Shown here one piece after another: positions 1 through 64,000 of a stretch of DNA of 64,000 bases. Below the pieces are notes generated by a model that saw only the letters and a program-made list of their open reading frames with translations, was not told the origin of the DNA and ran no database searches. This DNA comes from Promethearchaeia archaeon (GTDB lineage: Archaea > Asgardarchaeota > Lokiarchaeia > Sigyniarchaeales > SOKP01): positions 160,001-224,000 of the forward strand of contig JAHQWK010000002.1 of the NCBI GenBank assembly GCA_029856145.1, given 5' to 3'. The stretch's first letter is position 1, and each line of letters starts with the position of its first letter. A program made the position numbers and the translations under genes.

Positions 1-90
1 TTTTGTTGTAGCAAATCCAAATTTCAAAGTATCTGAGGCCCCAATTATTGCAATTGATTTAGGGTGAAAGAAAACATCCAATTCTGACAT
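1..90 (-). CDS. ADP-forming acyl-CoA synthetase / acetate-CoA ligase family protein, N-terminus only (runs off the window)
   Basis: Manual translation from ATG at 90 gives MSELDVFFHPKSIAIIGASDTLKFGFATTK, matching the 'L..FF.PKSIA.IGAS' start of the CoA-binding domain. Confidence 0.8.
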   Translation of the reverse strand, partial: MSELDVFFHPKSIAIIGASDTLKFGFATTK

Positions 91-255
91 AAAATCAACC
101 ATTATAAAATGAGATTTGAATTAATAAGTATAATTGGAATAAATGATTATTGAACTTAAAGATTCGGTCATAACCAATAAAATAACTAAGTTTAAATATA
201 ACATTTTAGAGAAGGTAATAATACCAAAATTTAAATTTTTGAGATAGGGATTCTA

Positions 256-795
256 ATGCCAAATTTTATTAGGACAAATAAGATTCAAGTTATCTGTCCA
301 ATTTGTAAGACGAGAGATATTGTCGGTATACCTCCTTCAAGATTAAATAACAAATCTCAATTAACTACAATTTCAGTCCATAAAGGGTTAATTTGCCCTC
401 ATCACTTTCAATTTTTTATGGATAAAAATTTTCAAATTCGAGGATATCAAAAAGTGGATTTGGAATTAAATCAAGAAAACTCAAGAAATTTAAGGAATGG
501 TGTAAAAGCGTTTAATCTATCTGAGAAGAGTAGTAATGATCTTTTTGAAAAGCTAATACTTGATGGAGATAGAGTTAAATTTCACCCTCTTAATAGCGAT
601 AAAAACATGGAAGCAAGGAGTTCAAAACAAAATATTATCTCAAAAAGGAAAAAGATGACTTCAAAAGAAATTTATGAAGAATTTTGGGAATTTATTGACG
701 ATGATAATGAAAATTTTCTTGAATTTATTATGAATGATAAAAGACGGACAAAAGCTCGAATCAATTCTAATATAAGTGAATGTATAACCATATAG
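256..795 (+). CDS. hypothetical protein with N-terminal Cys/His zinc-finger-like motif
   Basis: 179-aa ORF with CPIC...CPHHF and FMDKNFQIRGYQ; pattern recalled from Lokiarchaeia hypothetical proteins. Confidence 0.65.
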   Translation: MPNFIRTNKIQVICPICKTRDIVGIPPSRLNNKSQLTTISVHKGLICPHHFQFFMDKNFQIRGYQKVDLELNQENSRNLRNGVKAFNLSEKSSNDLFEKLILDGDRVKFHPLNSDKNMEARSSKQNIISKRKKMTSKEIYEEFWEFIDDDNENFLEFIMNDKRRTKARINSNISECITI

Positions 796-1026
796 AATTA
801 GAATCCTGAAATTCAATATGAGAATTCTCTTTAATTTATTGATTTTTACATCTATTCTAAAATATTATTTCAACCTTTAGAAATGAAACATAATTTCTAT
901 AAGAAAAAATCATCGTTTGTATGAAAAGGATATAAGAAAATTTAAAATTCAGTACTTAATTTTCCAAAATAATAATTTTAAATATAAAAATCAAAAATTT
1001 GAAGATTAATTAAGAGGTTGGAAATT

Positions 1027-2540
1027 ATGAGTTATAAACTTCCTACAGAGAAGGACCTTGATGCTATGATCGGCATTGTGGGTAAAGAATACGCTACAAA
1101 TAACAAAGCGATTACTGCGTCTTACCTGGCGAAATCAGTAATGGGTTTAGAAATCTTTTATTCAAAATCGGATAATGACTAAAGAGCCAAATCCCTGATA
1201 TCGTCATTCGACCTAAATTCGTTGAAGAGATTCGCAAAATCTTAATATATTGTTCCGCGGAGAAAATTGCAGTAAGTCCGGTCTCGGGGGGATTGTCTGG
1301 TGGGTTTTCGTGCCCAACAATCAAACCTGGCGGAGTGCTCCTTGATTTAGGAAGAATGAATAGAATTATTGAAATTGACGAGGAAAATCGATATTGTATC
1401 ATAGAACCAGGGGTTACAAACGGTGAACTTTGGGCTTATATGCACAAAAACCACCCAGATTGGGCCCCTCCTATTCCTGATGGTGCTCCTCCTGCAGCAA
1501 CCGTTATGGGAGACGCAATAGATCGTGGATTTTCATTGTATACATCTTCAGTAGGTCCACAAGGAGATAATTTTATGTGTGGAGAAATTGTTTTTCCAAA
1601 TGGAGATGTGGTACGAACTGGTTCATGGGCGCTTCCTTTTGCAAAACCTTTCTATAAGTATGGACTAGGGCCTGATATGTGGTCATTTCTAATGGGCAGT
1701 CAAGGTGCACTTGGAGTAGTTACTAAAGCGGCTGTTAAAATATATCCTCACCCCAAATATAAAACAGTTGTAGTGTGGGGGATGTCAAATCCTTATGATA
1801 TGCAAGATTTAACTCTTGAAATTGCAAAACAAGAATTCGGAATTTCTCATAACACAGTAATGGTTCAAGGAGGGAATTATCCTTTAGTAATGGCTCGTTG
1901 GCCTAAAGATAAAGTTCCCCATGATTATAAGTTCTTTGAAGGTTTAGGAATTCCAGAATGGTGGATGAATTGGGAATGTTGGGCTCAAACTCAAGAAGAG
2001 TTGGACTATGTAGTTAATAGAATTAATAGTATGGCAGAAGATTTTAAAAAAAGAGCAAAAGATCCTGATGCTATAAAACCTCAAGAACTTCATCCTAAGC
2101 AAATCGCAAGCAGAATGAAAAAACCAAACAAAATCGCAATTCCTTACAGTTTTTGGGAAGCTGGCTTTTTATTTATCACATGGTATACTCCATGGCCGGA
2201 ATGTGGACACTTTGCTGATATGTATTGTAAAGCTATGGAAAAGTATGGATTTCCACCAGTTATGTGGATAGCAAGTATTGAACGGTGTAGACAAGCAATT
2301 TGTATGCCAATCGTCTGTTTTGATTCCACTAAGCAATCAGATTTAGAAAAGGTTCAAGAGATGAATAGAGAAACAACTGAATATGCTCTTAAGCAAGGTT
2401 GGTTAAATTACAGACCAGATCCATACATTCATATCCAAGCTTATTATCAAGCGGGGATGTATTGGAAATATTTAAGAGCCTTTAAGAAACTCGTAGATCC
2501 TAATATGATAATGCATCCAGGAAGACTAGCTCTTCCATAA
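1027..2540 (+). CDS. FAD-binding oxidoreductase (FAD_binding_4, GlcD/D-lactate dehydrogenase-like), two exons 1027-1152 and 1185-2540, predicted 493 aa
   Basis: GAGG SD then ATG 1027 (MSYKLPTEKD...VMGLE), in-frame TAA at 1180-1182. A second frame from 1185 reads SQIPDIVIRPKFVEEIRKIL and continues into the 1293-2540 ORF (LDLGRMNRIIEID, IEPGVT, GSQGALGVVTK, DPNMIMHPG). A BHB intron joins the two frames. Confidence 0.88.
1153..1184 (+). other. putative 32-nt BHB (tRNA-endonuclease-type) intron in an mRNA
   Basis: Central helix UUAG(1147-50)/CUAA(1179-82), bulges AAA(1151-53) and AGA(1183-85), inner UC/GA plus UUAUUC/GGAUAA stem, outer GGU/GCC. Cleavage after the 2nd nt of each bulge restores the reading frame. 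Confidence 0.8.
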
Positions 2541-2560
2541 ATAAAGGAGGTTAATAAAAA

Positions 2561-3982
2561 ATGGCTAAAACAGGAATGGAAAGATTAGAAGAATTGAAAA
2601 AAGATATTTATAAATGTATTCACTGTAAGGCATGCAGATTCGCTTATTCTGGCGAACCTGACAGAGAGGGAATAGGAGAATATGCAGGAAAGCAAAGTAC
2701 TGTACTTTACGAAGGAATGGTAGACGCTTGTCCGGCAGGTATTGAGTATGGATGGGAAGCTTTCTGGAATGCAGGTAAAATGTGGATTGCCCGATCAATT
2801 TTAAGCGGGGACTTAGAATTTAGTGATGAAGTTAGGGATGTCATTCTACCATGCATTACGTGTGGTCAATGTTCAGCTCAATGTGATAATAAAATTCGTA
2901 CTGTTGATATTATAGAGTCTTTAAGAGCAGCATGTATAGAATCTGGAGTGCCAATGATAGAAAAACATGAATTAGTAGACAAACTAGTGAAAGAGCGAAA
3001 TAACCCATACGGTGGTGCTGCTGCTGATAGATTTAAATGGGCTAAAGATGCCGGCCTGGAGAAATTTATCAATAATAAAGATGCGAAAATTGCATATTAT
3101 GTAGGATGTACTGCAAGTTACCGTCAAATAGAGGTTGCTGTTGCGACTGCCAAATTATTCGAGCTATTAGGCATGAATTTCACGCTAGTTGCAGACGAAG
3201 TATGTTGTGGAAGCCCATTTTTCAGGATAGGAGCAGTTGATACCGCACAGGGATTAATGAGGAAAAATCTTGAAGCTTTCAAGAATATGGAAATGGTATA
3301 TTTCAGCTGTGCTGGGTGTTATAGAACGATTACCATTGATTACCCAAAATGGATGGCTGAAGACGAAGAACTTCCTTTTAAAACACAGCATGCATTTGAA
3401 CTAGTAACAAGGTTAGTCCAACAAGAGAAAATCAAATTCAAACCAAATAAGGAATTAAAAGGAAAGGTGGTTACCTATCATGATCCCTGTCATACTGGTA
3501 GACATTTTGCTGTTGATATGGAACAAGATATTATCGCAAAATCTAAGAACCTTTTGATGGATAGCCGTAAAATCAAGAAAGCAATTGAAGAGTGGTATGA
3601 AGTTCCACGTGTCATTCTAAGAAAACTTGAAGAGGACGTAGGAATTAAATTTAATGAGATGTACCGTATAAAGCTTGATAGTATGTGTTGTGGTGCTGGT
3701 GGAGGAGTAAGAGCAGGATATCCAGAATTTTCTCTCAGAACCGCCAGTTTGCGATGTGACGAGGCAAATGCTGTTGGAGCAGACATTTTAACAACCGAAT
3801 GTCCCTTCTGTTGGAGAAATCTCTACGATGCCAATGAAATGTACAATCACGGTATGGTTGTTATGGGTGTTCTTCAAATGATTACAGAATATAATCTTTT
3901 GGATATTTTAGAGAAGCCCAAAGAAGAAGATTTCTTAACACCATCTATTAGAGAGGCAATGGAAGAAGAACCTAAAAAATGA
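2561..3982 (+). CDS. Fe-S oxidoreductase, GlcF/HdrD-like (two 4Fe-4S motifs plus two CCG domains)
   Basis: CIHCKAC...CP, CITCGQCSAQC, YYVGC, VCCGSP, SCAGC, YHDPCH, CCGAGGG, ECPFC; GGAGG SD; starts 20 nt after the FAD subunit (operon). Confidence 0.92.
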   Translation: MAKTGMERLEELKKDIYKCIHCKACRFAYSGEPDREGIGEYAGKQSTVLYEGMVDACPAGIEYGWEAFWNAGKMWIARSILSGDLEFSDEVRDVILPCITCGQCSAQCDNKIRTVDIIESLRAACIESGVPMIEKHELVDKLVKERNNPYGGAAADRFKWAKDAGLEKFINNKDAKIAYYVGCTASYRQIEVAVATAKLFELLGMNFTLVADEVCCGSPFFRIGAVDTAQGLMRKNLEAFKNMEMVYFSCAGCYRTITIDYPKWMAEDEELPFKTQHAFELVTRLVQQEKIKFKPNKELKGKVVTYHDPCHTGRHFAVDMEQDIIAKSKNLLMDSRKIKKAIEEWYEVPRVILRKLEEDVGIKFNEMYRIKLDSMCCGAGGGVRAGYPEFSLRTASLRCDEANAVGADILTTECPFCWRNLYDANEMYNHGMVVMGVLQMITEYNLLDILEKPKEEDFLTPSIREAMEEEPKK

Positions 3983-4016
3983 GCGAATTGCTCGTTTAAA
4001 CTTTATTTTTTTTTTT
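3977..4016 (+). terminator. hairpin plus oligo-T, probable terminator of the oxidoreductase operon
   Basis: AAATGAGC/GCTCGTTT inverted repeat over the stop codon, followed by a T tract at 4006-4016. Confidence 0.5.
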
Positions 4017-4177
4017 GATTTTTGCTATTACAGAATTTTAGTTTCTGAATAAATTAATTTTTATTAAAGAAGAGAAGTAAGATATATATGAGAAACACGT
4101 GTTATTCTACTTTATAGATATTAATTACTTAAAACTTATCATATAAATAGAAACTAATTAACATTAAGTGAAATCAC

Positions 4178-5683
4178 ATGGATTTGAGAAGTAATCTAAG
4201 AAAATATCTTCCTCTAATTGGATTCATTTTACTTATAGGACTCGTTCTTTCGTCGTGGATAATATATCTTCCGAATATTCCTGAAAAAACACCAAGGCTT
4301 GCAAAAAGAAAAGCAATTATCCTATGTAGCGCAAATGATTTTTATGGTAGTGAATCTGAAGATGAATTTAATGGGAGCCCAGATGCTAATTTTACAACAA
4401 ACACAGGTAATTGGTTTTTTACAGACAGTGAGACAAATAGTTTTCATGAATGGACTTCATTTGGAAATGAAACTTTAGGATCTTTATATATCAAACCTAT
4501 AGGACCTGGTTTGATTAATGCTAGTCTAACATATAATTGGACTTATCCTTTATATGAATACGCGCTCTATAACATCTCTGTAAGTGTCCAAATTAATGAA
4601 ACAGGGAATTTTGTAGGAAAAGGTGCTCGTATTGGCATACAATGGTTAGATTCAAGTGATATCCTAGTTAGAACTGATTGGTCGACTTATCTTAATGCTA
4701 CAGGAAATAAATGGAGGAATATTAACATGGGTGGAGTATGCAACAATGAAACGGAAAATGAGTTATTTAAAATGAAGTTGATATTAGCTTTTGAAGGTGA
4801 TTTTGTAGGAGCTGGTCCAACAGATAGTGTGCATTATGATGATGTTATAGTCGATCGATTAATACAAGTCAATTTAACTGATCCAACCGATCCGCCTCCA
4901 GATGGAAAAATAAATTCAGATGGATTTCCTGCTCAGGCACTTCAAGTTTATTGGATTTTAAAAGATCATGGATATACAGATGATAATATATTTTTAATGC
5001 TTTACCATACTGGAGACGATGTAATAGATATCGATGTGTTTGATATTTACACTAATGATTTAAATAGATCTGGAGTTCTTGCTGATATTGATGTTGAAAA
5101 TGACGATGTGAATGCAAGTAGGTTTAAACAAGAATTGGATATATCTAATCCAGAGTCATTTGCCTCAAGTATTCGTGCTAAAGATCAATTGATAATTTTC
5201 ATGACAGATCATGGGTCAAACGCAGTTCTTCCGGACAAAAACGCTACATTCCATTTCGAGGCAGATAATAGTTATATTAACGAAACAGAATTTTACGATT
5301 TAGTGAAAGAAATAACTTGCGAGAGAATGTTGATTTGTGTGGATTGCTGTTTTAGTGGTAATTTCCTAAATGAAAATAAAAACATTGGGCAAAGTTGGTA
5401 TGATTTACCTAATTGTATTCTGATCAGCGCAGCATCAAATGTTTTATCTTGGTATTGGATTAACAATAAGAATCCAGATGGTTTCGCGGGATCATGGTTT
5501 TTTCATCCATTTTGGGAACAATTAGATTTGAATCAAACTATAATGTCAGCTTATAATTTTGCATTAGGATTTATTCCTAGTATTAATTTTCCAAAACCTG
5601 TTGCCATTATTCAGAATCCATTGATGAAAGATAATTTAGGAATAAATGATACATGGAGTTTTGATAGCGATCCTCAATTATAA
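4178..5683 (+). CDS. membrane-anchored clan CD cysteine peptidase (C13 legumain/GPI8-like) with an inserted beta-rich domain
   Basis: N-terminal TM; KAIILCSAN; QALQVYWILKDHGYTDDNIFLM; catalytic dyad motifs FMTDHG and VDCCFSG. Confidence 0.75.
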   Translation: MDLRSNLRKYLPLIGFILLIGLVLSSWIIYLPNIPEKTPRLAKRKAIILCSANDFYGSESEDEFNGSPDANFTTNTGNWFFTDSETNSFHEWTSFGNETLGSLYIKPIGPGLINASLTYNWTYPLYEYALYNISVSVQINETGNFVGKGARIGIQWLDSSDILVRTDWSTYLNATGNKWRNINMGGVCNNETENELFKMKLILAFEGDFVGAGPTDSVHYDDVIVDRLIQVNLTDPTDPPPDGKINSDGFPAQALQVYWILKDHGYTDDNIFLMLYHTGDDVIDIDVFDIYTNDLNRSGVLADIDVENDDVNASRFKQELDISNPESFASSIRAKDQLIIFMTDHGSNAVLPDKNATFHFEADNSYINETEFYDLVKEITCERMLICVDCCFSGNFLNENKNIGQSWYDLPNCILISAASNVLSWYWINNKNPDGFAGSWFFHPFWEQLDLNQTIMSAYNFALGFIPSINFPKPVAIIQNPLMKDNLGINDTWSFDSDPQL

Positions 5684-5830
5684 ATCTATTTTTTTAATCC
5701 TTTTTTGTTAATTTAGTAGTGAACTCTTTGATTATATTGAGTTTTTTAGATATTTACTATTTTCTTCACTTAAATTTATATTACAATTAGAATTTATTCT
5801 AAAATAATAATGTACAAATAAAAGGTCATA

Positions 5831-6475
5831 ATGAAAGTAGTGTTTAAAAGACATAACAATGGACTAGTTTTTAATTTAATTATCTTCATAACACTTCTTT
5901 TAATAGGTGTAAATTCTCAAGTTTACAATGATTTAGGTAATCAAGAAGATAAAGGGGATACTATTAGCAATAAAGAAGCATTATTTATTACTCAGGGTCC
6001 TACTAATGATACTACCGCTCCAGTTATTACATTCATTCAACCAGACATGAATAATACTATAATAAGGATAAAATCTTACACAATAAAAGTAAATATCACC
6101 GATGAGAATCCACCACTTTTTGGGAATGTAACTTTTCAGATCTCAAATTTTACAAACTTTTTATTTAATGCCACAATGAATTACGACGGAGGAAATCAAT
6201 GGAGTTTTAATTGGGATAATATTAGTTTATATCCAAATCGATTTTATAAAGGGTATATAATCCAAATTCTAGCTAAAGATTCCTCATCAGATGAAAATCT
6301 TGGAATGACGGGAGATTTTTATATTTATCTAAATGTACCTGGAGTAACTCCAGGGATATTAAATTTATTTATCTATATTTCAGTAGTTTGTTTTACCCTT
6401 GCTGCAATAATAGTCTACTTAAACAGAAAGGTTCTTCGTAAAATTTCAGACAAAAAAACAGGAGATACTAAATGA
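5831..6475 (+). CDS. secreted/surface protein with Ig-like domain and C-terminal TM anchor
   Basis: Signal-like N-terminus; DTTAPVITFIQP; several N-x-T/S sequons; VPGVTPG followed by TM and basic tail. Confidence 0.7.
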   Translation: MKVVFKRHNNGLVFNLIIFITLLLIGVNSQVYNDLGNQEDKGDTISNKEALFITQGPTNDTTAPVITFIQPDMNNTIIRIKSYTIKVNITDENPPLFGNVTFQISNFTNFLFNATMNYDGGNQWSFNWDNISLYPNRFYKGYIIQILAKDSSSDENLGMTGDFYIYLNVPGVTPGILNLFIYISVVCFTLAAIIVYLNRKVLRKISDKKTGDTK

Positions 6476-6679
6476 ATCTATGAATATTAAATATTGTTTC
6501 TTTAATCTATATTTTGAATAATATACGATATTTAAGCTAAACAAAAATCCGAGAAATTTCTGTAAATTCTTTAATTATAAATATTTCTAAATATAAGATT
6601 TTCAATTCCAAAAAAATAAATGCTAAAATTTTCATTAATAACAAAACATAAAATAACGATTTTAGGAGTATTTTAAATA

Positions 6680-9600
6680 TTGATTAATGTGGACGATAAA
6701 TCTGCTTATCCTTATATAACGAAATTTAAAAAAGAGCCTTTTAAATCATTTATAAATATTAAAAGGAAAGACATTAAAAGTTTTTACTATAGAAATTATG
6801 ATAAATTGATTGAATTCTATCAACACTTTAATCAAAACCTATTAAGAGTTCCCCAATTAAATTTGGAAGTTGTTCATTGGTTCTTATTACTTAGGAAATA
6901 TCTCAAAGAAGATAAAAGAGTAAATAGAGAAGAAATATTTAAATTTATAAAGAAATGTGAAGTTCATCAATACGAAAGCGTAGGATTCAAATTTTCTCCT
7001 TACTCTGATAAAATTCCTGACATTTATTCTACTTATTTAGCTTTATCTTGTCTTAAAAATCTAGGACTTTTAAAAGAATATCTAACTTCTGAGAAACAAA
7101 CCCAAATTAAAGGAGAAATTAAAAATTTCGTCTTGGCACACAAGAAAGGTAATAATTTTTTACATTGCCAAGATAAGGAATGTGAAACGTGTAAAAATTG
7201 TCAACCTGCTAGAATATTGTATTATGTATTGGAAATCTTCTCACTTTTAGGTGTTGATGTTCGTACTAATAGAGATAAATTTCGTTCATATCTCAGTGAT
7301 AGAAAAAAAGACTCTTCATTAATTTTTAGACTTTTATGCCTTAAACACTTAGATCTTGATTCCGAAGTTAAAGACAAAGAATTACAATTCCTTCAACAGC
7401 AGCAAAAAGAAAGTGGCGGATTTGGGTTTAATCAAGAAGCTAATATTAGTATCACTTTCTGGCTAGTTTACATTCTTGAATCATACTCATGGTTATTAGA
7501 CTATAATACCACAGGTATATATTCTTATATAAATCAGAAATTAGAAGAAAACTTAACTGTTCAAGAACAATGGAATTATGTTAAATTAATAGAAGTTTCA
7601 AGATTAGTTGTTCTTTTATCTTTGATTTGGCAGAAGTTTGTTGATGAAATTGAGAGGGTAGTATTTAAGCAATTAGAAAAAGAAAATTATATTGATATTA
7701 TTCAACTAAAGACTACTTTTGGTTTTGCAGAATATATTGAAGATATAATTTCATATATTAATCTTAACTATAATTTTAATTTAGAGATTATAGATAACGA
7801 GGCTGAATTCAAGAATTATCTTAGTGATCTTAGCCAAGGAAAAAAAAAATACTTCCAAATTTTTTATGACAAACTTAAGAATAATAGTATAATTTCTCTT
7901 ACAGATCTTCTAAAAAAGTACAAAACGTTTAATTATGAACCATTGAGATTAAGGGAAGATGTCTTCCCAATAATCAAAGAAATGGTCGATAGAAGGTTTT
8001 TTATTGGAAATATCAGAACAAAAAAAATTTTCTTAGGTTTTAAGACAAAACACTTATTTTATTTGAATTATCTTCTGAAGAAAATCATATTATCTGATAT
8101 GGATTTGAATACAGAAAGATTATATGAAGAAAAGGAAAAACTTGAAGATATTAAGAATGATATTTATAACATGACTTTAAAATTACAGCAGGTCACCTCC
8201 CAGATACGAGAAGAGATTGAAAGTTATCTTTTAATTGATGAGATTGATTATGCAAGAGAGAGGTTAAAATATATATTAAGAAATGCTTTAATGGAAGCTG
8301 ATTTTTTAAATGAAAATATAGAAAGTTCTTTTAATGAAATTCTTAAATATGTTAACATACAAGCAAGTTTAGGAGCAGAAATCTCTCAATGGAATAAATT
8401 ATATTCTGTTTTACAAAAGAGACTATCAGATGTAGGCGCTTATCTTCAAAGTAAAATTCAAGAAAAAGAAAATTTAAGAAATTTAAATAGTTTATTAGAA
8501 AATCTAAAAGAAAAAGTTGGTATTATAGAAGAAGATTTGAAAAAAAGATTAGATTCTTTCAGAACGCTTTTTTGTGATACTTTTGAGAAGGAATATGATA
8601 ATGAAAAATTAAATCTTATTATCCAAGATTTGGATAAAATGACTCAAAATGTAAGAAAATATGATGAAATAATATTTAACGTATCTCAACAGGTCACTAC
8701 TACGGAAAAGAAAATTGTTAAGAAACATAAAAAGACTATTGATAATTGGATAAAGGTCAAAGATTTTTTCAATGCTGAATTCAATTATTATATTGATGGA
8801 TTCCAACTTTTCAACATTAACTTACAAAAATTTGAGGAAATAAATAAACAAATAAGAACTGATATTAGTGAAATCGGTAAGAAGGCAAAAAGTAAAATAA
8901 TGGCAAATGAATTTCAGGAAGCCTTTAATATTACAAAGAAAGAAACTGATCTCTTATTAAATAAGAGATTAGATGAAATTAAGAAAGTTCAATTAATATT
9001 AAAACAAGAAATAAAAAAAAAGCAAAAGCTCTATATACTTTATCGGCACTTACAAGACAAATTGGAAGTTTTAGAATCCAATGTAATCGAATTATTTACA
9101 AATCATGTAAAGGTTTTAAAGAATAAAATCATAGAAGAAAGAAATCGAAGTAAATTAGAAGATTTTGATAATTTTGTGTCTCAAGAAAGTTCTGATCTCA
9201 AATCTCAATTGAAAACTATAAAAAATAATTTAAACCTTTCTCCTAATTCAACAATTGAGGAAGTTATAAAGACATTCAATACGTTTAATAGCAATTATGA
9301 AAAAATAAATAAGATCTATATAAAAAAATTAAATGATTGTAGTAAAAATATAGACAATTTTAAAGAAAAATCAGAATTAAACATAATTCAATGGGATAAA
9401 TTCAGTGATTTCTTAATCAACGAAATATCAGTTTTAAAAGATGAATATATTAACAATATTATTTCAAGTAAATTAAACATAATGGCTGTTGAGAAAAAAA
9501 CAGATAATATTAAATTAGTTGATTTAAAGGATGAGGTAAAATTATCTTGTAAAGTTCTCATCAATAGATTAAAAGATATGATTGATATTTCAAAAATCAA

Positions 9601-11089
9601 TGCCGAGCTTGATGAGGAAGAAAAATCTATTTTAGTATACACAAATTATTATTATTTAAATAAAGAACTTAAGAATTATATTGATAATAATTTATTAAAA
9701 TTAAATCGGGAGAGAATTGGCAAAATTTTAGCTTTATATGACTCAAGCATTAGAAATCGGACTTTGAACATAAATATGTTAGAGCTCCAAAATAGAATCA
9801 AGGATTTAAGAATATTTAAAGATGTTCTTCCAAAACAGTTCTATGAAAAGGTTAGAGAGCTTCAAATCAATCAAGAAAGAGAAGAATTTATTGAAACCAA
9901 AAATAATTTTGAATCAATTTTAGAAAATGAAAGAGTAGCTATAAAGAATATAAAACAAAGTCTAAAGTTATTTAATAAGATGCAGAGTTTTATCAGTCAA
10001 CAATTCAATACTCTTAACATTGGATTGAAAGCGTATACTAATAAAGTCTTCAAAGAAACAGAAAGTTATGATATTTATTTAAAAACCCAAGAAACTTTTG
10101 AGAACAATAGGCATAAAATTAACGAGGAATTGAAACAATCTCAAGATAAAATTGAAAAACAAATAAATTTAGTAGTCAACAAATCAGGTGATTCAAGTAA
10201 ATTAGTCCCTGAGATTAGAGAGTTATATGTGAAAATAAAAAATGATTTTTTAAATGATTATAACAGCAAAATTCAAAAAATTAATGATCATTTAAACATG
10301 ATGAAGATTGAGTCATTTCGTGAGCAGTTATTAACTCTTATTAATAAGAAAAAGATTCATTTAAGTCAATTACTTGGTAATTTAGAAAGAAAAGTAGAAG
10401 ATAATATAGAAATTAAAGAATTCAAGAGGAGTAACTTTTTAATTCAAAAGAGAGCAAAAAGTATTGAATTGGAGATCAAGGAGATCACCAAATCCATCGA
10501 TAATACAACAAAAGAATTTACTAAACAATCAAAAAATTTTAGACGAACATCTAAATTTATACTAGAAGATTTCAATAAATTCATTGACGAATATTCGGAA
10601 ATTTTAACTGAAAAAGTTAAAGCTTTGGAACGTTTAATATTAAAATCATATATAAATATGGCTCTTAAAGCAGTAGCAAATGAATATTTAACAATTGGGT
10701 TTTTAAACAATGAATTAAAAATAAAAAAGCAAAATCTACAAGACCATCTATTATTTCTAATTAGTAGTGGAGAACTAAATGGTAAATATGACCCAAGATT
10801 TACTATATACTATGAAAATCCAGAAATACTAGAAGATTTAGATGAAACTGAACTAGAAGTCATAAAAAACACTAATTTTAAAATAAATATGATGTTACGT
10901 CATCTAAAAAATTTTGCGAGCCAATATGGTAGTATTATAGCTTTTTTTGCTTCAGTTGTAACAATTTCATATTATTTGTTTCTTTTTAGTGGAGGTAATC
11001 CTGCCGTAATCGCTTTACCTATAGTAATTACAGTGCTTCTTATAGTATTTTATTTTTTAAGAAAAGACAAAGAAGAAAAAATTAAGTAG
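6680..11089 (+). CDS. large multidomain protein: prenyltransferase-like repeats, long coiled coil, PCI-like winged helices, two C-terminal TM helices
   Basis: 1469-aa ORF; GFKFSP..PDIYSTYLAL and ESGGFGF...ITFWLV repeats; heptad-rich middle; LISSGELNGKYD; hydrophobic C-terminus. Confidence 0.65.
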   Translation: MINVDDKSAYPYITKFKKEPFKSFINIKRKDIKSFYYRNYDKLIEFYQHFNQNLLRVPQLNLEVVHWFLLLRKYLKEDKRVNREEIFKFIKKCEVHQYESVGFKFSPYSDKIPDIYSTYLALSCLKNLGLLKEYLTSEKQTQIKGEIKNFVLAHKKGNNFLHCQDKECETCKNCQPARILYYVLEIFSLLGVDVRTNRDKFRSYLSDRKKDSSLIFRLLCLKHLDLDSEVKDKELQFLQQQQKESGGFGFNQEANISITFWLVYILESYSWLLDYNTTGIYSYINQKLEENLTVQEQWNYVKLIEVSRLVVLLSLIWQKFVDEIERVVFKQLEKENYIDIIQLKTTFGFAEYIEDIISYINLNYNFNLEIIDNEAEFKNYLSDLSQGKKKYFQIFYDKLKNNSIISLTDLLKKYKTFNYEPLRLREDVFPIIKEMVDRRFFIGNIRTKKIFLGFKTKHLFYLNYLLKKIILSDMDLNTERLYEEKEKLEDIKNDIYNMTLKLQQVTSQIREEIESYLLIDEIDYARERLKYILRNALMEADFLNENIESSFNEILKYVNIQASLGAEISQWNKLYSVLQKRLSDVGAYLQSKIQEKENLRNLNSLLENLKEKVGIIEEDLKKRLDSFRTLFCDTFEKEYDNEKLNLIIQDLDKMTQNVRKYDEIIFNVSQQVTTTEKKIVKKHKKTIDNWIKVKDFFNAEFNYYIDGFQLFNINLQKFEEINKQIRTDISEIGKKAKSKIMANEFQEAFNITKKETDLLLNKRLDEIKKVQLILKQEIKKKQKLYILYRHLQDKLEVLESNVIELFTNHVKVLKNKIIEERNRSKLEDFDNFVSQESSDLKSQLKTIKNNLNLSPNSTIEEVIKTFNTFNSNYEKINKIYIKKLNDCSKNIDNFKEKSELNIIQWDKFSDFLINEISVLKDEYINNIISSKLNIMAVEKKTDNIKLVDLKDEVKLSCKVLINRLKDMIDISKINAELDEEEKSILVYTNYYYLNKELKNYIDNNLLKLNRERIGKILALYDSSIRNRTLNINMLELQNRIKDLRIFKDVLPKQFYEKVRELQINQEREEFIETKNNFESILENERVAIKNIKQSLKLFNKMQSFISQQFNTLNIGLKAYTNKVFKETESYDIYLKTQETFENNRHKINEELKQSQDKIEKQINLVVNKSGDSSKLVPEIRELYVKIKNDFLNDYNSKIQKINDHLNMMKIESFREQLLTLINKKKIHLSQLLGNLERKVEDNIEIKEFKRSNFLIQKRAKSIELEIKEITKSIDNTTKEFTKQSKNFRRTSKFILEDFNKFIDEYSEILTEKVKALERLILKSYINMALKAVANEYLTIGFLNNELKIKKQNLQDHLLFLISSGELNGKYDPRFTIYYENPEILEDLDETELEVIKNTNFKINMMLRHLKNFASQYGSIIAFFASVVTISYYLFLFSGGNPAVIALPIVITVLLIVFYFLRKDKEEKIK

Positions 11090-11133
11090 CCATGGATTTT
11101 ACTTATTTTATTTTTTAATTTATTTATTACAGA

Positions 11134-13287
11134 TTAATCATAATCCATAACAAAATGTACTTGATTATCTAGTTTTTTAAGATATCCTAAAAAACACGCT
11201 TGATTAAAATGAATATGGAATTTACGATCAATGATCTCTTCATCGTGAGCAAGTTCTTGAAATTTATTGTAATCTAATGCCCTATCTATGCCATAAGTTT
11301 TAACAATATTTATTAATGATTTTATATTTTGATTTAAATAAATTTTTTGTTTATTACTTTGCTTAATTTTTTTTGATTTTAGTTTAATTATTTTTTCTCG
11401 AAGGTTTGATTCAGTAAATTTTATAAAATCGGAGTAAAATGTTACACCACACTGTTTAAGGTGGTTATATTCTTTGGTATCACAGAAATCATCTAATTGT
11501 GTGATAATTTCTTCTATAGATCGATTGGCTAAATGTTTTTGTTCTAATTTTTTTCTGTCTCTAAAATTTTTAAGAATCTCAAATCCCGAGCTTTGAACTC
11601 TTTGCTCAGGAAATTTAATGTTCTTACGTTCTAAAGATTTTGCTAATCTCAATTGCATAGGATCAGAAAGAACCGCGTTCATTGATTTTTCTTTTCTTCG
11701 AGCAACAATGTAAAAAGGAATGTCAACTGTTTCTTCAGTTACAAGTATATAGCATCTTCCTGGAGCATTTCTACCAGTTCTTCCCCGTCTTTGAATTAAC
11801 CTGATTTCTGAAGGAACAGGTTCAAAAAAGATGATAGCATCTACATTTGGAATATCTAAACCTTCCTCAGCAACACTTGTGGCGACTAAAATGTTTATCA
11901 ATCCTTCTCTAAACTTTTCTAAGATTTCTATTTGTATTCGTTGGGGAAATCCAATATCATTCATTTTAGTTGCTTGACCAATGAATTTTTCAATTTTCAG
12001 TTGTTCATTAAATTCAGTTTGTAATATATTTTTAAGAAATTCTGCCATTTCCCGGAATTGGGTGAAAATTAGTATTTTTTTATTTTTAAATTCTTCAATC
12101 TCCTCTTTAATAATTGATATAATCTTTTTTAATTTAGGATGGGATAGGTTTATATGATCTTCACTTTCAATTACGGAATTTATATAGTTAAAATGTTCTG
12201 AATTGGCAATTCTTTTGGCAGATAAGATATCCTTGTTTGCTTTGTAATTAATTTTATCTAAAAATGATTTAAAAAGAGAGATATCCTGTGTCTCTAATAA
12301 ATCTTTAGCATGAAGTATAGATATACAACTTGAACAATATGAATATATAGAAGGGATATCAAGTTGGTTTTCTTTAACTATATCTATGATCCTTGGAGAA
12401 ACATAATACAAAGACTCTAAATATTCATCTTCGGATAATTCTATTCCTTCCCCTTTTTCATATTGTATAGATAATGTTAAATCTCGAGCGATTCCTAGGA
12501 AATCCAATTTAGAGTAGTATGGCTTATTTGGAGCTATAAGATTATTTTTGACAAACCATTTCAAATAGATTTCGAATAAATTATACCAAACTGTACTTAG
12601 CTCTCTCAATTCAATAGGTAAATCTATTAAATTAATAAAAGTATCGATATCATGGATATAATCTTTTAAATCTTTATCTTCATAATTTTTAAAGACAATA
12701 TTTTCAGTATATAAATTATCGCAGATTTGCTGAATGCGTTCATAATTCTTTCCGGGTGAAGCTGTTAGCCCAAATATTAAGGGATCCGTGCATGTGTTAA
12801 TATATTCTTTTGAAATTAAGTTATACGCATAATTACCTTTAGTTTTATGAGCCTCATCGAAAATAATTAGTGAAACTTGTGCTAAATTATATCTACCTCT
12901 CATTAAATCATTTTTTATTACTTGGGGTGTAGAAACTATAATTTTTGAATTTTGAAATAATAAAATTCTTTTTTCTGGAGGGATTTTCCCTGTAAATAAA
13001 GTAATTTCATTTACATCAATATCAAGAAACTTTTCACAAGAAGTTTTATGCTGTGCAACTAATGGTCGTGTAGGAGCAAGGATTATTATTTTTGCTCTTG
13101 AATATTTTTTCAAACGATTAGCTATTAATAAAATACCAATTATAGTTTTTCCTAACCCAGTTGGTAAAACTACTAATGAATTCTTATTTTTACAGCTGTT
13201 TACTATATTTTTTTGATATTCTCTATATAAAATTTGGTTCTTTTTCAAGAATGGTCCATTTAAATATAGATTAGGTTCATCTTTCAT
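11134..13287 (-). CDS. Hef/FANCM-like SF2 helicase with no recognisable ERCC4 nuclease domain
   Basis: LPTGLGKT, PTRPLV, DEAH, LTASPG, ATSVAEEGLDIP, QRRGRTGR. Confidence 0.9.
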   Translation of the reverse strand: MKDEPNLYLNGPFLKKNQILYREYQKNIVNSCKNKNSLVVLPTGLGKTIIGILLIANRLKKYSRAKIIILAPTRPLVAQHKTSCEKFLDIDVNEITLFTGKIPPEKRILLFQNSKIIVSTPQVIKNDLMRGRYNLAQVSLIIFDEAHKTKGNYAYNLISKEYINTCTDPLIFGLTASPGKNYERIQQICDNLYTENIVFKNYEDKDLKDYIHDIDTFINLIDLPIELRELSTVWYNLFEIYLKWFVKNNLIAPNKPYYSKLDFLGIARDLTLSIQYEKGEGIELSEDEYLESLYYVSPRIIDIVKENQLDIPSIYSYCSSCISILHAKDLLETQDISLFKSFLDKINYKANKDILSAKRIANSEHFNYINSVIESEDHINLSHPKLKKIISIIKEEIEEFKNKKILIFTQFREMAEFLKNILQTEFNEQLKIEKFIGQATKMNDIGFPQRIQIEILEKFREGLINILVATSVAEEGLDIPNVDAIIFFEPVPSEIRLIQRRGRTGRNAPGRCYILVTEETVDIPFYIVARRKEKSMNAVLSDPMQLRLAKSLERKNIKFPEQRVQSSGFEILKNFRDRKKLEQKHLANRSIEEIITQLDDFCDTKEYNHLKQCGVTFYSDFIKFTESNLREKIIKLKSKKIKQSNKQKIYLNQNIKSLINIVKTYGIDRALDYNKFQELAHDEEIIDRKFHIHFNQACFLGYLKKLDNQVHFVMDYD

Positions 13288-13434
13288 ATTTAAAATTACT
13301 GAAGATTATTTCCTTTTAAAAATAACATCGCTGTAAGATTTTTATAATATTAAAATGACTTCTACCTAATAGAAGCTAATTATTAATTTAGAAATAAGTT
13401 AATAAATTCCTTATATTTATAGAAAATAATATAA

Positions 13435-14448
13435 TTAGTCTTTCTTAGTAGGAAAAAATATAATCTTCTTTTTTGTATCTACTCGTCTTATTAGGTTCTT
13501 ATTTTCGAGCAGTTTTAATGTTAAAACAACCCAACCTCTAGCTACTTGACGGAGAAATCTACTATTATTGGAATAAATAGCTCTAATTATCTCTTTTGGA
13601 GAAATTCCATTCTCTGAATTATTATAAATTATATCCAATACTTGCTTTTCCCGGTCTTTTCTATGTCTTAATATATCTGCTATTCTTTCTCTAGGATTTT
13701 CTATTGGGCTCCCATGAGCGGCAAGAATTAATTTAAGATTAGATAATTTCTCAATTTTTTTAATAGTTTCTACATATTCTGCTATATCAGAATTTGGAGG
13801 TCCAAGCCAAGTAGTTATAGACCTTAAAATATTATCTCCCGAAAATAATATTCCTTTATCCTCGTTGTAAAGAGAAATATGGTCTATAGCATGTCCGGGG
13901 GAAGGGAAAACTTTCCAAGATTCTCCATTAATTAAGATCTCTGAGTTATCTTCAATAACATCCTCCGGATCATCTATATAAGATGCCCCAAATATCCTTT
14001 GATAAAACACTCTTGAACCAACGTTTCTTAAAAAATTGAGGATTTTACTGGTTGCTTTTTTTCGAATTCTCAAATAATCTTCGTAAGCATCTGTTTCAAA
14101 AGTTTCTATAAAACTTCTTTTATCTTTAATAATTTCCTGGCTTTTTTTCGTTAAAACTATATTTATTCCTAAAGCCTTTCTTATTCGTTTTAAACCGCTA
14201 AAATGATCAGGATGACAATGAGATACAAGAATTCGTGTGAGTTTGAACTCTTTGTTTTGCTCTTCAAAATAATTCTCAATTTCTTTCAACTCTTTAATTA
14301 AATATTTTACAACTCTTTTTGATCCATAACCCGCATCATAAATAATTCCATCTGAACCAGCTAAAACATAAATATTTTCTGGGGGTTTAATTACTCCAAA
14401 GGTCCCTTTTTCCTTTATTAAAAAAATACCCGGATATACTTCTCTCAT
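13435..14448 (-). CDS. MBL-fold metallo-hydrolase (LACTB2-like) with C-terminal winged helix
   Basis: SHCHPDH, PGHAIDH, SGD, AAHG. Confidence 0.88.
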   Translation of the reverse strand: MREVYPGIFLIKEKGTFGVIKPPENIYVLAGSDGIIYDAGYGSKRVVKYLIKELKEIENYFEEQNKEFKLTRILVSHCHPDHFSGLKRIRKALGINIVLTKKSQEIIKDKRSFIETFETDAYEDYLRIRKKATSKILNFLRNVGSRVFYQRIFGASYIDDPEDVIEDNSEILINGESWKVFPSPGHAIDHISLYNEDKGILFSGDNILRSITTWLGPPNSDIAEYVETIKKIEKLSNLKLILAAHGSPIENPRERIADILRHRKDREKQVLDIIYNNSENGISPKEIIRAIYSNNSRFLRQVARGWVVLTLKLLENKNLIRRVDTKKKIIFFPTKKD

Positions 14449-14504
14449 TCAATTTTTATAAATTTCCAAAATATTTATTACTTGGTCTTATAAAGATAAT
14501 AATT

Positions 14505-15053
14505 ATGACATATGCAATTGTACTGTCATTTGATGATGATAGCTCTTTCCCCATAAAACAGGTGTTTAAAAAATTTTGCGAAGAAAAGATTAGTTCTATA
14601 CTTTACGAGATAAATATGAAACCACATATTACTTTAAGTATTTATGAAAGTATTGATGCTCAAACTGCAAAAGATAGATTGTTCCTCTTTTGTATTGAAA
14701 ATAAACCATTAAAAATTCAAATTAGTAGTATTGGATATTTTCCCTCAGAAGAAAGCGTACTTTTTTTAAATCCTAAAGCAACTAACGAGCTGCTTAACAT
14801 TCAACAGAAGATTTTTAGCCTTTTTAAAGATTTTGAAGCTGAAATCTCTCCGATAACATGGGTTCCTCACTGTACACTCGGGATTAATCTTCAAAAGGAA
14901 GCTATTGCTAAAGCTATTGATATTATCAAAGAAGATATACTTATGACAAAAGAAAAACCATTTTACATCCAAGCTACAACAATTTCGTTAGTTAAATTTG
15001 AACGAGAAACATTAAAGATTGATTATTGGATAGATTATCCACTTAAGGGATGA
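14505..15053 (+). CDS. 2H phosphoesterase (2'-5' RNA ligase superfamily)
   Basis: Two HxT motifs: PHITL and PHCTL. Confidence 0.85.
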   Translation: MTYAIVLSFDDDSSFPIKQVFKKFCEEKISSILYEINMKPHITLSIYESIDAQTAKDRLFLFCIENKPLKIQISSIGYFPSEESVLFLNPKATNELLNIQQKIFSLFKDFEAEISPITWVPHCTLGINLQKEAIAKAIDIIKEDILMTKEKPFYIQATTISLVKFERETLKIDYWIDYPLKG

Positions 15054-15110
15054 AGATATTCATAAAAAAAGAAATTAGCAAAAAAATTGAAATGAGAATT
15101 TAATTATTAT

Positions 15111-15209
15111 TTATTCATCTTTTTCAATTACAGTATTTATTCCTAAGTTTCTCAATTGGTGCTCTAGATCTGTTGTACTAAGAAATCCATTTTTTTGCCA
15201 AACTAAATA
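15111..15209 (-). pseudogene. possible remnant of an isochorismatase/cysteine hydrolase gene
   Basis: Stop-bounded frame YLVWQKNGFLSTTDLEHQLRNLGINTVIEKDE resembles the 'F..TDL...LR..GI.TVI' motif; no start codon or rest of the domain. Confidence 0.35.
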
Positions 15210-15323
15210 TTATGACTAATTATTAATACGATTTAATTGATTGAAAAAGGACTTTCTATTTATTAATTAATCTTCATTCTTGGTATAGAATCAAATACTA
15301 TTATGGATATAATATATTAAAAA

Positions 15324-15860
15324 ATGAATGGTCAAAGGAAAATTGATGGAAATGATTTATATTTCTTTCCTAAATATGTGTCAAAGATAGAGGAAAAAGA
15401 AAAGAATTATGAAAAAATCGTTCAAAAGAATTTAGCTATTTTAGAACTTGATAAGGAAACCTATGAAAAACATGAATCTTTTGGGGATTATATTTACCAA
15501 TATGGTACATCTCTTCTGAATAATGGTTTCCTTGTAGAAGCTGGATTAATATTGAGTGGCGTTTATGGATCTGAAAATTGGGATAATATGTTTCCTTACG
15601 CTTTATTGGAAAAAGCTCGAATAGCTGCAATTTTAGAAGAGGAAGAATTTTTATTTGATTTTCTAAGATGGACATTTGCAGCAGAAGCTTATTTTAAAGA
15701 TTCAGTCGGGGGAAAAAAAGTATATCTTAAGAGAAGGATATTAATTTATTCAGCATTTGAGAAATACAGAGATTTACCTCGTTTTAGACAAATTATTGAC
15801 CATAATTATACTGAGGAAGAATTAGACGAATTTTATAAGGAATTAGATGACTTCTTATGA
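15324..15860 (+). CDS. hypothetical helical (TPR-like) protein
   Basis: 178-aa ORF with ATG start and amphipathic helical pattern. Confidence 0.55.
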   Translation: MNGQRKIDGNDLYFFPKYVSKIEEKEKNYEKIVQKNLAILELDKETYEKHESFGDYIYQYGTSLLNNGFLVEAGLILSGVYGSENWDNMFPYALLEKARIAAILEEEEFLFDFLRWTFAAEAYFKDSVGGKKVYLKRRILIYSAFEKYRDLPRFRQIIDHNYTEEELDEFYKELDDFL

Positions 15861-15966
15861 AAGAGTTCAAGGATAACGAGTTCATTACTCTCTAACTAGA
15901 AAATAACAACAACATCCTGAATTTATTATCATAAATTTGATATTCTTCTTAAGTATTAAGTTTTAT

Positions 15967-17007
15967 CTAATTAAAATTTGAGTATTTTGTACTTTTTATT
16001 ATTTTTACTCCTTTTTTTTTAAGGACAAGTAGTTTTTCAAGTATTTCTTTATTAATGCAATTATTAAATTCAAAAATCTCTAATTTTTTCAAAGAGATAA
16101 TAGGGAAGGCATCTCCTAAACTGTTTTTAGATGAACTATAGATTTTCAAATATTGCAGATTTGGGAAAATGTTGAAGATTTTAGAAGGAATTTCTAATAG
16201 AGATTGATGATAGATTTCTAATCCAACTATCGATTCAAGTTTAACTTTTGAAAAATCTATTGTAAGTTCTTCTAAATCACCTAAATAAATTATCAAATTT
16301 CTTAGACCTTTAAAAGCTGAGAATTTCATAAAAAAATGATAAGATTCTGCAGACATATCAAATTCAAAAACGTAAACGTGTCCATTTTCTATTGTTAAAT
16401 ATCGTTCCGAGGGGCTTAATCTGTGGCGGACTTTATCTTCATCAAATGATAACACAATATCATAAGTTATTCCTAAACGTTTCATATATTCAATAATATC
16501 TAATAAAAGAGAGCTTTCCTCAAAATTTAAACCCCCGACTATTAACTCCTCCATAGTTAAATAGTTGAGAAAGCCCTCATATTCTAAATAGTGTTTAGTA
16601 TTATATGAACCATATACATACCTATGAGCAATTTCATCTATCAACTTTCTTTTAGCTTTTATATCACCTACTTCCGAAAGACGCTTTAATAGAGGGAACG
16701 CCAAATTAGTTTCTAAAAAATTCGCGTTATAATCATTCTCAGCCCAAACTTGAAGATTGGAACAGTGAACCCAGAATTCTGTTAACGGAGTTATACCATA
16801 TTTTTCTAGATCCTCTCCTTCAATAATCTCAGACGATTCAATTATTTCATCCATAGTTTCTACTTCATTGACCTTGTTTTTTGGGAAATTTAGAATTGCT
16901 GTTTTACAAATAAGGAATTCTTCTCCACCAATGTAAATTTTAGTTTTTCCATTCTCCAACCTAAGTGTCAAATGACTATTTATTTCAAATTCTTTTTCGT
17001 CAATCAT
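15967..17007 (-). CDS. Lokiarchaeal-type leucine-rich repeat protein with conserved N-terminal domain
   Basis: EFEINSHLTLRLENGKTKIYI, EFWVHCSNLQVWAENDY, LAFPLLKRL; degenerate LRRs near the C-terminus. Confidence 0.7.
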   Translation of the reverse strand: MIDEKEFEINSHLTLRLENGKTKIYIGGEEFLICKTAILNFPKNKVNEVETMDEIIESSEIIEGEDLEKYGITPLTEFWVHCSNLQVWAENDYNANFLETNLAFPLLKRLSEVGDIKAKRKLIDEIAHRYVYGSYNTKHYLEYEGFLNYLTMEELIVGGLNFEESSLLLDIIEYMKRLGITYDIVLSFDEDKVRHRLSPSERYLTIENGHVYVFEFDMSAESYHFFMKFSAFKGLRNLIIYLGDLEELTIDFSKVKLESIVGLEIYHQSLLEIPSKIFNIFPNLQYLKIYSSSKNSLGDAFPIISLKKLEIFEFNNCINKEILEKLLVLKKKGVKIIKSTKYSNFN

Positions 17008-17214
17008 TCCTAATTTTAAAATATCAATTTCTTAAAATATATTTTCACTCTCTATGTGCAAAGTAAACTTCTATGTAAAAAAAATTTTATAATTTAATTA
17101 TAAAAAGTGATATTCTTATAAACTAGATTGACTAAATTTATTAGAAAAATATAAAAAGAGATAAAGAAAAAAAAAAGAAAAGATATATTTTATCCAATTG
17201 GATTTTCAAGAAAA

Positions 17215-17424
17215 CTAAAAGTACTTGATTGCTAATAAGATGTCGTCCCGAGTTACTTTCTTTCTTTTGGAATGTTTGGTTAATGATAAAGCAGTTTTTG
17301 TGATTTTTTCTGCTGATTGACCCATCCAATCAACTAATTCATTTACTGCATCGCGAGCAACAATAACTGCACCATTGTGTTTCATTAATCTTCTAATAGG
17401 ACTCCAACTAATATATTCGGACAT
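17215..17424 (-). CDS. archaeal histone (HMf-like histone fold), 69 aa
   Basis: GGAGG SD then ATG at 17424; SPIRRLMK..GA..V..DA and KHSKRKKVTRDDI. Confidence 0.92.
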   Translation of the reverse strand: MSEYISWSPIRRLMKHNGAVIVARDAVNELVDWMGQSAEKITKTALSLTKHSKRKKVTRDDILLAIKYF

Positions 17425-18039
17425 TTTATATTCCTCCACTATATTATTAATTTTTGTAATTTTTATTGAAATTTGTTATTTTTTAAGAGTTTGTTATATA
17501 GATATACATCTTTTAGATATTTAAAGATTTTTATTCAAGCTTAGTTTTATGGAGAAAAAAATGAAAAAAATACAACGACAAAATTCCAAAATAGGAAGTT
17601 GATCAATCTCGTGAAAGTTAAGATAATTTTATGGAATCTTCATATGTGTCGAAGTTTGAGAGTTTTATATATATTTTCACTTCTAATTTCTATTAAATAA
17701 ATAAAGTGATTAATTTAAAAAAAAATAAAGAAAAAATAATCAAATTCTGAAACGCTGCATACATAATTTTTTTAAGATTTGTAACATAAACTTTTTTGAA
17801 ATTTATTTCACTTAGAGCCTTCTATATAAAATCTCTAAGACTTTTTGATAATCAAGTAGCGGAAAAAGAAGTAAAACATATTTTAGGGTTAGGATTTCGA
17901 TCTAATATATCATTAAGTTTAAATATTGATTGTTTTTAGATGAAAAAATATTTCAATATTTCAATCATCTAACAATAATGATCAAATATCAGTAAGTTAA
18001 TTATTAACATTAATATATTCTATTTCAGAATCTACTATT

Positions 18040-18750
18040 ATGAAATTTAAAAAAATCATTACAATCTTAATTTTAACTAGTTTGATTATTCCTTGCATCT
18101 TAATTCCATTTAGTAATGCAGAAATTGAGTGGCAAGTTAGTGAAGGTGATGAATTTACTTGGGTTGTCAAAGAAACCAATGAATCTTTAGGTTTTCTCCC
18201 GGTAAACTCACGTTATGAAATGACAATCACTTCAATCAAGTCAGTATCAAGCATGGGTGTAGGGGAAGCAACTGAATTATATGTGGATCTCTCAGAATAT
18301 AATAGTGATACAGAACTTACAACTTCAATATTAACAAACCAGACATTTAGTACTTTCGATTCAGGAACAAATATCACTACACTTCATACCCCAATTGATG
18401 ATCATTGTTTCTTTATCCCTCCTGCTTATCGTGATGGGTTTGTAGTAGGGCTATTAAGTTTTTATGGAGGGTTTTTTGATTCAGCATATTCATTAACCAC
18501 ACAAGGGGTATTTACTTTTTTTGGATGGGTAAGTTCAACTGATTTATTATATATGTGGATGTTTAACAATAAGTTAGTATCTGATAATTTAGCAGTCGTT
18601 TTCCTAGATAAAGCAGATGAATTTCAGTACTGGCTTCAATTAAAGACTATTCCATCAATCTCAGCCGGAAATATCTTTTGGATTTTATTAGGAGTCACAA
18701 CTGTTTCATTGATTTATATTTATAGAAAGAAATTAAAAAATAACCACTAA
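18040..18750 (+). CDS. secreted/surface protein with C-terminal TM anchor (Loki-CTERM-like)
   Basis: Signal peptide; WQVSEGDEFTWVV; C-terminal IPSISAG, TM, RKKLK. Confidence 0.7.
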   Translation: MKFKKIITILILTSLIIPCILIPFSNAEIEWQVSEGDEFTWVVKETNESLGFLPVNSRYEMTITSIKSVSSMGVGEATELYVDLSEYNSDTELTTSILTNQTFSTFDSGTNITTLHTPIDDHCFFIPPAYRDGFVVGLLSFYGGFFDSAYSLTTQGVFTFFGWVSSTDLLYMWMFNNKLVSDNLAVVFLDKADEFQYWLQLKTIPSISAGNIFWILLGVTTVSLIYIYRKKLKNNH

Positions 18751-18784
18751 ACTATAACTTTTTTTTTAATAACTTTGATAATTT

Positions 18785-19774
18785 TTACCAAATGACCTGT
18801 TCATAATTACAATTTTTACATTCAATAGTTTTCCTCCTTTGAGGAAAATATGGAAAAATCGCACCACAGTTTTTACATTCTAAATCATAGACATCGTCTT
18901 TAGATTTTACAATCCCATTTGAGATAAGATGGTTTTTGAAATCATTTGAAATTTGCGTTAAAAGTGAGATTAATAGATAATGATTTGGTGATGAAGCAAT
19001 TATTTCAATTTTATTTGATATAATTTGACCTATTACTAAAATATCTTCTTTAATCATGGATTCTGTTCCGTAATACCATAAGATTCTTTTTTTAAGGTCT
19101 TTAGCGACTAACTGAAAATTACTGATAAAGAAAAGTTGTTCTAAAATCTCAAAAAATATTTCAGGATCTATTTGACGTTTGATTCCTACACCCATACTTT
19201 TTATTACTTTTTTAATTCCTGGTTGTTGAGCAAACTCTCTAATGAAACTTGAAGGAACAACTTTAGGTTCGATGGTTATTCTATCAACGGTTATCTCTGC
19301 AGGTCTTGAGTCCAGTACTCTAATTGTATCTTTATTATTCACATAAGTCACAATTGTCCTTATTTCTCCTATATTATCTAGAGAATTTGGCGTAAAATGA
19401 AGATGAATCTGTTTATTGCTTTTTTCATTTAATTCATCGAATTCGAGATTTATTTGTTTTATATTTGTCTCAGTCTTTATATTTGGAATATTTATCGTAG
19501 GGGGAAAACACCTTGAAAATGTGAAAAATTCAGGAAATTTTATTTTAATTTTCATTTCAGTAATAGGTGCTGAACTTTGGTTATCGATGAGAATCGAGTA
19601 TTGAAAATGACTGCCGAATGGTCTATAATCAGTCGCTAGTTTGATTTTGTCTTCTTGTTCAACTTTTTCAAACGAGTATGTATCGATTTCCTTAGCTCGA
19701 GTATCATCCTTAGTTTTAAAAAAAACTAAATCATGTACCTTAAGAGGGTTTTTGTCATTCTCTTTTTTCGCCAT
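18785..19774 (-). CDS. hypothetical protein: Ig-like sandwich, alpha/beta platform and C-terminal zinc ribbon (adaptin-appendage-like)
   Basis: YSILIDNQSSAPITEMKIKI, EIRTIVTYVN, IEPKVVP; CKNC...CKNC. Confidence 0.55.
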   Translation of the reverse strand: MAKKENDKNPLKVHDLVFFKTKDDTRAKEIDTYSFEKVEQEDKIKLATDYRPFGSHFQYSILIDNQSSAPITEMKIKIKFPEFFTFSRCFPPTINIPNIKTETNIKQINLEFDELNEKSNKQIHLHFTPNSLDNIGEIRTIVTYVNNKDTIRVLDSRPAEITVDRITIEPKVVPSSFIREFAQQPGIKKVIKSMGVGIKRQIDPEIFFEILEQLFFISNFQLVAKDLKKRILWYYGTESMIKEDILVIGQIISNKIEIIASSPNHYLLISLLTQISNDFKNHLISNGIVKSKDDVYDLECKNCGAIFPYFPQRRKTIECKNCNYEQVIW

Positions 19775-19902
19775 TTTTTTTTACATAAATAACAATTTTT
19801 TAAAGTCTAATATGAATTTTCGGAACCTTGATAATTAATTAAATTGTAATCTGATTTATATTTTTTTATAACTTTTATTAATTAATTATACTTGAATGTA
19901 AT

Positions 19903-20577
19903 ATGTTTGAAGAATTAGACACTTTATGGAGTTCGCCAACAATTAAACCTTCTTTTGAGTTAGTCCATGTTATTTTAGCGCTTTTTATATTTGAAGAAAA
20001 AAAGGAAGGAATTGGGAGATATCGTTTACAAAAAGAACTATCAATTGGTTCTGGGACAGCAAAATCTCTTATCAAAAAATTGAATGAGGACTTGAATTTT
20101 ATAAAAGTTTTTACTGATGAAAATGTAATAAAAGGCCATATTCTCACGAAAATTGGCTTAGAATTTGTAAAAAAAATTAAGCAGAAATTTCCATTAATAG
20201 AGGCGGGAGACTCTTCGGTAATGAAAGATATTGTCATTAAGTCAGAAGGTAAGAATTCTTATTTTTGTTTCGTAAGAAATGCAATTGATAGAATAACAAA
20301 TGGCATTGAACAAAGAGATGCTGCTATTAAAATTGGAGGTGTTGGAGCAACATGCCTATTTTATAATGGTAAAGATTTAATTTTTCCATCTTACTCCCTT
20401 TCTGAAAACGATAAAGAACAAATAGTAGTTGAAGATAATGTTTTTGAGTATATTTACTCTGTTATCCAAAAAAAAGGATCTCAATTAAAAGAAAATGATG
20501 TTATCATTATAGGGCTAGGTGACAATCTAGAAAGCGCAAGATTAGCTGCTTTAAATGCTGCTTTAACATTAACATAG
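19903..20577 (+). CDS. winged-helix DUF4443-like conserved archaeal protein
   Basis: IGRYRLQKELSIGSGTAKSL (HTH) and GIEQRDAAIKIG. Confidence 0.75.
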   Translation: MFEELDTLWSSPTIKPSFELVHVILALFIFEEKKEGIGRYRLQKELSIGSGTAKSLIKKLNEDLNFIKVFTDENVIKGHILTKIGLEFVKKIKQKFPLIEAGDSSVMKDIVIKSEGKNSYFCFVRNAIDRITNGIEQRDAAIKIGGVGATCLFYNGKDLIFPSYSLSENDKEQIVVEDNVFEYIYSVIQKKGSQLKENDVIIIGLGDNLESARLAALNAALTLT

Positions 20578-20601
20578 TATAGGGGGTTAGATATCTCTTA
20601 A

Positions 20602-21093
20602 TTGAAGTATGAAAAAGATATTATTCTATTTATTGATAAAGAAATTATTAAACACATGATACAATGTATTGAGAAAGCTTCTCCTAATGAAGCTTGTGGC
20701 TTAATTTTTGGTAAAATAAAAGAACAAAAAAAACCTAATAGTGAAAAAGATTATTCTTATTACTACAATGCCTATAAGTTTGAGTGTATTGAATCTTCAC
20801 ACAAAAGTCCAGTTGCTTTCTTAATGGATGATTATGAGAAATTAATAAACCTCTCTAGTTCATATTCTAAAGATTTTAATTATCAATTACTCAGTATATT
20901 TCATTCTCATCCAGGAAGTGCTTATCCAAGTGGCGTAGATCTCCCCTACATAGAAAGTTATTATAAAAGTAATATAACTAAATTTAAGCATTTAATTTGG
21001 ACAATTATGAGTGCTGAAAGTAAAGAACTGAATGGATTTATCTATATTTTTAATGGACTTAAACAAATTTTAGTCCAAATTAGAAAGAAGTAA
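20602..21093 (+). CDS. JAMM/MPN+ metalloprotease (desampylase/deubiquitinase-like)
   Basis: EACG and FHSHPGSAYPSGVD (HxHx7SxxD). Confidence 0.9.
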   Translation: MKYEKDIILFIDKEIIKHMIQCIEKASPNEACGLIFGKIKEQKKPNSEKDYSYYYNAYKFECIESSHKSPVAFLMDDYEKLINLSSSYSKDFNYQLLSIFHSHPGSAYPSGVDLPYIESYYKSNITKFKHLIWTIMSAESKELNGFIYIFNGLKQILVQIRKK

Positions 21094-21113
21094 TTTAACG
21101 CAATGAAAAGTTA

Positions 21114-21752
21114 TTAAACTTGTTTGAAACCGTTTTTATCAATGGAACAAATTTGAAGCTCAAACCCAGAACCGGCATCCCTCTCACGAGAGGCACTTAT
21201 TGCTGTTTTTATAAGTTCAATACCCTTAGCTTTAGTCAGGTTTGCTTTCCAATCTGATTCTAAAACACCCAGAGAGAACGGTGAACCTGAACCAAAGGAT
21301 AGATATTCGTTTTCTTCATATAATGTGCCCAAAAGGTCAATTCCGTAAAGTTTCCCAGATTTTTCACCCAATGAATAACCACCTACAATCATCAATGCAA
21401 GAAAATAAGTACGCCCACTGAATAATATATTCCGACAAGTGCTAGCCACATACTTTGGGTCGGGAACTATTCCCTCTTCAACTTCCTTTAATCGCGATAA
21501 AGCTTTTAATTGGTTAACAACATACTGACAATCTGCTACACCACCGGCAATTGTGGCAGCAGTATATTTATTTATTTCAAATAATTTTTGGGCTTGTTTG
21601 GAGATCACGACTGTTCCGCCAATCGCTTGTGATTCTGTGCCAATCACTACTCCGTCTTTTATAATTATTCCTACTGTCGTAGTGCCTGTTTGAAGTATTT
21701 TTTCAATTTGTTTTTGATCCAATTGCCTAAGATTATTGTTATTTTCCATCAT
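21114..21752 (-). CDS. psmB: proteasome subunit beta
   Basis: Propeptide then TG/TTTVGI; GSGS; SRERDAGSG. Confidence 0.93.
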   Translation of the reverse strand: MMENNNNLRQLDQKQIEKILQTGTTTVGIIIKDGVVIGTESQAIGGTVVISKQAQKLFEINKYTAATIAGGVADCQYVVNQLKALSRLKEVEEGIVPDPKYVASTCRNILFSGRTYFLALMIVGGYSLGEKSGKLYGIDLLGTLYEENEYLSFGSGSPFSLGVLESDWKANLTKAKGIELIKTAISASRERDAGSGFELQICSIDKNGFKQV

Positions 21753-21932
21753 TTTGCGGTAAAGTAGAATCTTTTATCAATTATAGCTAAGTTAATGTTA
21801 TATAGTAAATAAAAATTTTGTCTATATTTATTTTGCTTTAATAAATCATAATTAAGTGGAATTTTAAAAAAATTTTAAAGAAATACTTCCTTATCTTATC
21901 TATTAAATTGGATTAAATTTGGTAAATGCTTT

Positions 21933-22310
21933 ATGGCACGTAGTCAAAGGAGAAGCAAAAGGAAATACACCGGAAAAAAGTATAAACACTTCAGAAAGAA
22001 GCGAAAAAGAGAACTTGAAGGTCCTCGAATTGATACAGCAATAGCTACAGAAAAGAAGAAAAAACAACGAGCAATGGGAGGTAATTTTAAACTTAAATTA
22101 TTCGCTACGCAATTCATTAACGTTACCGATCCAGGCACCAATAAAACTCAAAAAGTTAGAATATTAGGTTTTGAAGAGAATATTGCTTCAAAAGATTTGA
22201 ATCGACGGCATGTTCTAACAAAAGGAGCTGTTGTTGAAACAGAACTGGGAAATGTGAGAATTTCCAGCCGTCCTGGTCAACATGGAGTTCTTAATGGAGT
22301 TTTAGTTTAA
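21933..22310 (+). CDS. rps8e: 30S ribosomal protein S8e
   Basis: RKYTG..RKKRKRE, MGGN.K, TKGAVVET, SRPGQHGVLNGVL. Confidence 0.96.
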   Translation: MARSQRRSKRKYTGKKYKHFRKKRKRELEGPRIDTAIATEKKKKQRAMGGNFKLKLFATQFINVTDPGTNKTQKVRILGFEENIASKDLNRRHVLTKGAVVETELGNVRISSRPGQHGVLNGVLV

Positions 22311-22318
22311 ATTTAACC

Positions 22319-22690
22319 TTATTCTTGAATTTTAATATTTTTTACATTAGCTTTTTTACCTTCAATTATTTCAGTATTATTACTTCCACAATTAGAGCAT
22401 TTAAATAATTGAAGTCCTGTAAGTTGTGATTCTCGAGTTAAAGAAACTTCTGAGATTTTATTGCATTCTCGACATTTAATTTTACCGGGAGTAATTTTAA
22501 TATTCAATTTGGCACCTTCTGCTATTGACCCCTTAGTGGCCATCTCAAAAGAACGTTGAAGAAGTTCAGGAACAATAAGAGTTAATTCTCCAATTTCTAG
22601 TATTACCTCAGTAATTTTTTTAGCATTATATTTGAGTGCTGTAGCTTCAGCTACTTTAAAAATATTATAAGCAAAAGCAAATTCGTGCAT
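22319..22690 (-). CDS. hypA: hydrogenase maturation nickel metallochaperone HypA
   Basis: MHE N-terminus, EIGELT, CREC...CSNC. Confidence 0.93.
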   Translation of the reverse strand: MHEFAFAYNIFKVAEATALKYNAKKITEVILEIGELTLIVPELLQRSFEMATKGSIAEGAKLNIKITPGKIKCRECNKISEVSLTRESQLTGLQLFKCSNCGSNNTEIIEGKKANVKNIKIQE

Positions 22691-22700
22691 AATAGGAAAT

Positions 22701-22997
22701 CTAGGTTTTTGATTGTAATTTTCTTATTTCTTTAGCAATTTCAAGCATTACCTTACTTTTTTTCTTCCCTTTCGCGTTTATTATAACTCTTCCAGGTTCT
22801 TCCCACCATGATTTGGGGTATTTATAACTTCTTTCAATTTCAGCATGATAACCTAAATTTGTGGCAGCTTTTACTATCTCTTCTAGATTAACTTTATCTA
22901 TAGTGAATTTCCTTGGAAGTCGTCTACCATTACTCCGACTTCTTTTTGCATCAAAATATTGTGGCCAAAAAATTAAAAAAGGTTTTCTAGTCCTCAT
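22701..22997 (-). CDS. srp19: signal recognition particle 19 kDa protein
   Basis: IFWPQYFD..RSRSNGRRLP, YPKSWWEEPGRV; start moved to ATG 22997. Confidence 0.92.
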   Translation of the reverse strand: MRTRKPFLIFWPQYFDAKRSRSNGRRLPRKFTIDKVNLEEIVKAATNLGYHAEIERSYKYPKSWWEEPGRVIINAKGKKKSKVMLEIAKEIRKLQSKT

Positions 22998-23207
22998 TAA
23001 GTCGTTAAATAAATAAGTTTTTGATGAGAATAATAAGAAGTAAAACTTTTTAAGTAATTTAAAAATTATTGGTTTAAGATTTAAGATTAAGTACAAAAAA
23101 GATTTAATTACCAGTTTTCACTATTCTTTACATACTATATTAAACATGTCTCTTTATTAAAAGAGATAATTTATGAAATCATTAAATAGAAACACCCGTT
23201 TAGTAAA

Positions 23208-23312
23208 GGGAGGGTGGTCTAGATTGGTATGATACTCGGCTGGGGGCCGAGTGGCCGGGGAAAGACCAAACGTTTCGGTGGTCTTCCGGAAGTTCAAATC
23301 CCCCCTCTCCCA
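23208..23312 (+). tRNA. tRNA-Pro(GGG) with a 31-nt BHB intron (23261-23291) in the T stem, position 52/53
   Basis: Acceptor GGGAGGG/CTCTCCC; anticodon arm CTCGG-CTGGGGG-CCGAG; spliced T arm GGGGG-TTCAAAT-CCCCC; BHB with CCGG/CCGG helix, bulges GGA and AAG, inner stem AAGACCA/TGGTCTT; CCA not encoded. Confidence 0.93.
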
Positions 23313-23407
23313 TTTATTAATCTACAGTTTTTTATTTTGTTAAAATTTATAAGTGGATCTAATCTATTTTTTGATAAAAAATAAAAATAAAAAAAGTTGA
23401 GTTAAAA

Positions 23408-23710
23408 GTGCCATGGAGTAAGTTGCAAGAATCTGATATGTTTATGCGTGTTGTGGCAATTGGTGGAGGAATTATTGCCCTAATAGAATCGTTATTGCAT
23501 TTGATAGGAATTCTCGAATTTTGGAGTTTTGGATGGATTATTGAGGTAATTGCTATTGGCCTCGCAATACTTCCTATTTTATTAGGATTAAAGCCAATTC
23601 ATTATACCCCTACATTCTTAGGCGTTTTTGGTATTCTTTTGATAATATTTTCAGTTTTCATTGGGGGACTAATCGTGTTTCTCGCAGCAATTATTGGAGC
23701 TATTACTTAA
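23408..23710 (+). CDS. small multi-pass membrane protein
   Basis: 100-aa hydrophobic ORF, GTG start. Confidence 0.65.
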   Translation: MPWSKLQESDMFMRVVAIGGGIIALIESLLHLIGILEFWSFGWIIEVIAIGLAILPILLGLKPIHYTPTFLGVFGILLIIFSVFIGGLIVFLAAIIGAIT

Positions 23711-23891
23711 TCCTATAAATATTTTTTTTTTATTTATTTTAAGAATCTTTACCTAATTTTTAAAAATTTTCAAATTAACCACTTTGAATTTATATAAATG
23801 CTTCGGATGAAGAATATGATTTTTCAACTTTAATTAAGAGTTTTGAAAATATTCTCTGATGGCATTAATATTCAAAAATGAAAAAATTGAA

Positions 23892-24755
23892 CTATTTACT
23901 TAGCGCAAGTGCTAAAACTAAAGCACCATAGAATTCAGAATGATCTCCGACTCTAGAAGTATCAATAATAGTTTTATCAATACCCATATAAATGGCTCCG
24001 TATGCCTTACCTCCACCTAAATGAACTAATGTACGATATATTAAATTTCCCGAAATCCCATCAGGTGCGATAATTAGATTCGATTTATTTTCAACAGCAT
24101 TTTCTATTAATATTTCATCATGAGTAATCCTTAAATTTGGGTATTTTTTCTTCATTACTTTAACAATTTTATCTGCATCTTGTATTGTTTGGTTAACTTT
24201 GTCTTCTCTTCCGATATCACCTAATCTTCCTCCACTTAAAATACTTATTTTAGGAACAATCTCGATTTCCTGCAATTCTTTAAGCGCTGATTCTATAAAG
24301 ATAATTTTGTTTTCTATGTTATTACATTCATCAATACCAACCGGACCATAGAAGAATTGATGCTCTTTAAAAGTTTCCAATATTGCTAGTCTATTAAATT
24401 CTTGACCATTAAGATTTTGTTTAAGATTTTTTAGAAATTTACTTGAGCTTAGTGATCCTCTAATAATAGCTTGAATGGAATTGCTCATTAAAAAATCAAT
24501 AATAGATTTTTCAGGATCTTGACATTCAACAAACTTTAATTGTGAATTTATTTTATTTTGTGGAGTATGTGGAAGAGATCTATTTAAATAATCCTTTTTT
24601 CCGAAAAAAGAAATGGTAGATTTAAAATTTTTTAAAAAATTTAAACTTGCTGTTAAGATTTTCTGATTGTGGTATTTAGAATCTCCTAATCCTATTCCAA
24701 TATTTATAGATTTTTTCTCTTTAGCCACTAATTCATATTTTTGTAATAAATTCAT
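23892..24755 (-). CDS. mtxX: MtxX / methanogenesis marker 4 family protein (phosphate acyltransferase-like fold)
   Basis: IIRGSL, GPVGIDE, LSGGRLGDIGR, APDGISGNLIYRTL, DTSR. Confidence 0.85.
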   Translation of the reverse strand: MNLLQKYELVAKEKKSINIGIGLGDSKYHNQKILTASLNFLKNFKSTISFFGKKDYLNRSLPHTPQNKINSQLKFVECQDPEKSIIDFLMSNSIQAIIRGSLSSSKFLKNLKQNLNGQEFNRLAILETFKEHQFFYGPVGIDECNNIENKIIFIESALKELQEIEIVPKISILSGGRLGDIGREDKVNQTIQDADKIVKVMKKKYPNLRITHDEILIENAVENKSNLIIAPDGISGNLIYRTLVHLGGGKAYGAIYMGIDKTIIDTSRVGDHSEFYGALVLALALSK

Positions 24756-24773
24756 AATCAATGGTTTTGTGTT

Positions 24774-25910
24774 TTAGAAAGCATAATAAAAAATATATAC
24801 TACTATTATTGTTAATGCATCATAAACCCCATGAGTTAAAATTACTGCTATTAAATTCTCATTTCTCCAATAATAAATTAATCCTAAAAATAATGATATT
24901 ATAAAGTAAGGAATAAATGATAGAACAAATGAAATAAGCAAGAGTATTGGTGTATCTAAAAACAAAATAACTATTCCCAATACATGAATCATTGCGAAAA
25001 CGAATGCTGTTATCAATATTCCTCCCATATTTCCTAAATTCCGCGTTAATCCTTTTTGCATAAATCCTCTAAATAATATTTCTTCAGAAGTTCCTATAAT
25101 TAATATCATTATTAAAGATAAGAGAATTAAGCTGAGAATATCTCCTTCTGAGATGATTATTTCAACATCACTGGTAGTACTACTGAGATCCCTTATAATC
25201 TCAACTCCAAAAAAAAACTCCAATGTTATCTCAGTTAAAAATGAAACCATATAAACTAATAATACTCCTGCCACAGCAAATCCCAATCCTATTAAAATTT
25301 CTTTAAATAATCCTTTTCTAGTTAATCCTTTTAGAGTAAATCCTAATAATCCTAATCTATTTTTCAAAGAAGGATTTTTGAGATATTTCCCTACATATAA
25401 TACAGGAACTAGTACAAAAATCAATTCGAAGAAAGAACTAAATATTATGAAATACGGATTTGCTATAAAATCAAATAAAGACTCTAAATTGAAAGAAAAA
25501 AAAATCATTATAGCAACGAGCCCAGCAATAATAAAATCCATTAGAAGAAAAGCCCCCAGGGATACTCCAATAGACGGCATTGTCCCCCATAATTCAAGAT
25601 TTTTTGTATTAATTATATCATCATCAGAAATTTTTTTCGACTTATAAGAAACTGAAGGTACGTAAGGTTGGGGATATTTTTTTGGCAGAATATAAGGATT
25701 TATCGATTTCGTTGGTTTTAATTGTTTATATTCTTTGAGATAATTAAGATCCGTCCCACAATTAATGCAAAATTTAAGTTTCTGAATTTTTGGAATTTTA
25801 TTACCACAAACAGGACAAAAAGCCCAAAATTTATCATTTAACTCTTTTCTATTATTAGAATTGGAGAATTTTTGCTCATTGTTAGGATCTTGAATTTCTT
25901 TATCAGTCAT
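24774..25910 (-). CDS. CPBP (Rce1/CAAX-like) intramembrane protease with N-terminal zinc ribbon
   Basis: CPVC...CINC; EEILFRG, FAMIH, HGVYD. Confidence 0.88.
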   Translation of the reverse strand: MTDKEIQDPNNEQKFSNSNNRKELNDKFWAFCPVCGNKIPKIQKLKFCINCGTDLNYLKEYKQLKPTKSINPYILPKKYPQPYVPSVSYKSKKISDDDIINTKNLELWGTMPSIGVSLGAFLLMDFIIAGLVAIMIFFSFNLESLFDFIANPYFIIFSSFFELIFVLVPVLYVGKYLKNPSLKNRLGLLGFTLKGLTRKGLFKEILIGLGFAVAGVLLVYMVSFLTEITLEFFFGVEIIRDLSSTTSDVEIIISEGDILSLILLSLIMILIIGTSEEILFRGFMQKGLTRNLGNMGGILITAFVFAMIHVLGIVILFLDTPILLLISFVLSFIPYFIISLFLGLIYYWRNENLIAVILTHGVYDALTIIVVYIFYYAF

Positions 25911-25995
25911 TATCAATTTACAGAAAGATATTTAATTACTAAAAGCTTTACATTTCAAATTAAAAATTACTAAAAGAAGTCTTCAAAATTGACTT

Positions 25996-27909
25996 TTAAA
26001 TTCCAATTCTCATAAATTTAAAAATCCTATTAATTTCAATGTCACTTTGAAAAATTCCTGAATTTAATACTGGATGATGGCTGTATTTAGCAAGTTCTTC
26101 ATCCCTTTCAACTTCTAATTCAAGTTTTATTGAGGGCATCCAAAATGTTTTATTACTATGTTGGTATTCAACCATTACCATATAAAGAAAGTTCCCTATT
26201 TTTTTCGGAATAATTTTAGTTTTGATTTTTGTTATTTCATTAGCTTTTAACCGTTTAATGCTTGTATACTCTAACTTAGATTCAAATGAATCAGACATAA
26301 AAAAGTAAATCTTTATATCCTTAATTTCACTAAAGTTAGGATTCTCAATGGAAACTGTTATGATTTCTGATTGATCTAACTTTAATTTTTTATTTTGTAC
26401 TTTGAGATCTATAAAAAGAGGGTATGCTACAACTTTTTCTTCTAAATTAAAACTTAAATTAATAAGTTTTTTAAGATTGGGTTTTAACTTTAAACTAAAT
26501 TGATTTTTTTGTTCTTCTAAAGAAAGAACTTGTTTACTTCTCGATTCTTCAAACTGTTGAAACATGTGATTAATATACTTTAAGATATATTTATCAAATT
26601 CTGAGTGTTTGTTTGATATTAACGAAATTAATTTCTTGTAATATTCTGCTTCAAGATCTCGAAGCAAAGGTTTCTCGAAAATATCCTTGATAAAATTTTT
26701 TAAGAGCTCATCTAATTGGATTAAACCATTATATTCAATTTCAAATTTCTCAATTTTCTTTCCATTCAACTTATTATCTTGCAAAATATCACTTATTGAA
26801 TTCAATACTTCAACAGATTCAGAGTTATAGGCATCAAGAGCCTTTAATATCATTTTTTCTAAGAGATTATTGAATTTTTGAACATTTTTATTTTTGTACC
26901 TGATGAATTCTGTACGGTAAGATTCTAAATATTTAACTAATTTTCCAGAATGCAGTTTTAAAAGGCTTCTTTGATATCTTTGATATCTTTCAGAAACATT
27001 TTTAATCCAATTTCGAACACTATTTAGTTTCTCCATATTTTCTTCAGTATTAAATATAAGATTCTCTTCCAAATTATCTGTAGATAACAATGGGCAATCA
27101 ATTTTTACTTTCTCTAATACTACACATGTATCGCGCTCTAACTGATATATGTTTTCAATTTGATTATATAAATTAAATTTCTGAAAATCATCTGCTTTGA
27201 TTTTAATTAGCTTATCAAGTAAATCTTCTAATTTATCGGAATAAAATTTCGGATTCTTGTTTAAGATTCTTCTTAATATTGAGGCAAATTCAGAAAGAAT
27301 AACATACATATCTTTTTTCTTATAAATATTGGAACTTGTATTTTCCAATTTAATGATATTACAAAAATCCACGATATTTTGATAGTTTTTCTCGGCAAGT
27401 TGATAGTATTTCGCACAATTCTCAAGATATAATGAGTTTTTTGCCAAATAACTATAATATAATCCTAGTAATGATTTATTGATAATAAAGGAATAATCTC
27501 TGAACTCTTCATATTTCTTTCTATTTTCATCATTTTTTATATGGGGTAATATGAATTCCTCAATAATTATCTCAAAATTACCCGCAGAACGAATTGTATA
27601 GAATAATTTTAATGGATCAACATTTATATTATCTAATTTAGTAATTATTAAATGCCTATATTCATTAAAATCAGATTTAAGATTATAGAAAAAGGTTTCA
27701 ATTAGAGATTTTCTTCTCTCGAGTTCTGAATCTTTAACTATTTTTACAGTTTTAGATAATTTAAGATTTAATATTTCTGCTAAATAATATTTAAAAGAAT
27801 AGATTGATTCCATATATAAAGTTTTTGCCTCACAATAAGGACACTGGGCAACAGATCCTTTTAAAATCGCTAAACTAGACCCACATTTCTTGCAAGGCAA
27901 ATACCGCAT
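25996..27909 (-). CDS. hypothetical protein: zinc ribbon, helical region, C-terminal Ig-like domain
   Basis: CKKC...CPYC; helical core; ITVSIENP..EIKDIKIYF..VMVEY. Confidence 0.6.
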   Translation of the reverse strand: MRYLPCKKCGSSLAILKGSVAQCPYCEAKTLYMESIYSFKYYLAEILNLKLSKTVKIVKDSELERRKSLIETFFYNLKSDFNEYRHLIITKLDNINVDPLKLFYTIRSAGNFEIIIEEFILPHIKNDENRKKYEEFRDYSFIINKSLLGLYYSYLAKNSLYLENCAKYYQLAEKNYQNIVDFCNIIKLENTSSNIYKKKDMYVILSEFASILRRILNKNPKFYSDKLEDLLDKLIKIKADDFQKFNLYNQIENIYQLERDTCVVLEKVKIDCPLLSTDNLEENLIFNTEENMEKLNSVRNWIKNVSERYQRYQRSLLKLHSGKLVKYLESYRTEFIRYKNKNVQKFNNLLEKMILKALDAYNSESVEVLNSISDILQDNKLNGKKIEKFEIEYNGLIQLDELLKNFIKDIFEKPLLRDLEAEYYKKLISLISNKHSEFDKYILKYINHMFQQFEESRSKQVLSLEEQKNQFSLKLKPNLKKLINLSFNLEEKVVAYPLFIDLKVQNKKLKLDQSEIITVSIENPNFSEIKDIKIYFFMSDSFESKLEYTSIKRLKANEITKIKTKIIPKKIGNFLYMVMVEYQHSNKTFWMPSIKLELEVERDEELAKYSHHPVLNSGIFQSDIEINRIFKFMRIGI

Positions 27910-28091
27910 GAAAACTATTGTTCAAACTTAAATTAATTTATAATTATTCTTACAGAGTTATAAATTGCTAATTATTTATTAAAATTTTATCCTCAAAGTC
28001 TAGATTATCACAATATCTTGATGTGTTTTTTTACAAATTTGATCAAATAATTCAATAAAAATAGGTTCTAGTTTCTTATAAAAATAAATAA

Positions 28092-29852
28092 TCAATGAGT
28101 AAAATAACAATAGAGATGATCATCTTCACACTTTATAGGGTTAACAAATCCGAACCGTTCGAATTGAATTGTTTGGTTCATAGGTATTTCTAAAAGATTT
28201 AATTCCCCCTTTCCTTTTGATAAAATCCCGTCGGGATTTAAAATTGAAACATTAATATTTTCATCTTTGGGAACCCATTGTATAATTGAAAACTCTCGAT
28301 CTAATTCCTTACTATGATATGATGCAAAGATTGTATTTTTATTCAAATCAACGGAATTAATCTTGATATTCATCAAATCTTTTAACCGAACAACCTGATC
28401 CTTTTTAAAATTTTTCGCATCAGATAAAGCAATTAATATATTCGATTGGTTGTTTTTTATAATGCATCTTATGCTTCTTTTTCCTTTTTTTGGTTCAGTC
28501 GGATGTAAGAGTGGCTCTGCAATATATTCTTTTTCGGGAATGTTATCAATAATAGTTAATATTGGATTTTCAACATAAAAATATCTATTAGAGATTTCAT
28601 CTATAATATCTTGATTTTTCGAATACAACCAATTTACAGAAAATGTTATTCCTGATTGAGACATGCCCAGTTCTAATAAGGTTTGTCTTAAAGCTTCTGG
28701 TCTTATCCCACGTTTTTTAAGAGATTGTAAACTCCATGTCCTGGGGTCTTCCCATCCTTCATATTTTCCATTCTGAATATTATTTCTTGATTTTGTTTTA
28801 CTTAATTTCATATCAGCAAAATTAAGTCTTCCATAATAAAGTAATTCAGCTTTTCTCCAACCAAAATGATCCCAAATAAATTCCTCTATAATACCTTCTT
28901 TGACTAAATCGATACCTCTCAATATGTGAGTTGCACCTATTAAATAATCGTCAATTGCCCAGGAATATTCTAACATTGGCCACACAACATATTTATTACC
29001 TACTCTTGGATGTTCTGCTTCAGAAATCCTCATTATGATTTGATCTCTTAAAGCGGGATCTTTTTGATCCATTCCCGTTTTTAATCTTACTACAACATCA
29101 CCTTCAGAGTATTTTCTATTGAGCATAGCTTTCCATTCTTCTAAGTTTTTTTCAATCGTTTGATCCCGATGAGGGCAATTTATCTTTTGTTTCTTATATT
29201 TTTCCCGAAATTCGTCAGCAGAACAAAAACAAACATAAGTAATATTATCTTTAATTAATCTTTCGCAATAATCATAAAAAATATCTAATCTATCACTTTT
29301 ATAGAATATTTTGCTATATTTTACACCTAACCATTCTAAACCGTCTTTTATTAATTCATAAGCTTCTGGTAAAACATATTTAGCTTTAGGACTATCCCGT
29401 AATGATTTAGGACTCCCAATTGTATCATCATAAAAAAGAATAAGTTCACCATTATATTTTTTAATATACTCATGGTTTAATATGATCATTCTAGCATTTC
29501 CTATGTGTAATGCACCACTCGGGTAAGGGGCTAAACGCATAATAATTTTTTCAAATTTAGTAAGGTTATGTAATTCTGGTAATTCTTTTTTTTCTTCTAA
29601 CTTTTCTTTTCTATCCAAGGCGTGAGGATCCAACTTTAATAACTGTTTTTTTTGTTCCTCAACTGTTAATTTTAAAATTTCATCTATAACTTGATCCAGT
29701 ATGGGTTTAATACCTTTAGTTTGGGTTCTTAAATCAGGTCTAGAAGCGATTATTTTTTTCATAATTGCCTTTTTGTCTGGGTGTCCATTAAATTCTACAG
29801 CATTTTTCAAACTATATAACCAAACCATTTGCTTAATATCTCTATCAGACAT
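28092..29852 (-). CDS. gltX: glutamate--tRNA ligase (archaeal type)
   Basis: RLAPYPSGALHIGNAR, THILRG, KLSKT, WEDPR, QFERFGF. Confidence 0.96.
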   Translation of the reverse strand: MSDRDIKQMVWLYSLKNAVEFNGHPDKKAIMKKIIASRPDLRTQTKGIKPILDQVIDEILKLTVEEQKKQLLKLDPHALDRKEKLEEKKELPELHNLTKFEKIIMRLAPYPSGALHIGNARMIILNHEYIKKYNGELILFYDDTIGSPKSLRDSPKAKYVLPEAYELIKDGLEWLGVKYSKIFYKSDRLDIFYDYCERLIKDNITYVCFCSADEFREKYKKQKINCPHRDQTIEKNLEEWKAMLNRKYSEGDVVVRLKTGMDQKDPALRDQIIMRISEAEHPRVGNKYVVWPMLEYSWAIDDYLIGATHILRGIDLVKEGIIEEFIWDHFGWRKAELLYYGRLNFADMKLSKTKSRNNIQNGKYEGWEDPRTWSLQSLKKRGIRPEALRQTLLELGMSQSGITFSVNWLYSKNQDIIDEISNRYFYVENPILTIIDNIPEKEYIAEPLLHPTEPKKGKRSIRCIIKNNQSNILIALSDAKNFKKDQVVRLKDLMNIKINSVDLNKNTIFASYHSKELDREFSIIQWVPKDENINVSILNPDGILSKGKGELNLLEIPMNQTIQFERFGFVNPIKCEDDHLYCYFTH

Positions 29853-29920
29853 CTATGGTAATCATCTAATTTTGTTTCTTCTAAAAATATTAAATATTAA
29901 AAATTAATTTAAAATAAATT

Positions 29921-30886
29921 TCATAATTTAGAAAGGTTTTGAATGATTTCATTAGTTTCTTTCATGATTCGTTCAATTAAATCTTTAACTGTAGGTATAT
30001 CGTGAATAAGACCTACACCCTGACCAACAGAAACTACACCAACATCTAAATTGCCTTCATCATACATTAACCTTGATTTAGCTCCAGCAGCAGCATTAAA
30101 TATTTCCATTTGGTCACTTTTTGAAGTTTCTAATTCGAGAACTTTTTGTGCTGCTTGATTATTCCATACTCGATGAGTAGCATTAAGCGAACGCATAATA
30201 ATTATTGTATCATAGATTGTAGCATTTAAAAGAGCTTGTTTTAAGTTCTCATGAATGGGACATTCTTGTGTAGCTAAAAGACGAGTACCTATTAGTGCAG
30301 CTCCCGCTCCTAACGCTAATACTGCAGCTATACCTCTTCCATCCGAGATACCCCCTCCAGCTACAACAGGGATATCTAAAGCATCAATAGTAGCAGGTGT
30401 TAATACGAGTGTTCCAATATCAAAACGTCCTGTAGCACCCCCATTTTCCCAACCAACTACTTCTACAATATCAGCTCCTAATGAAGCGGCTTTTTTCGCA
30501 TATCTCACACCAGCACATTTGTGAATCCAAATTATATCATTTTTTTTGAATAAAGGAATATATTTATCCGGAGCTTGATGACCAGAAGTTTCAATAATCT
30601 TGACTCCTTCATCAATCATCACTTTAACTAAATCAATTTGCTTTATTGGTCTTAGCATAGGAAATAAATTTACATTTACTGCAACTGGTTTATCTGTTAA
30701 ATCTTTTAATTCGTTTAATGCTTGACGTAATGGTTCGGGTTTACGAAACATCACGGAAGCCAGAATTCCAAGGGCACCAGCATTTGAACAAGCAGCGGCA
30801 AATGAGGGATAACTAATATTCATCATATTTCCACAGAAAATTGGATATTTTATACCTAACATTTCTGTTACTTTTGTTTTTAACAT
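29921..30886 (-). CDS. nitronate monooxygenase / FabK-like flavin oxidoreductase
   Basis: TEMLGIKYPI, IPVVAGGGISDGRG, GTRLLATQE, GQGVGLI. Confidence 0.9.
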   Translation of the reverse strand: MLKTKVTEMLGIKYPIFCGNMMNISYPSFAAACSNAGALGILASVMFRKPEPLRQALNELKDLTDKPVAVNVNLFPMLRPIKQIDLVKVMIDEGVKIIETSGHQAPDKYIPLFKKNDIIWIHKCAGVRYAKKAASLGADIVEVVGWENGGATGRFDIGTLVLTPATIDALDIPVVAGGGISDGRGIAAVLALGAGAALIGTRLLATQECPIHENLKQALLNATIYDTIIIMRSLNATHRVWNNQAAQKVLELETSKSDQMEIFNAAAGAKSRLMYDEGNLDVGVVSVGQGVGLIHDIPTVKDLIERIMKETNEIIQNLSKL

Positions 30887-30988
30887 AAATCTACCACTTT
30901 TTTTAGAACATGTTATAAGAAATTAATATAATTAATAGAACTATTATTATAAAAAATATAAAATTTCATTTTATCAGATATCGCAATT

Positions 30989-31645
30989 TTACGCAAATAG
31001 ACTTATAATATCGGCGACGTTAATCTCTGTTAGATCTTTAATAATTAATTGAGCACCAAGAAGTTCTTCTTTATCATGTGTCGTTGTAAGGGCAATCGAA
31101 ATCATTCCCGCTCGTTTAGCTGCTTCTATACCAACTGGAGCATCTTCAATAACTAAACAATTTTTTGGATTGATGTTTAGGATTTTAGCAGCATTTAGAA
31201 ACACATCTGGTTCAGGCTTCCCATTCTTAACATCAGCTGCTGTAATAATAACGTCAAAATAAGCTTTGATTTTTAGCTGAGATAATAATAACTCCACATT
31301 TTCAGGTGGCCCACTTGAACCTACAGCCAATTTGAAGCCCTCTGATTCTAATTCTTTTATAATTCTTAATACCCCCGGCAAAGGTGTTAACTTTTCTCTT
31401 ACCATTTCCCGATAATATTGCTCTTTAAGACTAGCCCATTTTTCAACAATAACTTTATCTACTTCTGGACCTAATAATTTTCGAGTAATTGTGGGTGATT
31501 GTTGACCAAAGGTTTGTTCAAACATATCTCTTGTAAAATTTACACCAATTTCTGCTGCCATTTTAACCCAGCTTTCAAAATGAATGGGTCCAGTATCTGC
31601 TAGAACTCCATCCATATCGAAAATAACACAATAATCACTAAACAT
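30989..31645 (-). CDS. HAD-family phosphatase (beta-phosphoglucomutase-like)
   Basis: FDMDGVL, GKPEPD, IEDAPVG. Confidence 0.9.
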   Translation of the reverse strand: MFSDYCVIFDMDGVLADTGPIHFESWVKMAAEIGVNFTRDMFEQTFGQQSPTITRKLLGPEVDKVIVEKWASLKEQYYREMVREKLTPLPGVLRIIKELESEGFKLAVGSSGPPENVELLLSQLKIKAYFDVIITAADVKNGKPEPDVFLNAAKILNINPKNCLVIEDAPVGIEAAKRAGMISIALTTTHDKEELLGAQLIIKDLTEINVADIISLFA

Positions 31646-31725
31646 AGTTTTAACTATAAAGAACAATTAGATAATTTTTATAGAGAATCATTAATTTTTA
31701 AGAATTACAAATAGAAAATTATAAT

Positions 31726-31830
31726 AGTCCGGTAGTCTAGTATGGATAGGGCGCTGGCTTGCGGAGCCAGATATCGAGGGTTCAAACCTCTTAGCATATA
31801 GCAAGGAGGGAATATATCCCCCCCGGGCTA
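31726..31830 (+). tRNA. tRNA-Arg(GCG) with a 30-nt BHB intron (31786-31815) in the T loop, position 58/59
   Basis: Acceptor AGTCCGG/CCGGGCT; anticodon arm CTGGC-TTGCGGA-GCCAG; splicing restores TTCAAAT; BHB with GTTC/GAAT helix, bulges AAA and ATA, inner stem CCTCTT/AGGAGG; CCA not encoded. Confidence 0.92.
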
Positions 31831-31867
31831 CTAACTTTTAAATTACTTGGTTAATATTTAATTTAAT

Positions 31868-32638
31868 TTACTCAATAATATCTAAGATTTCTAAAATATT
31901 ATTGATTTTTCGTAGATTTGATACATTAATTTCCTTTTCAAAGGGGAATTTATATTTTCTTTCAAGTAAAATTGATTGTATATTGGCTCTTTTGGCACCA
32001 ATAATATCGGCATATTCATCTCCACACATAATTACTGAATTAGCATGATCCTTTAATCCCATCTGTTCGAGAGTGTAGAGAAATATGTTAGGATCTGGTT
32101 TTCTTTTTCCATATTTAGCAGATGTCAGAATAAATTCAAAAAATTTTGCTAAGTCATGTTTTTTTAACATATTTTCTATAGTCTGGTGATTAGGATGATT
32201 GGAAATTAAAGCAACTTTTACATTTTTTTTTGTTAATATTTCTAATGTTTCTCTTGTGTTTTCAAAGGGTTCCCACTCATCTTCCTCGCAAGAATGGTAA
32301 ATATCAGCTAATTTATCATATGTATTCAAATCTATATTATCAATATTATTGATAATGTGTTCTTCTCTAAGCGATTCTAATACATTTTGAAAAATCAACG
32401 ATGTTGGAAATTCAGTTTTAGTTTTAATGCTTTTTCTAAAAAAATGTTGTCTACTTTTAGCAAATTTCTTAACAAACGACTCGTTCGATAATTCTTCACT
32501 CCAGACTCGCTTTTCTTTCAAAATGTCAATGGATTTCAACAATCCTTTTTTAAAACATTCATAATATCTTTCAACCGAAGGATTGTCAAAGTAGAATAGG
32601 GTAAAGCCAAAATCAAAAATAATTCCTTTAACGGTCAT
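31868..32638 (-). CDS. HAD-family hydrolase
   Basis: IFDFGFTL, ISN, RKPDP, GDEYADI. Confidence 0.85.
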   Translation of the reverse strand: MTVKGIIFDFGFTLFYFDNPSVERYYECFKKGLLKSIDILKEKRVWSEELSNESFVKKFAKSRQHFFRKSIKTKTEFPTSLIFQNVLESLREEHIINNIDNIDLNTYDKLADIYHSCEEDEWEPFENTRETLEILTKKNVKVALISNHPNHQTIENMLKKHDLAKFFEFILTSAKYGKRKPDPNIFLYTLEQMGLKDHANSVIMCGDEYADIIGAKRANIQSILLERKYKFPFEKEINVSNLRKINNILEILDIIE

Positions 32639-32776
32639 ATTGTTAATAATTATAAAAATTGATTCGTAATTTTAATTTATCTAAAATAAAATGTAAGTAA
32701 GACAGATTCGTTTCTGTTAAATACTTAATAACAAACAAATTATTAATATAGGTATTTAATATAACTGAGAACCAAG

Positions 32777-33310
32777 ATGTCGATCGATAAATGGCTTGAT
32801 GAAAAGGGTTCAAAAGAAGAAAGAATTAAAAGAGAGAAAGCGTTTAAACAGCTTACGAAAGAGGAGGTTCAGGAGTTAAAAAAGAAGAAAGTTCGAGATA
32901 TGGTTAAAAAAGAGGTAGAAAAAACGAGTGAAAATACTGAAAGAGAGAAATTTTTACAACAAGTAATTGAATTTAAAGACTGGTTAAACAAGAGAACTTA
33001 TCTAAAAGGAGATTTTGAAAAAATTGAAATGTGGATAAAAAATTTAAATTCAATAGTAACCTTATCATCCGAGCGGAGGGAAAAATCAGCACTTTATAAT
33101 GAGAAAAAGAAATTAATTGAAAAATATAAAGAAATTCCACCGAAATTCTTAGATGAGAAAATACGAGTTGCTATAAATAAATTAATACATGGTGCAAAAA
33201 GAACAAATTCAGATAATTATTATATAAGGAAATTAAAAAGCACCCTTAAGGAAAAACTAAAAGAAGCGGAATATTACAATATATTAGATAAATTAATTAA
33301 GATATTATGA
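32777..33310 (+). CDS. hypothetical helical, highly charged protein
   Basis: 177-aa ORF with ATG start, MSIDKWL. Confidence 0.6.
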   Translation: MSIDKWLDEKGSKEERIKREKAFKQLTKEEVQELKKKKVRDMVKKEVEKTSENTEREKFLQQVIEFKDWLNKRTYLKGDFEKIEMWIKNLNSIVTLSSERREKSALYNEKKKLIEKYKEIPPKFLDEKIRVAINKLIHGAKRTNSDNYYIRKLKSTLKEKLKEAEYYNILDKLIKIL

Positions 33311-33397
33311 AATTATAAGGAAATTTCAAAATACTTTTTATTTTATCAAGTTTTATAATTTTTATATTAAAAATCAGACCCCAGATTTCTATATTAA

Positions 33398-34486
33398 ATG
33401 TGGCTTATATGTCCTATTGCTGGCGTTGGCAAAAGATTACAACCTTTTACGTATTCTAAGCCAAAGGCTTTCTTGAAGATCGCAGGGAAAAGGTTAATCG
33501 ATCATATTCTTATAAAGTTGAAAAATTCATTTCCAAAAGGTACTAACATTTGCTTTATTGTTGGTTATAAAAAAAGGCAAATAGCAGAGTATCTTAAAAA
33601 AAAACATTCAGATTATTTTAATCTCCATTTTATAGAACAAAAACCATTAGGATATGAAGCAGATACACCATTTTTTAGTGGGCTTGGAGATGCGATTTTA
33701 TTAGCCAAAGATCTTGCTTTAAATGACGATTGCTTTGTATTTTTAAGCGATAGACTTCCTATAGAGGATTATTCACAAATTTTATTACATTTTCATCAGG
33801 ATATTTGTGATGGAGTAATAAATGTTAAACAAGTAAAGAATCCTCAGTTTTACGGTGTAATTGAATTGGATGGAACTGGAATTGTTAAAAATATCGTTGA
33901 GAAACCAAATAAACCTAAATCAAATTATGCCGTATCAGGAGTGTATCTTTTCGGAATGAGTATGACCCCACGATTATTTGAGTCATTAGAGGAACAGAGT
34001 AAAATTCCATTAGAAAACGGTCAAGAACATACCATTACACCAATTATTCAACAACTAATTGAAGAAGGTTTTAAACTAAAAATCAATGAAATGAAAAAAG
34101 ATATATTAGATTTTGGACGACCTGAGAGTTTAATAGCTGGCAATCGTCTATTATTAGAAGAAGTAAAGATTCAGGATCCCACATATGAGAAATTATTTCA
34201 ATCTGGTAATATAATCGATTCAAAAATCGTTCCTCCCGTTTATATTGGAGAGAATAGTAAAATTTCTGATTCTGTTATAGGTCCAAATGTATCTATTGGA
34301 GATAACGTAGTTTTAGATAAATGTATTTTATCTGAATCTGTTATTGGTGATGGAGCTAATTTGAAAAAGATAATATCTTCTGAGAGTATTGTAGGAGATT
34401 TTACAATTTTAGAGGATTTAATCAAGAAAAGTATTATTATAGGAGATTCTTCTTATATTACTACTTCTAATATGAAATCATTTTGA
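33398..34486 (+). CDS. sugar-phosphate nucleotidyltransferase with C-terminal left-handed beta-helix
   Basis: AGVGKRLQPFT..PK, VEKP, DFGRPE, hexapeptide repeats. Confidence 0.9.
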   Translation: MWLICPIAGVGKRLQPFTYSKPKAFLKIAGKRLIDHILIKLKNSFPKGTNICFIVGYKKRQIAEYLKKKHSDYFNLHFIEQKPLGYEADTPFFSGLGDAILLAKDLALNDDCFVFLSDRLPIEDYSQILLHFHQDICDGVINVKQVKNPQFYGVIELDGTGIVKNIVEKPNKPKSNYAVSGVYLFGMSMTPRLFESLEEQSKIPLENGQEHTITPIIQQLIEEGFKLKINEMKKDILDFGRPESLIAGNRLLLEEVKIQDPTYEKLFQSGNIIDSKIVPPVYIGENSKISDSVIGPNVSIGDNVVLDKCILSESVIGDGANLKKIISSESIVGDFTILEDLIKKSIIIGDSSYITTSNMKSF

Positions 34487-34523
34487 ATAAAAAAAAAAGA
34501 AAAGACTTCATTAAATTTGAGAC

Positions 34524-35948
34524 CTAATTAAAATTTGGTCTTTTTTTTTGCCAAGGAGCTATTTCTTCAAAAGCTTGTGAAACTTGTAATACGAGCAAAT
34601 CATTGAACCTATTCCCAATTATTTGCATTCCCGTCGGTAATCCTTCATTAGACCAACCACAAGGAATGGATGCTGCTGGATGACCTGTTAAATTAAACGG
34701 GAAAGAAAATGGCATCCATGCAGTGGGTGATACATTTTTTTCATTGATTTTTGGTGGATACATAATTCCTAATTCAAAAGGAGGAATAGCTATTGTAGGG
34801 GTTATTAAAATATCATAATTTTTGAAAAATTTATAAAATGTCTCATAAATTTTGGTACGTTGACTCATGGCTTTCATTACATCAAGAGCTGAATAACCAA
34901 TTCCCGCGTCAACCATTCTAACCAATTCAGGATCCATTTTTTCTCTCCAATCCTTTAATTTTGGTTTTAAATCAAACGCATAATCCGCTGTATATAATGT
35001 GTAAAAAGGTATTTCTGGTTTTCTCATTTTAAAATTCACATTTTCAACGCTCCAACCTAATTCTGCAAATTTTTCAGCGGAGTTAGTAACATTTCTCGCA
35101 ACATCAGGGTCAATTATTTTTGCATAGCCTAAATCTAAGGAATAGCCAATTTTTAATTTCTCTGGTTTTTTTGAAATATTATCTAGATAGCTAATTTTTT
35201 CCTCTGGTAAGCTATATCTATCTCCATCATGAGGTCCTTTTATAGTATCCAACATCAAAGCTGCGTCTCTTACATATCTAACTATAGGACCTACATGAAC
35301 ATAAGATTCAGCATGAAGCTCTATTCTAGGATATACTGGAACTCTCCCTAGACTTGGCTTATGCCCAAAAACACCACAACAACTGGCAGGAATTCTTATT
35401 GAACCACCACCATCATTTCCTAAAGTAATTGGGCCTAAACCTGAAGCTACAGCTGCAGCTCCACCTCCAGTTGATCCACCTGGTATTCTATCTGTATTCC
35501 AAGGATTCCGAGATTCACCAAATACAAGATTATGAGTAACACCGGCATACCCAAATTCGGGTGTATTTGTTTTTCCAAGAAGTACAATTCCTGCTTTTTT
35601 TAAACGTTTTACGACGACTTCATCATTCTTAGGAACATTGTGTTCATAGATCATACTTCCAAAAGTAGTTCTAATATCTTTAGTCAAAAATAAATCTTTA
35701 ATAGAAGTTGGAACACCATGTAATAACCCCAGTTTTTCACCCTTTTTAACAGCTTCATCTGCTTTTTTTGCCATTTCCCTTGCGGTATCGAAGGTAGGAG
35801 TGCAGTATGCATTAATTATAGGATTAATTTTTTCGATCCTTTCGATTATAACTTCAGTAATTTCTTGTGAAGTTAATTCTTGTCTTAGTATAGCATCTTT
35901 CATGTCACAAGCAGACATAAAACAAATATCTTCTTTATTCATTTTCAT
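34524..35948 (-). CDS. amidase signature family protein
   Basis: IKDL, GKTNTPEF, GGSTGG, GNDGGGSIRIPA. Confidence 0.93.
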   Translation of the reverse strand: MKMNKEDICFMSACDMKDAILRQELTSQEITEVIIERIEKINPIINAYCTPTFDTAREMAKKADEAVKKGEKLGLLHGVPTSIKDLFLTKDIRTTFGSMIYEHNVPKNDEVVVKRLKKAGIVLLGKTNTPEFGYAGVTHNLVFGESRNPWNTDRIPGGSTGGGAAAVASGLGPITLGNDGGGSIRIPASCCGVFGHKPSLGRVPVYPRIELHAESYVHVGPIVRYVRDAALMLDTIKGPHDGDRYSLPEEKISYLDNISKKPEKLKIGYSLDLGYAKIIDPDVARNVTNSAEKFAELGWSVENVNFKMRKPEIPFYTLYTADYAFDLKPKLKDWREKMDPELVRMVDAGIGYSALDVMKAMSQRTKIYETFYKFFKNYDILITPTIAIPPFELGIMYPPKINEKNVSPTAWMPFSFPFNLTGHPAASIPCGWSNEGLPTGMQIIGNRFNDLLVLQVSQAFEEIAPWQKKRPNFN

Positions 35949-36085
35949 CTTTAATTTAAAAAGTTATTTTAGGATAAATTGGGATTTTAACTAATATAAA
36001 AATTACTCTTTAAAATGATAAACATGCTTCAAAATCGTAAAAATTTTTAGTTTAAGATAGAAGATAAATACTTATTTTAATTATT

Positions 36086-36493
36086 TTAAAATTTAAAATC
36101 AGATTGCCATTTTTTATATCCCATTTGCCATAGTTTCAATCTTGGTTTGTCTACTTTATTATCTACTTCAATCCCAGGTTTAGGATTACTCATCAATTTA
36201 CGATATCGAGAATAATATTCATCTGCACTCGGGTTCCCTTTAATTAAATCTAAAATTGCTTTTTCAGTGAAGTATAAAATTAAATCTGGTTTAACATTAG
36301 GGTTGTTTTTTGTGAGTTCTAATTCATTCTCTTTCTTTTTATATAAAAAGTAATGTAGTTTGAAATCTTCTTCATAAGTAGAATTTTCAGTAATAATATA
36401 TTCCCAACAAGCATTTACCTTAAGATGCCTCATTAAATCTAAAGTCACTTGAAAATAAGTTTTTAATTTCTCATACAATTCTTCTTTATCCAT
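36086..36493 (-). CDS. hypothetical protein, possible SCP2-like fold
   Basis: KPDLILYFTEKAILDLIKG; similar C-terminus to 38060-38539. Confidence 0.5.
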   Translation of the reverse strand: MDKEELYEKLKTYFQVTLDLMRHLKVNACWEYIITENSTYEEDFKLHYFLYKKKENELELTKNNPNVKPDLILYFTEKAILDLIKGNPSADEYYSRYRKLMSNPKPGIEVDNKVDKPRLKLWQMGYKKWQSDFKF

Positions 36494-36505
36494 CGCGTAC
36501 TCTAG

Positions 36506-37999
36506 CTATTTTATTTTCTTTAAATTTAATGGAGTCCCATCATAGATATATTTTCCATAAACTAATTCTTGAGGGTAATATTTACAACCCGCGGGATAAG
36601 CAGAATCTTTAATGCCGCCTAGTGAAACAGTAATGTCAACCAGCATAGGTCTGGCATTTATGTAAATATTCGCAGCTTCTAATTCATTCTTAAAAATCTC
36701 AATATTTTTCAAGTTAGATGTATAAACAACTGCTCGCATACCATAATTACTCGCATTTGCTAACCTTATTGCATCTTTCATATCGTTAGCTTTAGTAATA
36801 GAACGAACTGGTCCAAAAGCCTCTTCTCGCCACAAAAATGGAGCTTTAGTTAAATCTTCACATAATTCAGGTTTTATTTCTACCAAAGTAGGTTTGTAAA
36901 ATAACCCATAATCTTCACCCGTATCGACTTTCTCACCACCTGTGTAAATTTTAGCGTCGTATTTTTTTGCATCAGCTACCATTACCTCCATCATCATCAA
37001 GATTCTCCTACTTCCCAATGGACCAATATCTACATCAGGATCGGTGGGATCTCCATATTTTAACTTTTCAATTTCTTTCATAAGACATTCTACATATTCG
37101 TCGTATATATCTTTGTGGACTATAATTCGCTTCATCGAGAAGCATTGTTGTCCAGAATTAGTATAACTAGCCATTGCATTCCATTTAGCTACTAGTTCTA
37201 AATTTACATCATCCATAACTATTCCCGCGTCGTTTCCCGCACATTCGAAAAAGAATTGTTTAAATGGCTGAGTATACATAGGAACTCCCATTGATTTATC
37301 AACAGTTTTCTTCAGGAATCTACCATAACGAACTAAGATATCTTTTGCTGTATGAGACGCTGTAATCGTCATCAAAGTTTTGATTAAAGGAGATTGGAGA
37401 AATTCATCCACTGCCCATTCCCCAGGAGCTATAACCAAACCTAAAGCCCCGAGAGCAGGAAGATCCATTTCTTCCATTATAGAATAAGCTTCTAACATAG
37501 TTAATGGACAAGCTGTGGATGGTTTAACGATGGCTCCATTACCAACTAAATAATTGGCGCCCAATTGATAAAGTGGTAGACTTATAGGAGTATTACGAGG
37601 AGAAATGCATGCTGCTAAACCATGAGGAATATATCTTATTCTGGCGAGTTGTTCTCCTTCTATGCTTGTTAAAGGTTTTTCCTCTATAAATTGATAATAC
37701 CAATCACAGAATTTGAAACCATTAGTTACAATATTCAATTCCCATTCCGAATATTTGATTGGTAGTCCCCCTTCTGCTACAATCAAGTCTTTTAATTGTT
37801 TTTTTTTGAATCGTAATTTACTTGCAAATTTAGAAAGGAGTTGGGCTCGTTCAAAAAAATCCATTTCATTTAGCAAATGTTGATTTTTATGAATTTTCTT
37901 TATTTTTTCTCGAACTGTTTCTGGTGTGTCCGCAGGAATAGTTCTTATAATTTCACCAGTGTATTTATTTTTTATTTCCAATTCTTGAACTTTTGACAT
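36506..37999 (-). CDS. aldehyde dehydrogenase family protein (divergent motifs)
   Basis: SPRNTP, VKPS, FECAGND, NSGQQC, EEAFGPV, NASNYGM. Confidence 0.88.
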   Translation of the reverse strand: MSKVQELEIKNKYTGEIIRTIPADTPETVREKIKKIHKNQHLLNEMDFFERAQLLSKFASKLRFKKKQLKDLIVAEGGLPIKYSEWELNIVTNGFKFCDWYYQFIEEKPLTSIEGEQLARIRYIPHGLAACISPRNTPISLPLYQLGANYLVGNGAIVKPSTACPLTMLEAYSIMEEMDLPALGALGLVIAPGEWAVDEFLQSPLIKTLMTITASHTAKDILVRYGRFLKKTVDKSMGVPMYTQPFKQFFFECAGNDAGIVMDDVNLELVAKWNAMASYTNSGQQCFSMKRIIVHKDIYDEYVECLMKEIEKLKYGDPTDPDVDIGPLGSRRILMMMEVMVADAKKYDAKIYTGGEKVDTGEDYGLFYKPTLVEIKPELCEDLTKAPFLWREEAFGPVRSITKANDMKDAIRLANASNYGMRAVVYTSNLKNIEIFKNELEAANIYINARPMLVDITVSLGGIKDSAYPAGCKYYPQELVYGKYIYDGTPLNLKKIK

Positions 38000-38059
38000 A
38001 TATTCTAATTACCTTTTTAATCATTAATGTTAATTTTAAAATCAGCTTTAAAAAAAGTT

Positions 38060-38539
38060 TCATTTACTATCTATATCATCATCATTTTCGAGGATACCTG
38101 CAGTTTGAGCAAATTTACCATAACCCATATCAATTAGGATTTGCGTTCTTTTATGTAAAACAAAATCAATCCATCCTTTTTTCTCGTCTGGATCGTTATA
38201 AAAAGATCCTAAAAGTTGAGCATATTCTACCTTCGTATCTGTTTGTATTAATTTTTCAACTGCATCTATCGAGAGTGCTAATTCCAAATCTGAGTCAACA
38301 GCGCTCCCCGGTTTTATTTCAATCCCATTTCCATTTCGATAGACATTAAAAATATCTACGGGAGAAACCTTATCATAGGCTTCAAGTGAATCGTAAAGGG
38401 CAAAATCAAAGTCTGACCCATTAACTAGATCAGAAAAAATTTCAGGATATTTTGCTAGAAATGTGGTGTATTTTTTTGCAATTTCTGTCTTATATGCTTT
38501 TTTATCGATAATTTGACTCGTCATTTCTTCTTCTAACAT
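38060..38539 (-). CDS. hypothetical protein, possible SCP2-like fold
   Basis: GIEIKPGSAVDSDLELALSIDAVEKLI; resembles 36086-36493. Confidence 0.5.
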   Translation of the reverse strand: MLEEEMTSQIIDKKAYKTEIAKKYTTFLAKYPEIFSDLVNGSDFDFALYDSLEAYDKVSPVDIFNVYRNGNGIEIKPGSAVDSDLELALSIDAVEKLIQTDTKVEYAQLLGSFYNDPDEKKGWIDFVLHKRTQILIDMGYGKFAQTAGILENDDDIDSK

Positions 38540-38557
38540 TTTTGTATTTAACTCTTC

Positions 38558-39553
38558 TTACTTTTTTCCTTTTTCAATAAAATCTTTATACCATTTTATG
38601 GTTTGTTCTAATCCTTCTCTTAAAGGGGTAATTTTATATCCCAGTTTTTCAATTGCTTTTTCAGAGGAGTATGACCAATTATGATTTATCATTTTGACGG
38701 TTGGTCTATTGATATATGGCATTTTTTTAGTCATCTTTGTTTTGAATTCACAAAATAATGCATACATTGTTCCAAAACTCATTGGAAAATGGCGTGGGTT
38801 TTTCTTATTTCCTGCTATTTCAGCAATTAAATCCATCCAATCTCGAAATTTTACGTTAACTCCCCCAAGTATGAAATGTTCGCCTTTTAAGTCGTTTCGA
38901 TCAATAACACTTACAATTCCATCAATAATATCATTCACATATACGAAATTTCCGATATTATCTCCTTTTCCAGGGCATCCTAAGAATTTCCTTGCTGTGA
39001 TGTCTAAAATTGTTTGGCCAAAAATATTAAAATCTCCAGGCCCATAAACTATTCCTGGATAAAAAATGGTCGCATTAAGACCTTTATTAAGGTATTCTTT
39101 AATTAATTTTTTGGCTTGGAATTTTGTTTTTGCATAATCAAGATATAACCCATCCTCACTCTCATAAGTTTCATCTACAGGATCAATTGGTGTTGCACCT
39201 AAAGCAATAAATGAACTGATATATAAGAATCGAATTTTTTTTTCTAATGCAATTTTGGCAATATTTTCGGTGCCTTTTATATTTGTATCTTCAATTATTG
39301 TTTTATCTTTTGCCCACATTCTAGTGTATGCTGCGAGGTGATAAATTATGTCAATATTATTTACAGCTTGATTTAAACTATCAATATCTTGAATATTACC
39401 GGTAATATATTCAATATTATTTAAATCTTCAAAAGGAGTTATATCACTACTCTCTCTTATCAATAGCTTTAAGTTATGTCCTAAACTATTTAGCTTTTTT
39501 ACCAAAGGAACTCCAATAAAACCCGTACCACCAGTTATTAATATATTTGCCAT
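38558..39553 (-). CDS. NAD-dependent epimerase/dehydratase (extended SDR)
   Basis: TGGTGFIG, YHLAA, YAKTK, VYGPGD. Confidence 0.9.
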   Translation of the reverse strand: MANILITGGTGFIGVPLVKKLNSLGHNLKLLIRESSDITPFEDLNNIEYITGNIQDIDSLNQAVNNIDIIYHLAAYTRMWAKDKTIIEDTNIKGTENIAKIALEKKIRFLYISSFIALGATPIDPVDETYESEDGLYLDYAKTKFQAKKLIKEYLNKGLNATIFYPGIVYGPGDFNIFGQTILDITARKFLGCPGKGDNIGNFVYVNDIIDGIVSVIDRNDLKGEHFILGGVNVKFRDWMDLIAEIAGNKKNPRHFPMSFGTMYALFCEFKTKMTKKMPYINRPTVKMINHNWSYSSEKAIEKLGYKITPLREGLEQTIKWYKDFIEKGKK

Positions 39554-39780
39554 GACTATAATGTTAATGTAATAAAAAGAAATTTTAAAATAATATAAGG
39601 TTACATCGTATTAAAGTTAGATCTTAGAGGTGTATAGGTTTTACACCTTTTAATATTAGGAAACCTCGGAATAAATAATAAAGTTTTTTCTTGTCAATTT
39701 CAGAAGGCATTTATTAAAGAAATTCAATTAATATATCTTAGATCTGCCTAAATTTTAACTAAAAGATTAATGAGAATAGA

Positions 39781-40338
39781 TTGAAAAAGAAGCAAAAGAT
39801 TTTTGAGAAATTTCATTCACAATTAGATTTACCCTTTCTAGAGACAGACAATGAATTATTAGAAGAAATATTTCAAACGCTAGAAGCGAAATTCGGGTTA
39901 AAAACGAATTCAAATCAAAAATTTGTTGATTTGGGTGCGGGAAATGGAAATATTGTTATTTATACTGCTTTAAATTATAATATTAAATCCTATGGAATTG
40001 AAATTGTTCATAACTTAATTAATGAAGCAAAAATCAAGATAAAATCATTGAAAAAAGAAGGAATTTATAATAAAAGCTTGTTAAAAAAAATAAAGATAAA
40101 ATTAGGAGATTTTTATTTACTTAATTTAAAGGATTATGATTTTATATACATCTACTCATTACCTTCAATGCAAAAATTTCTCCAACACGTTTTTATTACT
40201 GCTAAAAAAGGAGCAATAATAATATCGCACAAATATCAACTCGAAGGGTTCAAGTATTTATTGAAGGATGAATACAGACTAGCTCATAAGAATGATAAAC
40301 AAGAAATTTATTCCTTTTTTTATAAGAAAATCTCATGA
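39781..40338 (+). CDS. class I SAM-dependent methyltransferase (FAM173/DOT1-like protein lysine methyltransferase type)
   Basis: LPFLET, VDLGAGNG, GIEI, GDF, YIY, ISH. Confidence 0.78.
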   Translation: MKKKQKIFEKFHSQLDLPFLETDNELLEEIFQTLEAKFGLKTNSNQKFVDLGAGNGNIVIYTALNYNIKSYGIEIVHNLINEAKIKIKSLKKEGIYNKSLLKKIKIKLGDFYLLNLKDYDFIYIYSLPSMQKFLQHVFITAKKGAIIISHKYQLEGFKYLLKDEYRLAHKNDKQEIYSFFYKKIS

Positions 40339-40501
40339 AATAGAGAGGATTTTCGTGAAGAGATTACTCTTATATCAATTATTCAACAAATATTACATTC
40401 TTTTAATACAACAAAAAATATAATTATAAATAAAACCAAAATAAATAAATATATAATTTTAAAAATTGAATAATTTTACTATAAAATAAGGTGTAAAATG
40501 A

Positions 40502-41200
40502 ATGGTATCTGAATTAGGTTTACTAGATGGTTTGACCGCTTCTTTAATTATTCTGTCATCAACGACGTTTGGATTATTATCATTATACAAGTCAATAAAA
40601 ATGAAGGCTAAACTCCTTACAATTGCTGCAATGACGATGTTTTTTGTTGGATGTTTCTGGTTAGGTCCAACAATAGATTTTTTTATGGAAGTAATATGGC
40701 AAACGAATATTACTCCAATTCATTTCTATGCACTTCTTAGCTACTTGTGGGTTGCTCCAGCTTTACTCTTCTCAATGTTGCTTGGTGGTGAACTCCTATT
40801 CCCAAAAAAGAAATGGATTATTGTAGGAATATATTTAATTTTAGGGATTGTTTTTGAGTACTTTCTATGGTTTCAAACATATGAATCATTTATATTCACT
40901 CCTCCTTCATCTCCGGGTGATTTAATTGATGCAAGTTTTGTTCGAACTCATCCAACATTTTTATTGGTTGCATTTTTTCTAGTGTCTGTTCTTGTATTTT
41001 TAGGTATTGGTTTTGCAATAAAAGCGAAGCAATCCACAGGACAATTGAGAAGAAAATTTATATATTTGTCTATAGGATTTACAATATTTGTAATATGCGG
41101 TGCTCTAGATTCAATTCTTACTATCCCTGTTGCTATAGGAGTTGTAAGAGTTGTAATGGCTACTTTTGCAGGCTTTATGTATCTCGGTTTAAAGACTTAA
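40502..41200 (+). CDS. approximately 7-TM membrane protein
   Basis: About seven hydrophobic segments; GGTG SD. Confidence 0.7.
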   Translation: MVSELGLLDGLTASLIILSSTTFGLLSLYKSIKMKAKLLTIAAMTMFFVGCFWLGPTIDFFMEVIWQTNITPIHFYALLSYLWVAPALLFSMLLGGELLFPKKKWIIVGIYLILGIVFEYFLWFQTYESFIFTPPSSPGDLIDASFVRTHPTFLLVAFFLVSVLVFLGIGFAIKAKQSTGQLRRKFIYLSIGFTIFVICGALDSILTIPVAIGVVRVVMATFAGFMYLGLKT

Positions 41201-41295
41201 AGAAAAAGACAAACCCGTTGAGTTAGCGGTTATAATTAAATCTCCTTTCTTTTTTTTAATTTTATATCATATAATTTACTGCAACCTCTACTGGT

Positions 41296-41640
41296 TCAAG
41301 CTTCATTAATTTTTTTAAGGAGTTCTTTCAAAAACAATTTCATGAAATATCTTTGATTATTACAGAAATCAAGTTTTTGTGTATTAGTTAATTCTGAGCA
41401 ATTAGATAAAATCGAGTGAATATCGTTCGAAATCGCGAGATATTCATCTTTTGATCCGCCTAAAACATATTGCGAACTTAGAATTTCGTTATTATTAATT
41501 TTACTAAAAGAAGATTCTTTATTCTCAACAAAACTTTCAATTGGAAATTTCTCTTTATATTCACTGAGAGAGGTAATCAATAGATCTGAAATGTATTTAA
41601 ATGACTCTTTTGAATCTATATGATTAAATAACTCCGACAT
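41296..41640 (-). CDS. hypothetical protein
   Basis: 114-aa ORF with ATG start. Confidence 0.5.
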   Translation of the reverse strand: MSELFNHIDSKESFKYISDLLITSLSEYKEKFPIESFVENKESSFSKINNNEILSSQYVLGGSKDEYLAISNDIHSILSNCSELTNTQKLDFCNNQRYFMKLFLKELLKKINEA

Positions 41641-42010
41641 GAGATTAGAAATTATATTATTATTTAAATTTTGAAAACCATTATGGTTAAAATGATTCGA
41701 TTTCCCTAAGTTCGGATTTTTCTCAAAAGAGAGATTAGAGTAATCTTTATTGATAATGCCTTTTGAAATTATACTTCATCTCGGAGATAGTTCAATTTGA
41801 TATATGTAAAACCGATCTGGTATTTAAAAAAAAAGCCTCTCTGAATTTAGTGGAAATATGACAAGAATAATAAAATAAAGAAAAGGGATTTGTATCTCAG
41901 ATGTAAAAATTGTTATTATCTTCCAGAAAATTCAATTGGATTAAAGTTGTCTTAAAATTATCAAAAGAATAAATGAAAAAAGAAAAAATGTAATAAATTT
42001 TAAGAGAAAA

Positions 42011-42577
42011 TTAAAGATTAGACCCACAATTTGGGCAGAAATTTCCACTTGATTCTATTTTATGACCACAATAAACACAATAGTTTTTTCCTTCTGTTGG
42101 TAAGGGCTCATCCATCTTTTTAGGGGGAGCGATATATTCAGTCGCAGGAGTATATGTTATTGGTTGACCTAAGATAATTTGTCCTGATTCAGCATCAAAA
42201 CTATATTTTAATATTCCTCTATTTCTTAGATCTAATAGCACACGAAGTAATACTCCTGGTTTCATACCAATTTCCAGGGCGATATGCTCTAGTTTATAGG
42301 TCCCTTGAAAGTTACGTTGGGCAACAGCATTCTTAACAACTTGTTTATATTTATAATTCCTATAAAGTTGTTCAAATCCTCCAATAAATATAAAAAAAGC
42401 GGGTATAAAAAGCCAGTAACCCCACCCTGAAAGTCCTATAAATGAAATGTTAAAAGCTAGGAAAAACAACGACAAAATAGCAACAAAAAGAAAAACTATA
42501 GCAACTGCGAATGTTCCGATAGCTGCTTCATAAGATTCCTTGTAATAATAACGATGTTTATATTTATCTTGACTCAT
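42011..42577 (-). CDS. membrane protein with winged-helix domain and C-terminal zinc ribbon
   Basis: 2 TM; LEHIALEIGM..LLDLRNRG; CVYC...CPNC. Confidence 0.7.
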   Translation of the reverse strand: MSQDKYKHRYYYKESYEAAIGTFAVAIVFLFVAILSLFFLAFNISFIGLSGWGYWLFIPAFFIFIGGFEQLYRNYKYKQVVKNAVAQRNFQGTYKLEHIALEIGMKPGVLLRVLLDLRNRGILKYSFDAESGQIILGQPITYTPATEYIAPPKKMDEPLPTEGKNYCVYCGHKIESSGNFCPNCGSNL

Positions 42578-42717
42578 TTTTCTCACTTAATATTTTAGTA
42601 ATAGATTTTATTATAGTTATAAATAAAAATACTTTGTTTTTATTACATATATAGTCCAATTTTTAAAAGTACGATAAATGAAAGATTCATCTTTATGAGT
42701 AAGATTAAATTATAAAC

Positions 42718-42820
42718 CTCCTAAAATAAGAGAGAAAATTTGAGAAGAGTTTTTTCGAAGGGAAACGAGATTAGCGAATGATTTAATTAGAAATTCTTCT
42801 CATATTCTCTCATGTAGGAG
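42718..42820 (+). other. long imperfect intergenic hairpin, candidate structured RNA
   Basis: Stacked stems CTCCTA/TAGGAG, GAGAGAA/TTCTCTC and TGAGAAGAGTTT/AAATTCTTCTCA; G-U pairs favour the + strand. Confidence 0.45.
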
Positions 42821-42886
42821 AAGGTAATTTAAAAAAACAATTATTTTTCTTTATTTTTATTTTTAAACTCCTAACTTTTTTGTAAA

Positions 42887-43402
42887 CTAGCATTTAATTT
42901 TATCTAAAATATTGTCAATATAATGAACATTTTCCTTTCCAGCCTCATCTATTAATAACCGTGAGATTGATTTCTTAAAACTCCAGATTTCAATTTCTTT
43001 TTTTAATTCTTTTAATTTTTTTACAACATCTAAAAAATCTGAGTCTCCACTTACCAATATTGCTTTATCATATGTATCATCTTCAGCTAATTCTACAATA
43101 TCTTTATATATAAAGACATCAACACCCTTTTGTTTTTTTATACCAGTTGGAGAGATAATAACTGGTTTTGGTTGGATTACAAAACCCTGAGCTTTTAAAT
43201 AATTTAAAAAATTGAGTTTTTTTGGTAAAATCTTATTAGGGATTCCCATATACATAAAAAGTCCAACTAAATGATGATTATTAGTAAAAATATCTTTAAG
43301 CTTTAAATAATTAATCCGTATGTTCAGATTTTCGATATTATGGAATAAATTTGCGTGATCAATAAAAATTATTACTCGCTTTCTTTCGAGACTTTGATTC
43401 AC
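42887..43402 (-). CDS. NYN domain (LabA/DUF88, PIN-like) protein
   Basis: FIDHAN, QKGVDV, LVSGDSDF. Confidence 0.9.
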   Translation of the reverse strand: MNQSLERKRVIIFIDHANLFHNIENLNIRINYLKLKDIFTNNHHLVGLFMYMGIPNKILPKKLNFLNYLKAQGFVIQPKPVIISPTGIKKQKGVDVFIYKDIVELAEDDTYDKAILVSGDSDFLDVVKKLKELKKEIEIWSFKKSISRLLIDEAGKENVHYIDNILDKIKC

Positions 43403-43540
43403 TCTTGGAATCCCTTTATTTTTTCTTTTATTTTAATTTGCATGGAATTCTTAATTCAATAACACTTCTATTATCTAATATAAAAAGGCGTATTTTTTTT
43501 GAGAATTGGAAAGTAAGAATTGTGGATTGTAAATTATATT

Positions 43541-44299
43541 TTATAGATCCTTGTTGTCATTAACCAATTCACTCAACCAACCTGAATTTTCTTTTAATTT
43601 CTCATAGGTGTTCTTATCTCCAAAGTCCCCTCTAAATTGATTTTTTTTCAATTTAATAACTCGAATTTTCCACTTTCTTGTATTAATTCCAATCTTTAAT
43701 GCAGCAGTTAATTCAATTTCACCACGCTTAGATGGTTTAAGATTATTTAAAACCTCAAAAATTTCTTTTGAAAAGATAAAAATTCCAGAATTATTTAGAT
43801 TTGATTTAGATTTACCTTTAGGTGGCTTTTCTACGATGTCCAAACAGAAATTATTTCTTGTATAAACTGCTGCTCCCAGATACGGATCACTAGTATAGTT
43901 TGAAACTAAAATAAAATTATGGTGTTTTTGGTTAAAAAGACTCAAAATATCTTTATATATAGAATACGGTACTAATATATCTCCCCATGTTAGAAAAAAA
44001 TGTGAGTTTTTAATGACTTTTTCACATTCTAATAAAGCCCCTCCTGTGCCGTTTAACTTTTTTTGTTCAATATATTCTAAATTGATATTCCAATTCTCTC
44101 CATTTTTAAAATAGTCGATAATTTGTTCTTTTTTATATCCTACAACCAAAATAAAATCTTTAAACCCCGCATATATTAAACCATTTAATATATATTCTAA
44201 AAGAGGTTTGTTATGAATGGGGAGCATTGATTTCTGAAAAGTATCTGTATATGGTTTTAGACGTTTTCCATAACCGGCACATAGAATTACTCCTTTCAA
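43541..44299 (-). CDS. sugar-phosphate nucleotidyltransferase
   Basis: ILCAGYGKRLKP.T..K, WGD, VEKP, SKRGEIELT. Confidence 0.88.
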   Translation of the reverse strand: MKGVILCAGYGKRLKPYTDTFQKSMLPIHNKPLLEYILNGLIYAGFKDFILVVGYKKEQIIDYFKNGENWNINLEYIEQKKLNGTGGALLECEKVIKNSHFFLTWGDILVPYSIYKDILSLFNQKHHNFILVSNYTSDPYLGAAVYTRNNFCLDIVEKPPKGKSKSNLNNSGIFIFSKEIFEVLNNLKPSKRGEIELTAALKIGINTRKWKIRVIKLKKNQFRGDFGDKNTYEKLKENSGWLSELVNDNKDL

Positions 44300-44520
44300 T
44301 ATATATCGACTCTATAACTAGTTTTATATTATATTGATATTCAACTTATATGAAAATACTATATGGAACACCTAGATAATCATTTTTTATGATCAATTAT
44401 ATTATTCACATATCACTGAAGTATTATAATTCTTTTTTTTTCCAATTTCGTAGATAATATTAATCGGATAAAAGCAGCAACAGTATTTTTAAAAAGAAAC
44501 GATATAATATTCTGAGATTA

Positions 44521-45270
44521 ATGATTTGCGATGTTCTCATAATTAAGGATGGATTACCACTATTATCTAAGAGTCTCTGTAATTCTACTAATATTAAAAA
44601 TTTGTTTTCAGAAATAGATAACCTAATAATGGTATCTGGGTTTTTTTCAGCATTAAATTCGTTTTCTGATTCATTTGATGACTTAGGAACTATAAGCGAA
44701 TTAAAACTTTCGAATAATAATCTGAAACTCTCTTTTTTAAAAGATTTAAACATTCCTGATTTAATTTACCTTGCTTCTTATGATAAAAATTCAAAACATA
44801 TTGATGTAAAAAGATTTTTAAAAAAAATCTCTGAATCTTTTTTAAAAGAATTTAATATAGATCAAATTTTAAAGTGGAATGGAAGATTAGACAGTTTTAA
44901 ATCATTTGGTAATGTAATTGAACGATTTATTGAAGAAGAGGAGAGAACCAAAAAAGCTCAATATAATGATCAAGTCGTTGATTGGCTAAGAAGTTTTGAA
45001 AACGAAGCAGATAAAGGCCCAAAACAAAGAACCGAATCAGAAATAGTTGAATCAATTCCGGAATACTATGATTATATCCCAATTTTCACTAGCACCAAAA
45101 AAATTAATCCAAAATATTATTTAACAGGAGAAAAATCATTCAAGGTTTATAATCATATAGATGGGAAAAAATCGATCATCCAAATATCAAACCAATTAAA
45201 TATTCAGCAAAATAAAGTGTATAATATATGTAAAAACCTTATCAAGATGGGTTTTATCTCATTAAACTAA
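44521..45270 (+). CDS. longin-like domain protein with C-terminal winged helix (eukaryotic-signature-like)
   Basis: LIIKDGLPL, MVSGFFSALNSFS, WNGRLDSFKSF; IDGKKSIIQIS...LIKMGFI. Confidence 0.72.
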   Translation: MICDVLIIKDGLPLLSKSLCNSTNIKNLFSEIDNLIMVSGFFSALNSFSDSFDDLGTISELKLSNNNLKLSFLKDLNIPDLIYLASYDKNSKHIDVKRFLKKISESFLKEFNIDQILKWNGRLDSFKSFGNVIERFIEEEERTKKAQYNDQVVDWLRSFENEADKGPKQRTESEIVESIPEYYDYIPIFTSTKKINPKYYLTGEKSFKVYNHIDGKKSIIQISNQLNIQQNKVYNICKNLIKMGFISLN

Positions 45271-45446
45271 TTATTTCATTAAATTAATTTATTACATTAT
45301 TTCCATAAATTTTTTTACCACAAAACTTATTGTTCTGTTTTGTTACACCCTCAATCACAAATTTTTCTTCCCTAGTATATTAATACCATCATTTTCTTAT
45401 TACAATAGAGTAAAGAATCTTAATAGCAGGCGTTTTGGTGTAAAAA

Positions 45447-47567
45447 ATTTCCGTATCCTCAATTGATCCTTCATCTATAGATACTCTTATAGAAGAGTTA
45501 AAAATCGCAACAGGAATGAAATTTGAACATTATCAAAGAAAATTTCTTGAAAAACGTATTGATTTTAGGATGAAGAACTTAAATCTAAATTACTATCAAG
45601 ATTACATAAAATATATTCGTGAAAATCCTGTTGAAGTTGATTTGTTTTTAGATAAATTTACGATTAACTATACTTATTTTTTTAGAAATTATAATATTTT
45701 TAAGAATTTCGAGAATTATATCAAATTCTATGTCAGTTACACCAATAGACCACTTCGTATATGGTCAGCGCCTTGTGCTACTGGAGATGAACCATATACA
45801 ATAGCAATGATATTAGAGCAGATGAAAAAGAATAATAAAAATTTTCCTGATTTTGAAATTGTAGCTTCAGATATTGATCCCGCTGCCCTTAAAGTGGCAA
45901 AAGAAGGGATTTATGGAGAGTATCCAGTACATGAAACTCCAGAGAACTATTTGAAGTCTTATTTTTCAATACAAGACACTGAACTCGGTCCAAAATTTAT
46001 TTTATCCAAAGAAATTAAAGATAAGGTTGAATTAATTCAAGAGGATATTATTAAGGGTCATCAAAAAAAAGGAAAATATGATTTTATTTTTTGTAGAAAT
46101 TTCTTTATATATATAAATCAATTTGCAAGGGAAAAGTTATTACAAACTTTAGAATCACGGCTTTATGATGGAGGATTATTAATTTTAGGAGGTTCAGAGA
46201 GACTTCCCCTTAAAAATAGTAATTTTAAGTCAATAAATATAAGAGATCGTTTTTATGTTAAAAATTTAACTACTCAAAATGTTGTTTTTAAGAACAAGGT
46301 TCATAATCTATTTAAAAGTTACAAAGTTTCTAAACCTGAGATCAAAAAGCCAGCAAGGAAACATTTAGAACACGCTACTGATGAGGATGTAAAAATAATC
46401 CACACAAAAGCACTAATTAAAACAGTTCCTAAAGATCTTTCAAATAAAGTAAAAATTTCTGAAAATGAAATTAAGAAGAAAAAGTCTAAACCTGATAAAG
46501 AAATCAAAGAATTAAATAAGCTTGAAAGTATAGAAACAGAAGTTAAGATAATTGGAATTGAGATTAATAATGGTTCTAACGGAAATGGCACTAAACTTCA
46601 AAATAATCAATTAAAAGAATCTATGAAAGACATTAGAGAAGAATCTAAAATTTCTTCACTTAAACATTGGGAAAAAAAATTAAGGCAACGAGAATTGCAT
46701 GTGGAGCAACGTGAAAAAGCTATAGAAGAGAGGATTACCTACATAGATGAAAAATATAATAAAATAGAAAGAAAAAGAAAAGAAGTAAACGAATTAGTTA
46801 ATGAACTTAAGGAAAAAGAAGAGGAAGTTAAAAATAGGATAGAAATTTTAGAGCGCCTCACTAAACGAGTAGAACAAAGAGAAAGACTAATAGAACAAAA
46901 AGAAAAACAATTTGAACGCAGAATAAGACAAGTAGGAGATTATACCAGACAAGTTGCACAACAAGAAGTTCAAATAAATGGATTTTCAAAAGATTTTATA
47001 GTAAACGAAGAAAACATTAACAAATATGAAGAAAAACGCATGGATCGAATTGATAAACCAAATGAGAAAAAGGAATTAAATATTCCTATGGGATACTATG
47101 GACTAATTAATTCTTTCGATAAAAATGATGTTGCTACTAATTTTGTAATAAAAGGTTTGGGATCAGGTATATCTTTAATTCTTAAAGATTCAGTGACTAA
47201 TATTTTTGCTTTATCCCATATGTCATTACCTTCTTCATCAGCCTCAAAACAAGGTTATCATTTCCTTTTCCCTCATACATTTGTAGATACTGCAGTTAAA
47301 GATTTATATAATAACCTATTATTTCATGGTGCTAAAAAAACAAATATTCAAGCTTTAATGGTGGGAGGCGCAAAATTATTCCTAGACTATGATATGACAT
47401 ATCAAGAAAATATTGATGCTGTAAAAAAGCAATTAAACACATTTCAAATAGAAGTTGAAGCTGAAGATTTGGGTGGATTAAGTGAAAGAGCAGTTATTTA
47501 CGATACAATAAATGATGCACTTTATGTTAAAAAGACTTGGGAGTTTGAGTATAGAAAAATTAACTAG
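45447..47567 (+). CDS. CheR methyltransferase - coiled coil - CheD-like fusion (start probably ATT 45447; first ATG 45516)
   Basis: TINYTYFFRN, WSAPCATGDEPY, ASDID, IFCRN; long coiled coil; GLGSG, SHMSLP, MVGGA, AEDLGG. Confidence 0.82.
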   Translation: MSVSSIDPSSIDTLIEELKIATGMKFEHYQRKFLEKRIDFRMKNLNLNYYQDYIKYIRENPVEVDLFLDKFTINYTYFFRNYNIFKNFENYIKFYVSYTNRPLRIWSAPCATGDEPYTIAMILEQMKKNNKNFPDFEIVASDIDPAALKVAKEGIYGEYPVHETPENYLKSYFSIQDTELGPKFILSKEIKDKVELIQEDIIKGHQKKGKYDFIFCRNFFIYINQFAREKLLQTLESRLYDGGLLILGGSERLPLKNSNFKSINIRDRFYVKNLTTQNVVFKNKVHNLFKSYKVSKPEIKKPARKHLEHATDEDVKIIHTKALIKTVPKDLSNKVKISENEIKKKKSKPDKEIKELNKLESIETEVKIIGIEINNGSNGNGTKLQNNQLKESMKDIREESKISSLKHWEKKLRQRELHVEQREKAIEERITYIDEKYNKIERKRKEVNELVNELKEKEEEVKNRIEILERLTKRVEQRERLIEQKEKQFERRIRQVGDYTRQVAQQEVQINGFSKDFIVNEENINKYEEKRMDRIDKPNEKKELNIPMGYYGLINSFDKNDVATNFVIKGLGSGISLILKDSVTNIFALSHMSLPSSSASKQGYHFLFPHTFVDTAVKDLYNNLLFHGAKKTNIQALMVGGAKLFLDYDMTYQENIDAVKKQLNTFQIEVEAEDLGGLSERAVIYDTINDALYVKKTWEFEYRKIN

Positions 47568-47618
47568 GATATCTATAAATACTTAGAACACATATAATAA
47601 TCTTCAGTAGATATAATC

Positions 47619-47924
47619 TTAAGGTTGTTTTCTCTTTTGTTGGAATTTTTTTTTCTTGCGTTCTGTATTTTGAATTTCCTCTTCTAACTCATATAATTGC
47701 GAATTAGCTTTTCCTTGTAGTTTAAATTGCCCAATAATTTTACTTTCTTCTCGTTCACCAGTTTTTGATACTTTTTCAAAAGATAATTCTATGGGTAAGT
47801 CTTGTTTTAAGGCTAAATTTATAAAGTTAATAAAACCAATATGTTTACTTGGTGCAATATTGAATTTAATATTCACTTCTTTATTTTTCTTTGTACTGGT
47901 TTTCAAAATAAGGCGTAGTTTCAA
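47619..47924 (-). CDS. hypothetical basic protein
   Basis: 101-aa ORF, TTG start with GGAG SD. Confidence 0.6.
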   Translation of the reverse strand: MKLRLILKTSTKKNKEVNIKFNIAPSKHIGFINFINLALKQDLPIELSFEKVSKTGEREESKIIGQFKLQGKANSQLYELEEEIQNTERKKKKFQQKRKQP

Positions 47925-48049
47925 TGGTTTTCAATCTCCTTCTTGTTTAAATCATTAATTTATATATTTAAAATAACCTAAAATAAAAAAACTATGTTAT
48001 TTTATAATGTGAAATATATTTTAATTTAACCTATAAAATAGTATAAAAT

Positions 48050-48673
48050 ATGCCTTCTAAATTTAGATTAAGATATATTTTTAGGCCACTGGTAAATCTA
48101 ATAGCAAAAGGTTTAATCAGAATTGGTATCACACCAAATTTAGCTACAATCATTATGTTTTGTTTTTCATTCTTAAGCTTTATCTCTTTGGCATTTTTTC
48201 GAAATCTACTATGTTTTTCGATTTTAGTATTTATTACAGGAATTATGGATGGGTGTGATGGAGCAATCGCTCGATTGACTAATAAATCTACAAAATTTGG
48301 CGGCTTTTTTGATTCATTTATGGACAGAACTTCTGAGTTTTTTATATTCTTAGGATTGTATATTTACAGCCAAGATCAATTGCTATGGAATTGTTTTGAT
48401 ATGAAACTCATTATCCTAATATCTTTCTTAGCTTCAATTATGATTAGTTATACTAGAGCAAGAGCAGAAGTATTTTTTAAAGGAGATTTCGATGTTGGAC
48501 TTATGGCAAGATCGGAAAGATTATTATATCTTGTTATAATCTCCATTATCAGTTTTTTTTACGATTTCTTTAATTTATTTTTATTTATCTTTATGTGGCT
48601 TGTGATAGGAACATTTCTTTTTAGGATGATAAATATCTATTACATAATAAAAAAAAGGAATAATCAAATATGA
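48050..48673 (+). CDS. CDP-alcohol phosphatidyltransferase (archaetidylinositol-phosphate synthase-like)
   Basis: ITPN, DGCDGAIAR...STKFGGFFDSFMDR, SYTRARAE. Confidence 0.9.
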   Translation: MPSKFRLRYIFRPLVNLIAKGLIRIGITPNLATIIMFCFSFLSFISLAFFRNLLCFSILVFITGIMDGCDGAIARLTNKSTKFGGFFDSFMDRTSEFFIFLGLYIYSQDQLLWNCFDMKLIILISFLASIMISYTRARAEVFFKGDFDVGLMARSERLLYLVIISIISFFYDFFNLFLFIFMWLVIGTFLFRMINIYYIIKKRNNQI

Positions 48674-48693
48674 TATAAAGAGCACTTTTATGC

Positions 48694-49422
48694 TTACTTT
48701 TTAGGAAATTCTATTCTTAATCTTTCCCCATCTTTTAAATTAAGCTTATCTCTTAGGAAAGGAGCCGCTAGGATTTCCACGATATTTTTCTTATGGTGTG
48801 TTCTTTTAATTCTCAAAATAGCACCATTTATTTTATTAGCCTGATCATCTAAACGAGACACAATACAATCATAACAATCTACTGCTCCATATGTCCGTTT
48901 TACGCGCCCTTCTTCTTTTTCTTCTTCCTTTTCAAACCCAATAATTCTAACAGGGATTCGATTTTTTAAATTTTCTTCTAATAATTCTTTATTAAGATCA
49001 CTAAATTGTAGATTTAATGTTCCATAATAAGGTGTAAATCCTAATTTTTTTTTAAATTGTTCATAATATTCTTTAATTCTAACGTAATAACCTCCTTCTC
49101 CCATTCCTTCAGTGACTTCTCCCACTATCAGTATTTCTTCGAGGATTTGTTTTAAATCTTTATACATTGCAAGTATAACATCAGCACCTGTCTTCGTGAT
49201 TCTTATAATTTGTTCTTTCCCTGCAATCTTTCTTTGAATCCAACCTATTTCTTCTAATTGATTAATTCTTCTGGAAGCTGTTTGTTGAGATAAATTGAGG
49301 ATCTTGCCAAATTCAACACTACTAATATGAATAGCTTTACGACTTCCAATAATTTGGCAAAGATTATACAGTGCAAACCAATTTGCATAATTATCTGAAG
49401 AAATACTATCTTTAGCCTCCAT
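48694..49422 (-). CDS. ribK: CTP-dependent riboflavin kinase with N-terminal HTH (RbkR-like)
   Basis: SQQTASR HTH; GMGEGGYY, LGFTPYYGTLN, RTHH; start set at ATG 49422 overlapping the ribL stop. Confidence 0.9.
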   Translation of the reverse strand: MEAKDSISSDNYANWFALYNLCQIIGSRKAIHISSVEFGKILNLSQQTASRRINQLEEIGWIQRKIAGKEQIIRITKTGADVILAMYKDLKQILEEILIVGEVTEGMGEGGYYVRIKEYYEQFKKKLGFTPYYGTLNLQFSDLNKELLEENLKNRIPVRIIGFEKEEEKEEGRVKRTYGAVDCYDCIVSRLDDQANKINGAILRIKRTHHKKNIVEILAAPFLRDKLNLKDGERLRIEFPKK

Positions 49423-49888
49423 TCTGAAAATTTTCTTTTTTATTTTCTTTATGTTTTTCAATAATTTTTTGTTTTATTAAACTTGAACTATGCAACTCAT
49501 ATTTATCATAATAGATTTCAAGTCTTCTAACTTCAATATGATATAATCCTTTTTCCTTAAGCCCTTTTTTCAGAATTTCTACACTATATTTCTGATCAGG
49601 TCCTAAAAGAATAATATCTGGGTTAATTTCCTCAACTGTTTTAAGTGTATCATTATCATTTCTGCCTGACCTAGCATCCTTCACATTTTTTAAGTTTTTT
49701 ATTATCTCTAACCTTTGTTCTTGGGGAATAATTGGACGTTCACCTGAAAATAATTCACGATTTTTATCTGTAGCAACAACCACATATACATCTCCTAGTT
49801 TTGCGGCCTCATTAATAAGATAGATGTGGCCAGCATGAATAAGATCGAATGTACCAGTGACTAATACCCTTTTTTTTAGATCATTCAT
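49412..49888 (-). CDS. ribL: archaeal FAD synthase
   Basis: GTFDLIHAGH, LGPDQ, HSSS; adjacent to ribK. Confidence 0.88.
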   Translation of the reverse strand: MNDLKKRVLVTGTFDLIHAGHIYLINEAAKLGDVYVVVATDKNRELFSGERPIIPQEQRLEIIKNLKNVKDARSGRNDNDTLKTVEEINPDIILLGPDQKYSVEILKKGLKEKGLYHIEVRRLEIYYDKYELHSSSLIKQKIIEKHKENKKENFQNGG

Positions 49889-49931
49889 CTTTATGTACTT
49901 AAATATATAATTCAGATAAACTTAATTGGTT

Positions 49932-50543
49932 TTAGAGATTATTTTCAAAACATTTTTTCAAGTCATCCATTTGTATCGCTAGAGAGATATCGCCTCTTGT
50001 TTTTTCGATTAAATTTCTAGCAACATCTACTTTATGTCGTAAATCCTGAGTCACTCCAGCAGGGTAATCCAATGTAAACAAATACGTATAGATCTCATCC
50101 ATATTTTCTAAAATAGAATTTAAATCTTCAACACGAGAATTTCTAATATTATCTAGAGCGTACCTTCGCAACTCTCCAACAACATCTGCTAATCCTAATA
50201 GAAAATTTAAAGGATTAATCTTTAATTCAATGGGTGATGGAATCTCTTCCTTACTAATAATTGAATAAAAAGCAATTGATTCAGCAAATTCCTGCTCCGG
50301 AGTTTTCAAATATTTGAAAAAAATTCCAGGATTTTTATTAACTAATTTTAGTAAATCTTTATGTTTGATCTTAATTGTGTTTGTTCTTTCATGAAATTTA
50401 TCAAACTCTTTTCTATGAATATTTTTTATAGCAATACTACAATCTCTAACTATATCGCGAGACAATTTCAAAATCTCTTCTCTATCTTGATATAATATCT
50501 CTAATAAGTCAGTTATGTCTGAAAAAGCTTTTTTAAGATTCAT
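49932..50543 (-). CDS. translin/TRAX-family protein
   Basis: REEILKLSR, QEFAE, LGLADVVGELRR, LRHKVD. Confidence 0.88.
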   Translation of the reverse strand: MNLKKAFSDITDLLEILYQDREEILKLSRDIVRDCSIAIKNIHRKEFDKFHERTNTIKIKHKDLLKLVNKNPGIFFKYLKTPEQEFAESIAFYSIISKEEIPSPIELKINPLNFLLGLADVVGELRRYALDNIRNSRVEDLNSILENMDEIYTYLFTLDYPAGVTQDLRHKVDVARNLIEKTRGDISLAIQMDDLKKCFENNL

Positions 50544-50668
50544 AATAATAGATATTAATTTCAATAATAATTAATTTGAATTTTGAATATAATTATTTAT
50601 CAAAAGTAAGAAAAATATTTAGAATTTATTATAACATATTGGTTAAAAGACTAAAATAAGGATTTATC

Positions 50669-52729
50669 ATGAAAATCTTATTAATTCACTCTCAAGATGT
50701 AGAAGTCGTTAAAAATAAAGAAGCCACCAGCAATCCACAGGAATTTTCAGAGAAATTTATAAAAATGGAAGGTTTAATTCTTGTTTGTTTTGTTTCTGTT
50801 GAAGATCAAGATACATATGATACTAACTTAATAGCTAAACAAGGAGCAGACGAAATTGAAGCAGCAATATTACAGATTAATGGATTTCCAGAAAAACTTA
50901 GAGAAAAAAATGAAGAAATAAGAGAATACAATAAAAAGATTGAGAAAGGAGAAATAAAGGGAAAGCAAAGAAAAGTTTTGGAACTCATTAAAAATCGCGA
51001 TAAATATCGTGTTGATAAAGTGTTAATATATCCATGGGCTCATTTAAGTAAATTTCTTAGCAAAGATCAAAATGTTGTGGAAGTTTGTCCAAAAATAGCA
51101 GAAAACTTAGAAGAGAGGGGTATAGAAGCAAAATTTTCTCCATTCGGATGGTATAAATCATTTAAGATCGATTGTTTAGGCCATGAGATGGCTGAAATGT
51201 ATAGAGACGTAAAATTAGCTATAAAACCAGAAGAATATGTTAAAAATTCAATATTTAAAATTATTACAACTTCAGGAAAGGAGTTGAATGTAGAGTTTGA
51301 CGAAAATAATGAAGTTTTACTACCTAAAGAGACAAAAGATCAAGACTTTCATATGTTTTTAAAATCAGAATTAGGGTCAAGAAAGGTTGATAAAGCAATT
51401 GAACCTGTTCATATAAAAATAATGAAAGAATTTGAATTAGTGGATTTTGATCCTAATACTGATGCAGGAAATTTAAGGTGGTATACAAAAGGAGTTATAA
51501 TGAAGAACTTGATTAAAAATTTTATAGAAGATCGATTAATAGATTATGGGGCAATACTTATTGATACTCCAATTATGTATACAGTTAAAAAAAAAAAATT
51601 AACAGCTCAAACTGCTCGATTTCCAGCTAGAAGTTATTGGCTTGAATCTGGAAAAGATAGATATCTTTTAAGATATGCTAGTGACTTTCTTTTATTTGAT
51701 TTGTTTTCTCAAATGAATTTAAAACCTCAATATCTTCCATTAAGAGTATATGAGTATGAACAGTATGATTTTCGAAGAGAACAAGAAGGTGAACTATCAG
51801 GTTTAAGACGATTACGTGGTTTTATCATGCCAGACCTTCATACGTTATGTAGGGATATAAAATCTTCAATTGAAGAGTTTATAAAACAATATGATTTAAT
51901 TAAGGATCTTGAAAAGGACTTAGGTATAAAATCCTATGTTATATTCAGAGTAACAAGAAAGTTTTATGCAGAAAACAAGGATTGGATTATAAATTTAATA
52001 AAAACAGAAAAATATCCCGCGTTATTAGAATTATGGGAAGAAAGATACTATTATTATATTTTGAAATTTGAAAGAAATGTATTGTCTAATCAAAATAAAA
52101 GTGCGACCTTAGCTACAAATCAAATTGATGTTGAAAGCTCGTTAGAGCATATGATTGATAATGATGGTGTAAAAAGGGAAAAGTATAATATTTCTTTTAT
52201 TGACACTGACGGTCAAGTGAAATACCCAATTATTCTTCATAATTCTCCAACTGGTGCTGTGGAAAGAATTTTATGGGGTTTGATCGAATCTGCTATTCGA
52301 AATAAAGATAAATTAGTTCCTGGGTTCAAGACGTGGTTATCTCCAATACAAGTAAGAATTATAACTGTTAGTGATGAACAAAACGAATATGCTGAGAAAT
52401 TACTTAATATCATCAATGGGGAAGAGTTTAGAGCAGACTTTGATGATCGAGAAGAAACTGTAGGAAAGAAAATAAGACAATCTGAAATCGAGTGGATACC
52501 ATATACAGTAATAATTGGTAAAAAAGAACAACAGAATCAAACAATTTCTATTAGAAAGAGATTGATTGGTGAACCATTTGGTCCAAAAAAACAAACATCA
52601 GAACAGATTAATAACGTTAAGTTTGATAAATTGCTAGAAATGCTTGAAGAAGATACAAGGAATTTCCCAAACTACAAATTACCAATACCTTTTAGAAGGA
52701 TCTCAACGAGAATTTATTTTAGACATTAA
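50669..52729 (+). CDS. thrS: threonine--tRNA ligase (archaeal type, N-terminal editing domain)
   Basis: MKILLIHS, YPWAHLS, PFGWYK, FRREQEGEL.GLRRLRGF.MPDLH, ILHNSPTGAVER. Confidence 0.96.
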   Translation: MKILLIHSQDVEVVKNKEATSNPQEFSEKFIKMEGLILVCFVSVEDQDTYDTNLIAKQGADEIEAAILQINGFPEKLREKNEEIREYNKKIEKGEIKGKQRKVLELIKNRDKYRVDKVLIYPWAHLSKFLSKDQNVVEVCPKIAENLEERGIEAKFSPFGWYKSFKIDCLGHEMAEMYRDVKLAIKPEEYVKNSIFKIITTSGKELNVEFDENNEVLLPKETKDQDFHMFLKSELGSRKVDKAIEPVHIKIMKEFELVDFDPNTDAGNLRWYTKGVIMKNLIKNFIEDRLIDYGAILIDTPIMYTVKKKKLTAQTARFPARSYWLESGKDRYLLRYASDFLLFDLFSQMNLKPQYLPLRVYEYEQYDFRREQEGELSGLRRLRGFIMPDLHTLCRDIKSSIEEFIKQYDLIKDLEKDLGIKSYVIFRVTRKFYAENKDWIINLIKTEKYPALLELWEERYYYYILKFERNVLSNQNKSATLATNQIDVESSLEHMIDNDGVKREKYNISFIDTDGQVKYPIILHNSPTGAVERILWGLIESAIRNKDKLVPGFKTWLSPIQVRIITVSDEQNEYAEKLLNIINGEEFRADFDDREETVGKKIRQSEIEWIPYTVIIGKKEQQNQTISIRKRLIGEPFGPKKQTSEQINNVKFDKLLEMLEEDTRNFPNYKLPIPFRRISTRIYFRH

Positions 52730-52805
52730 AACTACTCTTAATTTCTATTAAAAAAATATTTATGCGATCTGTTATTTTAAGCATAAATAACCTTTTTTTA
52801 TTGTT

Positions 52806-53429
52806 ATGAAAGTTAAAGCAATCATTTTTGATTTAGGAGGAGTACTTATAGATTTAGATTTTTCTAACTTTTATAATAAAATAATAATTCAATCTCCTTT
52901 AAATAAACCTCAAACTCCAATTATGTTAGAGTTTTTTAGACAATCTGACATGTATCATCAAGGGAATATGACTGATGATGAGTTTTATCAACTTGCATGT
53001 GATCTCCTCCAAGTTTGCATGTTGAATCAATCTGATTTTTTTGATGCTTTTAACAGTATTATATCGGGTTTTAATTCAAATGTGGCAGAAATAATTAATA
53101 AAATCCGAGAAAGTAATCAATATAAGTTAATTGCTTTATCCAATGTTAATTCCAGCCACTGGGATTATATATTAAATAAAAAATGGAATTTTATTGATTG
53201 GTTTGATGAATTAATTTTATCACATGAAACTCATTTAATTAAACCAAATCCTAAAATCTTTGAATATGCAATTAAAAAGGCCGGTTGTAAACCAAGACAA
53301 ATTGTGTATATAGATGATGGGTTGAATAATATACGTTCTGCCAAAGAATTGGGAATAATATGTATAAAATACACTAATTCAGAAGAGCTGTTAGAAGAAC
53401 TTAAAAAGTTAAATATTATTAAGGAATAG
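52806..53429 (+). CDS. HAD-family phosphatase (YihX-like)
   Basis: FDLGGVL, LSN, KPNP, IDD. Confidence 0.88.
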   Translation: MKVKAIIFDLGGVLIDLDFSNFYNKIIIQSPLNKPQTPIMLEFFRQSDMYHQGNMTDDEFYQLACDLLQVCMLNQSDFFDAFNSIISGFNSNVAEIINKIRESNQYKLIALSNVNSSHWDYILNKKWNFIDWFDELILSHETHLIKPNPKIFEYAIKKAGCKPRQIVYIDDGLNNIRSAKELGIICIKYTNSEELLEELKKLNIIKE

Positions 53430-53448
53430 CATTCATGGATTAATTTAA

Positions 53449-53973
53449 TTATTCATTTATATCTTGAAGACACGCTTTTGCGATCTTTTCAAACGCAATT
53501 TCTACATTTTCTCCTGTTTTTGCTGAAGCCTCCATGTATTCACAACTCAACCTCTTAGCTAAATCTTCTGCTTCTTCTCGATCAACTTCTCTTTCTAAAT
53601 CAACTTTATTACCCAAAAGTAGCATTGGTATAGTCTTTTTTACCGTTTTCTTAATAGAACTTACCCACCCCGGAATTTTTAGAAGCGTTTGACTAGATGA
53701 TAAATCAAAAACACCAAGTGCAGCATTACTACCTTTAAAGTAGATTGTCCTGAGTTTGTGGAATTGGGGTTGTCCTCCTATGTCCCAGAGAAGAAGACGT
53801 ATGTTTTTTCCATCGAGTTCTACATCTTTAATAAGGAAATTGCTTCCAATTGTCTTCTTTAGATCATCACTAAAGTAATCTTTTATATACCGCAATAAAA
53901 GAGATGTTTTACCTACACCTCCAGGTCCAAAAAGGGTTATCTTGAATTTATATTGAGAATCTGGGCTCATCAT
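53449..53973 (-). CDS. Rab-like small GTPase (Ras superfamily)
   Basis: G1 GPGGVGKT, G2 TIG, G3 WDIGGQ, G4 NKVD, G5 SAK. Confidence 0.93.
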   Translation of the reverse strand: MMSPDSQYKFKITLFGPGGVGKTSLLLRYIKDYFSDDLKKTIGSNFLIKDVELDGKNIRLLLWDIGGQPQFHKLRTIYFKGSNAALGVFDLSSSQTLLKIPGWVSSIKKTVKKTIPMLLLGNKVDLEREVDREEAEDLAKRLSCEYMEASAKTGENVEIAFEKIAKACLQDINE

Positions 53974-54136
53974 TAAGTTCCTCTTATGAAATCAATATTC
54001 AATATATTAATTTGAAAGTTAATTAATACAATTTTATATACTATGAATTAACTTTAATGATAATTAATTCATCGCTTATAATTTCATAATATCTTTTAAA
54101 GATATTTATATCTTTATAATAAAGCCTAATTATTTT

Positions 54137-55429
54137 TTAATTTGTTTTAAAAGAGATCTCTTTTACGACTTTTTCTTCTTTTTTTCCAGAACTTCCGATT
54201 TTTCTCACCATCCATTCAGGTGTTCCAACACCACCAAAATATTTCAACCAAATATACATAAGTAACCCTAAAAATCCACAATAACCGACCCAGACAATTG
54301 GATAAAATATAATTGAAAATTGGCCGCCATATAGAGGTAAGAATAAATATTGAATTAAGAAAAGAGAAAGACTCGTTTTTCCGTAAAATAAAACTAATTT
54401 TATGACATCATTGGTTTTATTTTTTATATCGAGAAAATAAAAGCATACTGCAATAAGTAAAAAAGCAACACCAAGATTGTAGAACATATTGTGGGCAGTA
54501 CATCTTACCATATACATTGGCATTGCGTCAAAATGATAATAAGTTTGCTGATTAGCGATTCGCAATAAATCAATATGTAAATACTCCGAAAGCACAAGTT
54601 CACCGGGAGTCGAAGGGGACCCAGGAATAACTCGTGCTAATCCAGTTTCCCATATGTTGAAAGCAACCCCCCTTGGAACAATTACGAATATTCCAACTAA
54701 GATAAATACAATACCGTAAATGGCAAATATTCGAAATAACCTATAATAAGCTTGTTTAGTCCCTTTTATCATTGCATCGTAAAGAAACTCCCCAAATATA
54801 GTAGACATGAAACAAACTGCTAAGAAGGGTAAAATTGGTACTTGAGCAAGTGGAGAAGTTATAATAAAATGTAGGATATAAACCCCTATATTTATATCCT
54901 TGAATTCATAGAGGAGCTCCCGAATCCATGGAGAAAAGTAAATAATTATTACACCAATTACAGCTCGAGTAATCTTGTTGAATTTTATGGCATAGTAAGA
55001 TAAAATCTGAGAGAATCCAATAAACATTAATATGTTCCAACCCCACAAATTTGCAGGGAATGGAACTGAAACACCTGAAGTTAGTAAAGACATTGGATTG
55101 AATAGTATACCTATAATAATGATTACTCCTCCTCTTATAAAAATCCCATTGCGAATTGCTTTATCTGATACTTTTCCTTTTTTTCTTTTCAAACTGAAAA
55201 CAACACTAAGAGCTGAGAGAAAAACAAATAAAGTAGGACCCAAAACATCCAAAAAAGAAAAGATAAGTCCATAGAGATACACCCAATCGCTATCCAACCA
55301 ACTAACAGCTGCATGAGCTAATATTATAAAAATTATCGCAAACCCTTTAACAAAATCTATTGAAGCAATACGTTTTTTTGTATCATTATTAATATCATTG
55401 TTGAATTCTTCTTCAATTGTCATCGACAT
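54137..55429 (-). CDS. HGSNAT/DUF1624-like membrane acyltransferase
   Basis: RIASIDFVKGFAIIFIILAH, WNILMFIG, GKTSL; multiple TM. Confidence 0.8.
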   Translation of the reverse strand: MSMTIEEEFNNDINNDTKKRIASIDFVKGFAIIFIILAHAAVSWLDSDWVYLYGLIFSFLDVLGPTLFVFLSALSVVFSLKRKKGKVSDKAIRNGIFIRGGVIIIIGILFNPMSLLTSGVSVPFPANLWGWNILMFIGFSQILSYYAIKFNKITRAVIGVIIIYFSPWIRELLYEFKDINIGVYILHFIITSPLAQVPILPFLAVCFMSTIFGEFLYDAMIKGTKQAYYRLFRIFAIYGIVFILVGIFVIVPRGVAFNIWETGLARVIPGSPSTPGELVLSEYLHIDLLRIANQQTYYHFDAMPMYMVRCTAHNMFYNLGVAFLLIAVCFYFLDIKNKTNDVIKLVLFYGKTSLSLFLIQYLFLPLYGGQFSIIFYPIVWVGYCGFLGLLMYIWLKYFGGVGTPEWMVRKIGSSGKKEEKVVKEISFKTN

Positions 55430-55611
55430 TTTTTATCCTACTCATTCTAATAAGAAGATAAGGAAAACCAATAATTTCCTAACTAAAATTTTATATTACT
55501 AATATTGAACATTAACACTATTTAAAACCTTTCTTTATCGTTATAATTAGTGCAATCTACTCGTAAAAGCTCTGTTTTGCAAAAATAATCTTTATAAATC
55601 TTCTATAAATT

Positions 55612-56913
55612 CTATCTAACTTGATTTTTATAATACACAATTAAGCAGTAATATAATAGCATCAATAATATTAATCCACCAGCGTTAAAAGGGAAGAATA
55701 CATAGGTTAGATAAAAAATTCCCCAGAAAATGACCATTAATATAGCTAAAAGATAATGAAGATACTTGAACATTTTATAATATCTAAATTCCTTATTGAT
55801 GAGAATAAAAAAAACCAAAAAAGGAGTTAGAACAACAAGATGGTGGGGCCAAGAATCAAAATAAACAATTAGAAGCACCAAAATCCCTGCCATATATCCA
55901 TTAATTAAATTAAGAGGGTGATCAGAATCTTGAATATATAAAAAATATATTGGAATCAATATAACCAAGGTTATTACAATAAAAACTAGAAAGCCATTAA
56001 CATCTACAGTTATTAATTGGAAGAAAATTAAAACAATTCTTGTAAGACTGAATGATGGATTTATTTCAATGCCTCCTTCAAGAGCATATGTATATTCTCC
56101 AGTAAGATTGACAGTAATAAAATCGGCAAACATCTGAGGATAAATTAAAAAATATATTCCTGAGAGCATTATTAAAATGATAGATCCTAATAATCGAATG
56201 ACAGATTTTTGAAGATTAAAAGAAAATTTCTTGCGTTCTCTATCATAATTAAAAATTATTAAAAATGGTAAGATTAAAATTAAGGTAGGGCGAATTAGAA
56301 TTCCTAATCCTAATAAAAAACCTCCTATTAATTCATTCCTAACACCTCCTTTCAAGAAATAAAATAATGAAGAAAGAATGAAAACTGATACCAATATATT
56401 TATCTGTCCCAAGAAGTAATTCATAAATTGTGGTAACATTATTAGAAAAATGGCACTTTGATGAAGAATAGATTCATTTTCTTCTCTATCAAATACCTCT
56501 TTAAAATTATTAAGTTTGTAGTTAAATTTAGAGTTATTACGCAAGTTCTTGTAAACCTGAATAATTTTATATATTAAATAAATTATTAAGATGTTTAGAA
56601 AAAAATTGAAAATTTGGAATACAAAATAGCCTAATTCTAATCCCAAAAGTGAAAATGGAGTAAAAAAATAGGCAGAAAGTGGTAAATATCTAAAAGGAAA
56701 TGGTGAAAGTAAAGTGTTATATAAATTAGGTAAATCTTCTATAACATTCAAACCTGCATAATAAAATGAAAGATAATCATTTTCATCAATATTCATTAAG
56801 GGGCTATTTAAAAAATAAAAAAAAATGAAAGTTAAGATCAAATAGAAAATATTTACAATACAAGCTATTAAAAAAAATAATCGTGTTTTTTGCATTAGAA
56901 ATCCTGTATCCAC
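55612..56913 (-). CDS. GT87 / DUF2029 (GT-C) membrane glycosyltransferase
   Basis: NDYLSFYYAG, FRYLPL, LGQIN, IRP, SWPHH. Confidence 0.8.
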   Translation of the reverse strand: MDTGFLMQKTRLFFLIACIVNIFYLILTFIFFYFLNSPLMNIDENDYLSFYYAGLNVIEDLPNLYNTLLSPFPFRYLPLSAYFFTPFSLLGLELGYFVFQIFNFFLNILIIYLIYKIIQVYKNLRNNSKFNYKLNNFKEVFDREENESILHQSAIFLIMLPQFMNYFLGQINILVSVFILSSLFYFLKGGVRNELIGGFLLGLGILIRPTLILILPFLIIFNYDRERKKFSFNLQKSVIRLLGSIILIMLSGIYFLIYPQMFADFITVNLTGEYTYALEGGIEINPSFSLTRIVLIFFQLITVDVNGFLVFIVITLVILIPIYFLYIQDSDHPLNLINGYMAGILVLLIVYFDSWPHHLVVLTPFLVFFILINKEFRYYKMFKYLHYLLAILMVIFWGIFYLTYVFFPFNAGGLILLMLLYYCLIVYYKNQVR

Positions 56914-56928
56914 TATTTAATAAGCAGA

Positions 56929-58305
56929 TTATTCATTTCCATCATCTTTACTTAATTTCTTCATGAAATCTTCCATTTTCTTAACTTTTTCGCGTTTTTT
57001 AATTATTGAATACATCTTTTTAGTGGTTTTTTTGACAGCCTGTCCTGATTTTTCTCCAATTCGACCTAGCATCACCATTAAAAATTCAGGTGACCCGACT
57101 CCTTTAGCATATTCCATCCAAAAATACATAAGGATTCCTAAAAATCCTATATATGAAAGACTAATAGTCAGAAATAACGCGATATTTAATAGTTGAGAAA
57201 AAAGTGGCATAAATATAAAATGTATCAAGAATAAACTTAGGGAGACTTTACCATAATATACTAACATACTGGTGAAATTATTATATTTCTTCTTAATATC
57301 AATCAAAAAGAAGAATATTGCAATTATAGTTAAAGCAGCTCCTTGATTGTAAAACATATTAGCACTAGTACCTCTTATTAAAAATAATGGCATTCCAGGG
57401 ATCTCAAAGTAAGTTTGATTTTGGGCTATTCCTAATAATTCTAAATGTGGATATTCAGCTATTCCTCCAATCATAGTATCAACTGTTTGCAGCTCAAAAC
57501 CAAAAGAAGGAAGTGGAGCAAAAATCCCGATAATAATAAAAACAATACCCCAGACTAAAAATATGCGGAAAAGTCCTACATAGGCATCATCAGTTCCTTT
57601 ATTCATTGCTTCAAAAATGTATTCACCAAATATTGTTGAAATGAAACAAATAGAAACCCATGGTAAAAGAGTCAGATGAGGGGTTGGAGAGGTCACTATA
57701 TAATGGAAAACACCTAATATGAGGTTTCCCGCTTCCTTTCCTTCAAAAAGAATAGCTCTTAAAGCAGGAGAGAAAACTATTATTATTAATCCAATTATTA
57801 TCCGCCATTTTTTCTTTAGTTTTAAAATATAAAAGGAAAAGATCTGAGAGAATCCAATAAAAGTAATGATATTCCAACCAAAAATCACTAAAGTAACTCT
57901 CCCGTCTACAATCGCAACTAAATTCGTAAGCATTCCTAATACAATCATTACGATTCCTCGCGTAAAAATACGATTTCGGATAATTTTTGGGTGAACAATA
58001 CCTTCCTTCCTTTTAATACTAAATATAACACTTAATGCTGAAAGGAATACGAATAAAGAGGGACCAAGAATATCTAATAAAGCATAGAGGAGACCATAAA
58101 GATATCTAGAGCTCGGATCAAGCCAGAATTGGGCAGTATGAGCTAAAATTACAAAAATAATAGCAAAACCTTTAAGGAAATCTATAGACAAAATTCGTTT
58201 AGGTGATGCATAATCTCTTATATCTTCAATAGGTATCTCTTGTTTTAAATAATTGAACAAAGGAGGGGACTCTGTTTCGATTTCTGATAATGATTGGGAA
58301 GACAT
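56929..58305 (-). CDS. HGSNAT/DUF1624-like membrane acyltransferase, paralog of 54137-55429
   Basis: RILSIDFLKGFAIIFVILAH, LGPSLFVFLSALSV, GWNIITFIGFSQI. Confidence 0.8.
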   Translation of the reverse strand: MSSQSLSEIETESPPLFNYLKQEIPIEDIRDYASPKRILSIDFLKGFAIIFVILAHTAQFWLDPSSRYLYGLLYALLDILGPSLFVFLSALSVIFSIKRKEGIVHPKIIRNRIFTRGIVMIVLGMLTNLVAIVDGRVTLVIFGWNIITFIGFSQIFSFYILKLKKKWRIIIGLIIIVFSPALRAILFEGKEAGNLILGVFHYIVTSPTPHLTLLPWVSICFISTIFGEYIFEAMNKGTDDAYVGLFRIFLVWGIVFIIIGIFAPLPSFGFELQTVDTMIGGIAEYPHLELLGIAQNQTYFEIPGMPLFLIRGTSANMFYNQGAALTIIAIFFFLIDIKKKYNNFTSMLVYYGKVSLSLFLIHFIFMPLFSQLLNIALFLTISLSYIGFLGILMYFWMEYAKGVGSPEFLMVMLGRIGEKSGQAVKKTTKKMYSIIKKREKVKKMEDFMKKLSKDDGNE

Positions 58306-58443
58306 TTTAACTCAATTCTCTATATATATTTATTTCTTTTTGAAACCTAAGAAAAATTAATATTTTCAAAATTTATTTTAATATTATTCTTTTCGAATTT
58401 TTATAATTTTTAAATTTTATCAAAAAAATTTATATGAAATTTT

Positions 58444-58866
58444 ATGGAACTCAAAAAATACATTAATACATATATAGTTGGTTTTATTGGTTCATTAGTA
58501 TTACTATTATCTGAATTTTTTTCATGGTTCTCTGACTATAATTTAATTGAGGAATATATTTTTTATAGCATAACACCTATAGAAGACTCTTTTCTATATC
58601 TATTTCCGTTATTAAGTGGTATTATTTGCTTAATTGCTAGTATTTTAGTAATATATAAAATTGAGTTAAAAGTTAAATCTGTTATACTATCTCTTGTTGG
58701 GTTAGGATTTTTTGTAGTGTTTTTTATTGATTATATTATTCACGAAATTATTACCTTCCCAAACCCAGGTATTGGTTTCTATTTAGGGGTAGCTGGATTT
58801 CTATTAATACTTTTTAATATATTAAATATGCTATTAACAATCGAAAAACAAACAGAAGGTAATTAA
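58444..58866 (+). CDS. 4-TM membrane protein
   Basis: 140-aa hydrophobic ORF, GIGFYL motif. Confidence 0.65.
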   Translation: MELKKYINTYIVGFIGSLVLLLSEFFSWFSDYNLIEEYIFYSITPIEDSFLYLFPLLSGIICLIASILVIYKIELKVKSVILSLVGLGFFVVFFIDYIIHEIITFPNPGIGFYLGVAGFLLILFNILNMLLTIEKQTEGN

Positions 58867-58868
58867 GA

Positions 58869-59759
58869 ATTTCTAATAAACCTAATGAAACTGAGAAAGA
58901 ATCCAATGAACAAGATGCTGAGGCAAGTTATTATTATGCCCTAAGTCATGATATCCGTAGAAAGATAATAAAAATTATTGGAGACAATGAATATACTACT
59001 TTTACTAAACTTAAAAAAGAACTTGGAGTAAGCACTGGAACTATATACCATCATCTAGATGCATTGTCAGAATTAGTAGAGCAAAAACAAAATAAAAAAT
59101 ATTATTTACAAGAATTAGGAATCTATGCTTATAATTCTTTAAAAAATAATGTTGAAACGATTAAGACCCCCGATTTTGCGCATAGGGAACTTAAATCCCC
59201 AATTTTACGCAAATTAATGTGGATTACATCAAAAAGATTTATCCAGTTTGAAAAAAAAGATAAAAAATTCTCTATCATAATTTCATTAGGAATAATCATC
59301 TTAGGAACGATTTTTTGTGGATTAAATGGTTTTTATTCGTTTTTATTATTTTTTATGGAGATAAGTCAATATAATTTGGAATTGTTTTTTCAGATATTAA
59401 TCAGTTTAAGTTTTATAGCAAATTTCTTTATATTTTTCATTATAATTGAGGGGATCTCTCGATTCTTTTATAAAAAGAATGAGAATATAATAGATTTCTT
59501 AGTTTCTTTTGCGATTATTCTATATCCCCTGATTTTATTCCTTTTAATTCATTTAATTTTCAAATGGGTTAACCTATTAAATGTTAGTATATTTAATTTA
59601 CTGGATAATGTTCTATTGATTATTTTTCAAGTTTGGTCATTATGGTTATTATCATATAGTTTATGTGTAAAAAAAGGATTAAAAATCGAAAGTAGTCTAA
59701 TCATTTCACTTTTACTTCATTATGGTGGTTTTACTATAATATTGATTTTTTTGGTTTGA
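58869..59759 (+). CDS. ArsR-like winged-HTH domain fused to a multi-TM domain (start probably ATT 58869)
   Basis: Frame upstream of the annotated TTG 59064 reads ALSHDIRRKIIKII...FTKLKKELGVSTGTIYHHLDALSELVEQ; no ATG/GTG/TTG between TAA 58860 and 59064. Confidence 0.75.
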   Translation: MSNKPNETEKESNEQDAEASYYYALSHDIRRKIIKIIGDNEYTTFTKLKKELGVSTGTIYHHLDALSELVEQKQNKKYYLQELGIYAYNSLKNNVETIKTPDFAHRELKSPILRKLMWITSKRFIQFEKKDKKFSIIISLGIIILGTIFCGLNGFYSFLLFFMEISQYNLELFFQILISLSFIANFFIFFIIIEGISRFFYKKNENIIDFLVSFAIILYPLILFLLIHLIFKWVNLLNVSIFNLLDNVLLIIFQVWSLWLLSYSLCVKKGLKIESSLIISLLLHYGGFTIILIFLV

Positions 59760-61038
59760 AGACATTGAAATTCAAGCTTTCTAAAGATTGAATTATCTCA
59801 TTTAATCTTATTTTTGAGGAGGATAGGTCCTTTGTTTTTGTAGCAATAAAACAAGAGTATTGATTATATTCATTAAGTGAAATAGGGGGAGTAACAAATT
59901 CAGGGATTATTTTCATTAATTTAGGTAATAGCTCTTCATGAATTAATTCCATATTTTCAAAATTATTACAATTAAAATCAATTCGCGTGAAGTAAGAATA
60001 ATCATGTAAATCTATTTCAATCTCACTAATATTTTTAATCTTAGAATTAAAAATTAGTTCCGCACAATTAAAATTAAGAATCTTCCTTAGCCCTATATAT
60101 GATGTGGTCAATCTAGGGTTAATCTCTATAAAATTAAATGATTGTTTATTTTTCTCTATGAAGTCAATACCAAAGTATCCTTCAAATTTAAGAATTTTTA
60201 ATTTTTTGATGAAAATTGATATTTTATTGATAAGTTCTTTATAATTTTCCAATGGAGTATATCCTCCAAGGTATTCAGATTCTATATTCTTGATATTAAT
60301 ATTTTGAGAATTCACACTCAAGACTAATGGGTTTACATATAAATATGGGGATCCTATTAAAGAAAGACTTAAATCTCTTCCGTCAATAAATTCTTGGATT
60401 ATATAGTTCCTTTTTTTTTCTAACTTTGTATTAAAGTCCATGAAGAAATTTAATATTTGAGCCTCTTTTTCAAAGTAGTAAACTGATTCCGCTCCAACTC
60501 CATCTTCGGGTTTAATAACAATAGGGCATTTTAATTTTCTAAATTTATGAAGTATGAAGTTTTTGTCTAAAAGATTCCCTTTGTAAGGTATTCTGTAAGT
60601 TTTTGGTGTTAAAACTTTATTTTTTTTAAAGATTTTATAAGTGATGATTTTTGATGTCCCATATTTAATCCCCTTTAAATTTGTGCTTAAAATAATTTTA
60701 TCATGGTTTTTAACGATTTTTGTTAATTCATAAAGAATTTTCGAAGTTTCTGGAGCAATAATAAACACATACTTAGTATTCTTTACTAAATCCTTGAAAA
60801 TCTTTAAATAATTATTATTTTTTTTTATTTTTCTTACATTATCAGCTTGGATGAATTTGGATAAAAAACATATCCTATAATCTAACATTGTATGAATCTC
60901 AAAATCTAAGGCCTTAAAGTCTGTAATAAGCGATCTTAACATACCAAATCCTTCGCAAAAAAGTGAGGTTGGTATATTAACTTGACTAAAACCGCCACCG
61001 GAAACAAATTCAAAAATGAAGATTTTATTTTTGTTCAA
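59734..61038 (-). CDS. ATP-grasp protein, tyramine--L-glutamate ligase (MfnD-like)
   Basis: FEFVSGGG, EGFGML, IAPE, KPEDGVGA, QEFIDG, GYFGIDF, IEINPRLTTSY. Confidence 0.82.
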   Translation of the reverse strand: MNKNKIFIFEFVSGGGFSQVNIPTSLFCEGFGMLRSLITDFKALDFEIHTMLDYRICFLSKFIQADNVRKIKKNNNYLKIFKDLVKNTKYVFIIAPETSKILYELTKIVKNHDKIILSTNLKGIKYGTSKIITYKIFKKNKVLTPKTYRIPYKGNLLDKNFILHKFRKLKCPIVIKPEDGVGAESVYYFEKEAQILNFFMDFNTKLEKKRNYIIQEFIDGRDLSLSLIGSPYLYVNPLVLSVNSQNINIKNIESEYLGGYTPLENYKELINKISIFIKKLKILKFEGYFGIDFIEKNKQSFNFIEINPRLTTSYIGLRKILNFNCAELIFNSKIKNISEIEIDLHDYSYFTRIDFNCNNFENMELIHEELLPKLMKIIPEFVTPPISLNEYNQYSCFIATKTKDLSSSKIRLNEIIQSLESLNFNVFKPKKSIL

Positions 61039-61203
61039 TTTCTACTTTTTTCTTTAAAATATATTTTTTCAAAATTTATTAAATAACTTAGTGACTTATC
61101 CTTCAAAATTCTTAATGGATTTAAAAATTTCATCAAAAGATTTTAAAGGAAACATAAAATATTGTTATATAACCAAAATTTATTAAAAATTGCTGGTTCT
61201 GAT

Positions 61204-62433
61204 ATGATTTTTGATGAAGAAACCATGAGAAGGATAAGGTATCTTCACTTTAAAACTAAACATTTAGAAGATGCTTTAGAAAAAGAAGATGAACAATTTA
61301 GTCCAGATGATTTAAATCTAATATTGGAATATACTAAGATCTTAAATATTAATTATAAAAATGAAAACCATAAAGAAATACTTAGGGAATTGGATATAAC
61401 TCAAATTTTTGATGATCCTGTAGCAAATAAGGAAATTGAAATTCAAGATATAATGTTTGAATGTTCTCATGCTCTATGGATTATGGCAAAAGCTTATTCC
61501 CAATTATCTGAAAAGTATGAAGCGGAAGGGGAATGGGAGAATGCAATTATAGCTATGACAGAATGTAGCAAGATTTATAAAACAGCTGCTTATTTCAGTG
61601 CTGCTGTTGTCCATCAAAAAGAAAAAGGAGAAATTCTTACTTCAGAAAATCTTGAGTTAAATTCAGAAGAATCAAGAATTATTGCTCAAAGCCTTGCTGC
61701 CTTACGAGAAGAAACTAATAATAATATTTATTTTTCTTCAAAACTATATGCAGGTCTTAGTATGTTATCGAAAAGATTATTCTACCTAAAAAAACATGAT
61801 GAAAAAAAGAAACAGCAAATTAGAGCTCAATTTCATTATGATATGGGAAAGGCATGTTATCTCAAAGCACGTGCTTCCTTGGAATCTTCAATTACATTAA
61901 TTAATAAAGAAAAGGTATTGAAATTACAGGAAAAAGCTTTATGGTATTATATTAAAGCTAGAGATATTTGGGAGGATATGTTAAGTAATCTATCACTTTC
62001 AAGTGAGGAAAAAGAAAATATTGAATTAAATTTATCGATAGTGAAAGATAATTTAAAAGAAAACGATGAGGAGCAATTAGATTACGAGGAAATAAAGAAA
62101 ATACAAGATCCGGAGCCAATTATCATCATCCCAGAAAATTTAGCTCCATTCGTTCCAAAAAGTATTATCTATCTAACCAAATTTGTACCTAAGGACCTGA
62201 ATATCAAACGATTTAAATCATACCAAAAGAAGAAATTAGAAGAAAAGATCCCTTATAGCAAAAAAGAAAAATTAATTGATCAAAAGGCTGGAGTTGTAAG
62301 GACTATAAACGAGTTAAAACTATTAAAGGAAAATAATGAAATTGATGTTGATAAATTTGTTGAACTTATAGAAAAATATTCTACAAAACTAAAAATGATA
62401 GATTCTGCTATTGAGAAATTAGCTAAAAGATAA
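61204..62433 (+). CDS. hypothetical alpha-helical (TPR-like) protein
   Basis: Long ORF with Ala/Tyr-rich helical repeats; ATG 61204 preferred over TTG 61162. Confidence 0.6.
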   Translation: MIFDEETMRRIRYLHFKTKHLEDALEKEDEQFSPDDLNLILEYTKILNINYKNENHKEILRELDITQIFDDPVANKEIEIQDIMFECSHALWIMAKAYSQLSEKYEAEGEWENAIIAMTECSKIYKTAAYFSAAVVHQKEKGEILTSENLELNSEESRIIAQSLAALREETNNNIYFSSKLYAGLSMLSKRLFYLKKHDEKKKQQIRAQFHYDMGKACYLKARASLESSITLINKEKVLKLQEKALWYYIKARDIWEDMLSNLSLSSEEKENIELNLSIVKDNLKENDEEQLDYEEIKKIQDPEPIIIIPENLAPFVPKSIIYLTKFVPKDLNIKRFKSYQKKKLEEKIPYSKKEKLIDQKAGVVRTINELKLLKENNEIDVDKFVELIEKYSTKLKMIDSAIEKLAKR

Positions 62434-62483
62434 AAAAATAACATAATAATTTTTCATATTTATAAATCTTCTCCTTGTATTGA

Positions 62484-62963
62484 TCATTTTTCTGTTTCAA
62501 TGTATTTCTTACGATCTTCTTCTATTTCAGCATCCCTTCGAGATTCTTCTAAAAAAACTAAATCATAAACTTCTTTAAGAACTACACCAATCAACAGTAT
62601 CTCCATAAGAATGATAAGAGATATCATTAAAATTTCTAAATTATGTAAATTTTTAAAAAAAAGGATTGAAAATACAAAAACATGCGGTAGATAGATTAAG
62701 GTAGCAATTCCTAAACTTTTAGCAAATCTAATTATATTTTTAGTTTCTAATTTGAAAATTTTTTCTAATCTTATAACATTCCATAAATAATACAAAGAAA
62801 AAAAAATATTTATAGAACATAAGATAACAATCATATCCCTTTCTTGAGATTGAATCCCTATATATGGTTTTAATACAATTGAACCAATCATAAGAGTTAT
62901 TGAAAATATAAATAGAATTAAAGCTAAAGATAACATTCCATCATGGAAATCTTTAAAATCCAA
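62484..62963 (-). CDS. 4-TM membrane protein
   Basis: 159-aa hydrophobic ORF with charged tail. Confidence 0.62.
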   Translation of the reverse strand: MDFKDFHDGMLSLALILFIFSITLMIGSIVLKPYIGIQSQERDMIVILCSINIFFSLYYLWNVIRLEKIFKLETKNIIRFAKSLGIATLIYLPHVFVFSILFFKNLHNLEILMISLIILMEILLIGVVLKEVYDLVFLEESRRDAEIEEDRKKYIETEK

Positions 62964-63087
62964 GAGTTGACCACTATTCTATAAATATTATATAAATTGA
63001 ATTCTTACTTATGAAAGAAAGTTATAATGTATTAAGGTATTTTGTTTTCATAAATAATTATTATTAAGGATAAATTTGAGATTTATA

Positions 63088-63822
63088 ATGAATGATTTGG
63101 AAATTGAAGATGTTGATATTCCTATAAAAACAGATAGTATTAAACTGAAAGGATCAATATATTATAACTTAGAAACCCCATTAAAAGCTCCATGGATTAT
63201 AATTTTAGCAGGATTTCTAGCTCATCGAGGTAGTGATTTTGTTAAAGATTTTATTAATAGATTTGTGAGCGAGAGATACTACGTTTTATCTTATGATTAT
63301 CGAGGTCATGGAGAGAAGATAAACAATGTTGATAAATTTGAACTCTATAAATTGACACCAAAAATATTTTCAGATATTTCTGAAGTTTTAAGTTGGGTTT
63401 TGGAGAATCAATCTAATAGACTTTTAAAAGAAAAAATTATCCTTTTTGGAAGAAGTTATGGTGGTGGTATCGTCTTAACCTATGGTTTTATAGATGTAAG
63501 AGTGAAATATTTAATTGCTCTATGTGCTAGATATGACTATTCAACAGTTCAATTAAAAATTCCTGATGATCTAAAAATAAAGATGTCAAAAATAATAAGT
63601 CCAAAGTATTTTTTAACAAATAATCCAAGAAATAATGAAAGAGTCCTTCTAGCACATTGTAAAGATGATAAAAGAATTCCATTTAGCAATGTTCTTGAAA
63701 TTAAGGAGCATTTAGGTTTAAGGGAAGATAATGTATTAATATATGAAAATGGAGGTCATTCATTTGAGGGCCATAAAGATCATATATTTAACCGTATTAT
63801 AGAATTCTTAAAAGAAATATAA
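63088..63822 (+). CDS. alpha/beta-fold hydrolase
   Basis: YDYRGHG, GRSYGG nucleophile elbow, DDKRIP, GGHSF. Confidence 0.88.
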   Translation: MNDLEIEDVDIPIKTDSIKLKGSIYYNLETPLKAPWIIILAGFLAHRGSDFVKDFINRFVSERYYVLSYDYRGHGEKINNVDKFELYKLTPKIFSDISEVLSWVLENQSNRLLKEKIILFGRSYGGGIVLTYGFIDVRVKYLIALCARYDYSTVQLKIPDDLKIKMSKIISPKYFLTNNPRNNERVLLAHCKDDKRIPFSNVLEIKEHLGLREDNVLIYENGGHSFEGHKDHIFNRIIEFLKEI

Positions 63823-63873
63823 GAAAGGAAATAATAAATTATATATCAATTATAATATTAATTGGTGAGATTT

Positions 63874-64000
63874 TTGGAAAAAATAGTTATAGTAGGACCT
63901 TCGTCGCAAATTCTTGGCGTTAAAATAGCACAAGAACTAGGTATTGAATCAATAAATACAGATATTAAAAAATTTCCAGATGGAGAAAATTATCTTAGAA
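63874..64000 (+). CDS. prs: ribose-phosphate pyrophosphokinase, N-terminus only (runs off the window)
   Basis: GGTG SD then TTG; MEKIVIVGPSSQILGVKIAQELG...KKFPDGENYLR. Confidence 0.88.
   Translation, partial: MEKIVIVGPSSQILGVKIAQELGIESINTDIKKFPDGENYLR

Follow-up and report, generated by a model that had tools for sequence, protein, structure and literature searches.

A bulge-helix-bulge intron in the mRNA of a metabolic oxidoreductase gene of an Asgard archaeon: comparative evidence and a probable spliced transcript

The coding sequence of an oxidoreductase gene in an Asgard archaeon is interrupted by 32 nucleotides (positions 1153-1184, plus strand) that we regard with high confidence as a genuine archaeal bulge-helix-bulge (BHB) pre-mRNA intron, a putative substrate of EndA and RtcB, and that are very probably removed from the mRNA. 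Positions refer to the window, the whole 64,000-nucleotide stretch of DNA that was analysed. The intron is of a known but very rare kind, as BHB splicing of coding genes in archaea has been documented before for essentially one gene; a 2020 survey gives cbf5 as the sole such mRNA intron apart from one case in a 5' UTR (PMC7714728). A literature search for BHB introns in Asgard protein genes, with subscription journals outside its scope, found no paper. The present case adds an Asgard metabolic gene in which sequence comparison proves that a splicing structure is under selection, a joined contig that is a probable spliced transcript, and evidence for the phenomenon in essential and multi-intron genes.

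The interrupted gene and the fold around the insert

Exon 1 begins with the ATG at 1027 and has GAA at 1150-1152 as its last codon, and exon 2 opens with AGC CAA at 1185 and ends with the stop codon at 2538-2540. The intervening segment contains an in-frame TAA at 1180-1182, and its length shifts the reading frame. The features of the locus, all on the plus strand, are as follows.

1014..1017, plus strand: Shine-Dalgarno-like GAGG, 9 nt 5' of the start codon, by direct reading of the sequence
1027..1152, plus strand: exon 1, 42 codons (MSYKLP...SVMGLE) by translation, matching the N-termini of intact 494-497-aa homologues
1128..1138 with 1195..1205, plus strand: exon-exon extension stem of 10 bp, 96.7% paired
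1144..1146 (GGU) with 1186-1188 (GCC), plus strand: outer helix h, 100% of alignment cells paired, changes one-sided only
1147..1150 (exon UUAG) with 1179-1182 (intron CUAA), plus strand: central 4-bp helix H, 100% paired across 13 sequences
1151..1153, plus strand: 5' bulge AAA, predicted cut after A1152 (geometry from sequence; joint seen at 1152/1185)
1153..1184, plus strand: BHB intron of 32 nt; its excision restores the frame and the conserved GLE/SQIPD junction, relatives carry an intron at the same site, and a contig of sequencing run X9 skips it exactly
1154..1178, plus strand: inner helix h' and hairpin, UC/GA followed by 6-bp UUAUUC/GGAUAA and a 6-nt loop (fold and pair counts)
1183..1185, plus strand: 3' bulge AGA, predicted cut after G1184
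1185..2540, plus strand: exon 2, 451 codons and the stop, containing a FAD_binding_4 domain
2561..3982, plus strand: downstream partner gene, a CCG-domain / 4Fe-4S dicluster protein (HdrD/GlcF/TfrB-like; Pfam PF02754, PF13183)

On re-reading, the coordinates given in a preliminary description of this DNA (GAGG, ATG, exon ends, insert, pairings, stop at 2540 and 493-aa product) were all found to be correct, with the exception of a 55-aa unspliced peptide, which is 51 aa when read from ATG 1027 or 54 aa from a TTG at 1018. Removal of 1153-1184 joins ATG 1027 to the stop at 2540 and yields a 493-aa product. More than 100 uninterrupted homologues are collinear with it at every residue, and the best of them is 90% identical. 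Across the junction the product reads ...ASYLAKSVMGLE followed directly by SQIPDIVIRPK..., in the same register as the intact 494-497-aa homologues, and orthologues are contiguous at this point (…VMGLESQIPD…), as had been anticipated. Judged by its sequence, the host gene product is a FAD-binding (PCMH-type, GlcD/D-lactate-dehydrogenase-like) oxidoreductase of an Asgard (Promethearchaeota/Loki-type) archaeon, with a Pfam PF01565 match in exon 2 (E = 1.8e-21) starting at exon-2 residue 4. The downstream gene, whose NCBIfam matches are every one under the curated cut-offs, probably shares one operon with the oxidoreductase; the oxidoreductase and its CCG-domain partner lie in identical gene order in L034, an NCBI metagenome-assembled genome (MAG) contig.

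The junctions form two opposite 3-nt bulges around a 4-bp helix, with h on the outside and h' on the inside, which is the canonical hBHBh' geometry that the preliminary description had recognised. The intron boundary can be moved by 1 nt because A1153 and A1185 are the same base; cutting after the second base of each bulge, as first proposed, gives the collinear protein and coincides with the 1152/1185 joint in the X9 contig. Position 1184 varies between G and U among species, which fits the expectation for an unpaired bulge base. The frequency of a full h3+H4+h'2 motif in the frame-restoring register is 1e-4 when the whole segment is shuffled and 7e-3 when only the intron is, and the comparative data described below exceed this chance estimate by far. 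A search of Rfam with window positions 900-1500 returned no match at E <= 1. Self-splicing group I and group II introns were considered and rejected, as there was no match to an Rfam covariance model and 32 nt is much too short for a ribozyme.

The computed minimum-free-energy (MFE) fold is not the BHB, which lies 1.8 kcal/mol higher than an alternative in which GGUUU re-pairs with GAGCC. This competing fold, together with the position of the intron in the first of the unit's two genes, 126 nt from that gene's start, and the early translation stop in unspliced RNA, would suit a refinement of the main reading in which a real intron is spliced conditionally, through the alternative fold or limiting EndA, as an on/off switch for the oxidoreductase operon. 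We consider such a switch unlikely, as the pairs that set the competing fold apart lack conservation (species have G or U at 1184, and U1147-A1185 is impossible in L034), the BHB helices are 100% paired, and the joined form is the only one assembled in X9.

Same-site inserts, covariation and selection

Among the 154 genomes of the order that were searched, 10 further species of the genus have a 32-nt insert at the identical site, and a genome of another genus (G046) has a 31-nt insert there. L034 carries there a 36-nt insert that is unrelated in sequence and accompanied by compensatory exon/intron changes, and six JGI metagenome contigs from several projects contain the 32-nt form. Beyond the window's own assembly, an insert at this site is thus present in 18 independent assemblies (11 GTDB species genomes, the six JGI contigs and the one MAG contig), which excludes the assembly artefact that had been raised as a possible refutation. 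A sequencing or assembly error confined to this MAG was favoured only by the general expectation that many frameshifts in MAGs are errors, and it is refuted by these independent assemblies, leaving it practically no probability; moreover, the DNA runs of three studies contain 0.92-0.96 of the stretch's sampled words (0.96 in run X1).

All 12 complete intron-bearing copies give ORFs of 493-496 aa after excision. On the gene tree the insert must have been gained or lost at least 4-5 times, which means that precise losses do occur, and the oxidoreductase gene family has at least five intron positions, with four inserts in one relative's copy. The expectation that annotation pipelines would truncate such genes is borne out by L034, in which gene call P0013 starts at MVRPK, directly after the intron.

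The stems expected in insert-bearing orthologues are kept, and they covary. Alignment cells are paired in 96% of cases, compared with 24-47% when the 3' partners are slid, and eight pairs are changed on both sides, a number reached in 0 of 500 shuffles; this covariation comes mostly from the two divergent sequences, L034 and G046, the ten 32-nt introns being close kin and not independent. In the central helix, both sides of a U-A pair are changed to C-G in L034, and an A-U pair has become G-U in G046 (UUGG with CUAA). The exon-exon stem of L034 has three pairs changed on both sides (AU to GC, AU to UA and GC to UG).

Intron-bearing copies show dN/dS of 0.045-0.07 at dS 0.7-2, and these genes are under purifying selection. 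Third-codon identity among intron-bearing alleles is 0.954 in the flanks from -27 to +21, as against 0.65-0.68 in the rest of the gene, whereas the same flank in intron-less orthologues has an identity of 0.50-0.57, no different from other parts of the gene. Only alleles that carry the intron have frozen synonymous sites in the exon flanks that pair.

The same comparison bears on the proposal that no RNA is processed and that ribosomes instead bypass the 32 nt by hopping, in the style of phage T4 gene 60, or shift frame. A hairpin and an in-frame stop do lie within the gap, and archaeal cbf5 introns were formerly mistaken for frameshifting (PMC2738675). However, the take-off and landing codons are unmatched (GAA is followed by AUC rather than a stop, and AAG precedes AGC), and the UUAG/CUAA pairing covaries while codon identity does not, G046 being a case in point. 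The length of the insert also varies (31, 32 and 36 nt) with the BHB geometry constant, and a nucleic-acid molecule that lacks the 32 nt exists in the form of the X9 contig. Bypass is accordingly extremely unlikely. Programmed frameshifting as a class was likewise rejected, matched codons or a slippery heptamer being absent (GAA AUC ... AAG AGC).

A joined molecule, the splicing machinery and a proposed pathway

One contig assembled from run X9 matches 1057-1152 joined straight to 1185-1336, with a single mismatch over 248 nt. The two sides of the joint have just 1 nt in common, and the intron is covered by no X9 contig. The junction of GGTTTAGAA with AGCCAAATC that the preliminary description had predicted is thus found exactly, in a library that is labelled metatranscriptomic and whose type is uncertain: the source field reads METATRANSCRIPTOMIC, but the run is flagged "RNA? 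(probably DNA)", with WGS in the strategy field and a longest contig of 40 kb. The joined form rests on a single contig at a depth of 3.55, and runs X8, X18 and X19 have no coverage of the junction. Because DNA identity to the closest intron-less orthologue reaches only 83%, the joined contig can be assigned to the species of the window.

Given the uncertain library type, the joined contig could be DNA of a near-identical intron-less strain, and the interrupted gene a decaying pseudogene whose RNA is never spliced. The precise losses implied by the gene tree would agree with such an origin. Against it, twelve species have a full ORF on either side of the insert, with the low dN/dS given above at saturating dS, and the interrupted copy is the best match in these genomes, no uninterrupted copy scoring equally. 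A pseudogene would not maintain structure-preserving covariation and frozen synonymous sites. Among JGI metagenome contigs searched for the joined sequence with these flanks, none had it and six had the intron-bearing form. Furthermore, a DNA deletion exactly at the BHB cut sites, with a repeat of only 1 nt, would itself imply a spliced-RNA intermediate. Pseudogene decay is for these reasons very unlikely.

The genome encodes two EndA paralogues and one RtcB. The first has retained the catalytic Tyr/His/Lys, and its best alignment is to the catalytic chain of Aeropyrum pernix EndA, with the KPR-containing loop also matched; the second lacks the catalytic His. From these residues, the two genes are assigned as one catalytic and one putatively structural subunit. 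The alpha ORF lies in G000:C11 (L001, 1177-1773) and the beta ORF on the minus strand in G000:C24 (L002, 1423-2040), G000 being the genome of the window. Asgard EndA is described as an (alpha-beta)2 type whose L1 loop confers a broad substrate specificity (PMC5829648). Collinearity of the product, the conserved and covarying BHB, the EndA (alpha and beta) and RtcB genes and the joined contig together support the original suggestion that this archaeon splices an enzyme mRNA.

In the proposed pathway, the pre-mRNA would fold so that exon UUAG and intron CUAA form a helix between two 3-nt bulges, flanked on the outside by the exon-exon helix and its 10-bp extension and on the inside by the hairpin. 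Heteromeric (alpha-beta)2 EndA would then cut after the second base of each bulge, and RtcB would ligate the exons, freeing the 32-nt intron, probably as a circle. The 493-aa enzyme would be encoded only by the spliced mRNA, and unspliced RNA would give the 51-aa peptide. The acting enzymes, the end chemistry and the circularisation of the intron are proposed here by analogy with the established biochemistry of EndA and RtcB.

Other interrupted genes and comparison with known systems

Splits of the same kind were verified in five further protein genes of the genome: mvk, uppS, aIF2-gamma, rps3 and NifU. Within the window, tRNA genes have introns of 30-31 nt with the same build (bulge, long hairpin, 4-nt helix strand, bulge), and a tRNA-Pro is recognised only once 23261-23291 is removed. 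ARAGORN reported only 19 tRNAs in this 97%-complete genome, several with implausible introns, and its output is useful only as a sign of heavily interrupted tRNA genes, being unfit as a tRNA census.

A de novo census of coding-sequence introns across the whole genome used strict and relaxed BHB motifs with ORF-merging and codon-usage filters, and cut sites displaced by 1-2 nt served as the control. The strict scan gave 258,067 matches, the target intron among them. Canonical and displaced sites were about equally frequent at each level (about 5,000 versus about 5,000, 850 versus 782-925, and 693 versus 634-741 loci). At 30% GC, the signal is drowned by pairing that arises by chance and by neighbouring genes on the same strand, so that the census yielded no number of coding-sequence introns. 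In the other verified examples the motif is relaxed or the first exon very short.

On balance, it appears probable that protein genes of this Asgard family, including essential ones (aIF2-gamma, ribosomal protein S3, mevalonate kinase, UppS), commonly hold BHB mini-introns of about 30 nt of the tRNA-intron type, up to four per gene, which are gained, lost or replaced at recurrent sites and removed by routine EndA/RtcB mRNA splicing, in a genome-scale system that is apparently undescribed. If that reading is true, close relatives of eukaryotes would routinely splice mRNAs by EndA and RtcB when expressing their genes. Confirmation of the present case would open mRNA splicing in the prokaryotic relatives of eukaryotes to direct tests, pose the question of its coordination with coupled transcription and translation, and expose a systematic annotation error by which such genes are called truncated, split or pseudogenised.

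The nearest known system is the intron in the pseudouridine synthase gene cbf5 of Crenarchaeota, a BHB intron of 16-44 bp in coding sequence (Watanabe 2002; Yoshinari 2006; Yokobori 2009, PMC2738675). Both are short coding-sequence introns whose removal is needed for a conserved protein, both are linked to heteromeric (alpha-beta)2 EndA, and both are gained or lost among relatives and cause the host gene to be mis-annotated by gene callers. The present host, in contrast, is a metabolic FAD oxidoreductase of an Asgard lineage, a long exon-exon stem extends the motif, and the gene family has multiple intron positions and inserts, with other genes interrupted as well. Membership of the cbf5 intron lineage itself (cbf5 gene, catalytic-residue codon) was rejected, the host being a FAD_binding_4 oxidoreductase; the class is the same and the lineage another.

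Asgard non-canonical tRNA introns (bioRxiv 10.64898/2026.10.13.758758), and those of this genome, share the length of 30-32 nt, the build and the repeated gains, and presumably the machinery. They differ in that the host here is an mRNA, so that the reading frame constrains the register of excision and splicing must precede translation of the transcript. Haloferax volcanii HVO_1309 has a BHB intron in an mRNA 5' UTR, confirmed in vivo and in vitro (PMC7714728), and likewise presents an mRNA as substrate to the archaeal splicing endonuclease; its intron, however, lies in an untranslated leader of a euryarchaeal host and interrupts no codons. Phage T4 gene 60 resembles this locus in having, inside an ORF, a short non-coding gap with a hairpin and a stop codon, but the gap described here lacks matched take-off and landing codons, has a conserved BHB and is absent from an existing joined nucleic acid.

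In eukaryotes, XBP1/HAC1 mRNA is cut by IRE1 at twin stem-loops and ligated by RtcB in animals or by Trl1. A search of the 97%-complete genome for IRE1 (Ribonuc_2-5A domain) gave no match, with control genomes equally silent. The XBP1 and archaeal systems are alike in being protein-catalysed and non-spliceosomal, in removing a short intron that changes the frame and, in animals, in ligation by RtcB; the endonuclease is a different one and the RNA motif is not a BHB. The parallel with XBP1 is one of analogy only.

An interrupted oxidoreductase gene and its probable splice motif

The window is G000:C2:160001-224000. Its genome (3.55 Mb in 32 contigs, ~30% GC), whose nearest protein matches in database searches carry the names Promethearchaeota, Lokiarchaeota or "Promethearchaeati" archaeon, encodes an FAD-dependent oxidoreductase in two exons. 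Direct reading bears out the GAGG, the start codon, the 42 codons, the 32-nt insert with its TAA and the second exon of the preliminary description, the sole numerical slip being the peptide from unspliced RNA, given as 55 aa but 51 aa long when read from ATG 1027.

Oxidoreductase gene and bulge-helix-bulge (BHB) elements, in window positions
1014-1017: GAGG, read from the sequence
1027: start codon ATG, read from the sequence
1027-1152: exon 1, 42 codons, C-terminal ...VMGLE (translation)
1153-1184: intron, 32 nt, with an in-frame TAA and a frame shift
1185 to stop 2538-2540: exon 2, SQIPDIVIRPK... (translation)
2561-3982: downstream gene, CCG-domain / 4Fe-4S dicluster protein (HdrD/GlcF/TfrB-like)
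1144-46 with 1186-88: outer helix, GGU with GCC
1147-50 with 1179-82: central 4-bp helix, exon UUAG with intron CUAA
3' of each central-helix strand: 3-nt bulges, AAA and AGA
Within the intron side: inner helix, UC/GA plus a 6-bp hairpin
1128-38 with 1195-1205: exon-exon stem, an additional 10 bp

Joining 1152 to 1185 yields a 493-aa protein whose FAD_binding_4 domain is complete within exon 2, from residue 4 of that exon. A protein search with exon 2 found 641 relatives, and the best full-length homologues (494-497 aa, up to 90% identity) are contiguous across the splice joint, as had been expected, reading ...ASYLAKSVMGLESQIPDIVVRPK... Because these homologues run through without interruption, the 32 nt match no residues and their excision costs none; the intron boundary is certain to within 1 nt, because A1153 and A1185 are the same base. 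Several homologues (P0044, P0081, P0079 and others) were called from an internal Met (MCGEIVFPNG..., ~residue 172), yet lie on contigs of 16-120 kb, and their genes may hold further upstream interruptions. The downstream gene, for which NCBIfam matches all fall under their cut-offs, also adjoins the oxidoreductase in L034, a further MAG contig bearing the same gene, and this kept adjacency suggests that the pair encodes a two-subunit 2-hydroxyacid-type dehydrogenase.

The junction geometry is that of the canonical archaeal hBHBh' motif, and shuffling the whole segment produces a frame-restoring BHB motif by chance at a rate of 1e-4. In the RNAfold prediction the outer stem and the hairpin form, but the centre pairs as GGUUU/GAGCC, the BHB fold being 1.8 kcal/mol less stable than this alternative in the nearest-neighbour model. 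A regulatory switch is a possible refinement of the intron reading, although the competing fold is not conserved. A ribozyme intron was rejected, since 32 nt cannot accommodate one and window 900-1500 gave no match to Rfam at E <= 1.

Covariation, selection and distribution

In an alignment of 13 intron-bearing orthologues, 96% of cells are paired in the BHB-plus-stem structure, versus 24-47% with slid partners, and eight pairs have changed on both sides, a number reached in 0 of 500 shuffles; covarying stems had been anticipated wherever the insert is present. The bulk of this covariation comes from L034 and from G046, a genome of another genus, the ten 32-nt introns being kin and not independent. 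The central helix is CUAG/CUAG in L034 (U-A to C-G), where the outer helix is GGC/GCC and three pairs of the exon-exon stem have changed compensatorily, and UUGG/CUAA in G046 (A-U to G-U), while the second base of the 3' bulge (1184) is free to be either G or U. Third-codon-position identity over the 48 pairing exon nt (-27..+21) is 0.954 in intron-bearing alleles versus 0.65-0.68 outside this stretch, whereas the same stretch in intron-less orthologues (0.50-0.57) is like the remainder of the gene. Because the pairing flanks are frozen only in the former, selection acts on RNA structure in intron-bearing alleles alone.

Once the insert is excised, each of the 12 complete intron-bearing copies has an ORF of 493-496 aa, and their pairwise dN/dS of 0.045-0.07 at dS 0.7-2 indicates that coding capacity has persisted for a long time since the insertion. 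Where a genome has the intron, its best-matching copy is the interrupted one, and no uninterrupted copy scores equally. A pseudogene is contradicted by this selection and by the covariation, and an assembly artefact, which the preliminary description had named among the cases against itself, by the presence of an insert at this site in 18 independent assemblies.

With an intact homologue as query against 154 genomes of the order, the gene was found uninterrupted in most. The 32-nt insert occupies exactly the same site in 10 other species of the genus and is also found, across several projects, on six JGI metagenome contigs; G046 carries a 31-nt insert at this site, and L034, where the gene call (P0013) begins internally at MVRPK, carries one of 36 nt and unrelated sequence. 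The gene tree contains an eight-species clade that is intron-bearing throughout (support 100/100), but requires at least 4-5 changes of intron label, and the nearest relative of the window gene is that of intron-less G072 (95% aa, 83% nt identity). Gains, precise losses or transfers of the intron therefore took place, in an order that the tree does not fix.

A joined molecule and the splicing machinery

Four of the public sequencing runs in which this stretch occurs were compared with it. One of them, X9, from marine sediment, contains one 248-nt contig in which 1057-1152 is joined directly to 1185-1336, exactly the joint that a spliced molecule should hold, with one mismatch and a shorter side of 96 nt; the intron is covered by no X9 contig. 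Because the two sides of the joint share just 1 nt, a k-mer assembly artefact is unlikely, and because the nearest intron-less orthologue is just 83% identical, the contig belongs to the window's species. Alternatively, it could be DNA of an intron-less strain, since the library, although its source is entered as METATRANSCRIPTOMIC, has the strategy WGS and is flagged "RNA? (probably DNA)". However, the joined 41-mer is absent from the JGI metagenome contigs scanned, six of which carry the same flanks with the intron, and even as DNA the contig, with its deletion placed precisely on the BHB cut sites, would suggest a spliced-RNA intermediate. The contig speaks well for splicing but falls short of proof, the library possibly being DNA. 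Translational bypass or frameshift, by which the insert would stay in the message, is rejected on the existence of this joined nucleic acid, on the absence of both matching codons and a slippery site, and on an insert length that varies while the BHB is constant.

The splicing endonuclease (EndA) and ligase (RtcB) invoked for this reaction are present in the genome, as two EndA-domain genes and one RtcB. The ORF on contig C11 (198 aa) aligns best with 3p1z_B, which is the catalytic chain in the heterotetrameric enzyme of Aeropyrum pernix, and retains the KPR-containing loop as well as the catalytic His; that on C24 (205 aa) is without the catalytic His, because KDS replaces KEHS of Methanocaldococcus jannaschii EndA. 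Asgard archaea are reported to have an (alpha-beta)2 EndA with an L1 loop, linked to a broad substrate range (PMC5829648), and the pair fits this form.

In this genome, which is 97% complete, ARAGORN finds only 19 tRNA genes and gives several of them implausible long 'introns'; interruptions probably hide most tRNA genes from standard tools. Heavy interruption of Asgard tRNA genes is described in a recent preprint (10.64898/2026.10.13.758758). Within the window, tRNA-Pro(GGG) (23208-23312) is recognized only after removal of a 31-nt insert in the T arm (23261-23291), and tRNA-Arg(GCG) (31700-31860) only after a 30-nt excision. These tRNA introns are alike in size class and build to the mRNA intron.

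Further interrupted genes and known BHB introns

Elsewhere in the oxidoreductase family, unrelated intron sequences occur at shared sites. In G097, of the same genus, all 1482 nt of the gene can be aligned to an intact orthologue after removal of four inserts, making it a candidate four-intron archaeal protein gene.

Other inserts in the oxidoreductase family
Codon ~370, G140 (L053): 34 nt, perfect hBHBh', CAGG/CCUG and UGCUUG/CAAGCA
Codon ~370, G047 (L054): 31 nt
Codon ~370, G104 (L048): ~28 nt
Codon ~233, G100 (L052): 29 nt, related to the 30-nt insert of G097, hairpins covary
Codon ~401, G144 (L049): 30 nt, in frame, no stop, CCAG/CUGG helix
G097 (L047, G097:C7:14400-16400): ~374-404, 498-529, 1009-1036 and 1120-1149, of 31, 32, 28 and 30 nt

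Five further protein genes of the window's own genome (G000) are interrupted likewise.

Inserts in other G000 protein genes
G000:C3:203065-203095 (+), L055 166-196: mevalonate kinase, 31 nt, splits ...KTILFGE/HFVVYG, central helix GGUG/CACU; TIGR00549 above cut-off, profile from position 11 in the exon-2 frame
G000:C3:~195586-195615 (-), L057: UppS (undecaprenyl-diphosphate synthase), 30-nt hairpin insert, splits IIDG/NRRWA; Prenyltransf profile from position 5 in the exon-2 frame
G000:C5:~34200-34229 (+), L056: aIF2-gamma (translation initiation factor), 30 nt, two in-frame stops, splits P-loop GHVDHG/KTTL; NF003077 above cut-off, profile from position 22 in exon 2
G000:C8:~31419-31454 (-), L058: ribosomal protein S3, ~30 nt, in-frame stops, between KH_2 (exon 1) and Ribosomal_S3_C (exon 2)
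G000:C10:33334-33363 (+), L059: NifU-domain gene, 30 nt, in-frame stops, within the NifU domain, of whose profile exon 1 covers 1-42 and exon 2 covers 43-67

Because essential genes are interrupted by such inserts, these loci imply a cell that would splice its mRNAs routinely. A de novo genome-wide count of coding-gene introns in G000 gave no signal above chance motifs, which swamp it.

Window 1153-1184 very probably functions as a BHB intron of the pre-mRNA and is excised by the tRNA-splicing machinery, in support of the original proposal of an intron spliced from an enzyme mRNA. A search of the openly accessible literature found no work describing BHB introns within protein genes of Asgard archaea, and the more novel reading would extend such introns to the scale of whole Asgard genomes, with more than one in a gene. 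In mechanism the intron belongs to the same class as the 16-44 bp BHB intron of crenarchaeal cbf5 pre-mRNA (PMC2738675) and the BHB intron in a Haloferax 5'-UTR, described in a paper that gives cbf5 as the only other mRNA example (PMC7714728).
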